NCBI GenBank assembly: GCA_965204375.1
Contig: OZ241986.1
Span: 5,120,001-5,184,000 of the forward strand
Reading direction: 5' to 3'
DNA from: Candidatus Latescibacterota bacterium
Lineage (GTDB): Bacteria > Latescibacterota > UBA2968
Length of the DNA stretch: 64,000 bases
Below are positions 1 to 64,000 of this stretch, piece after piece. The translations under genes were made by a program, and so were the position numbers. Below the pieces are notes generated by a model that saw nothing but the letters and a program-made list of their open reading frames with translations, was not told the DNA's origin and ran no database searches. Positions within the stretch are counted from its first letter, which is position 1, and every line of letters starts with the position of its first letter.

Positions 1-1482
1 GAGAAAAGCATCGACAATATAAGTCTGTCCCATATTTGGAACGACATTGCCAATAAGCGTCATAGCCCATCCCGCGATACCCGCGATACCTGTACCGATG
101 AAAAACGCAATCGCATCCACGCGACGGGTGGGAATACCCATACAAGCACTCATCCCGCGATTTTGTGTAACAGCACGCAACCGAAGACCAAATCGGGTCT
201 TAAAGAAAAACGCGACCAAACCAATCAGGATAACAGCGGTCAGACAGATGATAAAGATCCGGTTATACGGCAGCATAACCTGCGGTGCCAATTCAAAGCC
301 CCCGCTGAGAATCTGGGGCAGCTTGACAGCCGTGAGATCTCCAAAAATTGTACGCGCGAGTTGCACCAGAATAAGACCAATCCCCCACGTAGCCAGCAAA
401 CTCTCGAGCGGACGATTGTAAAGACGGCGAATAACCAGAGACTCCACCAGCAAACCCATACTGCCAGCCGCGAGAAATGCAACCGGCAAAGACAGCAGAA
501 AAAACAGATCGATATAGGCAGCGGGCAGGACAATCATGCAAATATTCTGAACAATAAACGTAAAATAAGCCCCGACCATCATAAACTCGCCATGCGCCAT
601 ATTGATAATACCGATTTGCCCGTATATAACTGCCAGGCCAAGCGCAATCAGAATCAAAATAGACCCCAGACTGAGACCGACAAAAGCAGTCTGGATCACA
701 ACCATAATCTGGTTAAAAGTCTCAAGCCACTGAATCGCATCGCGGATCTCGTTCCGAACCGCGGGATCTGACTCGGCAATATTGCCACTGGCATCGGGTT
801 CAACACGCGCGCGCAAAAAAGAAAGGACGAATGTATTATTGAGTTCGCCCAGCGCTTTGGCCGCATTGAGACGAACTTCGGGACTGGGATGTGTGAGTTC
901 GAGCTTGCCCAGAGCAACGCGGATCAGGCTTTGAATACTGCTATCCGTTTCTTTTTCCAGAGCATCTCGCAGCATGGGGACCGCGCCCAGATCACCGCGA
1001 TTGCCCAGCGTTTCTACAGCAACGCGGCGCTTGCCGGGATCCGGATGAAAAATCTCCATCTGTGTGAGATAGGGTTGGATAAGGGCGCGGATGCGGCGGT
1101 TGCTATCAATCTCTTCGAGATCGATCAGCGGCGCAATAAGGGGCTTGCCCTCATCGTTCAGAATGGGATGGCGTTTGGGATAGGCGGTGTAGAGCGGGGC
1201 GAAGGTATCGCCATAATCGTCTTCTTGCATGTCGCCGATAATGACGAGATCGTTATTCTTCAGATAGAGTTCACCATTGAAAAGCGCGACCATCAGGGCG
1301 TAATAATTGACATCTTTTGCATCTGAAATAGCCCTGACCGCAGTAGTGATACTATCGCGGTTATTGCTGGTAATGCGCCCGAGTTGCAACTGGTGATCCA
1401 TCTGTGCCTGGACGGAAGATGCGCCCAAAATGAGAGCCAGCGCGCAGATAGAGCGCAAAAAATTGTGGCGTTTTATTTTCAT
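1..1482 (-). CDS. urtB: Urea ABC transporter permease UrtB with N-terminal periplasmic HEAT-like extension (3' end runs off the window)
   Basis: Not in the ORF track because it runs off the window. Manual translation from ATG 1482 gives a signal peptide (MKIKRHNFLRSICALALILGASSVQA), HEAT-like helices, then the permease motif GLSLGSILILIALGLAVIYGQIGIINMAHGEFMMVGAY. Lies downstream of urtA. Confidence 0.85.
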   Translation of the reverse strand, partial: MKIKRHNFLRSICALALILGASSVQAQMDHQLQLGRITSNNRDSITTAVRAISDAKDVNYYALMVALFNGELYLKNNDLVIIGDMQEDDYGDTFAPLYTAYPKRHPILNDEGKPLIAPLIDLEEIDSNRRIRALIQPYLTQMEIFHPDPGKRRVAVETLGNRGDLGAVPMLRDALEKETDSSIQSLIRVALGKLELTHPSPEVRLNAAKALGELNNTFVLSFLRARVEPDASGNIAESDPAVRNEIRDAIQWLETFNQIMVVIQTAFVGLSLGSILILIALGLAVIYGQIGIINMAHGEFMMVGAYFTFIVQNICMIVLPAAYIDLFFLLSLPVAFLAAGSMGLLVESLVIRRLYNRPLESLLATWGIGLILVQLARTIFGDLTAVKLPQILSGGFELAPQVMLPYNRIFIICLTAVILIGLVAFFFKTRFGLRLRAVTQNRGMSACMGIPTRRVDAIAFFIGTGIAGIAGWAMTLIGNVVPNMGQTYIVDAFL

Positions 1483-1577
1483 GCGTTTAAGTCAACACCT
1501 CCACAGCGAGAGACACCGCCCACCTGGGAGAGGCCAGAGGAAAGCGGCATCCCTCTTTTGCGGAGAATTTTTTCAAG

Positions 1578-2477
1578 TTAAAACGTAAAAATAGATTCAA
1601 AAGCAAACAGGGTTACTTCTGAATCAATATCGCGGCGCAATTCGGCCAACACACCCCAGTTATCGGTAATCGTATAGCTGGGACTAAAGGTAATCTCCGT
1701 AAACTTTCCATCGGCATCTGTATCCAGACCACTGTAGCGCACAGTAGCACCGATCTTGTCGGACAAAGCCATATTGCCCATCAAAATCCAGCCATAGCCA
1801 CTATTGCCACTTTCCCCCCAGTTCGCCAGATAGTTGTATTCCGCAGCCAGTGTCACAGGACCCGTGGCATACATTCCCCAGGCATTGAGAAGTGACTGTT
1901 CAAAACTGCCCATATCTTCCCATATATACGCGATCTTGGCCGTAACTGCTTCAACAGGTGTAAAAGCAACCTGCGCTTCAAAACCCAGATCGTCAAAACT
2001 GGTATCGGACCCATCCCACACGCTGGAAACAACAGAGCCAAAAAAGCCGACTTTTCCGTTTCCAAAACCCACAGCAGCACCATTTTGATAACCACCATAG
2101 ACGAGTGTTGCAGAATAAGAGTACTGATACAGACCCGTCGGTTCTGCAGTCTCCCAACCCGAACAACTCAAAAACTTACCGCCCGTAATACTAAATCCAT
2201 TCGGTGCTTTGTAAGTCACAAAAGCCTGTTCGAGATCTACAGATCCACCACTGAGGCTATTGATATCGGCCTGGGCTGATAGCCCGCGTCCATAGTTGTA
2301 AATAAAGTCAACTTCAAACTGATCAAAAGACAGATTATTGGATTTGGATTCCGTGTCGTAGGTTGACGACATATCGAAAAATCCCGTAACCGTGAGGTTA
2401 TCTGTAATTTTGATCTGAGCGAATGACGAAGTGGCTGAAAAGGCCAGCAGCGCGAGAAGCAGCAACAATTTTTTCAT
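1578..2477 (-). CDS. Outer-membrane porin / beta-barrel protein in the urea/amide uptake operon
   Basis: Signal peptide, alternating amphipathic strands, C-terminal Phe (FESIFTF); located between urtA and urtB. Confidence 0.75.
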   Translation of the reverse strand: MKKLLLLLALLAFSATSSFAQIKITDNLTVTGFFDMSSTYDTESKSNNLSFDQFEVDFIYNYGRGLSAQADINSLSGGSVDLEQAFVTYKAPNGFSITGGKFLSCSGWETAEPTGLYQYSYSATLVYGGYQNGAAVGFGNGKVGFFGSVVSSVWDGSDTSFDDLGFEAQVAFTPVEAVTAKIAYIWEDMGSFEQSLLNAWGMYATGPVTLAAEYNYLANWGESGNSGYGWILMGNMALSDKIGATVRYSGLDTDADGKFTEITFSPSYTITDNWGVLAELRRDIDSEVTLFAFESIFTF

Positions 2478-2528
2478 TTTTTTCTCCTATTTTGCGGGCG
2501 GAGCAATCGAATTACTCCGCCCAAGTTT

Positions 2529-3794
2529 TTACTGACCCAGCATATAGGTTCCCATGTGTTTGACATGATCGCAATCTTTGTCCGCACTCGTGATATCGTC
2601 CCAGGGATCGGGAGCGACGAGGCCATCGGTCTCATATACAATTTTGAATTGACCGTTCTTGCGGATCTCGCCAATCAGCACGGGCTTGTGCAAATGGTGG
2701 TTCACCAAATCCATCATCACCGTACCCCCCGGACCGTCAAACTTGAGACCGTAAAGCGCGGGACGCACAGCATCAACATCAAAAGAACCGGCTTCTTCCA
2801 CAGCGGCTTTCCAGAGATAAACACCCACATAAGACCACACGATGGGATCATCGGTCACGCGCTTGGCACCACCGGGCAACCCATTTGCCGCGCAATAATC
2901 CTTAAACTTCTTCACAAACGCGCGATTTTCGGAAGACGAAATAGATTGGAAGTAATTCCAGGCAGCCAGATGACCGACGAGAAACTCCGTATCCATCGAG
3001 CGCAACTCATCTTCAGCGACAGAAAATGCCATAATCGGACACATCGCCGACGTGAGACCCTGGTTGGCAAACTCCTTGTAAAACGGAACATTGGAATCGC
3101 CATTAATAGTAGATAGAACAGCCGCATCGCCATTGGCGGCAAAGCGCTTGATCTTCTGGACTATGGTCTGATAGTCCTGATGGTGAAAAGGCGTATATTC
3201 TTCAATAATATTTTTTTCGGGCACACCCTTGTGCAGCAAGAAAGCGCGGAGAATCTTATTCGCAGTACGCGGGAAAACATAATCCGTACCCAGCAAATAA
3301 AACTTCTTATAACTGCCACCCTCTTCACTCATCAGATATTCCGCAGCGGGAATCAGTTGCTGGTTGGGCGTGGCACCAGTATAAATAATATTGCGAGAAC
3401 ACTCCTCCCCTTCGTATTGAACGGGATAAAAAAGCAACCCGTTATTCTCTTCAAAAACTGGCAAAACAGACTTGCGCGAAACCGAAGTCCAGCAACCAAA
3501 AGTTACGTCAACCTTCTCTTCTCGAAGTAGCATTTTGGCTTTCTCGGCAAACAAGTCCCAGTCCGATGCCGGATCGACAACCACGGGTTCAATTTTCTTG
3601 CCCAGCACGCCGCCACTGGCATTGATTTCTTCAACAGCCATAAGCACGACATCGCGCAGTGAAACCTCAGAAATAGCCATGGTCCCGCTGAGAGAGTGCA
3701 ACACGCCGAGTTTAACAGTCTCCTCTGCCTGAACAGTAAGACCTGTGGTGCATAGCAGTGCAGCGGCAAACAACATATTCATAAACTTTTTCAT
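2529..3794 (-). CDS. urtA: Urea ABC transporter substrate-binding protein
   Basis: Motifs LGVLHSLSGTMAISE, FGCWTSVSRKSVLPVFE, LFYPVQYEG, GTDYVFPRT. Start moved to MKKF at 3794 (SD GGAGGT, signal peptide). Confidence 0.93.
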   Translation of the reverse strand: MKKFMNMLFAAALLCTTGLTVQAEETVKLGVLHSLSGTMAISEVSLRDVVLMAVEEINASGGVLGKKIEPVVVDPASDWDLFAEKAKMLLREEKVDVTFGCWTSVSRKSVLPVFEENNGLLFYPVQYEGEECSRNIIYTGATPNQQLIPAAEYLMSEEGGSYKKFYLLGTDYVFPRTANKILRAFLLHKGVPEKNIIEEYTPFHHQDYQTIVQKIKRFAANGDAAVLSTINGDSNVPFYKEFANQGLTSAMCPIMAFSVAEDELRSMDTEFLVGHLAAWNYFQSISSSENRAFVKKFKDYCAANGLPGGAKRVTDDPIVWSYVGVYLWKAAVEEAGSFDVDAVRPALYGLKFDGPGGTVMMDLVNHHLHKPVLIGEIRKNGQFKIVYETDGLVAPDPWDDITSADKDCDHVKHMGTYMLGQ

Positions 3795-4101
3795 ACGTGT
3801 GATACCTCCATTGTTTGTATTTCCTCGAAAAAACAAAATCTTTTTAATAAATGGGTTAGCCAGAGAAAAGCCTCCTTTCAACAAGGCAATACCCGATAGA
3901 GTCATTGTGACGGGCAAAAAATTACATTTAAATTATTTCAGAAAGATTAAACAGAGATAAACTCGATATTTCTTTTATTTTTTATTTAGAACTGAAATTT
4001 TAAGACGGCACCTTATTTTCAACGTGGATTTTCTGCTGTATTTGGAATATCTTAAACATGACCATTGATCTTCTCAATACCATTAAATCAACGAGGTCTG
4101 C

Positions 4102-4509
4102 ATGACAATCCCAGAACGAATTGACAAATTTCTCAAGGGAAAAGCATTCGGTGTTGTCGGCGCATCGCGCGATCGGGCAAAATACGGCAACAAGATCTTG
4201 CGGTGTTATCTACAGCACGGATTGACAGCTTATCCCATCAATCCCAAAGAGACGGAAATCGAGGGACAACCCTGTTTTCCCGATATAGCTTCACTCCCTG
4301 AACCCGTTCACGGCATCTCAATCATCACACCACCGCCTGTGACAGAAGCCATAATCCCTCAAGCTCACGAAGCGGGCATTCAACACGTGTGGATGCAACC
4401 CGGCGCCGAAAGTGCAAAAGCAATAGCGACGGGAAAAAAATTGGGACTTTCGGTTATCGGCGATGGATCGTGTCTGCTCGTGGTATTGGGCTACCGAGAA
4501 GAGGAATGA
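4102..4509 (+). CDS. CoA-binding protein (YccU-like)
   Basis: VVGASRDRAKYG, PINPK and WMQPGAES motifs. Confidence 0.88.
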   Translation: MTIPERIDKFLKGKAFGVVGASRDRAKYGNKILRCYLQHGLTAYPINPKETEIEGQPCFPDIASLPEPVHGISIITPPPVTEAIIPQAHEAGIQHVWMQPGAESAKAIATGKKLGLSVIGDGSCLLVVLGYREEE

Positions 4510-4510
4510 G

Positions 4511-5650
4511 ATGAAAATATCCGTACTTTTATGCTCTTGTCTATTCGCTATTGGACTTTGTGAAGCCAACGACGGGATTGAGGCAGCCAAAAGGCAAACA
4601 TATCAAGCCATTGACCTGCACCCATTGCGAGATGGGATGAGTCACTGGCGCAAGCGATATGGACGCGACCGCAACGACCCGATGTACGATCCCTCGCAGA
4701 TTGTCCACATAGCTGAAAACATGCTCGTTTACCAGAATACAGATGGGGGCTGGCCCAACAATATAGATTGGCAGGCGCAGATCGACCCCGATACAGTCAG
4801 AGCGATTAAAGGCGAACGCCGGATGGTCAGCACATTTGACAATCACAACACGTTCTCACAGATCGATTATCTGGCAAAGGTGTACATCGCGACTGACCTA
4901 ACGCGATATCGCAATGCAGTCGAAAGGGGTCTGGACTATATATTCCGCGAGCAACATCCCACGGGTGGATGGCGCGGTTGGGATGTAGATGCCATTACAT
5001 ATAATGATGGCGTAATGATTGGCATAATGATCCTGTTGAAAGATCTCGCAGACCGCAAGCCTCAGTTTGCATGGGCAAGCGATGAACTACACGCCAAAGC
5101 CAAAGCCGCACTGGACCGGGCAATTGATGTAACCCTGAAATGTCAAATTGTCGTCCAGGGCAAAAAGACGGGATGGTGTCAGCAACACGATCATATAACT
5201 TATAAACCCGTAAAAGCGCGCACTTATGAACTGCCGTCCATTACGGCGGGACAAACAGCGAAGATCGTGTATTTTTTAATGCGTATTGAAAATCCGAGCC
5301 TCGAGATAATAGATGCAATCGAAAGTGCGGTACAATGGTTTCACGATGCAAAAATAGAAGGCATTCGACTCAAACGCGTCGAAATAGACCCCGCGCGTTT
5401 TAGAAATCACACGGCGACCACAGACCTGGTCGTTGTCAAAGACCCGGACGCACCGCCTTTGTGGGCGCGTTTTCACGAAATTGGCACAAACCGCCCCTTT
5501 ATGGCAAACCGAGACGGCAACAAAGTCTATTCCCTATTAGAAGTCGCACTGGAAAGGCGCACCGGATATGCATGGTACGGATACTGGCCCGCGCGAATTT
5601 TGGAAAAAGATTATCCCATGTGGAAAAATACAAACAGGAGACAACAATGA
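4511..5650 (+). CDS. Pectate lyase, polysaccharide lyase family 10 (PelA-type), secreted
   Basis: Motifs YQNTDGGWP, TFDN, ITYND, WCQQHD, ARTYELPS, ERRTGYAWYG; signal peptide from ATG 4511. Confidence 0.88.
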   Translation: MKISVLLCSCLFAIGLCEANDGIEAAKRQTYQAIDLHPLRDGMSHWRKRYGRDRNDPMYDPSQIVHIAENMLVYQNTDGGWPNNIDWQAQIDPDTVRAIKGERRMVSTFDNHNTFSQIDYLAKVYIATDLTRYRNAVERGLDYIFREQHPTGGWRGWDVDAITYNDGVMIGIMILLKDLADRKPQFAWASDELHAKAKAALDRAIDVTLKCQIVVQGKKTGWCQQHDHITYKPVKARTYELPSITAGQTAKIVYFLMRIENPSLEIIDAIESAVQWFHDAKIEGIRLKRVEIDPARFRNHTATTDLVVVKDPDAPPLWARFHEIGTNRPFMANRDGNKVYSLLEVALERRTGYAWYGYWPARILEKDYPMWKNTNRRQQ

Positions 5651-6591
5651 TCTATCGAACATTTGGCAAAACCGGATGGCGCGTTTCCGTCGTAGGATTG
5701 GGAACGTGGAACCTGGGCAATCAGTGGGGCGAGTTGAGCGACCGAGAAGCAACCGATATTATATTAGCCGCGATTGACAATGGCATGAACCTGCTGGACG
5801 CCGCCGAATCTTACGGCATCCCCAACGGCATGAGCGAATTGCGCATCGGCAAAACTCTGACACCCTCAATGCGCGACAAACTGATTATCGTGAGCAAAAT
5901 AGGCAACTGGGGAAGTCGCACCGGGGCACCTGTGCCAAAGACGGGCACTGATGCCATTCGCCTGTGCGGACACGCCTGCTTGGGACGCATGCAAACCGAC
6001 CGGATCGACGTCATGTTGTGCCATGAAGGTAGCATTGAAGACCCCTCTGTTTACATTGAAGGTTTTGATACCCTGTGTGAAGAGGGATTTGTCCGCACCT
6101 ATGGCATTTCAACAAATAGCCTGGATGTGCTGAAAAACTTCTACGAACTATCAAACGGCGTCTGCGCCGTAGTAGAAGTGGATTACTCTCTGATCAACCG
6201 CAAACCAGAAGCGGGATTTCTCGACTATTGCACAGAGAAAAATCTGGGTATCCTCGTGCGAGGCCCATTGGCCAAAGGCGTTTTATCCGGCAAATACAAC
6301 CGCGAAAGCGTATTTGGCGACACCGTGCGTGACGACTGGAACCCGGGACAATCCGATCGCGAAGAATACGAGGAAATGTTGGACAGTCTGGAGACGATCA
6401 GAGAGGCCATTGGAGACGACTCAAAACTCGTGGAAACCGCTCTCCGGTATGTCATTTCGCACAAATCCAATCCCATCGTCATTCCCGGCGCAACAAAGGT
6501 CCAGCAAGTAATAGACAATGCCCGGGCAGGTGCCGCCTTGCTGGATGAGGACCTGTATCGGAAATTGGGGGATATGGGAGGAAACATCTAA
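5647..6591 (+). CDS. Aldo/keto reductase
   Basis: YRTFGKTGWRVSVVGLGTW, DAAESYG, GPLAKGVL, IPGA; ATGA overlap with the lyase stop. Confidence 0.9.
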   Translation: MIYRTFGKTGWRVSVVGLGTWNLGNQWGELSDREATDIILAAIDNGMNLLDAAESYGIPNGMSELRIGKTLTPSMRDKLIIVSKIGNWGSRTGAPVPKTGTDAIRLCGHACLGRMQTDRIDVMLCHEGSIEDPSVYIEGFDTLCEEGFVRTYGISTNSLDVLKNFYELSNGVCAVVEVDYSLINRKPEAGFLDYCTEKNLGILVRGPLAKGVLSGKYNRESVFGDTVRDDWNPGQSDREEYEEMLDSLETIREAIGDDSKLVETALRYVISHKSNPIVIPGATKVQQVIDNARAGAALLDEDLYRKLGDMGGNI

Positions 6592-7580
6592 TGCAAACAC
6601 GGGTTCCTTTTGAAAAATTAAAAGACGCATTTATCGCGGCACTCCTGAAAGCAGAATTATCACAGGAACGCGCGGAATTATGCGGGCGATTATTCGCAGA
6701 AAATCAGCGCGACGGCGTCTATTCCCATGGACTGAACCGATTTCCCGGACTACTGGCAAAACTGCGCGAAGGCCGATTAGACGGCACAGCCGAACCCGAA
6801 TGCGTAAAAGCACTCGGCGTCGTAGAACAATGGGATGGCAAAATGGGAATAGGACTGGTCAATGCACATCTCGCCATGGGACGCGCAATAGAAATCGCAA
6901 AAGCAAACGGCATGGGATGCATAGGCTTGCGCAACACAAACCACTGGATGCGCGCCGGAGCTTATGGCCTGCAAGCCGCCGACGCGGGATGCATCGGCAT
7001 GTGCTGGACAAATACCACCCCACTCATGCCACCCTGGGGCGCAACGGAAAAACGCATTGGCAACAATCCAATGACAATGGCGATCCCCAGAAAAGAGGGA
7101 CATATCCTCCTGGACATGGCGATGAGCCAGTATTCCAATGGTAAATTAGAAGTCTTGCAAGCACGAGGAGAAACCCTGCCTATCGCCGGAGGATTTGATA
7201 CAGAGGGCAATCTGACATGCGACCCCGGCGCCATCCTCGATTCAAAACGCGCCCTTCCAATCGGCTACTGGAAAGGATCGGCACTCGCAATCGTACTCGA
7301 TACCCTGGCCGCGCTATTATCCGCCGGTCAAACAACGCACGACATCGGCGCACAGGGCGATGAACACGCCGTATCCCAAACCTATATTGCAATCGACGTC
7401 ACATCATTAAACGGACAAGAATTGTGTGAACGCATTGTAAACGGCATCATTGACGACCTGCATGGCGTTCACGAATCCGCGCGTTACCCAGGCGAAGGCA
7501 TGCTGCGGATAAGACGCGAGAGTCTGGAGAAAGGGGTGGTGGTAGAGGAGGATCAGTGGAAGGAATTATTGAGGATATAA
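6591..7580 (+). CDS. yiaK: 2,3-diketo-L-gulonate reductase (Ldh_2 family)
   Basis: GVYSHGLNRFP, LRNTNHWMR, MPPWG, LDMAMSQYS and LPIGYWKGS are typical of YiaK/DlgD. Confidence 0.85.
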   Translation: MQTRVPFEKLKDAFIAALLKAELSQERAELCGRLFAENQRDGVYSHGLNRFPGLLAKLREGRLDGTAEPECVKALGVVEQWDGKMGIGLVNAHLAMGRAIEIAKANGMGCIGLRNTNHWMRAGAYGLQAADAGCIGMCWTNTTPLMPPWGATEKRIGNNPMTMAIPRKEGHILLDMAMSQYSNGKLEVLQARGETLPIAGGFDTEGNLTCDPGAILDSKRALPIGYWKGSALAIVLDTLAALLSAGQTTHDIGAQGDEHAVSQTYIAIDVTSLNGQELCERIVNGIIDDLHGVHESARYPGEGMLRIRRESLEKGVVVEEDQWKELLRI

Positions 7581-7601
7581 CCATTTCTCAGGAGCATTTT
7601 T

Positions 7602-8450
7602 ATGTCTAACCCATTATTACCCACGACCAATGCCGACGGCTTGCCCGTCGTGCCCATGAGTGAAGAGCAGAAATACACATTTGACCTCAAGGGATGGATC
7701 TGTTTGCCCGGCTTGCTCACCGAAGAAGAACTCATACCCGTGCGCGAACACCAGATGAAATTCCTGAACGAAGGCGAAACACTGCCCCCCGATGAACGCG
7801 ACAATCACGGCGGCGCATCGCAAATACTACTTGACCACCCGGTTGTGGTCGGCGTATTAAACGAAATCATCTCACATCAGGCACTGGCAACCGAAGACTG
7901 CTACGGATTTCGGTTCGACCATACGTACACCAGCCATCGACGAGTCGGTCACGACAACTTTCGCCCCCATGGCGGGGGTGGATACTTCAACTTCTGCGGC
8001 AACTCGCACATCTATCAAATGCAACCCGGGAAAATTCACGCGGGATTGATCCGCGTCGTCTGGGAATTGAACGAAGTACGAGAGGGCGACGGCACCATGT
8101 TCTTATCGGGTAGTCACAAAGCCGCATTCCCGCGCCCCGAAGCCCTGAGCGGACGCAAAAGCGACCTGTGGGACACGTATTCCTGCGTTGCGGGATCCGC
8201 AGTAATCTTCACCGAAGCCCTGTGTCATACGGGCACAACATGGGGCAACGAAGAATGGAATCGGTTGAGCCTATTCACCTGTTACAACACCGTAAATGCA
8301 AAATGGGGCAAAAAATGCCCGCCGCCCGAAGTCATTGCCGCCATGCCCCCAAAGCGACAAACCCTGTTCCGCGGCGTCTGGCACGGCATGCGCGAAATAC
8401 CGAATGTGAATAAGTACTACGACGAAGCTAATATCGGGCGCTACGTCTAA
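7602..8450 (+). CDS. Phytanoyl-CoA dioxygenase (PhyH)-like protein
   Basis: QKYTFDLKGW start, LSGSHK, GSAVIFTEALCH. Confidence 0.75.
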   Translation: MSNPLLPTTNADGLPVVPMSEEQKYTFDLKGWICLPGLLTEEELIPVREHQMKFLNEGETLPPDERDNHGGASQILLDHPVVVGVLNEIISHQALATEDCYGFRFDHTYTSHRRVGHDNFRPHGGGGYFNFCGNSHIYQMQPGKIHAGLIRVVWELNEVREGDGTMFLSGSHKAAFPRPEALSGRKSDLWDTYSCVAGSAVIFTEALCHTGTTWGNEEWNRLSLFTCYNTVNAKWGKKCPPPEVIAAMPPKRQTLFRGVWHGMREIPNVNKYYDEANIGRYV

Positions 8451-8468
8451 TAAAAACAGGAGTAACCC

Positions 8469-9113
8469 ATGAACGTATTGATCACCTCGGGCAAAACAGC
8501 ATTGGCCCGGGCACTATCAGCGGATCTGGCAAACGAACACAAGGTCGTCCTGACAGATCTCGTGGAAGTAGAAACAGATTGCGACTTTGTTAAATGCGGA
8601 CTCGGACACGAAGGAGAAACCGAAGCCCTCGTACAGGGAATGGACGCCATTGTACACCTCGCGGAACTGCCCGAAGAACTAAAAAATGATGAACGGGAAA
8701 TAGACTTTCAGACCCGGTGTACTTATAACATCATGCACGCAGCCAAAGAAGAGAACGTACCCCATGTCATCTATATCAGTTCCCTCAGCTTATTCGCGTC
8801 ATGCGACCCCAACTGGAACGTCACAGAAGTCTGGGCACCGCGACCCACAACAGAATCGGGCCCTATGGCGCGCTACCTGGGTGAATTTACCTGTCGAGAA
8901 TTTGCGCGAGAGCATTCAGTCCGCGTAACCTGCTTGCGATTTGGAGATATAGACGGCGATGGCGACACCGCATTGACAATAGAAGACGCGGTAAAAGCCA
9001 TCGGCAAGGCACTCGTGACAGGCGGACCTATGTGGCAGGTATTGCACATGCAATCAGACGTTGAAAATGCACGGTTCTCTACAAACCAGGCAAAGCAAGC
9101 ATTGGGCCTTTAA
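8469..9113 (+). CDS. NAD-dependent epimerase/dehydratase family protein
   Basis: Rossmann-like N-terminus, DAIVHLA, CLRFG. Confidence 0.75.
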   Translation: MNVLITSGKTALARALSADLANEHKVVLTDLVEVETDCDFVKCGLGHEGETEALVQGMDAIVHLAELPEELKNDEREIDFQTRCTYNIMHAAKEENVPHVIYISSLSLFASCDPNWNVTEVWAPRPTTESGPMARYLGEFTCREFAREHSVRVTCLRFGDIDGDGDTALTIEDAVKAIGKALVTGGPMWQVLHMQSDVENARFSTNQAKQALGL

Positions 9114-9126
9114 TGACGAGGTAAAC

Positions 9127-9846
9127 ATGAAAGTCGTAATCTACGGAAGCAATGGCCAGTTGGGACCCCACGTAGTCAAAGCTCTGGAAGGACACGTAGA
9201 ACTGCGCTTGACGGACCTTGAGCCATTTGACACCCCGCACGAAATGATGATCGTAGATGTATCAGACCCTGATGCGGTCACGCGCGCGGCAGAGGGAATG
9301 GACGCGATCATCAACCTATCGGTCTTGCGCCCCCACCGACAGATCGCCTTTGACGTGAACACAATGGGATGTTACAACATCATGCGTGCAGCAGTCGCAC
9401 ACGGAATCCCGCGGGTCATCAACACAGGACCCCACTTCACCGTACAGGGCGCACCCTACGAGGCATTGGATTACCACATCGGTCCCGATGTCCCACCCAA
9501 ACCCAGCACAAATCTATACGCCCTATCCAAGGGCCTGGGACAAGAAATCTGCCGAATCTTTGCCGAGCAGAGCGACGTCTATGTATTGTGTTATCTATTC
9601 TACATCTTCTGCTATCACGACGACCTGTCAAGACCCGGACTGAACCGTCCATTTCTCGTAACATGGCGAGATGCGTCAGCGGCATTCTTGCCGGGCCTGA
9701 CCATCGACCTCAAAACACTGCCCTCGCAATGCGAAGTCTTCAACATCTTTGCAAATCGACCACACCAGAAGTTCTCAAACGAAAAAGCAAAGCGCATCCT
9801 GGGATGGCAGCCGAAAGATGACTTAGAGCATACGTATCTCAAATAG
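9127..9846 (+). CDS. NAD-dependent epimerase/dehydrogenase (uronate dehydrogenase-like)
   Basis: GSNGQLG glycine-rich loop, catalytic YALSK; SD GAGG before ATG 9127. Confidence 0.8.
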   Translation: MKVVIYGSNGQLGPHVVKALEGHVELRLTDLEPFDTPHEMMIVDVSDPDAVTRAAEGMDAIINLSVLRPHRQIAFDVNTMGCYNIMRAAVAHGIPRVINTGPHFTVQGAPYEALDYHIGPDVPPKPSTNLYALSKGLGQEICRIFAEQSDVYVLCYLFYIFCYHDDLSRPGLNRPFLVTWRDASAAFLPGLTIDLKTLPSQCEVFNIFANRPHQKFSNEKAKRILGWQPKDDLEHTYLK

Positions 9847-9860
9847 GGGACTTTTTTCTT

Positions 9861-9903
9861 TGGTCAATTCTGCAGACAGTGTCTGCAGAATCTTCCCTGA
9901 CCA
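9861..9903. repeat. Perfect 12-bp inverted repeat (ATTCTGCAGACA-G-TGTCTGCAGAAT) at the left edge of the methyltransferase island
   Basis: Arms 9867-9878 and 9880-9891, with an outer TGGTCA/TGACCA pair. Confidence 0.7.
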
Positions 9904-10117
9904 ATATCGCCAAGATGTTGTCAAATGGTGTGGATAAAGTCAGAGCGCATCATTGAATTAAAGCGTGAACTGGCCTGGACCAGTTGTACCCCGTCCCAAT
10001 GCAGATTCTTGCCGATTATACCCCGATGCTGTAATTTGTTAAAAAGGCCGCAAATGCCTATAATACGGAAACCCGAATTGATTGATAATTATATGATAGT
10101 CGATAGCGGAGACATAC

Positions 10118-11827
10118 ATGGCACTTCATAGTGCTGAGCAAAATGTCGCAAACAAGCAACTGTTGAATGCTCTGGTGGCGGATCCTACTCACCCCGAAAT
10201 TTCGCGGATCAATCCTCGCCGTCTCCTGGGGGCGTACTACACCCCCGACGCGCTTGCAAGCATTTTGGCAACCTGGGCACTCGCGCCTGGGAGAGGCAAT
10301 GTCCTGGACCCGAGCTTTGGCGGGTGTGCGTTCCTTAATGCAGCGACGACTATCTTGGCTTCCAGAGGGATTTCAGAACCCGGTGAGCGGGTCTTCGGTG
10401 TTGATGTGGACCCGTCATGTATGGAGTATGTACGCAAGGATCGGAATCTCGTCGAAAAGAACTGCATTATTCAAGACTTTCTCAGCTTGTCTCCGAAGGA
10501 TATATCCGGGGCACCGTTTCACGCCATAATCGGCAATCCCCCCTATGTGCGTCACCACTGGTTCAATGGAGCGACCCGAAAGGCAGGCCGGGTAGCCATG
10601 GCTGCCGCAGGAGTGACACTTCCCGAAACTGCGAGTGCCTGGGCATATTTTTTAATTCATACACTGAGCTTTATCGCGAAGAACGGCCGGCTCGCAATGC
10701 TCGTTCCGGAAGCAATCCTTCAGGCTGATTACGCCACTGTCGTCAGGGACTTGCTCACATCCCGTTTTGATCATGTTTGTCTGGTTCACATTCGCGACCG
10801 TCTATTTGAAGGTACAGACGAAGCCGTGGTCGCAGTCGCTGCTTCACAATATGGCGGTAAAAAAGGATCCTTGCGCGTTGAAGCTGTCGAGCGGTCTGAG
10901 GACTTAGAAGCTATCCTGAACACCCCAAAAGGCAGGATTTCTACTTCCCATTTGACAACCCAAAAAGGACGCCGCATTGACCCGCTGACTGTCCAATTGC
11001 TCGGCGAATTGGAGCAACATTCTGCAGTCAAGAAGATCTCCGATGTCGCAACCGTAAGCATTGGTTTGGTCACCGGTGCTAACAAACACTTCATCCGTAA
11101 TGCCAAAAACTTGAAACAACTTGGTATTCCTCACGAGTCTTGTGTACGACTAATTTCTCGTACGCGATGGCTATCAGGACTGGATTTTACTAAAGAGGAT
11201 CTCCAGAAACTCGTTGACGCTGACCAACAAGCCATCCTGGTTCAGCCCACGCCAGCGTGCGAAAATGCTCCCGGCATCAAGCAGTGGATTGCCGAGGGGA
11301 GGGAGGCCAGTATTCACGAACGATATAAATGCACCATACGCGATCCCTGGTTTCGTGTCGATCCAAAGCCCGTACCGGACGCCTTCGCTACATGCGCCCG
11401 TATGGGTGCTCCCTTGCTCGTCCTTAACCAGGCCGGTTGCCAATGTACCAATGCCCTCCATGCGATGTATTTGAATTGCAAAAGCGTTGCCTCTCTACCA
11501 GCCATCGCTGTGGGGTTCCTAACGAGTGTCGTGAGTGTCTGGGCCGAACTCCACGGACGTCGGTACGGAGGAGGCGTCTTGAAGATAGAACCCGGCACGC
11601 TGAATAGAACGCCGGTACCGATGGTTCAGCGTGCGGAAGACGCCTTTAATGAATTGAATAAACTCATTCGAGATGGGCAAGAAGCCGAAGCAAGAAAACG
11701 GGCGGACGATCTCGTTCTTGGAGATCAATTGGGCTTGCCAAAGAAAGATATTCAGCGGCTACAGCAGGCACACATCCAGTTGATGACCCAACGCCGTCCC
11801 ACCAGGAATGGAACCAGCCATGGCTAA
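10118..11827 (+). CDS. N6-adenine DNA methyltransferase (gamma-class motif order, Eco57I/TaqI-like)
   Basis: GAYYTP (motif X), VLDPSFGGCAF (motif I), IIGNPPY (motif IV), IGLVTGANKHF, ELHGRRYGGGVLKIEP. Confidence 0.9.
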   Translation: MALHSAEQNVANKQLLNALVADPTHPEISRINPRRLLGAYYTPDALASILATWALAPGRGNVLDPSFGGCAFLNAATTILASRGISEPGERVFGVDVDPSCMEYVRKDRNLVEKNCIIQDFLSLSPKDISGAPFHAIIGNPPYVRHHWFNGATRKAGRVAMAAAGVTLPETASAWAYFLIHTLSFIAKNGRLAMLVPEAILQADYATVVRDLLTSRFDHVCLVHIRDRLFEGTDEAVVAVAASQYGGKKGSLRVEAVERSEDLEAILNTPKGRISTSHLTTQKGRRIDPLTVQLLGELEQHSAVKKISDVATVSIGLVTGANKHFIRNAKNLKQLGIPHESCVRLISRTRWLSGLDFTKEDLQKLVDADQQAILVQPTPACENAPGIKQWIAEGREASIHERYKCTIRDPWFRVDPKPVPDAFATCARMGAPLLVLNQAGCQCTNALHAMYLNCKSVASLPAIAVGFLTSVVSVWAELHGRRYGGGVLKIEPGTLNRTPVPMVQRAEDAFNELNKLIRDGQEAEARKRADDLVLGDQLGLPKKDIQRLQQAHIQLMTQRRPTRNGTSHG

Positions 11828-14141
11828 GTTCACTGTTGACACCCACTTGTTCCGAGAACTTGGGGAACTACTGGTCGGGCGCGACTCCACAGCCTTGATC
11901 GAACTGATCAAGAACGCCTATGACGCAGATGCGACCGAAGTCACTGTATATGGTGAGCGACTCGATAATCCAGAAGAGGGACATATCCTGGTAACGGACA
12001 ACGGCGTGGGCATGAATACGGAAGCGTTCACGAAAGGTTTTCTGAGAGTTGCTTCGCGTCTGAAGGAACTGGGCGAGCGGCGGTCCATCCTGTTTCAACG
12101 CCGTTACACCGGTGCGAAAGGAATTGGCCGGCTCGCTGCTCATAAGCTTGCGAAAAAACTCGAAATTGATAGCGTGCCACGGCTCTCTGAATTGAATGGG
12201 ACTCGAGAAGCCCTGAATGCCACAATAGATTGGGACGCGATTGAGCAGTACGAAACCCTGGATGAACTTGACTCTACCGATGCGATTCTTCTGAAAACGA
12301 AGCCTATACTCGAGAACACACATTCAGGAACGGCACTCCTTCTATCGCGGTTGCGACGAGCCTGGACCGAGACTGAGCGTGCCAGATTTTTGGCTGAGGT
12401 CCAATCATTTGATCCTCCGTCATTTCTGTGTGAGCCACTCCCGCGATCAATTATCGAAGAGCCATTGCTGTTCGACACACCAGTTGTACGAGACCAGGGT
12501 TCCGATGCCGAAACCTCTTCATTCCGGGTGAACCTTGAAGGGGACTTTGCCGCAGGTGAGGACTACTGGATGCTTATCGCAGAAATGGCTAATTGGATAC
12601 TGGAAATCCGGACGGATCCCAATAACGGACACATAGGCTTTGCAATTGCTCCTACGAAGAGTAAACTGAGGGAAAATCCCAAGATTGAGGCATTCTATCA
12701 CTCCATACCTCATCCTGCACCCGAGCGTGGCCCGCACTTCAATGCGCGTATTTTTGTGAGAGAGGGAGCTCCAAAACTTACCCGAGATCAGCGGGTATGG
12801 GCTACGAACACCAGTGGCGTTCGAGTTTATCTGGAAGGGTTTCGCGTCCTGCCGTATGGAGAATCGAAAGACGATTGGCTCTCCATTGACGCGGACTATA
12901 CGAGACGCCCACGGCAGCTCGAAATGCTCAAGGATATTGGACTCGGCACGGAAGTTTCCGACCCTGATATTGGGCTTGTTCGTGTACCGAGCAACAATTA
13001 CTTCGGTGCGATTTTTCTCACCCAAAACCGCTGTCCTGACATGCGAATCCTGGTGAATCGAGAAGGATTTGTCCCAGAGGCGAGTTTCGAAACCCTGGTG
13101 CAGTTGGTGCGAATGGGCATAGACTTCCTGACTCGCGAGCGTGCAGCAGAGTCCTACGAACGTCGCCAACAACGAAGGGAAAAACGGCGTAGGGGTTCTA
13201 TAAAGGACGATCCCCCTCAGAGTTCCACCGATATAAGTCAGGTGACCAGCGAAAATATTGAAGCACCTGTGTTTTTGGAGCGAATTCAGGAAGCAACACA
13301 TTTAGTAAAAAAAGCTGGTGAACACCTTACCGGCGATGACAAAGACGCGACTAATGCGGCTATGCAGAAGTTGGATGAGGTGAAAATACTCGCTGAAGAT
13401 TATGAAGATTTGATTTCAGAACACATGCTCTTGTATGTCCTCGCATCTGTGGGAACTCAGATGGCCGCGTTCGTACATGAGATCAACGCCTTACTCGGAG
13501 CATCACAAACCATTGAGCTGGTACTTGAAGGGGTACTTGCTGAGGATGGTCTATCGCTTGATGAAAGGCGCAGATTCAGGCGTACCTTAAATGTTGCGAC
13601 AGAACTCAAACGCAGTCTGGAACGTCAAGCCTCTTATTTGATGGATGTCGTGACTGTTGATGCACGCCGCCGCCGGTCTCGCCAACGTTTATGTGAACGA
13701 TTCGATGCTGCGGTTCGCCTTGTGCAGCATCAAGCAGAACGCCGAGGCATCAAAATTGACAATCGAATTCCTTCCGAATTGCGGTCTCCCCCGATGTTTC
13801 CCGCCGAGATTACAGCGATATTCGCCAATCTTCTGACAAATGCGGTTAAAGCCGCTGGAGAGGATGGACATATCTTCGCTTCAGCATCCAGTGGAGATGA
13901 TCAAGTTCGAATTCGCATCCAGAATACTGGTACTGCCGTCCAACTTGACGAGGCTGAGCGTTGGTTCAAACCCTTCCAGTCAACGACATCTGAAGTAAAC
14001 CCCGTGCTAGGCCAAGGGATGGGACTGGGACTGACCATTACACGGAACCTGTTGGAGAACTATGGAGCAGTTGTGAAATTCATCCAGCCAGATAGCCCGT
14101 TTGCAACTGCGGTCGAAATAGCCTTGCCAAGTAGGAGTTAG
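11820..14141 (+). CDS. MORC-type GHKL ATPase fused to a C-terminal histidine kinase
   Basis: N-terminal ELIKNAYDADA, DNGVGM, GAKGIGR. S5-like region GVRVYLEGFRVLPYG..DDWL and NREGF. C-terminal H-box (AAFVHEI), N-box (NLLTNAVKA), F-box (FKPFQST), G2 box (GQGMGLGL). Confidence 0.85.
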   Translation: MAKFTVDTHLFRELGELLVGRDSTALIELIKNAYDADATEVTVYGERLDNPEEGHILVTDNGVGMNTEAFTKGFLRVASRLKELGERRSILFQRRYTGAKGIGRLAAHKLAKKLEIDSVPRLSELNGTREALNATIDWDAIEQYETLDELDSTDAILLKTKPILENTHSGTALLLSRLRRAWTETERARFLAEVQSFDPPSFLCEPLPRSIIEEPLLFDTPVVRDQGSDAETSSFRVNLEGDFAAGEDYWMLIAEMANWILEIRTDPNNGHIGFAIAPTKSKLRENPKIEAFYHSIPHPAPERGPHFNARIFVREGAPKLTRDQRVWATNTSGVRVYLEGFRVLPYGESKDDWLSIDADYTRRPRQLEMLKDIGLGTEVSDPDIGLVRVPSNNYFGAIFLTQNRCPDMRILVNREGFVPEASFETLVQLVRMGIDFLTRERAAESYERRQQRREKRRRGSIKDDPPQSSTDISQVTSENIEAPVFLERIQEATHLVKKAGEHLTGDDKDATNAAMQKLDEVKILAEDYEDLISEHMLLYVLASVGTQMAAFVHEINALLGASQTIELVLEGVLAEDGLSLDERRRFRRTLNVATELKRSLERQASYLMDVVTVDARRRRSRQRLCERFDAAVRLVQHQAERRGIKIDNRIPSELRSPPMFPAEITAIFANLLTNAVKAAGEDGHIFASASSGDDQVRIRIQNTGTAVQLDEAERWFKPFQSTTSEVNPVLGQGMGLGLTITRNLLENYGAVVKFIQPDSPFATAVEIALPSRS

Positions 14142-14143
14142 CC

Positions 14144-15283
14144 TTGATTACAAAAAATAGTGAGAAGCCGTCCATTCTTGTCATTGATGATGAACCTGAC
14201 AAACTGCGCGATAAAGTCGCTATAGATGTAAAAGGCCGTGCAGTGACCGATGTATTCCATCCTCACGACATCGAAATCTCGGACTTGGAGAGTGCTGATA
14301 TAGTTTTAGTAGACTATAGGCTGGAAAATTGGCCAGAGCGAGACGCGCAGGTAGTATCACTCAGTCCCCCAAACGGAATAGCACTTGCGGTTGCGTTGCG
14401 AGAGAAGATGGACCAATCAAAAAAAGACAAATTAACGGCATTTGCGTTACATACGGGTCATATTGAAGATATTCAGGGGCGACTTCCATTAGCGACTGCC
14501 CAGCATGTTCGTGCACAACTGAACAATCTGGAATGGGTGTTTATGAAGAATGAGCCCCATCGTTACGACCAAATGCTCCTTCTTGCGGACGCTGTTCGGC
14601 AACTTCCTGCCCAATGGCCTGAGGATTCGCATAGCTCGGCTTCAATGGTGCAAAAGTTTCTCGATATGGATGAGGACGATAACTCGTTTGAACGCTGCTG
14701 GCGCGACGTTAAAGATTGCCGAGTGCCTGTTGAGGAGTTGTTCATGAAAGGGCACAGCATCCTATTTATTCGATGGTTGCTCCATCAAATACTGCCGTAT
14801 CCATGCTTTCTGTGGGCAAAGCACTGGGTTGCGGCGCGCTTTGGGATTACCGTTAAGGCTCTGGACAAAGTAGTTGAGGGGAATAGCCTTCTGGCGAAAG
14901 ACTTGGAGTCCATGCGCTATTCTGGGATTCTCGCGGGATTTTTAGGAGATAGGTGGTGGCGTGGTGCTATTGAGGACTACGCCTGGAATTTAGTAGAAGG
15001 ACACACAGCTAATGTACAGCAGTTGCGAGATGCTTTAGCCGAGCGTGCAGGTATGGATTTGGATCCAATCAAAGTCACTCCTGCAGTAGTTTGCGTAGAT
15101 ACGGACTGGCAGCCCGCCGCCGAGTTTCTATCGCCAATGACTGCCATAACCCTCCACCCCGACCACTGGCCCCCGTTTGCCGATTCAGCCTATATGGACA
15201 TCAAAATCGTTCGGGATGATTCTATTCTGAAATCAATGGTGGACCCACTTGACCAGCATCGCATTGATAGTGACATAGAATAG
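14144..15283 (+). CDS. Response-regulator receiver domain plus uncharacterised C-terminal domain
   Basis: ILVIDDE acidic pocket, IVLVDYRL phospho-Asp, NG, LHTG and FMK; TTG start with SD AGGAG, 2 nt after the kinase stop. Confidence 0.75.
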   Translation: MITKNSEKPSILVIDDEPDKLRDKVAIDVKGRAVTDVFHPHDIEISDLESADIVLVDYRLENWPERDAQVVSLSPPNGIALAVALREKMDQSKKDKLTAFALHTGHIEDIQGRLPLATAQHVRAQLNNLEWVFMKNEPHRYDQMLLLADAVRQLPAQWPEDSHSSASMVQKFLDMDEDDNSFERCWRDVKDCRVPVEELFMKGHSILFIRWLLHQILPYPCFLWAKHWVAARFGITVKALDKVVEGNSLLAKDLESMRYSGILAGFLGDRWWRGAIEDYAWNLVEGHTANVQQLRDALAERAGMDLDPIKVTPAVVCVDTDWQPAAEFLSPMTAITLHPDHWPPFADSAYMDIKIVRDDSILKSMVDPLDQHRIDSDIE

Positions 15284-15293
15284 GACGACGAGA

Positions 15294-16022
15294 ATGGCTG
15301 GGTTTCGCTTTCTTTCTGCTGAACTAATCCAAGAGACCGAAGTGCTGACGACCTTGTCAAGGAAGTTCCTTGAACCGAATAGTAGGGAGAAGGTTTTCCC
15401 CAGTTTCCTGAGCAATCTCCGAAACATTGGTGGAAAACCCGAAGAAAGAGTTTATTCTTTAACGCTTCAATGCCTTCGCACAATACCAAGCGATCAGTAC
15501 GACAGGAACCCAGGTAAAGAGATATATGCGGTTATTTCAGGAACTTGGGATTTGCGAAGATTAGGGAAGCGAGAGATAGAATTTTGTGGGATCGCTTCGA
15601 CGAGGATCGAGTTGTACGCTTCGGAAAATCCTGATAAACGCCTGGCAATGTGGCGTCTGGAACTGGGTGCTGAGGACAGCCCGGGCTGCTATGTCCACGC
15701 TCATATTCTGGGAGACTCCGCTGATCCTCCATTTCCGAAGTGGGTGCCCATTCCCAGATTGCCCAGCATCTTCATTACTCCGATGAGTGCTATTGAGTTC
15801 GTCCTGAGTGAACTCTTTCAACGCGATTGGGCTCAAGTGATAGCCAGTCGTAATAAAAATGTAAACCGTTGGCGTAACATTCAAACAGATCGGCTTCAGA
15901 AGTTGTTCTCATGGTACAATGACCAAATGGAAAACGCGGATTCCTCTCCGTGGATGGCATTAAAGGAGGCGAAGCCAAAAAGCGACATATTTCTTCCACA
16001 ATCCGGAAGACGAAGATCGTGA
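15294..16022 (+). CDS. Hypothetical protein with HxH and PRxP motifs, last gene of the island operon
   Basis: 242-aa ORF 10 nt after the receiver gene and followed by a terminator; motif GCYVHAHILG...PIPRLPS. Confidence 0.75.
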   Translation: MAGFRFLSAELIQETEVLTTLSRKFLEPNSREKVFPSFLSNLRNIGGKPEERVYSLTLQCLRTIPSDQYDRNPGKEIYAVISGTWDLRRLGKREIEFCGIASTRIELYASENPDKRLAMWRLELGAEDSPGCYVHAHILGDSADPPFPKWVPIPRLPSIFITPMSAIEFVLSELFQRDWAQVIASRNKNVNRWRNIQTDRLQKLFSWYNDQMENADSSPWMALKEAKPKSDIFLPQSGRRRS

Positions 16023-16053
16023 CAAATTAGTTAGAGCCACATCTTGTCGCACA

Positions 16054-16093
16054 AAGACCAATCAAGATCATTGTTTGATTGGTCTTATTTTTT
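16054..16093 (+). terminator. Rho-independent terminator
   Basis: AAGACCAATCAA / TTGATTGGTCTT stem followed by a T-run. Confidence 0.7.
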
Positions 16094-16236
16094 GAATAAA
16101 TAATCTTATACGCAAAAATGCCATTGCAAACCCCTGTTTTCACCCTTAAATTGCAGACATTTTTTAGTTCGTATCTCCGCACATCTGCTGCCATTTCTCA
16201 CCAATAGTCACAACTCCCGTAATAAGGAGAACAAAA

Positions 16237-17466
16237 ATGAAAATCCGACCCGACCTCGTTCCCGAGACCGAGGGGAACAACCTCGAAGTCATCCAACTCA
16301 CGGATGAATCGGTCCCCTCATCACACATTTACATGGAAGCGCAGATCTTCACGCCCGACTCCCAGCGGCTAATCATTCACCGGTCTGCACATCCCCACGG
16401 CTCTGACCCAAAAGACCCCGAGCACCAGTTCCTCGTCTGCAACATAGAAGACCATTGCAGCTTAACGCCAATCACCACCGAACTCGGAACCACGGGACCA
16501 TCCATCTCCCCAGACGGCGAATGGCTATACTACTTCGTCAACGAAACAGAACCCGGGGGCGGACGCCTAACGCTCAAACGCGTCAAAATGGACGGAACGG
16601 AACGCGACACCATCTATGTCTTGGACCACGACATACCCGACACCAGTTTCAGATTGAGCCGACCGTATCCCCTCTCAACCATCTCATCCGACGGCAAGCG
16701 CATCGCCATCTCGGGATTCCTTGGCGACGGCAAAACCGCAGGCGCGCCCTGGGGCCTCCTCGTCTTTGAAATTGAGGAACCATCTGTACGCCTGATCTTC
16801 CACGGCCCCTCCTGGTGCAATATCCACCCACAATACACGCGCCAAACAGACCCTGTCGCCTCCCATGACATTATGATCCAGGAAAACCACGGCAACACCG
16901 CATCGCCCGACGGCAGCGTAGAAACGCTCGTCAGCGGGCGGGGTGCAGACATCCACCTGATCCGGGACGACGGCACGGCACTGCGCGACTTTCCCTGGGG
17001 ACGGGATGGAAATGAATTCTGCCAGGGACATCAATGCTGGCAGGGACAAAGCGACATCGCCATCACCAGCACGAGTACACGCGAACCCGCTGAAAGACAA
17101 CTCATCTCGGGACGCGCCGTGGCTCACGTCGGAGATGAAGGCATCAACACCCCGGGCGGATGGCGAAACGACCTGTCCCGCTCCTTCGACACACCCGACT
17201 TCTGCCACTTTGCAACAGACATCGACGGGAAACGGCTGATTACGGACGCAGGTCCGATAGATGCGGGCGGAGCCGTCTGGCTATTCGACCTTCCCGAAGA
17301 AGAGGAAGGCGCGCTCGCAAATGCGCGCAAAGTCGCAGACCCCGGATCCTCCTGGCAAAAACACACGCACATCCATCCCTTCCTCTCCCCGGATGGACGA
17401 TCGGGCTTCTTCAACTCCGATGAAAGCGGCATACTACAGGCGTATATGGTGCGCGGTTGGTCTTAA
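16237..17466 (+). CDS. Oligogalacturonate lyase-like (PL22/TolB-like beta-propeller) protein
   Basis: HIYMEAQIFTPD start, GHQCW, C-terminal HIHPFLSPDG..FNSD; pectin-related context. Confidence 0.65.
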   Translation: MKIRPDLVPETEGNNLEVIQLTDESVPSSHIYMEAQIFTPDSQRLIIHRSAHPHGSDPKDPEHQFLVCNIEDHCSLTPITTELGTTGPSISPDGEWLYYFVNETEPGGGRLTLKRVKMDGTERDTIYVLDHDIPDTSFRLSRPYPLSTISSDGKRIAISGFLGDGKTAGAPWGLLVFEIEEPSVRLIFHGPSWCNIHPQYTRQTDPVASHDIMIQENHGNTASPDGSVETLVSGRGADIHLIRDDGTALRDFPWGRDGNEFCQGHQCWQGQSDIAITSTSTREPAERQLISGRAVAHVGDEGINTPGGWRNDLSRSFDTPDFCHFATDIDGKRLITDAGPIDAGGAVWLFDLPEEEEGALANARKVADPGSSWQKHTHIHPFLSPDGRSGFFNSDESGILQAYMVRGWS

Positions 17467-17490
17467 ACAAAACTGAAAGGAGATACCAAA

Positions 17491-19422
17491 TTGATTCCCC
17501 GACAAGTGTTATTTGGCAACCCAGAAAAATCCATGGCTCGGATCAGTCCCGACGGCGCGTACCTGAGCTACCTCGCGCCAGTGGAGGGCGTTTTGAACGT
17601 CTGGATCGCCACAGTAGATGATCCCGACTCAGCCAGGCCGATCACCAAAGACGAAGAACGCGGCATCCGCTACTACGACTGGACCTATGATAGGCAGCAC
17701 ATCCTGTACTACCAGGATGCAAAGGGCGATGAAGATTGGCATGTGTACGCGACGAATATCGCTACGGGCGAGACCCGAGACCTGACGCCCTTTGAAAAAG
17801 TCAACTCACAGATTCTTTCGGTCAATGAAAAGACGCCCAACGAGATCCTGGTCGGCATCAACAACCGCAATCCGCAGTTGCACGACGTCTATCGCATCGC
17901 GCTTTCCAATGGCGAGCGGACTCTGGTCGAAGAGAATCCGGGCTTTGTCTCTTACCTGTTTGACAACGACGACCGCACGCGTTTTGCCATGACGTTTTCG
18001 CCGACCGGGGGACAAGAGATCCTCCAACGGGACGAGAGCAACCAGTGGCAACCCTTCCTGGAAGTCCCCAACACCGATGCCATGACGACCTATCTGACCG
18101 GCTTCGACAAGTCAAACCAGATTCTCTATATGATCGACAGCCGCAAGCGAAACACGGCCGCCTTGTTCACTCTTGATCTGGCATCCGGCAAACAAGAACT
18201 GGTGGCCGAGGACGGTCGCGCGGATGTGGGCGGGATGCTGGTTCATCCGACAGAGAAACACGCGCAGGCCGTGTCGTTCACTTACGACCGCAACCACTGG
18301 CACGTGCTGGACCCGGCGATTCAAGAGGACATGGATTACTTGCACTCGGTGGAAGACGGCGAATTGTCCATCACCAGCCGCACACTCGACGACCGCTTGT
18401 GGACAGCGGCCTATGTCCTGGACAACGGGCCAGTTAAATACTACCTGTACGACCGCACCGGGAAACAGGCGAATTATTTGTTCAGCAACCGCACGGACCT
18501 GGACGAGTATCAACTGGCCAGGATGCATTCGCTGACCATCAAATCCCGCGACGGGTGGAATCTGGTCAGCTATCTGACGCTTCCCCCCGGCAGCGCCTCC
18601 GACGGAGACGCTCGGCCGAGCAATCCGGTACCGCTGGTTTTACTGGTTCACGGGGGTCCCTGGGGACGCGACATCTGGGGCTACGATCCGCATCATCAAT
18701 GGCTGTCGAACCGCGGTTACGCCGTGCTGAGTGTCAACTTCCGCGGCTCAACCGGTTTCGGCAAAGAGTTCACCAACGCTGGCAATGGCGAGTGGGCCGG
18801 CAAAATGCACGACGACCTGATCGACGCTGTCAACTGGGCAGTCCGGGAAAAGATCACGCAGCGCGACCAGGTGGCGATTATGGGCGGCAGCTACGGTGGA
18901 TACGCGACCCTGGTCGGATTGACCTTCACGCCCGAGACATTCGTCTGCGGCGTCGATATCGTCGGCCCAAGCAACCTCGTCACACTACTACAAAACGTGC
19001 CGCCTTATTGGGTTCCGATCCTGCCGGTGATGAAAGACCGCGTAGGTGACTGGACGACAGAAGAGGGCCAGAAATTCTTGCTGGCCAAATCGCCGCTTGC
19101 GTGCGTAGATCAGATCCAGTGCCCGCTGCTGATCGGCCAGGGCGCCAACGACCCGCGCGTCAAGCAAGTCGAATCCGATCAAATCGTCGAGGCGATGAAG
19201 CAAAAAAACATCCCTGTGACCTACGTGCTTTATCCGGACGAAGGGCACGGATTCGCACGGCCGGAAAACCGCTTGTCGTTTTACGCCGTCGCTGAGGCGT
19301 TCTTGTCCGAGCACCTGGGCGGACGGTTTGAACCGGTCGGAGAAGACTTTCAAGGATCGAAAATTCAGGTACCAGAGGGCGCGGACCAGGTCCCTGGACT
19401 CCAGGCGGCTCTGGAGCAATGA
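17491..19422 (+). CDS. S9 family serine peptidase (dipeptidyl aminopeptidase/acylaminoacyl peptidase)
   Basis: VHGGPW, GGSYGG nucleophile, GANDPRV, DEGHG; TTG start with SD AAGGAG. Confidence 0.93.
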   Translation: MIPRQVLFGNPEKSMARISPDGAYLSYLAPVEGVLNVWIATVDDPDSARPITKDEERGIRYYDWTYDRQHILYYQDAKGDEDWHVYATNIATGETRDLTPFEKVNSQILSVNEKTPNEILVGINNRNPQLHDVYRIALSNGERTLVEENPGFVSYLFDNDDRTRFAMTFSPTGGQEILQRDESNQWQPFLEVPNTDAMTTYLTGFDKSNQILYMIDSRKRNTAALFTLDLASGKQELVAEDGRADVGGMLVHPTEKHAQAVSFTYDRNHWHVLDPAIQEDMDYLHSVEDGELSITSRTLDDRLWTAAYVLDNGPVKYYLYDRTGKQANYLFSNRTDLDEYQLARMHSLTIKSRDGWNLVSYLTLPPGSASDGDARPSNPVPLVLLVHGGPWGRDIWGYDPHHQWLSNRGYAVLSVNFRGSTGFGKEFTNAGNGEWAGKMHDDLIDAVNWAVREKITQRDQVAIMGGSYGGYATLVGLTFTPETFVCGVDIVGPSNLVTLLQNVPPYWVPILPVMKDRVGDWTTEEGQKFLLAKSPLACVDQIQCPLLIGQGANDPRVKQVESDQIVEAMKQKNIPVTYVLYPDEGHGFARPENRLSFYAVAEAFLSEHLGGRFEPVGEDFQGSKIQVPEGADQVPGLQAALEQ

Positions 19423-19429
19423 GAACCAC

Positions 19430-20401
19430 ATGACAATCTCCCTCGACCCCATCCGCGATGAATTGATCGCTTGGGCAGAATCCCTCTACCTCCCGGACAC
19501 GGGTGCCTTCCGCAATGGCGACGCACCCGCGCCCAGCCTTCCCAGCACCCTCTTTATCACCTATATCCTGTACAGCATAAACGCGCTCGACGCAGTCGCG
19601 CTTGACCGCGCAAAATGGATCGCTTGGATCCAGTCGCAACAGAGCGAACAGGACGGATCCTTCACCTTCCCACCTACAGACAGGCGGGGGATCGCATTTT
19701 GGAACGCAGTTCGCGCACTCAACATCCTCGGCGCTCAGGTCCTGCGATTCCCTGACGACCAGCGCAACGCAACAACCATCGCTGAACTTCGCCAATGGTT
19801 CAAAACGTGGAAAGCATCCGGCGACACCCATCACGAAGTACTCGCGCGCGTCCCCATGCTCGTCAGCCATCCAGACCCCGCGTGGGTCCAGGCATTCTTC
19901 GACGAACTCGCCGCACAACAGCACCCCACACTGGGAACATGGCCCGGTGAAGGTCCCACCAACATCAGCCGCACATTTGCCTACAGCCTGATCTACACGG
20001 GCATGGACAAACTCCCGCCCCAAGCTGAGAAAATCGTAGATGCCATGCTAAATCTCCAGGAAGAGAATGGCTTCTGGCACGGAAGTCCAAATTTTTCAAC
20101 CATGGACGCGGTCTATCTGCTATCGCGACTGCCAAAATCCACCGAATGGCGCGAGACAGATGCAACCGACGCGCTACACCGCACAGCAGACGCGCTCATC
20201 CCCTATTACAAAGCGCATGCAGAACGCGACAAACAGGACACCCATCAATTCGCAGCCACTGTACAAACTTATGCCCTGCTATACGAAGCATTGCCCCAGC
20301 GATTTACAACATCGCACCCGTGGCGCTTCGGATGGAGCAACCGGGCGTTTTGGCAATGCCGCGTGATTGAAGAAGCATTGGCTGATCAGGGTAAGGCATA
20401 G
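19430..20401 (+). CDS. Hypothetical protein, prenyltransferase/squalene-oxidase-repeat-like alpha/alpha barrel
   Basis: QW-like repeats (QQSEQDGSF, QQHPTLGTW, LQEENGFW). Confidence 0.6.
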   Translation: MTISLDPIRDELIAWAESLYLPDTGAFRNGDAPAPSLPSTLFITYILYSINALDAVALDRAKWIAWIQSQQSEQDGSFTFPPTDRRGIAFWNAVRALNILGAQVLRFPDDQRNATTIAELRQWFKTWKASGDTHHEVLARVPMLVSHPDPAWVQAFFDELAAQQHPTLGTWPGEGPTNISRTFAYSLIYTGMDKLPPQAEKIVDAMLNLQEENGFWHGSPNFSTMDAVYLLSRLPKSTEWRETDATDALHRTADALIPYYKAHAERDKQDTHQFAATVQTYALLYEALPQRFTTSHPWRFGWSNRAFWQCRVIEEALADQGKA

Positions 20402-20590
20402 GAACAGCCTGAACATATATTTTTCCTCACACCATAACACTATATGCCTATTGATATTCACTCCGCCATAAAATATATTGCGATTAAGTGATATAATAGA
20501 GAGGGACACTGGGGAAATTATGAGGTGGAGGTCATGGAGGCCTACGTTGTGCTACGGCACCAGGCCCCCTCGCCGTCAGGGAGTCTCAAC

Positions 20591-22192
20591 ATGACGACAA
20601 CAGCCATGCGTTTCTTCAACACCGCCGGCCCCATCAAGGCAGAGATGCACTACCACATTCCGCCCCTGGCCCGGCTCGACGTCAATGACCTCCTGATGCT
20701 CATCCAGCAGGAAAAGTACTTCGTCCTGCACGCGCCTCGCCAGACCGGCAAGACCTCCGCGCTCCTATCACTAAGGGACGACCTCAATGCCAGCGACGAG
20801 TTCCGCTGTGCGTACGTCAATGTCGAAATCGGACAAGCGGCACGGGAAGACGTGGGCGCGGCCATGCGGGCGATTCTCAGCGCGCTGGGTCGTGCTGCAC
20901 GCCACACGCTGGACGACCTGTTTGTCTCTCAAGTCTGGCCCAGCATTCTCGATAGCGCCGGTCCCAACGACGCGCTGGGGGAGACCCTTGCACGCTGGGC
21001 CGAATCGGACGCCAGACCGCTGGTGCTCATGATCGACGAGATTGACGCGCTGATCGGCGACACCCTGCTGTCCGTGCTGCGACAATTGCGCGCAGGCTAC
21101 CCGGATCGCCCGCGTCGGTTTCCACAGAGCGTGATCCTGTGTGGTGTGCGCGATGTGCGCGATTACCGCATCCAATCTTCCGCCGAGAATGCCATCATCG
21201 CCGGGGGCAGCGCGTTCAATATTCGCGCCGAGTCCCTGCGGCTTGGAGACTTCTCCCGCGACGACGTCGAATCACTGCTGGAGCAACACACCGCAGAGAC
21301 CGGACAGGCATTCGCCGAGGAGGCGCGCGCCGTGGTCTGGGAACTGACCCAGGGCCAACCGTGGCTGGTCAACGCCCTGGCCTACGAAGCCTGCTTCAAG
21401 AACAAGGCCGGACGCGACCGCAGCCAGTCAATCACCGCCGACGCCATCCAGGACGCCCGCGAACAATTGATTCGCCGCCGCGAGACACACCTGGATCAAC
21501 TCACCGACAAGCTCCAGGAGGAACGGGTGCGCCGGGTAATCGAACCGCTACTAAAAGGATCCGATGAAGCTGGCTCGTTTGCCGACGACGACCTGCAGTA
21601 CGTACGCGACCTGGGCCTCGTGCGCACCGACAATCCAATTGCCATTGCCAACCCAATTTATCGCGAGGTAATCCCGCGCGACCTCACCTACACCACCCAG
21701 GCGGGGTTTCACCATGACCCGACCTGGTACATTGATGCTAACGGCATCCTGCAAGTAGGCAAGCTGCTGGCCGCGTTCCAGGCGTTTTTCCGCGAGCACT
21801 CCGAGCACTGGATAGAGCGGTTCCAGTACAAGGAAGCCGGTCCGCAGTTGTTGCTACAGGCATTTTTGCAGCGCATCGTCAACAGCGGTGGGCGGATTGA
21901 ACGCGAATATGGCCTGGGTCGGATGCGGACGGATTTGCTGGTGGTATGGCCGGTGGGCGGGGATTCCAGCAGGATACAGAAGGTCGTCATTGAGTGCAAG
22001 CTGCTGCACCGGAGTCTGGAACAGACATTGCGCGACGGGCTTGAGCAAACACGCGCCTACATGGACCGCTGCGCGACGGTGGAAGGACACCTCGTGCTCT
22101 TTGACCGCACCGAGGACAAGTCGTGGGACGACAAGGTGTACCGCCGCGACGAAACCGAAGGCGGCGCACCGGTCACGGTGTGGGGGATATGA
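20591..22192 (+). CDS. AAA-like ATPase with C-terminal PD-(D/E)XK nuclease-like domain
   Basis: RFFNTAGP, Walker A APRQTGKTS, Walker B IDEID, C-terminal RTDLLV..VIECK. Confidence 0.85.
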   Translation: MTTTAMRFFNTAGPIKAEMHYHIPPLARLDVNDLLMLIQQEKYFVLHAPRQTGKTSALLSLRDDLNASDEFRCAYVNVEIGQAAREDVGAAMRAILSALGRAARHTLDDLFVSQVWPSILDSAGPNDALGETLARWAESDARPLVLMIDEIDALIGDTLLSVLRQLRAGYPDRPRRFPQSVILCGVRDVRDYRIQSSAENAIIAGGSAFNIRAESLRLGDFSRDDVESLLEQHTAETGQAFAEEARAVVWELTQGQPWLVNALAYEACFKNKAGRDRSQSITADAIQDAREQLIRRRETHLDQLTDKLQEERVRRVIEPLLKGSDEAGSFADDDLQYVRDLGLVRTDNPIAIANPIYREVIPRDLTYTTQAGFHHDPTWYIDANGILQVGKLLAAFQAFFREHSEHWIERFQYKEAGPQLLLQAFLQRIVNSGGRIEREYGLGRMRTDLLVVWPVGGDSSRIQKVVIECKLLHRSLEQTLRDGLEQTRAYMDRCATVEGHLVLFDRTEDKSWDDKVYRRDETEGGAPVTVWGI

Positions 22193-22204
22193 AAAGAGAT
22201 CGAA

Positions 22205-22600
22205 ATGGGAGCAATGCACGTCACCGTTACGATACGGAACCCCGCCGAACCAGATAGAACCTGGGAAGGTCTCTTTCTAATTGATATGGGAGCGACCGAT
22301 TCTCTCGTATCAAGACCACATCTGGAATCCATCGGTCTCATCCCCAAAGGTCAGCGCGTGTATGAACTGGCCGACGGTAGTGAGATCAGAATGGATATTA
22401 CGACCGCAGACATCGAATTTATGGGAGAGATCGTCGGTGGAACGATCTTATTTGGGGAAGCAAATGCCGAACCGCTGCTCGGGGTGACCGCCCTAGAGTC
22501 CGTGGGCATCGAAGTTGACCCAATTAACCAGCGACTAAAACGACTACCCGCCGTACGCCTCAAGAGCTTGTGGACGAGATCGAGATTTGAGAAAGGATAA
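22205..22600 (+). CDS. Clan AA aspartic protease (AF_0612-like)
   Basis: LIDMGATDS (a variant of DTG), YELADG, PLLGVTALE. Confidence 0.85.
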   Translation: MGAMHVTVTIRNPAEPDRTWEGLFLIDMGATDSLVSRPHLESIGLIPKGQRVYELADGSEIRMDITTADIEFMGEIVGGTILFGEANAEPLLGVTALESVGIEVDPINQRLKRLPAVRLKSLWTRSRFEKG

Positions 22601-22604
22601 CGGC

Positions 22605-22916
22605 ATGAAAGTACGACAGCCGCGTTATAGAAAAGAGGTGTTCGCCCGGCGTGGTCAGACAATCTACGAACAACACGTGAGGACACAGGTGGAAGAAGGC
22701 AACCGTGACAGGATCGTGGCAATTGATATTGAAACAGGCGAGTTCGAGGTGGCGGACGACCCACTTGCCGCATCTGACCAACTTTTTGCGCGTTGTCCAG
22801 ATGCGCAGCCGTGGCTGATCCGCATCGGTCACCGTGCGCTACATCGGTTCGGGCATATCCCGACGCTACAAGTGGTTGATTGGAATGTCATGGCAATGGA
22901 GAAACCGATATGCTAA
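22605..22916 (+). CDS. Small DUF5678-like partner of the aspartic protease (copy 1)
   Basis: IVAIDIETGEFEV..RIG motif; near-identical to 26074..26349. Confidence 0.7.
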   Translation: MKVRQPRYRKEVFARRGQTIYEQHVRTQVEEGNRDRIVAIDIETGEFEVADDPLAASDQLFARCPDAQPWLIRIGHRALHRFGHIPTLQVVDWNVMAMEKPIC

Positions 22917-24226
22917 AGCGTATTCATATCCAGGGTTACAAGTCTCTCGAAGATATAGAAGTGTCTCTGTCTCAGCTTGTGGTCCTGCTCGGACCAAATG
23001 GAGCTGGTAAGAGCAATTTGCTTGATGCTTTACAACTGCTATCAAAGCTGGGGACGAGTCGGACACTCAAAGAAGCCTTTGATCCACCCTATCGCGGCAA
23101 GCCGCTCGAATCCTTTACCATAGGGCAAAAAGGCATCAAAGGCCTGCTTGAACAAGAGAGACTGTCGTTCTCAATTGAAGCTGACCTGAGCTTGTCGGAC
23201 GCGGTCATTAACGCTGTCAATCGACAGATACGAGAAATGCGTCGTACACACAGCGGAGTCAAATCTAAAGAGAGAAGTAAGACTCCCAACCAGGTCCGCG
23301 AACGCGACTTGCGCTACCGCATTGAGATTGAAATGCTGCCCAAGTCAGGTATCCTGCGCGTAGCTGATGAATATCTGGCCGCCTTAAATGCCAATGGAGA
23401 ACCCACCGGCAGGCGTAAGCCATTTCTCGAACGGCAGGGTGAAAGTATCCACCTGTGGCCCGAAGGACAGGAGCACCCCACCTATTACTATTATGACCGT
23501 TACCTGGACCACAGCATCCTCTCTATGCCCCTTTATCAGCCACACTATCCCCACCTTGCGGCGGCCCGGCGCGAACTGGAGAGTTGGCTGTTCTTCTACT
23601 TCGAGCCGCGCGAACGCATGCGCGCCGCCAATCCAGTAAAGGAAGTCCGCCATATCGGTTTGATGGGCGAAGAACTCGCCGCCTTCCTCAATACTCTGAA
23701 AGCAACCGATGCTGGACAGTTCAAGGGGATCGAAAAGGCGTTACACGCGCTGATGCCGGAAATCGACGGCATTGAAGTGGAAGTGAGCGATCTCGGCGAG
23801 GTCGAGCTTCATTTCAAGGAAAACGGTGTGGCGATACCGGCCCGCATTCTCTCCGAAGGTACGTTGCGTATGCTCGGACTCCTGGCCTTGACCGGAGTTG
23901 CCGAAGCTCCTGCATTGGTCGGATTTGAGGAACCAGAAAACGGCATTCACCCGCGCCGCATCCAATTGATCGCGGAATTCCTGAAAACACAGGAGATGCT
24001 GAGACAGACGCAGTACATTGTCACCACGCACTCGCCGATCCTCCCCGACCTGCTATCGGATAGTTCCCTGTTTGTCGTAAACCGAATCAACCACAAAACA
24101 CGAATTGAGCCGTTTTCTACCTGGGGACCATTGGGACGGAATAGTGATATTGCTCAAGCACTCTCGGACAATCAGGAGGCACTTTCCATATCCGAGCGCA
24201 TTTTGAGAGGGGATTTTGATGCGTGA
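22910..24226 (+). CDS. ABC/SMC-like ATPase (AAA_21 family)
   Basis: Walker A GPNGAGKSN, signature LSEGTLR, Walker B/D-loop FEEPENGIHP, H-loop TTHSP. Confidence 0.9.
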   Translation: MLKRIHIQGYKSLEDIEVSLSQLVVLLGPNGAGKSNLLDALQLLSKLGTSRTLKEAFDPPYRGKPLESFTIGQKGIKGLLEQERLSFSIEADLSLSDAVINAVNRQIREMRRTHSGVKSKERSKTPNQVRERDLRYRIEIEMLPKSGILRVADEYLAALNANGEPTGRRKPFLERQGESIHLWPEGQEHPTYYYYDRYLDHSILSMPLYQPHYPHLAAARRELESWLFFYFEPRERMRAANPVKEVRHIGLMGEELAAFLNTLKATDAGQFKGIEKALHALMPEIDGIEVEVSDLGEVELHFKENGVAIPARILSEGTLRMLGLLALTGVAEAPALVGFEEPENGIHPRRIQLIAEFLKTQEMLRQTQYIVTTHSPILPDLLSDSSLFVVNRINHKTRIEPFSTWGPLGRNSDIAQALSDNQEALSISERILRGDFDA

Positions 24227-24794
24227 GATTGCGCTCTTCGTTGAGGACTACGCGCATCAACAAGTTATCGGTGCTCTCGTGTGTCGGATGGCCCTGGAAT
24301 ACAATATCCCTATACGACTCGACTGGCGCAACGCAGTAGGTGGTCACGGCAAAGTCATCGCAGAACTTGACGATTATCTGCGCGACCTAAAGTGGCAGGG
24401 GAGTCCCTGGCCAGACTTGATCGTTGTCGCCACCGACGCCAATTGCAAAGGACTGAATGAGCGTACGCGAGAGATCGTCCGTCGGGATGCCCCTGCACCG
24501 ATAATCTTGGCCATTCCCGATCCGCATATTGAGCGTTGGCTGTTGCTCGACGGCGCAGCCTTCAGGGCAGTGTTGGGTAAAGGCTGCGATGCACCTGATC
24601 AGAAATGTGCTCGATATCGCTATAAACAACTGCTGATTGAGGCCATTTATGCCACGGGAACAACACCCAGAATCGGCGGTATCGAATATGCAGAAGATAT
24701 TATCCAAAAAATAAATATCAACCGCGCCGCACGAGCGGATAGATCTTTCAATCGCTTTGTGACGGATTTGCGCAACGCATTTCGAGGAGCCTGA
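24216..24794 (+). CDS. DUF4276-like (TOPRIM-related) protein
   Basis: LFVED, ATDAN and IERWLLLD motifs; overlaps the ATPase stop. Confidence 0.7.
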   Translation: MMREIALFVEDYAHQQVIGALVCRMALEYNIPIRLDWRNAVGGHGKVIAELDDYLRDLKWQGSPWPDLIVVATDANCKGLNERTREIVRRDAPAPIILAIPDPHIERWLLLDGAAFRAVLGKGCDAPDQKCARYRYKQLLIEAIYATGTTPRIGGIEYAEDIIQKININRAARADRSFNRFVTDLRNAFRGA

Positions 24795-24873
24795 CCACCA
24801 ACGACAAACGCTTCTCCTTTCCGCATTGGAACTTAATAACGATAGAACACACCAGCACAGGAGCACATCAACC

Positions 24874-25998
24874 ATGAAAATCACCGATGTAGAAACCATC
24901 GTAATCCAAAACATCCAGCCCTATCGCGGGGGAAGATACTGGCTCTTTATTCAACTCATCACCGACGAAGGCATTGTAGGACTGGGCGAGCGCCCCTCGG
25001 GAAATGCCACCAATTTGGACTCTCAAATCAGCCTCATCAAGAACCTGTGTCAGCAATTCGCCATCGGCACAAGCCCCTTTGACATCGAAAGCCTGTGGCA
25101 GCGCATCTTTGCGGCCCGGCACGACTATCGCCACCCCGGCCTCGACGCAACACCCGCCTTGAGCGCCATCGAAATGGCGTGTTGGGACATCGTCGGCAAA
25201 GCATTGAACCAGCCCATCTACAATCTGCTCGGCGGCAGGGTCCACGACAAACTCAGGGCTTATGCCTATATGCCGACCGACGGCATCTGGGAAAATCCAG
25301 AACGCGCGGGCGAAATCGCAACCCGTCTGGTCGCGGATGGAAACACCGCCTGCAAATTCGATCCTTTCCACCCAATCTTTCCCAATCCGCGCGACTTCTC
25401 ACTCAAAACCATCCGTCACGTCGCCAAAATATTCAAAAGCATCCGGGACGCAGTCGGCGACGAATTGGAAATCGGCATTGGCACCCACGGACAGTTCAGC
25501 ACATCTGGCGCAATCCGCGTGGCAAAAGAACTGGAAGAATTCAGCCCCTTCTGGTTCGAGGAACCCGTCCCCCCAGAAAACATCGACGAAATGGCCCGCG
25601 TCGCCGCCCACACCAGCATCCCAATAGCCACGGGCGAACGACTCGTCACCAAATACGAATTTGCCGAACTCCTCAAAAAACAGGCCGCACAGATCCTGCA
25701 ATTAGACGTGGGACAATGCGGCGGAATATTGGAATCCAAAAAAATCGCCAGCATGGCCGAAGCCCACTACGCCCTCATCGCACCCCACATGTATTGCGGA
25801 CCCGTCGCCGCAGCCGCCGCAGTGCAACTCGACACATGCTCGCCGAATTTCTTAATCCAGGAATTCAACGCCAACGACCTCCACAGCGAAATATTCAAAG
25901 AGCCAATCCTATTTGAAAACGGCTATATCACCCCACCAACAGGACCTGGTCTGGGCATCGAACTCGACGAATCAGTGGTTGCGAAACACCGCGCGTAA
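24874..25998 (+). CDS. Mandelate racemase/muconate lactonizing enzyme family (galactonate dehydratase-like)
   Basis: IEMACWDIVGK, WFEEP, ATGERL, APHMYCGP, GPGLG. Confidence 0.9.
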   Translation: MKITDVETIVIQNIQPYRGGRYWLFIQLITDEGIVGLGERPSGNATNLDSQISLIKNLCQQFAIGTSPFDIESLWQRIFAARHDYRHPGLDATPALSAIEMACWDIVGKALNQPIYNLLGGRVHDKLRAYAYMPTDGIWENPERAGEIATRLVADGNTACKFDPFHPIFPNPRDFSLKTIRHVAKIFKSIRDAVGDELEIGIGTHGQFSTSGAIRVAKELEEFSPFWFEEPVPPENIDEMARVAAHTSIPIATGERLVTKYEFAELLKKQAAQILQLDVGQCGGILESKKIASMAEAHYALIAPHMYCGPVAAAAAVQLDTCSPNFLIQEFNANDLHSEIFKEPILFENGYITPPTGPGLGIELDESVVAKHRA

Positions 25999-26073
25999 GG
26001 TTGCGTAAAATTGTGTTATCGGCTATAATCTATTGTTGCCATGTCATCATTATGAGACGCTAAGGAGAACAGC

Positions 26074-26349
26074 ATGAAAGTACGACAACCGCGTTATAGC
26101 AAAGAGGAGTTCGCCCGACGTGGTCAGACAATCTACGAGCAACAAGTGAGACAGCAGGTGGAAGAAGGCAACAGTGGCAGGATCGTGGCGATTGATATTG
26201 AGACGGGTGAGTTCGAGGTAGCGGACGACCCACTTGCCGCCTCTGACCAACTTTTTGCGCGTTGTCCAGATGCACAGCCGTGGTTGATCCGCATCGGGCA
26301 CCGTGCGCTACATCGCTTCGGGCACTCTCAGGCCGGAAGCGCGATATGA
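26074..26349 (+). CDS. Small DUF5678-like protein (copy 2)
   Basis: SD AAGGAG; near-identical paralogue of 22605..22916. Confidence 0.75.
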   Translation: MKVRQPRYSKEEFARRGQTIYEQQVRQQVEEGNSGRIVAIDIETGEFEVADDPLAASDQLFARCPDAQPWLIRIGHRALHRFGHSQAGSAI

Positions 26350-26365
26350 TTGAAGGTGCCCAGCG

Positions 26366-26566
26366 ATGATTCGGAATAACCGTGAACTTGAGGCAACCAA
26401 GGAGCGCATTAGATACTTTCAACAACAGGTTGAAAAACTGCGACAGACTAAAACCAATCCCCATAATTATCAGTTATCGGCAGGAGGATTTATTGCCGAA
26501 ATTGACCGGATGAATATCGAGGTAAGAGAGTTTCTTTCATTGCATCCCTGTCAATTAAAGGAATAG
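26366..26566 (+). CDS. Small antitoxin-like hypothetical protein
   Basis: 66-aa helical ORF; MIRNNRELEATKERI resembles N-termini of HigA-like antitoxins. Confidence 0.55.
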   Translation: MIRNNRELEATKERIRYFQQQVEKLRQTKTNPHNYQLSAGGFIAEIDRMNIEVREFLSLHPCQLKE

Positions 26567-27015
26567 GTCCCCTGAGGATATTGCACGCTTTGAAAAGCGA
26601 AGCCTGAAACTTCCAATATTTAAGATGAGGAAACTAAACTACAGCGAAAGCGTCAAAGATAACACTGGACACAAGGTTTGCCATGAGCAAATTTTTCGCA
26701 TATCCTTTACTTTATTAGTTTTATTTTTTCTTGACGGTGTTAAATTTGACAGTGTTAAGTATTTTCATCATGCCTCGTATTCATGGCTCAAAACTTGTAC
26801 TTTTATCTCAGTTCAGTTCAGTATTTATCCCAAAAGGTGGTATTTAAACCCAAGGTGTGAACTGTGTGCAAAGTATATAAGGATCACAACTTAGGTTATT
26901 TAAGCTCTGATCAATCCAATTTTTAGTTCCATTTTTTTTTAAGAATTTCATTTTTTTGGCTTGCTTTTTGCTTATATTGACGTTGGGGAGAATCCACCTT
27001 AAAATAGGAGAAAAA

Positions 27016-27255
27016 ATGGCCTCTTTAAAAACAGTACTCGATGATGAACTTACTGACTTTTTAGACAGTATTGGGGTTTTAAGTGATATTGTAGCTGGTC
27101 GGCTAAAGTGTAAGTTTTGTGGAGAGGTTGTGACGCTGGAGAATTTTCACGCGATTTTTCCAGATAGTGGCAATATCTCCGTTGTTTGTTCAAATCTTGC
27201 GTGTTCAAAGGCTCTGAGTGAATACATTTACGAACAAAAGGCCCAAGTCGCATGA
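27016..27255 (+). CDS. Small putative zinc-binding protein (CxxC...Cx4C)
   Basis: SD AGGAG, then ATG 27016; CKFC and CSNLAC motifs; ATGA overlap with the next gene. Confidence 0.7.
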   Translation: MASLKTVLDDELTDFLDSIGVLSDIVAGRLKCKFCGEVVTLENFHAIFPDSGNISVVCSNLACSKALSEYIYEQKAQVA

Positions 27256-28316
27256 TTGACAAGTTTGTTCTTGAGTTGATAGGTTTTCTTACGCCAGCAG
27301 TGGCCCTGCTGGCGTTATTGCTTTTTTTTCCGGAGAAGATCGAAAAATGGTCTGCACTCGCCTGGAAAGCAATTGGATGGTTTGGTATCCTCGGTAGGAA
27401 GGCAAAAAAGAAATATATCAAACACGATCTCCAAGGACGTATGAATGATTTTGTGAAACTTCTTCGCAAGAGCACCCCCGAGTTGCCTAAAGAAAAGCTC
27501 GTCATTGAATGGGTGGATACTGACATAGGGAGGAAAAGTTTTATTGCGGATGGCAATGTCGTGTTGCGGCTCCACAGTTCTGATCGTAAGGACCACAATT
27601 TTGTTCACGCAGCGTATCTATATATTTCAACTGCCCTTTTGTATAAGGCCAAACGATATTTATCGCCCATACAAAGAGAAGCGATTGACCTTTATATGTG
27701 TGCGGAATTGCTAAAAAAAGAAAAACCATCTACGGTTGATTTCTTTCTTCAAAAATATCTGCACCCTCAAGCGAAAAAGAAGAAATTCAGGCTTACAAAT
27801 TATTTAGATGATTTTGTCCAGATAGATCATAACAACCTGTTTGCTCACATCTTGTTAAAGGAATTACATTATCTTGGAGACAAAGTATTTGGACGCAGAC
27901 AAGATGACCAGATCATCAAAGAGGTCAACGGACTGATCAATTTTTTAAAGCAAATTTCAAATCGGATGATCGGAGATGAGAACGACACGGACTTCAACGG
28001 AGTTTATTGCAAATTTGGGATTATCATAATTGGTCGTCGAGAAAAACTCGTTAATTCAATTAAACCTTACATCAACTTCATACGCGGAAATTTTGTGAAA
28101 AAAAGCATTGAGACCATATACTTACTATCAAGACGGGAAAACGCACACTATCTCAAAGAAATTATACAACCATTTCTGAATGATTATTCATTAGTCAGAA
28201 ATGTTAGATTAAACCAAGTGTTCCGATATGATAATGACCGACGAGAACAAGTAAAGTGTTGTTTGATGGTTTTGCGTCTAAAGGACATAAAGATGATAGT
28301 CCCTTCGAGATTTTAA
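27252..28316 (+). CDS. Hypothetical membrane-anchored protein
   Basis: 354-aa AT-rich ORF with an N-terminal hydrophobic helix and a Lys-rich soluble region. Confidence 0.8.
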   Translation: MIDKFVLELIGFLTPAVALLALLLFFPEKIEKWSALAWKAIGWFGILGRKAKKKYIKHDLQGRMNDFVKLLRKSTPELPKEKLVIEWVDTDIGRKSFIADGNVVLRLHSSDRKDHNFVHAAYLYISTALLYKAKRYLSPIQREAIDLYMCAELLKKEKPSTVDFFLQKYLHPQAKKKKFRLTNYLDDFVQIDHNNLFAHILLKELHYLGDKVFGRRQDDQIIKEVNGLINFLKQISNRMIGDENDTDFNGVYCKFGIIIIGRREKLVNSIKPYINFIRGNFVKKSIETIYLLSRRENAHYLKEIIQPFLNDYSLVRNVRLNQVFRYDNDRREQVKCCLMVLRLKDIKMIVPSRF

Positions 28317-28508
28317 TTGCTGCCCAATTTCTTCATAAAATCCGACCATTCATTTTTTTATCCCAATACCCGCATCAACCTTCGCTTCTGCTTCACGCAA
28401 TTCTTCTACAAATTCTTCACGCAGTTCCAGTCCCTCATCAGGATCGCCGGTCTCCTCTTGAGTCACGGTACGAGCCTCCTCTATATCCTCAGGTCGTTTA
28501 ACAGGCAT
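28313..28508 (-). pseudogene. Small antitoxin-like gene interrupted at an A7 tract
   Basis: SD AGGAG then MPVKRPEDIEEARTVTQEETGDPDEGLELREEFVEELREAEAKVDAGIGIKK* (stop 28350-28352). With one A fewer it reads IKNEWSDFMKKLGSN* to 28313. Confidence 0.5.
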
Positions 28509-28568
28509 CCCAGTCTCCTAAAGTAAAAAATTTTGCAATGGGTCTGTCAACACGCCTCGCGGAATCGT

Positions 28569-48331: not shown

Positions 48332-49306
48332 CTACGCGCGGGACGCGCCCAGGGTTTCGAGGACTTGCTTGGGAATTTTGCAAACAAAAGTATAAGCGGG
48401 ATCGTACATATTGCCCATATCGTATTCGACCGCCTCCCCCAGCAACACATGCACGGTGCGCTCATCCAACCCAAAATCAGACACGAGCCAGCGGATCATT
48501 TCAGTGGTCGCGTGTTCCACACACTGATCGAGTGGACGGGCATTGCCCACCGTAAAAATATGCGTCTCGTTTTCACCCCGCGGCCAGTTAATCGTTTTGC
48601 CCTTGTGCAGATGAACCGTAAAACGGACATCAAAAGAAATTTCAATACCCGTACCCACAATTTCACCATCGCCCTGAAGCGCGTGCCCATCGCCAATGTG
48701 AAAAAGCGCGCCCTCGACAAAAACTGGCAAATAAACCGTCGTGCCCTCGTTAAAACGCTTGTAATCCATATTCCCGCCGTGCGTGGATGACGTCGCTGTC
48801 GAAATCGCCTGCCCCCGCGGCGGCGCAACCCCAAAACATCCGGGATGCGGATTGAGCGGCAAAACCAGATCGCTTAACGGACGGGTAGCGGGACTGCCAT
48901 AACCGGGCGTGGTATGGTCGCGGTTGCGAGAAACCTCTACCGGGCGTGCCGTGCGATTTTCAAAATCGATCGCCCATAAAACCCGCGAAATGTCATCCTC
49001 AAACTTGGGCACATAACCCGGATCGAGCACATTGGGCGCAACGCGCGCAGACGTATAGCCATGCGAGCGATTGGGCATCAGGTGATCAAACACAACCGAA
49101 ATCGAATCCCCCGGCTCTGCACCCTCAATATAAAAAGGACCCGTCTGGGGATTGCCACCCTCGGTCACTTGCTCGCCCGTCATATCCCTGCCACCCGCAC
49201 AAACCGTCGTCGTCGAAAGCGTATCACCACTTGCAATGGTAAGGACAGGTTCGTGTGATCCGATGGTCGTGTGATAATGCGTGGGGGTAAAGTTATGATG
49301 TGCCAT
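48332..49306 (-). CDS. Acetamidase/formamidase family protein
   Basis: TGPFYIEGAEPGD, HGGNMD, GDGHALQGDGE. Confidence 0.9.
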   Translation of the reverse strand: MAHHNFTPTHYHTTIGSHEPVLTIASGDTLSTTTVCAGGRDMTGEQVTEGGNPQTGPFYIEGAEPGDSISVVFDHLMPNRSHGYTSARVAPNVLDPGYVPKFEDDISRVLWAIDFENRTARPVEVSRNRDHTTPGYGSPATRPLSDLVLPLNPHPGCFGVAPPRGQAISTATSSTHGGNMDYKRFNEGTTVYLPVFVEGALFHIGDGHALQGDGEIVGTGIEISFDVRFTVHLHKGKTINWPRGENETHIFTVGNARPLDQCVEHATTEMIRWLVSDFGLDERTVHVLLGEAVEYDMGNMYDPAYTFVCKIPKQVLETLGASRA

Positions 49307-49327
49307 AAATACTCCTAAAAGATAATG

Positions 49328-50239
49328 TCACGCAATCATCCTTATTTTCTCCTGTGCCTCCCAGGCCCGCTCCCATGACTTACCGCGATCCTCACTGATA
49401 TAAAGCGTCTTATCCACGGCGGCCCAAGCACACCCATCTTTTGAAAACGCAATGTGAAAGGTATCGATATTGTGCGGAACTGTTCCTGGAAAACCCGCTG
49501 TAACGTGTTCCCAGGTACCGCCCGCATCATCCGATCTATAAAGCTGGCCTGAAGCCTCTCCGTGTGGCCCCTTGCTCACCGTAGCCAGCACACAATCCGG
49601 ATCATCGGGATGCACGGCAATAGCGCGACCGTAATAATAGGGAAAACCCTCAGATCGGTGGGACCATGACCTCCCGCGATCATCGCTCACAAACACCGCA
49701 CGCGCCGTATTTGCATACACGCGGTCATCATCCCGGGGCGAAGTAGCCACCTGGTGAACATCATCGTGCAAATCAGGCGTCACGGGTTCCCATGTCTCAC
49801 CGCAATCTGCCGAACGCATAATACTACCCACGTGAATATCGGCATAAACCCAGCCATCCGTTGTCCTGGCAAAACTGCGCACATCAGGTGGACCCCCCCA
49901 GGGCGTGTACCACTTATCGCGCACCGAAAGCTGGTCAAAAGACTCAACGCGATGCGTCTTCCCATCGTCATAACAATAAATATGGGACTCGCCCGTACCG
50001 ATAAGCAAACGCAGAGGTTCTTCGTCAACAATAATCAAACACTCGATATCCTGCTCAATACCCGTGGCAACCGTCTGGGATCCCGTTTCGGTACATACAA
50101 ACAAATCACCACTCTTAAGAGCAACAACGCGATAAACCTCGCCTTTGGCAAGCGCGGCAACATCGCCCTCTACAATCTGCACAGGATCGGCATGCTCCTC
50201 AAAACCCGTATGCACTGTTCGCGACGTAGCAATAAGCAT
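49328..50239 (-). CDS. BNR/Asp-box repeat beta-propeller protein
   Basis: Repeated SxDxGxTW/SW Asp-boxes. Confidence 0.85.
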   Translation of the reverse strand: MLIATSRTVHTGFEEHADPVQIVEGDVAALAKGEVYRVVALKSGDLFVCTETGSQTVATGIEQDIECLIIVDEEPLRLLIGTGESHIYCYDDGKTHRVESFDQLSVRDKWYTPWGGPPDVRSFARTTDGWVYADIHVGSIMRSADCGETWEPVTPDLHDDVHQVATSPRDDDRVYANTARAVFVSDDRGRSWSHRSEGFPYYYGRAIAVHPDDPDCVLATVSKGPHGEASGQLYRSDDAGGTWEHVTAGFPGTVPHNIDTFHIAFSKDGCAWAAVDKTLYISEDRGKSWERAWEAQEKIRMIA

Positions 50240-50397
50240 AACGCACCTCCGTGTTTAAGTTTAAAAGCAATTTAACCGATCGCCCGACCACTGTAAACCC
50301 CAAAATCCATTGCCTGACAATTCTAAAAACTTGACAAACTCAGAAATGTCGGATTATTTGTATTGTCTTTCCATTCTACATAAAGGAGATCAATACC

Positions 50398-51249
50398 ATG
50401 AATAATTGGAAACCCACCGACGAACAAAAACACCAATGGGAAGAAAAGGGATTCTTTATCGAGCGCAACGTCGTACCAGAAAGCATTGCTTTTGACATGC
50501 GCGGCGTTATAAAAAACGAATTGCTCAAACCCGAGCCAAGTGGCAACCCCAATCCAGACCCCATGGATCCCATGGGTGACACCCCTGAAGCGCGCGCCCT
50601 GAGATTTCGAAAATTGGGCAATTTCTGCGTCGAATCCCCCCTCATCTGGCATACATTTCACACCGGACGAGAAATGCTCGCCCTGGCGCAATATTTTTTG
50701 GGCAGCGACATCATCGTCAAATTCAACAGCGTATTTGTAAAACCCGCCAAAACGGGCAGCGCAACACCCTGGCATCAGGACAACGGCCTCTGGCGCGACG
50801 GAGAAACCGAACCCTTTAATGCGTGGATGGCACTCGACCCGGCAACGCGCGAAAATGGGTGTATGCAATTTGTTCCGGGCAGTCACAAAGGTGAGATAGT
50901 ACAACATGTCATGTACGAAGACAGCATTCACGGTGAACTGCCCCGCGACCTCGTAAAAACGCGCATAAAACAAAGCGGCACAGAACACATCGAACTCAAC
51001 CCGGGCGACGTGGTCTGCTGGCACAGCAGCCTGTGGCATTACAGCCCGCCAAACCCCAGTCCAAACAGCCGCATAGCCATAGCGGGCGTGTGGACAAACC
51101 CCAAAATCAACGCCGGACGCATGCGTCCCCTACACCGCTGGGGCATGAAAAACGGCGAAATATGCACCGCATTTCCCCCCGAATTCGTCCAGAACGAAAA
51201 CGGCAAGCCCCACCACCCGGGAGACTTTCCCAAAGCAATAAAACCATGA
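50398..51249 (+). CDS. Phytanoyl-CoA dioxygenase (PhyH) family
   Basis: PWHQD, ENGCM..PGSH, LWHYS. Confidence 0.9.
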   Translation: MNNWKPTDEQKHQWEEKGFFIERNVVPESIAFDMRGVIKNELLKPEPSGNPNPDPMDPMGDTPEARALRFRKLGNFCVESPLIWHTFHTGREMLALAQYFLGSDIIVKFNSVFVKPAKTGSATPWHQDNGLWRDGETEPFNAWMALDPATRENGCMQFVPGSHKGEIVQHVMYEDSIHGELPRDLVKTRIKQSGTEHIELNPGDVVCWHSSLWHYSPPNPSPNSRIAIAGVWTNPKINAGRMRPLHRWGMKNGEICTAFPPEFVQNENGKPHHPGDFPKAIKP

Positions 51250-53462
51250 ACAAACAGGGAACCATAGACCGTTCCATCGGTCTGGCAGGCGCAACAGGCG
51301 TGGGCATTGGTGCCATTGTCGGAGGCGGCATACTCGCACTTGCAGGCGTGGCCTATGCGACCACTGGACCGGCGACACTGCTCGTCTTCGCGGCCAATGG
51401 TGTAATAGCAGTACTGACAGCATTGAGCTTTGCCGAGATGTCAACCGCATTTCCCCAGTCCGGCGGCACCTATACATTTGCCAAAAACGTATTATCCGTA
51501 CGCGCGGCTTTCGCTTTTGGATGGGTAGGCTGGTTTGCATCCATCGTCGCTGGCGTACTCTACGCGATGGGGTTTGCATCCTATGCTGCGATAGCACTAC
51601 AAGAATGCGGGCGTCTTCTCTTTGGCGTCGCACCAGAATGGCTTGTTGGACAGGCGATGGTCGCAACACTGGCCATCTGCGCAACAGCCTATTATACTTT
51701 TGGCCTCATTCGCACCAGCGGAGGCGGGGACAACTGGATCAACTTTGCAAAAATGCTCGTCTTTGCCGTGCTTATCGGCGGCGGTCTATGGGCACTCACG
51801 GGCCGCAGCCTGGGAGCCATACACGCCAGCCTGACCCCATTTCTCACCCATGGAACAGCGGGATTTTTTAAAGCCATGGGATATACCTTTATCGCCCTCC
51901 AGGGCTTTGACCTCATCGCTGCCGTCGCTGGCGAAGTACGCACTCCCGAACGCACATTGCCGCGAGCCATGCTCTTGTCTCTCGCAGCGGCTCTGGGCGT
52001 CTATTTGCCCCTGCTCTTTGTCATCGCGACTGTAGGTGTGCCACCCGGACATACGATAGGTGGCCTGAGCGCCAACCATCCCGAAGTGGTAGTGGCTCTC
52101 GCGGCGCGACATTTTTTAGGTGAAACGGGTTTCTGGCTCGTACTGGTCGCCGCCATCTTGTCCATGCTATCGGCACTACAGGCCAATTTGCTGGCGGCTT
52201 CTCGCGTGGCCCTCACCATGGCGCAAGACCGCACCCTTCCCGCACCTATTGGCGAAGTACATATTCGCCATAAAACGCCCATAACCGCAATCTGTGTCAG
52301 TGCCCTGACAATGGCAATCCTGCTGATGGTTGTGCCCGATGTAGCGGCTGCTGGCGCTGCGGCGAGTTTGATTTTTCTCATCTCTTTTGCCATGACGCAC
52401 TGGACCAGCATCCTGGCCCGAACGCGACGGCGAACACCCGCACCATTCCACACGCCATTATTTCCGCTCATTCCCGTTACAGGCGGTTTGTGTTGCGCCG
52501 GACTGGCACTCTTTCAGGCCATATCCGTGCCAACCGCTGGCTTGATCTCGGCGGTATGGCTGGGACTGGGCGGATTATTGTATTGGGCATTATTGGCGCG
52601 CCGCGCACGCGTTGTCGATGCCTCTGCCGAAGCCCTCGACCCACAACTGCTCCAAATGCGCGGTCGCAGTCCCCTGGTCCTCGTACCCGTGGCCAATCCT
52701 CAAAATGCCTCTGCCATGGTCGCAGTTGCCCACGCGCTCGCACCGCCAGGCGTAGGGCGCGTATTGCTATTATCCGTAGTAGCTACCCCAGAAGAGGGAT
52801 GGCGCGAGGAAGAACCACCTCATACCTTGCGCGACACACAGACAGTACTCAGAGAAGCCGTAACAGCCTCGTTTGCTGCTGGAATGGCACCCGAAGCACT
52901 GATGACCATCGCGCCACAACCCTGGCCCGAGATTGTGCGGGTTTCTCGCGCGCACCGCTGCGAGAGTTTGTTATTGGGTTTGAGCGATGTCAACAGTGCC
53001 CATCTGGAAGAACTCATCAGTTCTGTGGCGTGCGACGTGGTGGTATTACACGCGCCACCGGGTTGGCACTTAAAGAACATACATCGCGTACTGGTGCCCA
53101 CGCGAAGTCTCAGTGCCCACGACAAATTTCGCGCCCGCTTGCTGGGCAGTCTGTGCCGCACGGGCAAACGCGAAGTCACCTTTTTGCAGGTATTGCCCGA
53201 ACACAGCAGTGATTTTCAGTGTGACCGCGCACAGCGCAGACTGACGCAATATGCAAATGAAGAAGTTCCCACCAGAGCCGATGCCTTGGTGGTGCGCCAC
53301 AACAAACCCCTCGAAGCAATTACGGATATGGCAAATAACTACGACCTAACGGTTTTGGGATTGGAGCGCATTGATAAAAACCGCAGACAATTTGGACAAC
53401 TCGCACCGGCCCTCGCACAGAATATCACCTGTGCCACCATCATGATCAGCAGACGAGGATGA
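51246..53462 (+). CDS. APC-family amino acid permease with C-terminal USP-like domains
   Basis: GIGAIVGGGI, SGGTY, GFDLIAAVAGE, then VLVPVANP. Confidence 0.88.
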   Translation: MNKQGTIDRSIGLAGATGVGIGAIVGGGILALAGVAYATTGPATLLVFAANGVIAVLTALSFAEMSTAFPQSGGTYTFAKNVLSVRAAFAFGWVGWFASIVAGVLYAMGFASYAAIALQECGRLLFGVAPEWLVGQAMVATLAICATAYYTFGLIRTSGGGDNWINFAKMLVFAVLIGGGLWALTGRSLGAIHASLTPFLTHGTAGFFKAMGYTFIALQGFDLIAAVAGEVRTPERTLPRAMLLSLAAALGVYLPLLFVIATVGVPPGHTIGGLSANHPEVVVALAARHFLGETGFWLVLVAAILSMLSALQANLLAASRVALTMAQDRTLPAPIGEVHIRHKTPITAICVSALTMAILLMVVPDVAAAGAAASLIFLISFAMTHWTSILARTRRRTPAPFHTPLFPLIPVTGGLCCAGLALFQAISVPTAGLISAVWLGLGGLLYWALLARRARVVDASAEALDPQLLQMRGRSPLVLVPVANPQNASAMVAVAHALAPPGVGRVLLLSVVATPEEGWREEEPPHTLRDTQTVLREAVTASFAAGMAPEALMTIAPQPWPEIVRVSRAHRCESLLLGLSDVNSAHLEELISSVACDVVVLHAPPGWHLKNIHRVLVPTRSLSAHDKFRARLLGSLCRTGKREVTFLQVLPEHSSDFQCDRAQRRLTQYANEEVPTRADALVVRHNKPLEAITDMANNYDLTVLGLERIDKNRRQFGQLAPALAQNITCATIMISRRG

Positions 53463-53497
53463 AGAAGTGTGAAGTATGAAGGAGGAAGTGGGAAACG

Positions 53498-53566
53498 GTA
53501 GGGGCGAAAAATTTTTCGCCCGTCATTGCGACATAATCCGGTAGGGGCGAGGCATGCCTCGCCCGT
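53498..53566 (+). repeat. Two GTAG-type REP-like palindromes
   Basis: GTAGGGGCGAAAAATTTTTCGCCCGT (53498-53523) and GTAGGGGCGAGGCATGCCTCGCCCGT (53541-53566). Confidence 0.8.
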
Positions 53567-53600
53567 CGTTGGGATCCGCAGATAAAAAAAGGAGAACACC

Positions 53601-54431
53601 ATGGACGCGAAAAAATGGTTGCAACACTGCGCCACAGAAGCGCAACTCAGGCAATTTAATGACGAGGGATATTTGATCGTCGAAGACGCCCTATCACCCG
53701 ACCTGCTCGCGCGATTGAATGACGCCGTCGATCGGGTAGAAGCGCGGGAACGCGAGGCAAAAGGACTGAAACCAGATGCATTATTGAAAAAATTCCGAAC
53801 TGTTGTGGAAGACGATGTCTTTCTGGAATTACTCGATAATCCCAAAACATTCCCCTTATTATGGGATATCCTGGGATGGAATATCCAGCTCTATATCTCC
53901 CATCTGATCGTATATCCTCCCGAGCAAAAGAAACGCGAGATACACCAGGGCGGCTGGCATCAAGACGGCGGGAGACCCGTGCCCGAGATGGAACGCCCCC
54001 ACCCGCGTCTATCCCTGAAAATCAGCTACTGGTTAAGCGATGTTGACACGCCAGAACACGGCGCAATGCAAATTGTGCCGCGCAGTCACAAACTGGACAC
54101 AAAACCCGAAGGATGCGATGTGATGCCCGTATGTGTCAAGGCGGGAACAGCCGTGCTTTTTGACCGCAGAATGTGGCACCGGCGGGGAATCAACACATCC
54201 GACGTCACACGCCGCGTGCTATTCTTTGGCTATAGTTATCGCTGGCTGCGGGGACTGGATTACAACCTCATGCCCGAAAATATACTCGGCAAATGCGACC
54301 CCATCCGCCGCCAGCTACTCGGCGATGGCATAGACGTCAAAGGATGGTGGCAGCCCACAGAAGCCGACGTCCCCCTCAAGAGTTGGCTGCGCGAACACAA
54401 AGGCGAAGAATATCTCGAAGCATTGGGATAG
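53601..54431 (+). CDS. Phytanoyl-CoA dioxygenase (PhyH) family
   Basis: GWHQDG, VPRSH, FDRRMWH. Confidence 0.88.
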   Translation: MDAKKWLQHCATEAQLRQFNDEGYLIVEDALSPDLLARLNDAVDRVEAREREAKGLKPDALLKKFRTVVEDDVFLELLDNPKTFPLLWDILGWNIQLYISHLIVYPPEQKKREIHQGGWHQDGGRPVPEMERPHPRLSLKISYWLSDVDTPEHGAMQIVPRSHKLDTKPEGCDVMPVCVKAGTAVLFDRRMWHRRGINTSDVTRRVLFFGYSYRWLRGLDYNLMPENILGKCDPIRRQLLGDGIDVKGWWQPTEADVPLKSWLREHKGEEYLEALG

Positions 54432-54434
54432 ACA

Positions 54435-54470
54435 AAAAGAGCCATAACAGATAAATGTTATGGCTCTTTT
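54435..54470. terminator. Bidirectional terminator
   Basis: AAAAGAGCCATAACA / TGTTATGGCTCTTTT between convergent genes. Confidence 0.75.
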
Positions 54471-54503
54471 ATTTTCCGAGAACTTCCACGGCTATCAAAC
54501 CCC

Positions 54504-55319
54504 TCAATCAAAAGACCACAGCTTGAGAATCGTCTTACACAAAATCCATTCCAGGTCGTCATCATTAAAAAACATGTGGTCGCGTATCAAATCCAGAGAC
54601 TCTTTGTACCCACAACTCCTGAACACATGGGGAAAATCCGTACCCCACATCAAACGTTCGGGACCGTACACATCGTAAATGCGCTTGATCATATCGTGCG
54701 TATCGCGGTGCGGATAGGGCATATTGGATCGCTGACCCACATTGGAAATTTTGACATACACATTGGGATATTGTCCCCAATTGAGCAAATTGGTCAGCAA
54801 GGGTTTGGGATCGGGTTCATCCGCGGGAATACCGGCAATGTGATCAACCACAACATTGACCTCGGGAAACCGGGCAATAATGGGTTCAATGGGCTGATGA
54901 TCTTCAGCCCCGCCAAACAAATTGAAACACAGGCCCAGATCCCGGGCACGCGCCCACAGCGGATCCTTGTCAGATGCAGCCAGACCTTTAGGGTCTCCAT
55001 AACGCGACAGATGAATGCGCATCCCGCCAAAACCCTCTTCCCTGTGCAAACGCTCTAACTCATCCGCAGCATCGGGTGATGTGGGATCCACAAGTGCCTG
55101 TGCCGCGAGCTTATCCGGATACCGCTTGAGACAGTCCGCCACATAGCGATTATCAAAAAGATAGTGGATCGGCTGAACAATAACCGCTTTATCCACTCCT
55201 GCGTCCGCCATCGTCTCAAACAAAAGCTCGACCGAACCCGCTTCATGGGGTCGGCTGGGACCATAGGGATAGGTTTCCTCGTCATCGCTCCACACGTGGA
55301 GATGGGGATCAATAATCAT
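54504..55319 (-). CDS. Amidohydrolase_2 family protein
   Basis: IDPHLHVW, VVDHIA, LMWGTDFP; SD AGGAGG. Confidence 0.88.
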   Translation of the reverse strand: MIIDPHLHVWSDDEETYPYGPSRPHEAGSVELLFETMADAGVDKAVIVQPIHYLFDNRYVADCLKRYPDKLAAQALVDPTSPDAADELERLHREEGFGGMRIHLSRYGDPKGLAASDKDPLWARARDLGLCFNLFGGAEDHQPIEPIIARFPEVNVVVDHIAGIPADEPDPKPLLTNLLNWGQYPNVYVKISNVGQRSNMPYPHRDTHDMIKRIYDVYGPERLMWGTDFPHVFRSCGYKESLDLIRDHMFFNDDDLEWILCKTILKLWSFD

Positions 55320-55329
55320 GTTAAACCTC

Positions 55330-56241
55330 CTAAAAGCCGTTCGGCGTATCTTGCAAAATCTTCTCAATCCGTTCCAATTCATCATCCGAAAACGCGACAT
55401 CTGCCGCGCCGACGTGTTCCTTGACCTGATCGGAATTTTTCGCGCCAACGAGTACACATGTGACTTCCTCGCGGCGAAGAAGCCAGGCAATGGCGAGTTG
55501 GACCATCGTGATATTTTTCTCGGCAGCAACGGATTTTAACCCATCTGCCACTGCGAGATAACGGGCAAAAAGATCGCCCTGAAAGCGGGGTGAATTCGCG
55601 CGCTCATCGTCTTCGGAAAAGACGTGACCGGGCGCGTATTTGCCCGTGAGCAACCCTTTCCCCAGGGGACTATGTGCGAGGATACCAATACCCGTTTGTC
55701 TGCAAAAATCCAGATCTTCGGCTTCAATATTGCGGTCAAACATATTGTAACGCGGTTGATTCGAATGAAATGGGGCAATATCGTACGCCTGTTGCATCTG
55801 TGCCGCATTGAAGTTGGAAACCCCGATAAAGCGCGTTTTGCCCTGTTCTTGCAGCCGGGCCATGGTTTCCATACTCTCTTCAATTGGATACTGCGGATTC
55901 CAACTGTGGATTTGATACAAATCTACGCAATCGACATCGAGATTTCGCAGGCTATTTTCAATGGCGCTTTCAATATCCCCGCGAGAATACTGACGACTGA
56001 CTTTTGTGGCGAGAAAGCACCGCTCGCGATAGCCATCTTTGAGTGCCCTGCCCAACGTGGCTTCGCTGGTGCGATATGCCTGTGCAGTATCGAGCAGGGT
56101 AATACCGCTGTCAATAGCAGTACGCACAGTATCAATACTATCCCTATCATCCATATTGCCCATACCGCCGCCAATGGGCCAGGCACCCAGGCCAATAACC
56201 GGGATGTCGGCACCGTCTTTGCCTAATTGCCGATGATTCAT
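55330..56241 (-). CDS. Aldo/keto reductase
   Basis: DTAQAY, LATK, DLYQIH, GVSNF, SPLGKGLLTGKY. Confidence 0.92.
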   Translation of the reverse strand: MNHRQLGKDGADIPVIGLGAWPIGGGMGNMDDRDSIDTVRTAIDSGITLLDTAQAYRTSEATLGRALKDGYRERCFLATKVSRQYSRGDIESAIENSLRNLDVDCVDLYQIHSWNPQYPIEESMETMARLQEQGKTRFIGVSNFNAAQMQQAYDIAPFHSNQPRYNMFDRNIEAEDLDFCRQTGIGILAHSPLGKGLLTGKYAPGHVFSEDDERANSPRFQGDLFARYLAVADGLKSVAAEKNITMVQLAIAWLLRREEVTCVLVGAKNSDQVKEHVGAADVAFSDDELERIEKILQDTPNGF

Positions 56242-56321
56242 AACAGACTCCCTTCTCTGCTTGATATTAAGCGCGTGATGTGATACCTTGATCTCAACAT
56301 GTTAATCAGAACGGATTTTAA

Positions 56322-57491
56322 ATGCCACTAATCAATACACCCAACGAACTCGAAACCCTTGTCAACCGCGCCCTGGACGCGCCCTGTGTGGGCATTGATA
56401 CAGAATTTGTCTGGGAACAAACCTATTATCCGCGCCTGGGCATTGTACAGGTGGGACTTGCAAAAAATGATTGCCACCTGATAGACGCCGTCACATTATC
56501 GGATCTATCACCTCTGGGTGCATTAATAGCAGACCGCCACACCGTGAAAATCTTACACGATGCACAGCAAGACCTCTGGATTTTAAGACGGATAACAAAT
56601 GCTATCCCCTGTAATATATTCGATACGCGTTGTGCAGCGGGTTTTGCGGGCCTGGGTTCAACCCTATCGCTGGGTAATTTGTTGCGCCTGTGTCTCAATA
56701 TACAATTGCCCAAAACAGAAACGCGCACAAACTGGTTGAGGCGACCATTATCGGATAAACAACTCGAATACGCTCTGAATGACGTGCGATATTTGCCCGC
56801 CCTGCGCGAACACCTTCTGACCGACATTCATCGACGAGGCAGAGAAAACTGGTTGGCAGAAGAACTCCGTCAGTACGATATTGCCAAATTGTACGATGAC
56901 CGCGCCCCCGAAGAACAATATACGCGCGTAAAAGGCACGGGAAGACTGTCAAGGCGCGACATGGTCATCGTGCGCGAACTGGCCACCTGGCGCGAACAAA
57001 AGGCGCGACTGGCAGACCGCCCCAGAGCCTGGATCATAAGGGATGATACGCTCGTGCAAATTGCCCGGCGTAAACCGCGATCAATTCAGTCGTTAAAACG
57101 ATTGCGGGGTATCCCGAGATCAACTGTAAATCGGTACGGCAAAAACCTCCTCAACGCTGTGCAACGCGGATTGGCAATCGACGAAAAAAATTGCCCGCCC
57201 ATACCGCCACCTGTGCGGCCCGATCCCCTTGACGATGCCCGTCTCGATCTCGCCATGGCTTTCTTGCGCGGACGATGTCTATCAGAAGGGATCGATCTCG
57301 CAATGGTCGCATCTCGATCAGAAGTCAAAGAATTCATTTCTCCCAAAAGAAATGCGCCGGATAATCCGTTGCACGCGGGATGGCGACACGAATTTTTGGG
57401 CGCAGACCTCACCGCGCTCTTGACTGGCAAACACGCCATTGGCATCGATCCCGACACCCGCTTGCCAAACTTGCTGCGGGATAAGGCATAA
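56322..57491 (+). CDS. rnd: Ribonuclease D
   Basis: IDTEF, HDAQQD, DTR, WLRRPL..QLEYA..DV and an HRDC domain. Confidence 0.92.
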   Translation: MPLINTPNELETLVNRALDAPCVGIDTEFVWEQTYYPRLGIVQVGLAKNDCHLIDAVTLSDLSPLGALIADRHTVKILHDAQQDLWILRRITNAIPCNIFDTRCAAGFAGLGSTLSLGNLLRLCLNIQLPKTETRTNWLRRPLSDKQLEYALNDVRYLPALREHLLTDIHRRGRENWLAEELRQYDIAKLYDDRAPEEQYTRVKGTGRLSRRDMVIVRELATWREQKARLADRPRAWIIRDDTLVQIARRKPRSIQSLKRLRGIPRSTVNRYGKNLLNAVQRGLAIDEKNCPPIPPPVRPDPLDDARLDLAMAFLRGRCLSEGIDLAMVASRSEVKEFISPKRNAPDNPLHAGWRHEFLGADLTALLTGKHAIGIDPDTRLPNLLRDKA

Positions 57492-57496
57492 TCCGC

Positions 57497-59473
57497 TTAC
57501 CACCCGTGAACAGAATGCCCTTCTTCCGGAAAAAAGGTAAAATCGACAATAGAAGACACACCAACGCCGACGACATAACCGATCACAAGACCAAAGAACA
57601 AAGGGATACAGCGCCGATAGAGCGAAATGCCACCAATGCGCAGAATAATGAGCTTGGATGCCCAGGTCAGAAAAATACTGAAGGCATAGACCCGAGAACC
57701 CGACATCTTCTGAAAAGCCAGACCCAGGGGATGCAAGGGCCACCACGGGATGCGATTGCGAAGGAGCATAAGCAGACCAGCTTGCCCAAACCCAAAAATC
57801 CAGACCGCTATTTTACCCGGATCAAAAACCGTTTTATCCGCGCCAACAATAGCGGAAACCATGCGATCGTACGTGCGAATATTGGACCCGCTAAAACCCG
57901 ACAGCCCCAGGTTTTGACCCGCGTAGTTATATCCCAAATGGACAATAAAAAGACAAGACCCGAAGAACCCCGAGGCAAAAGCCAGCAGAACGATCCAGAA
58001 AACCCATCGGCGGCGGACGTCATTCCCTAAAAGTTTGAGGTGATGAGGCAACGCGGGCCATGCGGGAATGCGCGAATTGCCAAAAAATGCACTCGAATTA
58101 ATCACGCCCAATGCAACGGTATTTTGTTGCGTGAGCGTTGCGGTCCCCGTAAAAATCTCGACAATTTGACCCCCCTTACCTCCAACCGGAAAAAGATAAG
58201 AAAAGCCACTCGCCGCGGTGTATTTTGCCACCGTGAAATACGCTGCATAGAGCAGTAAAAGGTGAAAAAGCGCGAGAAAAGGAGACAAACCCACCGCGAC
58301 GAACCAGCCAAAAACAAAGATAGTCGCCGCAATAAAACCGAGCAATGATAGGCGATAAGATACCAGACCGTCATCTGCCTCTCCCGTCACGGCTGCGCGA
58401 AGAACATCTCGCAAATGGCCTCGCGCGACCCATATTGCCCACACTGCCAGAAAGATGAAAGCACCATGAGATTCTAAAATCAGAATCTCACTCGCTTCTG
58501 CCTGTTGCCCGGAAAGACCCACATTAAATCCCGTGCGAGCCATCACCCCTTCTTTGACAATAGCGATAAGACGAAAAGCCCAGAAACTGAAGAGGATGTC
58601 CAGATTACACATATAAGTAAGGCCCAAAACAGGAGGCAGAATACGCAAATAGAACGATGGAAAATTGCGCGCAATGGGCACTTCTTTGGTCAGATAACCG
58701 TCGTAAATGCCAATTCGAGGCAAGCTAATGGCAAAATAACCGAGAATATTCCAGGCAAAAACACCGAAAACAACAAAAAACCCCACCCAGAAGAGTTTAT
58801 TCCGAAAAATACCGGGTATAACGCGACCGGGTTCATCAAAACCCTCGGTCAATGCAATCGGAAAAGCCGCAAGAGGAAAAGTGAGACGCTCATTCTCCTC
58901 CCATTGCTTTTGAAAAATGACCGCAAGGCACAATCCAGCAACAACAAGGGCAATAGACACGGCGAACCACCAGTGCAGTGAAGCCAGCCATCCGCGCCAG
59001 GGAATGCTCGCGCCATCGGGAAGGCCCTCGTAATACGTGCGAATAATCTCGGGCGTTGCCTGCGGCAAACACCACCACGGCAAAAAGTCAAAAAGGACCT
59101 CTTCCCATCGATTTTCGGGCGAAGCATAATAAAACGGCGTACTGACAATGCCACCCCAATAGGTCGTCCACCCACTTGCCGAAACCGTACCGACAATCCA
59201 CGACATGCTGTAAATAACCAGAAGCTCTGTACTGCGCAAAGCCATGCGCGGCCATGCGAGCTTTAGAATGAGATTGATCACGAGCCACGCGACAAAGGGC
59301 AAAAGCATAGCCATAGACAACTGCGACTTGACCAGCGAAGCAGACCCCAAAATCATGCCCGTGTAATCGCTGTAAATATTGAGCAACGCCGCAGTAGCCG
59401 CACCCAGGACAATGGATCGAATGGTAATACGCCGCGAGCGTGCAGGTTCGGGTTGTGGTTGTGCAAGTGCCAT
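57497..59473 (-). CDS. DUF6785/DUF6784-type polytopic membrane transporter
   Basis: QWEENERLTFPL, WWPLHPLG, many TM helices. Confidence 0.7.
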   Translation of the reverse strand: MALAQPQPEPARSRRITIRSIVLGAATAALLNIYSDYTGMILGSASLVKSQLSMAMLLPFVAWLVINLILKLAWPRMALRSTELLVIYSMSWIVGTVSASGWTTYWGGIVSTPFYYASPENRWEEVLFDFLPWWCLPQATPEIIRTYYEGLPDGASIPWRGWLASLHWWFAVSIALVVAGLCLAVIFQKQWEENERLTFPLAAFPIALTEGFDEPGRVIPGIFRNKLFWVGFFVVFGVFAWNILGYFAISLPRIGIYDGYLTKEVPIARNFPSFYLRILPPVLGLTYMCNLDILFSFWAFRLIAIVKEGVMARTGFNVGLSGQQAEASEILILESHGAFIFLAVWAIWVARGHLRDVLRAAVTGEADDGLVSYRLSLLGFIAATIFVFGWFVAVGLSPFLALFHLLLLYAAYFTVAKYTAASGFSYLFPVGGKGGQIVEIFTGTATLTQQNTVALGVINSSAFFGNSRIPAWPALPHHLKLLGNDVRRRWVFWIVLLAFASGFFGSCLFIVHLGYNYAGQNLGLSGFSGSNIRTYDRMVSAIVGADKTVFDPGKIAVWIFGFGQAGLLMLLRNRIPWWPLHPLGLAFQKMSGSRVYAFSIFLTWASKLIILRIGGISLYRRCIPLFFGLVIGYVVGVGVSSIVDFTFFPEEGHSVHGW

Positions 59474-59613
59474 GATATTCTGAGTAATGATATATTGTGC
59501 ATTTGTCAAGGATGTATTGTACTGAGACAAACCCTGAAAATTGGCTTGCACTTTACCGTTTTGATTGCTATTTTTTCAAAAAAAGCGAACGTCCGCTTGC
59601 AGGAGAAGAATAG

Positions 59614-60639
59614 ATGGGCACACAAATAGAAGTCGGCTCTCTCGAAGACGAAATAGAAACCTGTTTTGAACGCGGCTGGAGCGACGGCTTGCCCGTCGTG
59701 CCACCCACTGAAGAACGCGTATTGCGCATGCTATCTGGAACAACCCGCTCCCCCGACGAATTGGTAGGCATTGTCCCCCCCAATTACAACAAATGCACCG
59801 TTGAAAAAGTCGCCATCAACGCTGTTCTCGCCGGATGCAAACCCGAATATCTCCCCGTCGTACTCGCAGCGGTTGAAGCCGCACTCACAGAGGCCTTCTG
59901 CATGCACGGACTGCTCGCCACCACATTCTTTGCTGGACCCCTGATCGTCGTCAACGGACCGATCACACGCGAAATCGGCATGAATGCGCGGGTCAATGCG
60001 CTCGGGCAGGGCAACCGCGCCAACGCGACCATCGGACGCGCCCTTCAACTCGTCATCCGCAACATCGGCGGCGGCATCCCCGGCGGCATTGATCGCGCCA
60101 TGCTCGGCAACCCGGGCAAATACACCTTCTGCTTTGCCGAACGCGAAGACGATTCGCCCTGGGAATCCCTCGCCGTCGAAAGGGGGTTTGCACCCGACGC
60201 ATCCACAGTCTCGCTCTTTGCAGCCAGCGGTGTCACCCCCATCATGGATCAGGCGTCCCGAGATCCCGACGCGCTCTGTCGATCCTTCGCCGCCTGCCTC
60301 AAAGCCGACGGCCATCCCAAACACGCAAACAGCCCGCCCCCCGTACTGGTCATATCGCCGGAACACACCCGCCGCTATGCAGACGCAGGCTGGTCAAAAA
60401 CCCGATTCCGCGACACATTAAATCAGTACCTCCAACTCCCCGTCGCAGAACTGCTCGAAGGCGCGGGCGGCATCCCGGAAGGCATTTCAAAACAACGGAC
60501 AAAAGACAACGAAACAATACCCAAATTTCGCAACAACACCTTGCACATCGTCCGCGCAGGCGGAGACGCGGGCTTATTCTCTGCCCTCATCAGCAGTTGG
60601 GGAGGCAGCCAATCCCTCACAAAGGAGATTACACCATGA
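59614..60639 (+). CDS. Conserved partner protein of UGSC-family (seleno)proteins
   Basis: GWSDGLPVVPPT, TVEKVAINAVLAGC, RANATIGRA, GNPGKY; ATGA-coupled to the UGSC gene. Confidence 0.75.
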   Translation: MGTQIEVGSLEDEIETCFERGWSDGLPVVPPTEERVLRMLSGTTRSPDELVGIVPPNYNKCTVEKVAINAVLAGCKPEYLPVVLAAVEAALTEAFCMHGLLATTFFAGPLIVVNGPITREIGMNARVNALGQGNRANATIGRALQLVIRNIGGGIPGGIDRAMLGNPGKYTFCFAEREDDSPWESLAVERGFAPDASTVSLFAASGVTPIMDQASRDPDALCRSFAACLKADGHPKHANSPPPVLVISPEHTRRYADAGWSKTRFRDTLNQYLQLPVAELLEGAGGIPEGISKQRTKDNETIPKFRNNTLHIVRAGGDAGLFSALISSWGGSQSLTKEITP

Positions 60640-61151
60640 AAACAACCTTACTCGACCCCACATCCGAGCAAAAACCAGCACAGAGAGAACGGGTAAAACG
60701 CCCGCAATCACTCGACGGACTGACCATCGGGCTTCTCGACATATCCAAAAGTCGGGGCGACGTATTCCTCGACCGCATCGAAACGCATCTCACACAGCGC
60801 AACCTCAAAGTCAACCGCTACACCAAACCCACATTCACGCGCCCGGCACCCATCGAACTCCAGCAACAAATCGCCACCGAGTGCGATGTCGTCGTCGAAG
60901 GCCTGGCGGATTGAGGGTCCTGTACAACGTGCAGTGTGCACGACACGACCAACCTGGAAACGCGCGGCATACCCACCGTCTTTGTCGCATCCGAGCCGTT
61001 CCGAGAAGCAGCCGATGCCCAGTCAACCGCCCTGGGATTTAATCCCGCTCGCGTCTTCGTCGCCCATCCCATTCAGGATCGCACCGACGAAGAAATGCAG
61101 GCACTCGCCGATGGCGCTATTGAACGCATCATGAAAAGAATTAGTAGATAA
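60636..61151 (+). CDS. UGSC-family selenoprotein (Sec at in-frame TGA 60912-60914), 171 aa
   Basis: Track ORFs 60597..60914 and 60936..61151 share a frame and join as GLAD-U-GSCTTCSVHD; SD AAGGAG at the start; SECIS-like hairpin after the UGA. Confidence 0.88.
60915..60950 (+). promoter_or_regulatory. Putative bacterial SECIS element
   Basis: GGTC/GACC, TGT/ACA, ACAA bulge, CGTGCA/TGCACG stem and a G-containing apical loop starting 19 nt after the UGA. Confidence 0.65.
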
Positions 61152-61169
61152 AAAAGGATCTACCCCCCA

Positions 61170-61577
61170 ATGAACGACGAAAAACTCACCAAAACAGACC
61201 GAGAATGGCGGGAACAACTCACGCCCGAACAATACTATGTCTGTCGTCAAAAAGGCACGGAACGCGCCTTCACCGGCATGTACTGGGACTGCCGTGAGGA
61301 AGGCGTATATCGCTGTGTGTGCTGCAATGCCGAACTCTTCCGCTCAGAACAGAAATTCGACTCCCACTGCGGATGGCCCAGCTTTTTTGACGCCATTGAC
61401 CCCGACCGCATCAACCAGCACGAAGACCTGAGCTTTGGCATGCGCCGCATCGAGGTTACCTGCGCCCGCTGCGATGCCCACCTGGGCCACATCTTCGACG
61501 ACGGACCCGCCCCCACGGGCCTGCGCTATTGCATCAACTCCGTAGCCATTCATCTGGACCGCGATACAGAATCGTAA
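61170..61577 (+). CDS. msrB: Peptide methionine-(R)-sulfoxide reductase
   Basis: [28 protein letters not shown]. Confidence 0.96.
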
Positions 61578-61888
61578 TACGTGCGATTTTTTTTCTTCCC
61601 TAAAAACGCGACAAGTTCTACATTAGCAGCCCAACGCTTCATTTCCCCGCAATATTTTGTATATCCCTTATATCCCCTCTCGTGGTCTTTATTTTAGCCA
61701 TTGGTGTATATCATCCATCTGTCATAAAAATTGGACGTTATACCGTCTAGGGAACTCACGTCCGGACAATACTACGTCTGCCGTCAAAGCAGAATCGTGA
61801 AAAGCATCTTTGATCACATTTTGTATCGTCCCATTCGAATCACTTAATTGGCAAAGGTTGAACATCACTATCCCGGAGTCACAAGTCT

Positions 61889-64000
61889 ATGATACGCTCG
61901 CACAGCAGGCCCGTCTTCCTCGCCGTTCTTATCGCCGCACTCTACCTGCTCACCGCCGCCCTGTCTGCAGTGCCTGCACAGGCGGGCGATTGTGCAACAG
62001 TGCAGGCATTCCCCTGTGGTGAAGAAGAATGTGGCGCCACAGTATTCATAAATGAGAATAATGTAAGAATGATCCCTGCCAATGTGAACTGGCTGCAGGC
62101 AACGCCTGCAGGGAACATATTTGACAAGGGAACCACGGTAACACTGAAGATACTCTCCAGCGCACCAAGCAATGCCCATATCTTCTTTCAGGGCAACAAC
62201 TGCACAGGAGTAGGGATCGTGGTAACACCGCCGCAAGGTACTCCACCGCCACAGGATCCACCGCCACAGGATCCACCGCCACAGGATCCACCGCCACAGC
62301 CGCCACCACAGCCGCCACCACAGCCGCCACCACAGCCGCCACCACAGCCGCCACCACCAACCCCTTCGGTGACAATCACAGCGAATCCTACAACCATCAC
62401 GGAAGGCACATCTGCGACATTCACAATCACAGCTAACCCTGCACCGGCAAACACAATAACCGTGAACGTCAACGTCAGTCAGAACGGCACTTTCATCAGT
62501 GGCTCAACAGGCACGCACACGGTCATCATCGGCACCTCCGGCACCGCCACATTGATAGCCAATACTGTAAATGATAATACAGATGAGCCGAATGGCTCGA
62601 TAACAGCCCAAGTGCAAGGTGGAACAGGCTATACAGTAGGCTCTCCATCTTCAGCAACCGTCAATGTCAACGACAACGACGTATCTGGAGGAGGGAGTCA
62701 ACCGCCGATAGTGACCCCACCACCACAACAACCACAGCCACCGCCACCACCACCGCCAACCCCTTCGGCGACAATCACAGTGGGGACCTCACCTATCACT
62801 GAAGGCACGGATGCGACGTTCACAATCACAGCCTCCCCTGCTCCGTCAGCCACAATAACCGTGAGGGTGAATGTCACTCAAACGGGTAGTGTCCTCAGCG
62901 GCACACCGCCTTCAACCGTCACCATCGGCACCTCTGGCACCGCCACACTGACGGTAGCAACAGATGACGATAATACAGATGAGCCAAATGGCTCAATAAC
63001 AGCCCAAGTGCAAAGCGGAACAGGCTATACAGCAGGCACTCCATCCTCGGCAACCGTCAACGTAAACGACAACGATATTCCAAAGGTGACAATCACAGCA
63101 AATACGTCACCCGTCACCGAAGGTACGGATGCGACATTCACAATCACAGCGAACCCTGCACCTACAACCTCATTAAACATGATGGTGGATGTCTCTCAGA
63201 CCGGCAACTTCATCAGCGGTTCACCGGGCATGCGCTTGGTCACCATCAACGCCAACAATACCACCGCCACACTGACAGTAGAAACGGACAACGATAATAC
63301 AGATGAGCCAAATGGCTCGATAACAGCGCAAGTGCAAAGCGGAACAGGCTACACAGTAGGCTCTCCATCTTCAGCACCCGTCACCGTCAATGACAACGAC
63401 ATTCCGCAGATGACAATCACAGCGAATCCTACAACCATCACTGAAGGCACGGCTGCGACATTCACAATCACAGCGAACCCCAGACCGGCAACCGCAATAA
63501 CTGTGAACGTAAGCGTCACCCAAACCGGCAAGGTCTTCAGGGGCACACCGCCTTCAACTGTCACCTTCCGCGCCAACCAGACCACCGCTACCCTCACAGT
63601 AGCAACAGATGACGACAATGTAGATGAAATCGCCAGCCAGGTAACAGCGCAAGTGCAAGCCGGAACAGGCTATACAGTAGGCTCTCCATCTTCAGCAACC
63701 GTTACCGTCAATGACAACGACATTCCGCAGATGACAATCACAGCGAATCGCGCAAGCGTCACTGAAGGCACGGCTGCGACATTCACAATCACAGCGAACC
63801 CCAGACCGGCAACCGCAATAACTGTGAACGTAAGCGTCACCCAAACCGGCGATATCCTCAGCGGCACACCGCCCTCAACAATCACCATCAGCACCAAAAA
63901 TACCACCCTCACAGTCGCAACGGATGACGACGACGTGCGCGAATCCGATGGTACCGTAATGGCACAGATAACGACAGGTGTGGGCTACACAGTGGGCACA
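61889..64000 (+). CDS. Large secreted/surface protein with Pro-rich linkers and tandem Calx-beta-like repeats (runs off the window)
   Basis: Not in the ORF track. ATG 61889 gives a signal peptide (MIRSHSRPVFLAVLIAALYLLTAALSAVPAQA), a Cys-containing N-domain, PPPQ tracts, then ~95-aa repeats (TITEGTxATFTITA...TxDDxxDEPNGSITAQVQxGTGYTVGSPSSATVxVNDND). Confidence 0.85.
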   Translation, partial: MIRSHSRPVFLAVLIAALYLLTAALSAVPAQAGDCATVQAFPCGEEECGATVFINENNVRMIPANVNWLQATPAGNIFDKGTTVTLKILSSAPSNAHIFFQGNNCTGVGIVVTPPQGTPPPQDPPPQDPPPQDPPPQPPPQPPPQPPPQPPPQPPPPTPSVTITANPTTITEGTSATFTITANPAPANTITVNVNVSQNGTFISGSTGTHTVIIGTSGTATLIANTVNDNTDEPNGSITAQVQGGTGYTVGSPSSATVNVNDNDVSGGGSQPPIVTPPPQQPQPPPPPPPTPSATITVGTSPITEGTDATFTITASPAPSATITVRVNVTQTGSVLSGTPPSTVTIGTSGTATLTVATDDDNTDEPNGSITAQVQSGTGYTAGTPSSATVNVNDNDIPKVTITANTSPVTEGTDATFTITANPAPTTSLNMMVDVSQTGNFISGSPGMRLVTINANNTTATLTVETDNDNTDEPNGSITAQVQSGTGYTVGSPSSAPVTVNDNDIPQMTITANPTTITEGTAATFTITANPRPATAITVNVSVTQTGKVFRGTPPSTVTFRANQTTATLTVATDDDNVDEIASQVTAQVQAGTGYTVGSPSSATVTVNDNDIPQMTITANRASVTEGTAATFTITANPRPATAITVNVSVTQTGDILSGTPPSTITISTKNTTLTVATDDDDVRESDGTVMAQITTGVGYTVGT
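62243..62359 (+). repeat. Coding tandem repeats (15-bp CCACCGCCACAGGAT and 12-bp CCGCCACCACAG)
   Basis: Encode (PPPQD)3 followed by (PPPQ)n. Confidence 0.85.

Follow-up and report, generated by a model that had tools for sequence, protein, structure and literature searches.

Four genes at positions 10118..16022 of the analysed window (64,000 nucleotides from the genome of a Candidatus Latescibacterota bacterium) form a unit that, as supported by our comparisons of loci and insertion sites, is conserved, mobile and located in a defence hotspot. To judge from its architecture, this cassette varies an anti-phage design under kinase control that is already known; it is not a new kind of system. 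By analogy with the closest tested architecture we consider it probable that the cassette acts as a kinase-gated, Ambrosia-type anti-phage system with gene 4 as a His/Arg effector. The new element here is a probable remote link of gene 4 to the DUF2290 family.

All four genes lie on the forward strand. Gene 1 (10118..11827, 569 aa) encodes a gamma-class, M.Eco57I-like N6-adenine DNA methyltransferase, gene 2 (11820..14141, 773 aa from the ATG at 11820) a paraMORC-like GHKL ATPase fused to a histidine kinase, gene 3 (14144..15283, 379 aa, TTG start) a receiver protein and gene 4 (15294..16022, 242 aa) an orphan alpha+beta protein, the candidate effector. The ORF coordinates confirmed the tight coupling noted in an earlier sequence-only reading, with an 8-nt overlap followed by gaps of 2 and 10 nt. 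Downstream of gene 4, an intrinsic-terminator-like hairpin with a 13-pair stem and a T run is present on the same strand (16054..16096, the hairpin itself at 16054-16086). Since terminator-like sites are not more frequent in the region than in shuffled sequences (5 observed vs. 6.6), the case for a terminator depends solely on where the hairpin lies and how long its stem is. Promoter-like sites (8 found vs. 6.9 in shuffles) were discarded as evidence. The 25-nt palindrome at 9867..9891, proposed together with the terminator as a boundary of the island, does exist but is a dispersed repeat with a second copy (at most 2 mismatches) at genome position 864265; it is unmatched in the other island carriers L059-L062 and probably not part of the cassette. 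Alignments to empty-site genomes give an insertion extent of 9838..16233: the aligned stretch ends at 9837 and picks up again at 16224-16229, and in one contig 9837 is followed by 11 other letters and then by 16234. At this insertion we saw neither a target-site repeat nor an integrase or transposase. The proposed pectin/uronate setting rests on Pfam matches to pectate lyase, Ldh_2 and epimerase; the downstream gene matches only a PD40 propeller.

The four genes occur together in 40 of the 47 genome loci found with gene 3, and two of the seven misses are contig ends. Of the 68 metagenome loci identified through gene 4, 66 have gene 3 ahead of it; in loci with room, gene 2 was present in 38/38 and the methylase in 64/67. 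A conserved fifth gene was not found in the loci. This gene order recurs across many phyla, more than expected by chance; Rhizobium and Mesorhizobium are among the carriers. Within the genus the cassette is scattered, being present in 4/20 genomes (6/61 with the own genome). Fifteen genomes contain both flanks, nine of them with an empty site, four with the cassette and two with other cargo. In other strains the same site is occupied by defence-like cargo, namely a PDC-M07A/PARIS-like ABC ATPase, a HigB toxin pair or a type XI retron-like RT-protease. In four relatives with the cassette at this site, identity is 94-100% in the flanks but falls from gene 1 (88-90%) over gene 2 (72-90%) and gene 3 (66-79%) to gene 4 (58-71%). 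A conflict system should diverge in this way if gene 4 is its acting end.

Of the tested architectures, the nearest is Ambrosia (AbrR-AbrA-AbrB-AbrC-AbrD) of Pseudomonas aeruginosa, a validated anti-phage system reported across Gammaproteobacteria that combines an N6-methylase, a kinase, a receiver and a nuclease, and requires its phospho-Asp as well as its XRE regulator and its HNH nuclease (bioRxiv 10.1101/2025.09.30.679545). The cassette resembles it in the succession of N6-adenine methylase (AbrA), kinase/HSP90-like ATPase (AbrB), phospho-Asp receiver (AbrC) and a small gene; this is a likeness of architecture and class only. AbrC has a winged-HTH output, whereas gene 3 shows weak HTH signals only, AbrD is an HNH endonuclease in place of which the cassette has gene 4, and the four-gene family occurs mostly outside the Gammaproteobacteria. 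An AbrR-like XRE regulator is absent from the ORFs at 9781-10180, and the upstream ORFs of 60-150 aa that were run against Pfam (163 of 185; 51 of 59 loci) gave no HTH_3/XRE match; HTH_17 was detected in two of them and the transposase HTH_21 in one. In locus L055, which lies outside this ORF scan, a gene annotated as HTH regulator is located two genes past the methylase. When 400 genomes from the class of G065 were searched with the gene 2 alignment (matches in 19, one genome unscored, 12 regions fetched), no locus combining XRE regulator, N6 methylase, kinase, receiver and HNH nuclease was retrieved.

Gene 2 matches HATPase_c_3 (PF13589) at residues 24-147 and HATPase_c (PF02518) at 664-770. 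Its product comprises a GHKL ATPase (1-200), a transducer/S5-like region, a coiled linker, a DHp domain and the kinase catalytic domain; residues 551-758 align to solved histidine kinases. The H-box His553 (codon 13476-13478) is kept in 66/66 relatives, as are E28, N32, D35, D60, N674, N702 and G733/735/737. A TM segment was not detected (maximal Kyte-Doolittle 19-mer 1.33). Thr or Asn at position H+4 of the H-box usually supports phosphatase activity. Both are missing at this position in gene 2, and the switch is therefore probably one-way. The middle region is conserved and common to the HEF_HK kinases discussed below, and presumably adopts an S5 fold. Its G333...R342 stretch, compared by eye, is one residue longer than the MORC motif GhXhhpXXRhl (PMC2292703), so that "paraMORC-like" describes the protein more exactly than the "MORC-like" of the sequence-only reading, whose GHKL domain, kinase, H-box His and lack of TM segments all stand. 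ParaMORC ATPases accompany restriction-modification systems, kinase fusions or receivers being unmentioned in that context (PMC2292703). The cassette shares with prokaryotic MORC/paraMORC proteins the N-terminal GHKL ATPase with intact motifs and the linkage to a DNA methylase; it differs in the motif mentioned and in having no helicase partner.

A link between ATPase-kinase, receiver and methylase was already predicted in 2021, when HEF_HK (PF19191) and Response_reg_2 (PF19192) were described beside restriction-modification genes (PMC8011034). As in the cassette, a soluble protein with HATPase_c_3, DHp and HATPase_c is followed by an atypical receiver beside a methylase, and the gene 2 profile matches HEF_HK kinases at E 2e-12 to 4e-28. 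However, HEF_HK kinases have about 1000 aa and their receivers about 570-720 aa (773 and 379 aa in the cassette), and their usual neighbours are a C5 cytosine methylase and Vsr instead of an N6-adenine methylase and gene 4. Gene 2 has no match to PF19191 and gene 3 none to PF19192 (faint in 10/109 members, best E 0.062). In a kinase tree, a quick one of 36 rows in which long branches meet, the family separates from HEF_HK, each forming a group with good support. Membership in HEF_HK was rejected. With this prediction and the validation of the comparable Ambrosia system, the design cannot be called undescribed. A description of this particular four-gene family was not found in print, in a search covering mainly openly available papers.

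Gene 1 matches PF02384, PF07669 and PF22837 (N6_Mtase/Eco57I/M_Eco57I_C) as well as the PADLOC model MTase_II PDLC03267 (E 2.9e-94), with motif I at 64-70 and NPPY at 140-143. NPP is invariant in 78/78 relatives. The same model was the best or second best match for 9/9 divergent methylases of the family (L033-L047, L055). A BsoBI-family gene following the methylase was dismissed as cognate restriction enzyme, because it occurs in one locus only (L034). The sequence-only reading had proposed that the methyltransferase marks self. In a restriction-modification-like system of this kind, the methylase would guard the host, the GHKL clamp would find unmethylated sites, gene 4 (or genes 3 and 4) would cut and the relay would only license the cut. 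In line with this, the methylase belongs to one clade throughout and is the best-conserved gene among same-site relatives, and the association of paraMORCs with restriction-modification systems would fit as well. The methylase also shifts in position and strand among the 47 loci (30 upstream, 7 downstream, 4 on the opposite strand, 6 without methylase), as a separately expressed guard would; the opposite-strand copies fit poorly to one co-induced operon and count against our favoured model. On the other hand, phage propagated on the Ambrosia methylase alone stayed sensitive (bioRxiv 10.1101/2025.09.30.679545), which by analogy weakens the idea of self marking, and gene 4 has no recognisable restriction nuclease motif. 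We regard such a system with true self marking as unlikely, though as the strongest of the competing explanations.

The N-terminal part of gene 3 is a receiver: residues 6-158 of the predicted model (pLDDT 84.5) match the receiver fold with a VIA Z of 12.6 (rmsd 2.6, 120 aligned). The residues D15/D16, D57 (codon 14312-14314), T104 and K135 are present as noted earlier, with D57 and S/T104 conserved in 92/92 and K135 in 90/92 relatives. Together with His553 of gene 2, Asp57 leaves the His-to-Asp relay residues intact. The C-terminal domain had been described as non-HTH, which is in doubt: this region possibly holds an HTH at about 221-285. One of 16 segments matches four wHTH Pfam families (best E 2.2e-5), and hhalign to five HTH_17 proteins gave a weak E of 0.007 (controls at least 0.23). 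Nothing significant was obtained for the C-terminus against PDB sequence profiles and no usable match in Atlas; gene 3 relatives were not found in phages.

In Detocs (DtcABC), a His-to-Asp phosphorelay likewise operates directly in anti-phage defence and activates an effector fused to the receiver (bioRxiv 10.1101/2023.01.24.525353). Following this logic, the C-terminal part of gene 3 could be the effector and gene 4 a helper, an inhibitor or an immunity protein. The C-terminal 220 residues indeed contain conserved acidic and basic residues (E277, D340, D347, D370, R210, R232, R270, R273), and the plasmid copy L054 has genes 1-3 with an unrelated gene in slot 4, which again counts against our favoured model. 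But the C-terminal conservation is largely of Trp, Pro and aromatic residues and includes the HTH-like stretch, lone gene 3 copies persist (L020, L022), and it is gene 4 that has an invariant His/Arg pair and sits in the nuclease slot of sister cassettes. An effector role of gene 3 appears improbable to us. A complex prediction for genes 3 and 4 (score 0.06, mark 0.32) gave no evidence either way. The cassette is not a Detocs system itself: it has a GHKL sensor end and a methylase, whereas Detocs has a TPR sensor, the stand-alone buffer receiver DtcB and a PNP effector, and neither TPR or PNP matches nor a second receiver gene were found in the loci.

Gene 4 has relatives in 511 clusters (E<=0.001). 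Its predicted model (pLDDT 86.5) consists of a five-stranded meander between helices. His135 (codon 15696-15698) and Arg155 are invariant in 110/110 relatives. The second His of the HxH motif, by which the protein had been named, is Gln in 91/110, and a metal-binding HxH site was rejected. The earlier statement that no PD-(D/E)XK or HNH nuclease is recognisable was upheld for genes 3 and 4 with Pfam, PADLOC and NCBIfam; HNH was also absent from the 109 and 144 gene 4 family members scanned, which have one conserved His only. Foldseek gave no match for the model at E<=0.001 in the PDB and a viral library, and VIA reached Z 4.1 at best, with weak RWD/E2-type rows (Z 3.0-3.6) indistinguishable from noise. 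Relatives were not found in viral contigs; in plasmids tblastn detected none and the profile one, in L055.

In sister cassettes, the receiver has as its neighbour an MBL hydrolase in L188, and Vsr, either alone or together with HNH, in L175, L192 and L194. A profile of three slot-4 proteins from sister cassettes matches gene 4 with P 96.5% (E 7e-10) and also DUF2290 with P 48.6% (E 1.8e-4, 184 columns; controls at least 0.19). Via these distant sister cassettes, gene 4 is probably a remote relative of DUF2290. The two agree in size and in the motif order R-F-D/R-x-E, His on the last strand, R-x-P, T-P and a following helix. This motif, a pattern written after seeing the sequences, is present in 86/110, 9/9 and 3/3 sequences vs. 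10/2150 in the background. Direct comparisons of gene 4 with DUF2290 failed (hhalign E 0.14-0.17; rank 69 at best when searched blind), the 236 rows of the bridge profile did not include the DUF2290 gene of the genome itself, and PF10053 did not pass the Pfam cut-off in any member scanned (one of 144 at E 0.085). The enrichment of the gene 4 family seen when searching with the DUF2290 profile includes sequences that are related to one another. DUF2290 (PF10053) forms half of the Helicase+DUF2290 system, validated against T7; in the accessible part of that report, DUF2290 as such is not demonstrated to be a nuclease (PMC9122126). Its partner is a helicase, that of gene 4 a kinase relay.

For our favoured model of a kinase-gated anti-phage system, we infer each functional step. 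The N-terminal GHKL clamp of gene 2 would read a DNA state arising on infection and thereby switch on autophosphorylation of His553, probably in one direction. The phosphate would pass to Asp57 of gene 3, whose probably HTH-like C-terminal part may raise cassette expression or load on DNA. Gene 4, DUF2290-like and with its invariant His/Arg, would be the nucleic-acid-damaging effector, in the slot of the HNH, Vsr or metallo-beta-lactamase nucleases of sister cassettes. The methylase may supply the m6A mark read by the system, which would stand either for "self" or for the target.

A selfish addiction module, or killing triggered by plasmids or DNA damage instead of phage, would agree with the cassettes on two plasmids, the site shared with HigBA and ABC-ATPase cassettes and the wide sporadic spread; as copies broken by insertion sequences (L008, L023, L028, L030) exist at no evident cost and the closest tested architecture is anti-phage, we give this little credence. 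That the genes are a housekeeping or epigenetic unit, i.e. an orphan methylase under two-component control without a conflict role, is very improbable given the patchy presence, the fast divergence and the hotspot common to defence cargo, and the island DNA in contigs of RNA libraries, which may hold DNA and cannot show transcription, does little to favour it.

If the favoured model is right, the kinase-gated restriction-modification-like class would be extended beyond one validated member, to many phyla and with a new effector, and a first handle would be obtained on DUF2290, whose activity is not stated in the accessible part of PMC9122126. With its 5.9 kb the cassette is compact; it is also self-contained and offers four obvious point mutants, so that two questions become accessible to experiment: the signal to which the GHKL clamp in these kinases responds, and the meaning, self or target, of the mark set by the methylase. 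A more far-reaching proposal, which we put forward only tentatively and hold to be doubtful, is that gene 4, the archaeal and proteobacterial slot-4 proteins of sister cassettes and DUF2290 belong to a single uncharacterised superfamily, made up of His/Arg defence effectors that cut nucleic acids and lack a close solved fold, and that at the same time a MORC-type clamp reads adenine methylation and unleashes the effector by a one-way phosphorelay. Were this true, the reading of DNA marks by MORC clamps could be studied on this family in bacteria.

The sequence-only reading had proposed four tightly coupled genes, and both the ORFs and their junctions (an 8-nt overlap, then gaps of 2 and 10 nt) were confirmed. 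All on the forward strand, they encode an M.Eco57I-like N6-adenine methylase (gene 1, 10118-11827; ORF and family match), an ATPase/histidine kinase that begins with HATPase_c_3 and ends in HATPase_c (gene 2, 11820-14141), a receiver protein (gene 3, 14144-15283) and an orphan protein (gene 4, 15294-16022). Residues 551-758 of gene 2 are alignable to solved histidine kinases, and the protein has no membrane segment, in line with the sequence-only reading. No family match was found for gene 3, which was assigned by its structure model (residues 6-158 against receiver domains, Z 12.6, rmsd 2.6, 120 aligned). Gene 4 gave a confident model (pLDDT 86.5) and neither a fold match nor, with its family members included in the scan, a family match. 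The palindrome and hairpin said to bound the cassette exist, but the palindrome is not supported as a boundary: the genome has it at another place too, and other carriers lack it. At 9867-9891 of the window it is part of a small dispersed repeat, and a second site (genome 864240-864340) shows further degenerate copies in tandem. The window also holds, at 20594-22192, a 532-aa AAA-family ATPase of higher GC, whose C-terminus resembles, by eye, a PD-(D/E)XK-type domain.

With the gene 3 alignment as query, a scan of a single genome for each species yielded 47 loci from Latescibacterota, Poribacteria, Gemmatimonadota, Acidobacteriota, Myxococcota, Chloroflexota, Actinomycetota, Cyanobacteria, Proteobacteria and others. 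All four genes occurred jointly in 40 of them, bearing out a conserved set. The seven incomplete loci comprised contig ends (L015, L032), disrupted or rearranged copies (L023, L028, L030) and lone gene 3 copies (L020, L022). The cassettes at L008, L023, L028 and L030 show breaks or rearrangements, in some cases caused by insertion sequences. For the converse test we took the best 80 of 159 metagenome loci retrieved with gene 4, which have 68 distinct gene 4 ends. Among these best 80, where room allowed, gene 3 lay upstream of gene 4 in 66/68 loci (and was visible on inspection in both exceptions), gene 2 was present in 38/38, and a methylase was nearby in 64/67, 61 of these downstream. Across the 47 gene 3 loci the methylase was upstream in 30, downstream in 7, on the opposite strand in 4 and missing in 6. 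These linkage counts and shifting positions indicate a core order gene 2-3-4, relative to which the methylase is mobile. Clustering of neighbours in the gene 3 and gene 4 loci revealed no fifth conserved gene; the window's flanking genes are common to three loci of Candidatus Latescibacterota (L001, L002, L004). Single loci carry an extra gene directly after the cassette: a BsoBI-family restriction enzyme (L034:4924-5787), an HNH_2 protein (L137:3698-4642), a uracil-DNA glycosylase-like protein (L092:12250-12891) and a GIY-YIG protein (PDC-S14; L055:8836-9771). The 363-aa database protein P0041, in which the N-terminal ATPase from gene 2 runs into the C-terminal portion of gene 4, is probably an internal deletion or an assembly chimera.

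The four-gene cassette is real, mobile and well conserved. Gene 4 was present in 4/20 same-genus genomes and in 6/61 genomes searched, own included. Fifteen of the 20 same-genus genomes yielded both flanking genes, which abut (8-11 nt) in 9, surround the cassette in 4 and surround other cargo in 2. The site is a defence hotspot: among its cargo are a PDC-M07A/PARIS-like ABC ATPase and its partner, a HigB toxin pair, and a type XI retron-like RT-protease that is split. The cargo at L057:381-3884, L058:457-2258, L059:384-2748 and L061:847-1722 comprises a HigA-like ORF, the ABC ATPase with its partner of 187 aa, and orphan ORFs, 432 and about 300 aa long, without Pfam or PADLOC match. At L062 the HigB-type pair (486-1219) lies upstream of the cassette and the RT-protease (9222-10988, two ORFs) downstream. 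Identity between the window and four same-site relatives is 94-100% in the flanks, 88-90% in the methylase, 72-90% in gene 2, 66-79% in gene 3 and 58-71% in gene 4. The kinase-receiver core was found on two plasmids, with all four genes on one. On a Clavibacter plasmid an unrelated 204-aa ORF (L054:8124-8738) replaces gene 4 after genes 1-3; it has no Pfam or PADLOC match and is, by eye, presumably PIN-like. One genome (G016) has two copies of the flanking pair (C1:71373-80962 and 6160417-6162374), one holding the cassette and the other empty, either a duplication or an assembly artefact.

Residues were counted in alignments of 78, 66, 92 and 110 full-length members (genes 1-4; partial ORFs excluded by length). 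Invariant are the methylase NPP, E28, N32, D35 and D60 of the gene 2 ATPase, H553, N674 and the G-box glycines of its kinase, and D57 and S/T104 of the receiver, whose K135 is kept in 90/92. The kinase G1 box reads N-T-G instead of D-x-G (N702 in 66/66), a form known from active kinases such as VanS. A kinase without Thr/Asn at H+4 lacks, as a rule, phosphatase activity; this position is Ala, Gly or Ser in 61/66, which suggests that gene 2 may be such a kinase. H135, P154, R155, P157 and W179 of gene 4 are invariant, and its description as an HxH protein does not hold, since the second His is Gln in 91/110 members and His in 13.

The "non-HTH" nature of the gene 3 C-terminus could not be established. 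Residues 205-290, the part common to distant sister receivers, are modelled as strand-helix-helix...strand-helix. PDB profile searches gave no significant match; the HTH signals are weak, with one member matching four winged-HTH families and hhalign against HTH_17 proteins giving E 0.007 (controls 0.23 or more). We lean slightly towards an HTH.

For gene 4, an Atlas cluster with 15% DUF2290 members was listed at 0.87, a lead only, and direct tests against DUF2290 failed. The gene 2 alignment, run against 400 genomes, retrieved L184, a distant full member (E 8.9e-9 with the gene 4 profile), and L185, a sister cassette. A further sister on a haloarchaeal plasmid (L183:1631-9862) encodes an N6 methylase, a kinase, a receiver, an unannotated 269-aa ORF (8352-9161) in slot 4, the position after the receiver gene, and a metallophosphoesterase. 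The DUF2290 motif order is plainer in these three slot-4 proteins. Their joint bridge profile aligned with gene 4 across 200 columns at P 96.5% and E 7e-10, L184 being already among the gene 4 relatives. With nine DUF2290 proteins it aligned across 184 columns at P 48.6% and E 1.8e-4, whereas reversed and unrelated controls stayed at E of at least 0.19. The top 440 rows of a DUF2290 profile scan held 49/110 gene 4 members and 1/3 bridge proteins versus 390/35,676 genome ORFs, single scores being not significant and the gene 4 members counted being kin. Speaking against the link, the genome's own bona fide DUF2290 gene (L149, G000:C1:4131779-4132342) was not among the 236 rows listed in the bridge profile search. 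On balance, gene 4 is probably a remote homologue of DUF2290. In the available text of PMC9122126, DUF2290 is part of the Helicase+DUF2290 system, which inhibits T7; that of PMC11381338 reports no protection by one lactococcal homologue. Neither text, as available, names an activity for DUF2290.

Soluble HATPase_c_3-DHp-HATPase_c kinases, encoded next to R-M genes and paired with atypical receivers, were predicted in the accessible part of PMC8011034. The overall design of these HEF_HK/Response_reg_2 elements is common to our cassette family, which, however, matches neither PF19191 nor PF19192, has a methylase of another class and falls in a clade of its own. MORC/paraMORC R-M ATPases are defined without kinase fusions in the consulted portion of PMC2292703, and the likeness to Detocs, as far as its available description goes, is the relay only. 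Ambrosia (XRE, N6 methylase, kinase/ATPase, receiver-wHTH and HNH) is, according to the accessible text of bioRxiv 10.1101/2025.09.30.679545, a validated anti-phage system that requires its phospho-Asp and is induced upon infection. The window's cassette lacks XRE and HNH genes of this type and is thus not classed as a member, but by predicted function may work like it. The available parts of PMC10952713, PMC7159879 and PMC12278908 contain nothing on the four-gene family, and our literature search found no published description.

We consider it fairly likely that the cassette is anti-phage: the GHKL clamp of gene 2 would sense DNA state, phosphate would pass from His553 to Asp57 of gene 3, and gene 4 would act as effector. 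The last step is proposed because nucleases (MBL, Vsr, HNH) occupy slot 4 in some of the sister cassettes retrieved. In a further set of GHKL-kinase/receiver cassettes (L186-L195) the partners are C5 methylase, Vsr, HNH or metallo-beta-lactamase; BbrUII-like GHKL genes also occur there. That the methylase marks self, as first supposed, would fit its separate orientation in some loci, but is improbable given Ambrosia, whose methylase gave phage no protection (bioRxiv 10.1101/2025.09.30.679545, available text). Still more doubtful is gene 3, with its possible HTH, as the effector, and a shade less likely again an addiction or anti-plasmid module; plain regulation we regard as very unlikely. Under the preferred anti-phage reading, the weight of the finding comes mainly from the putative orphan effector gene 4 and its probable tie to DUF2290.
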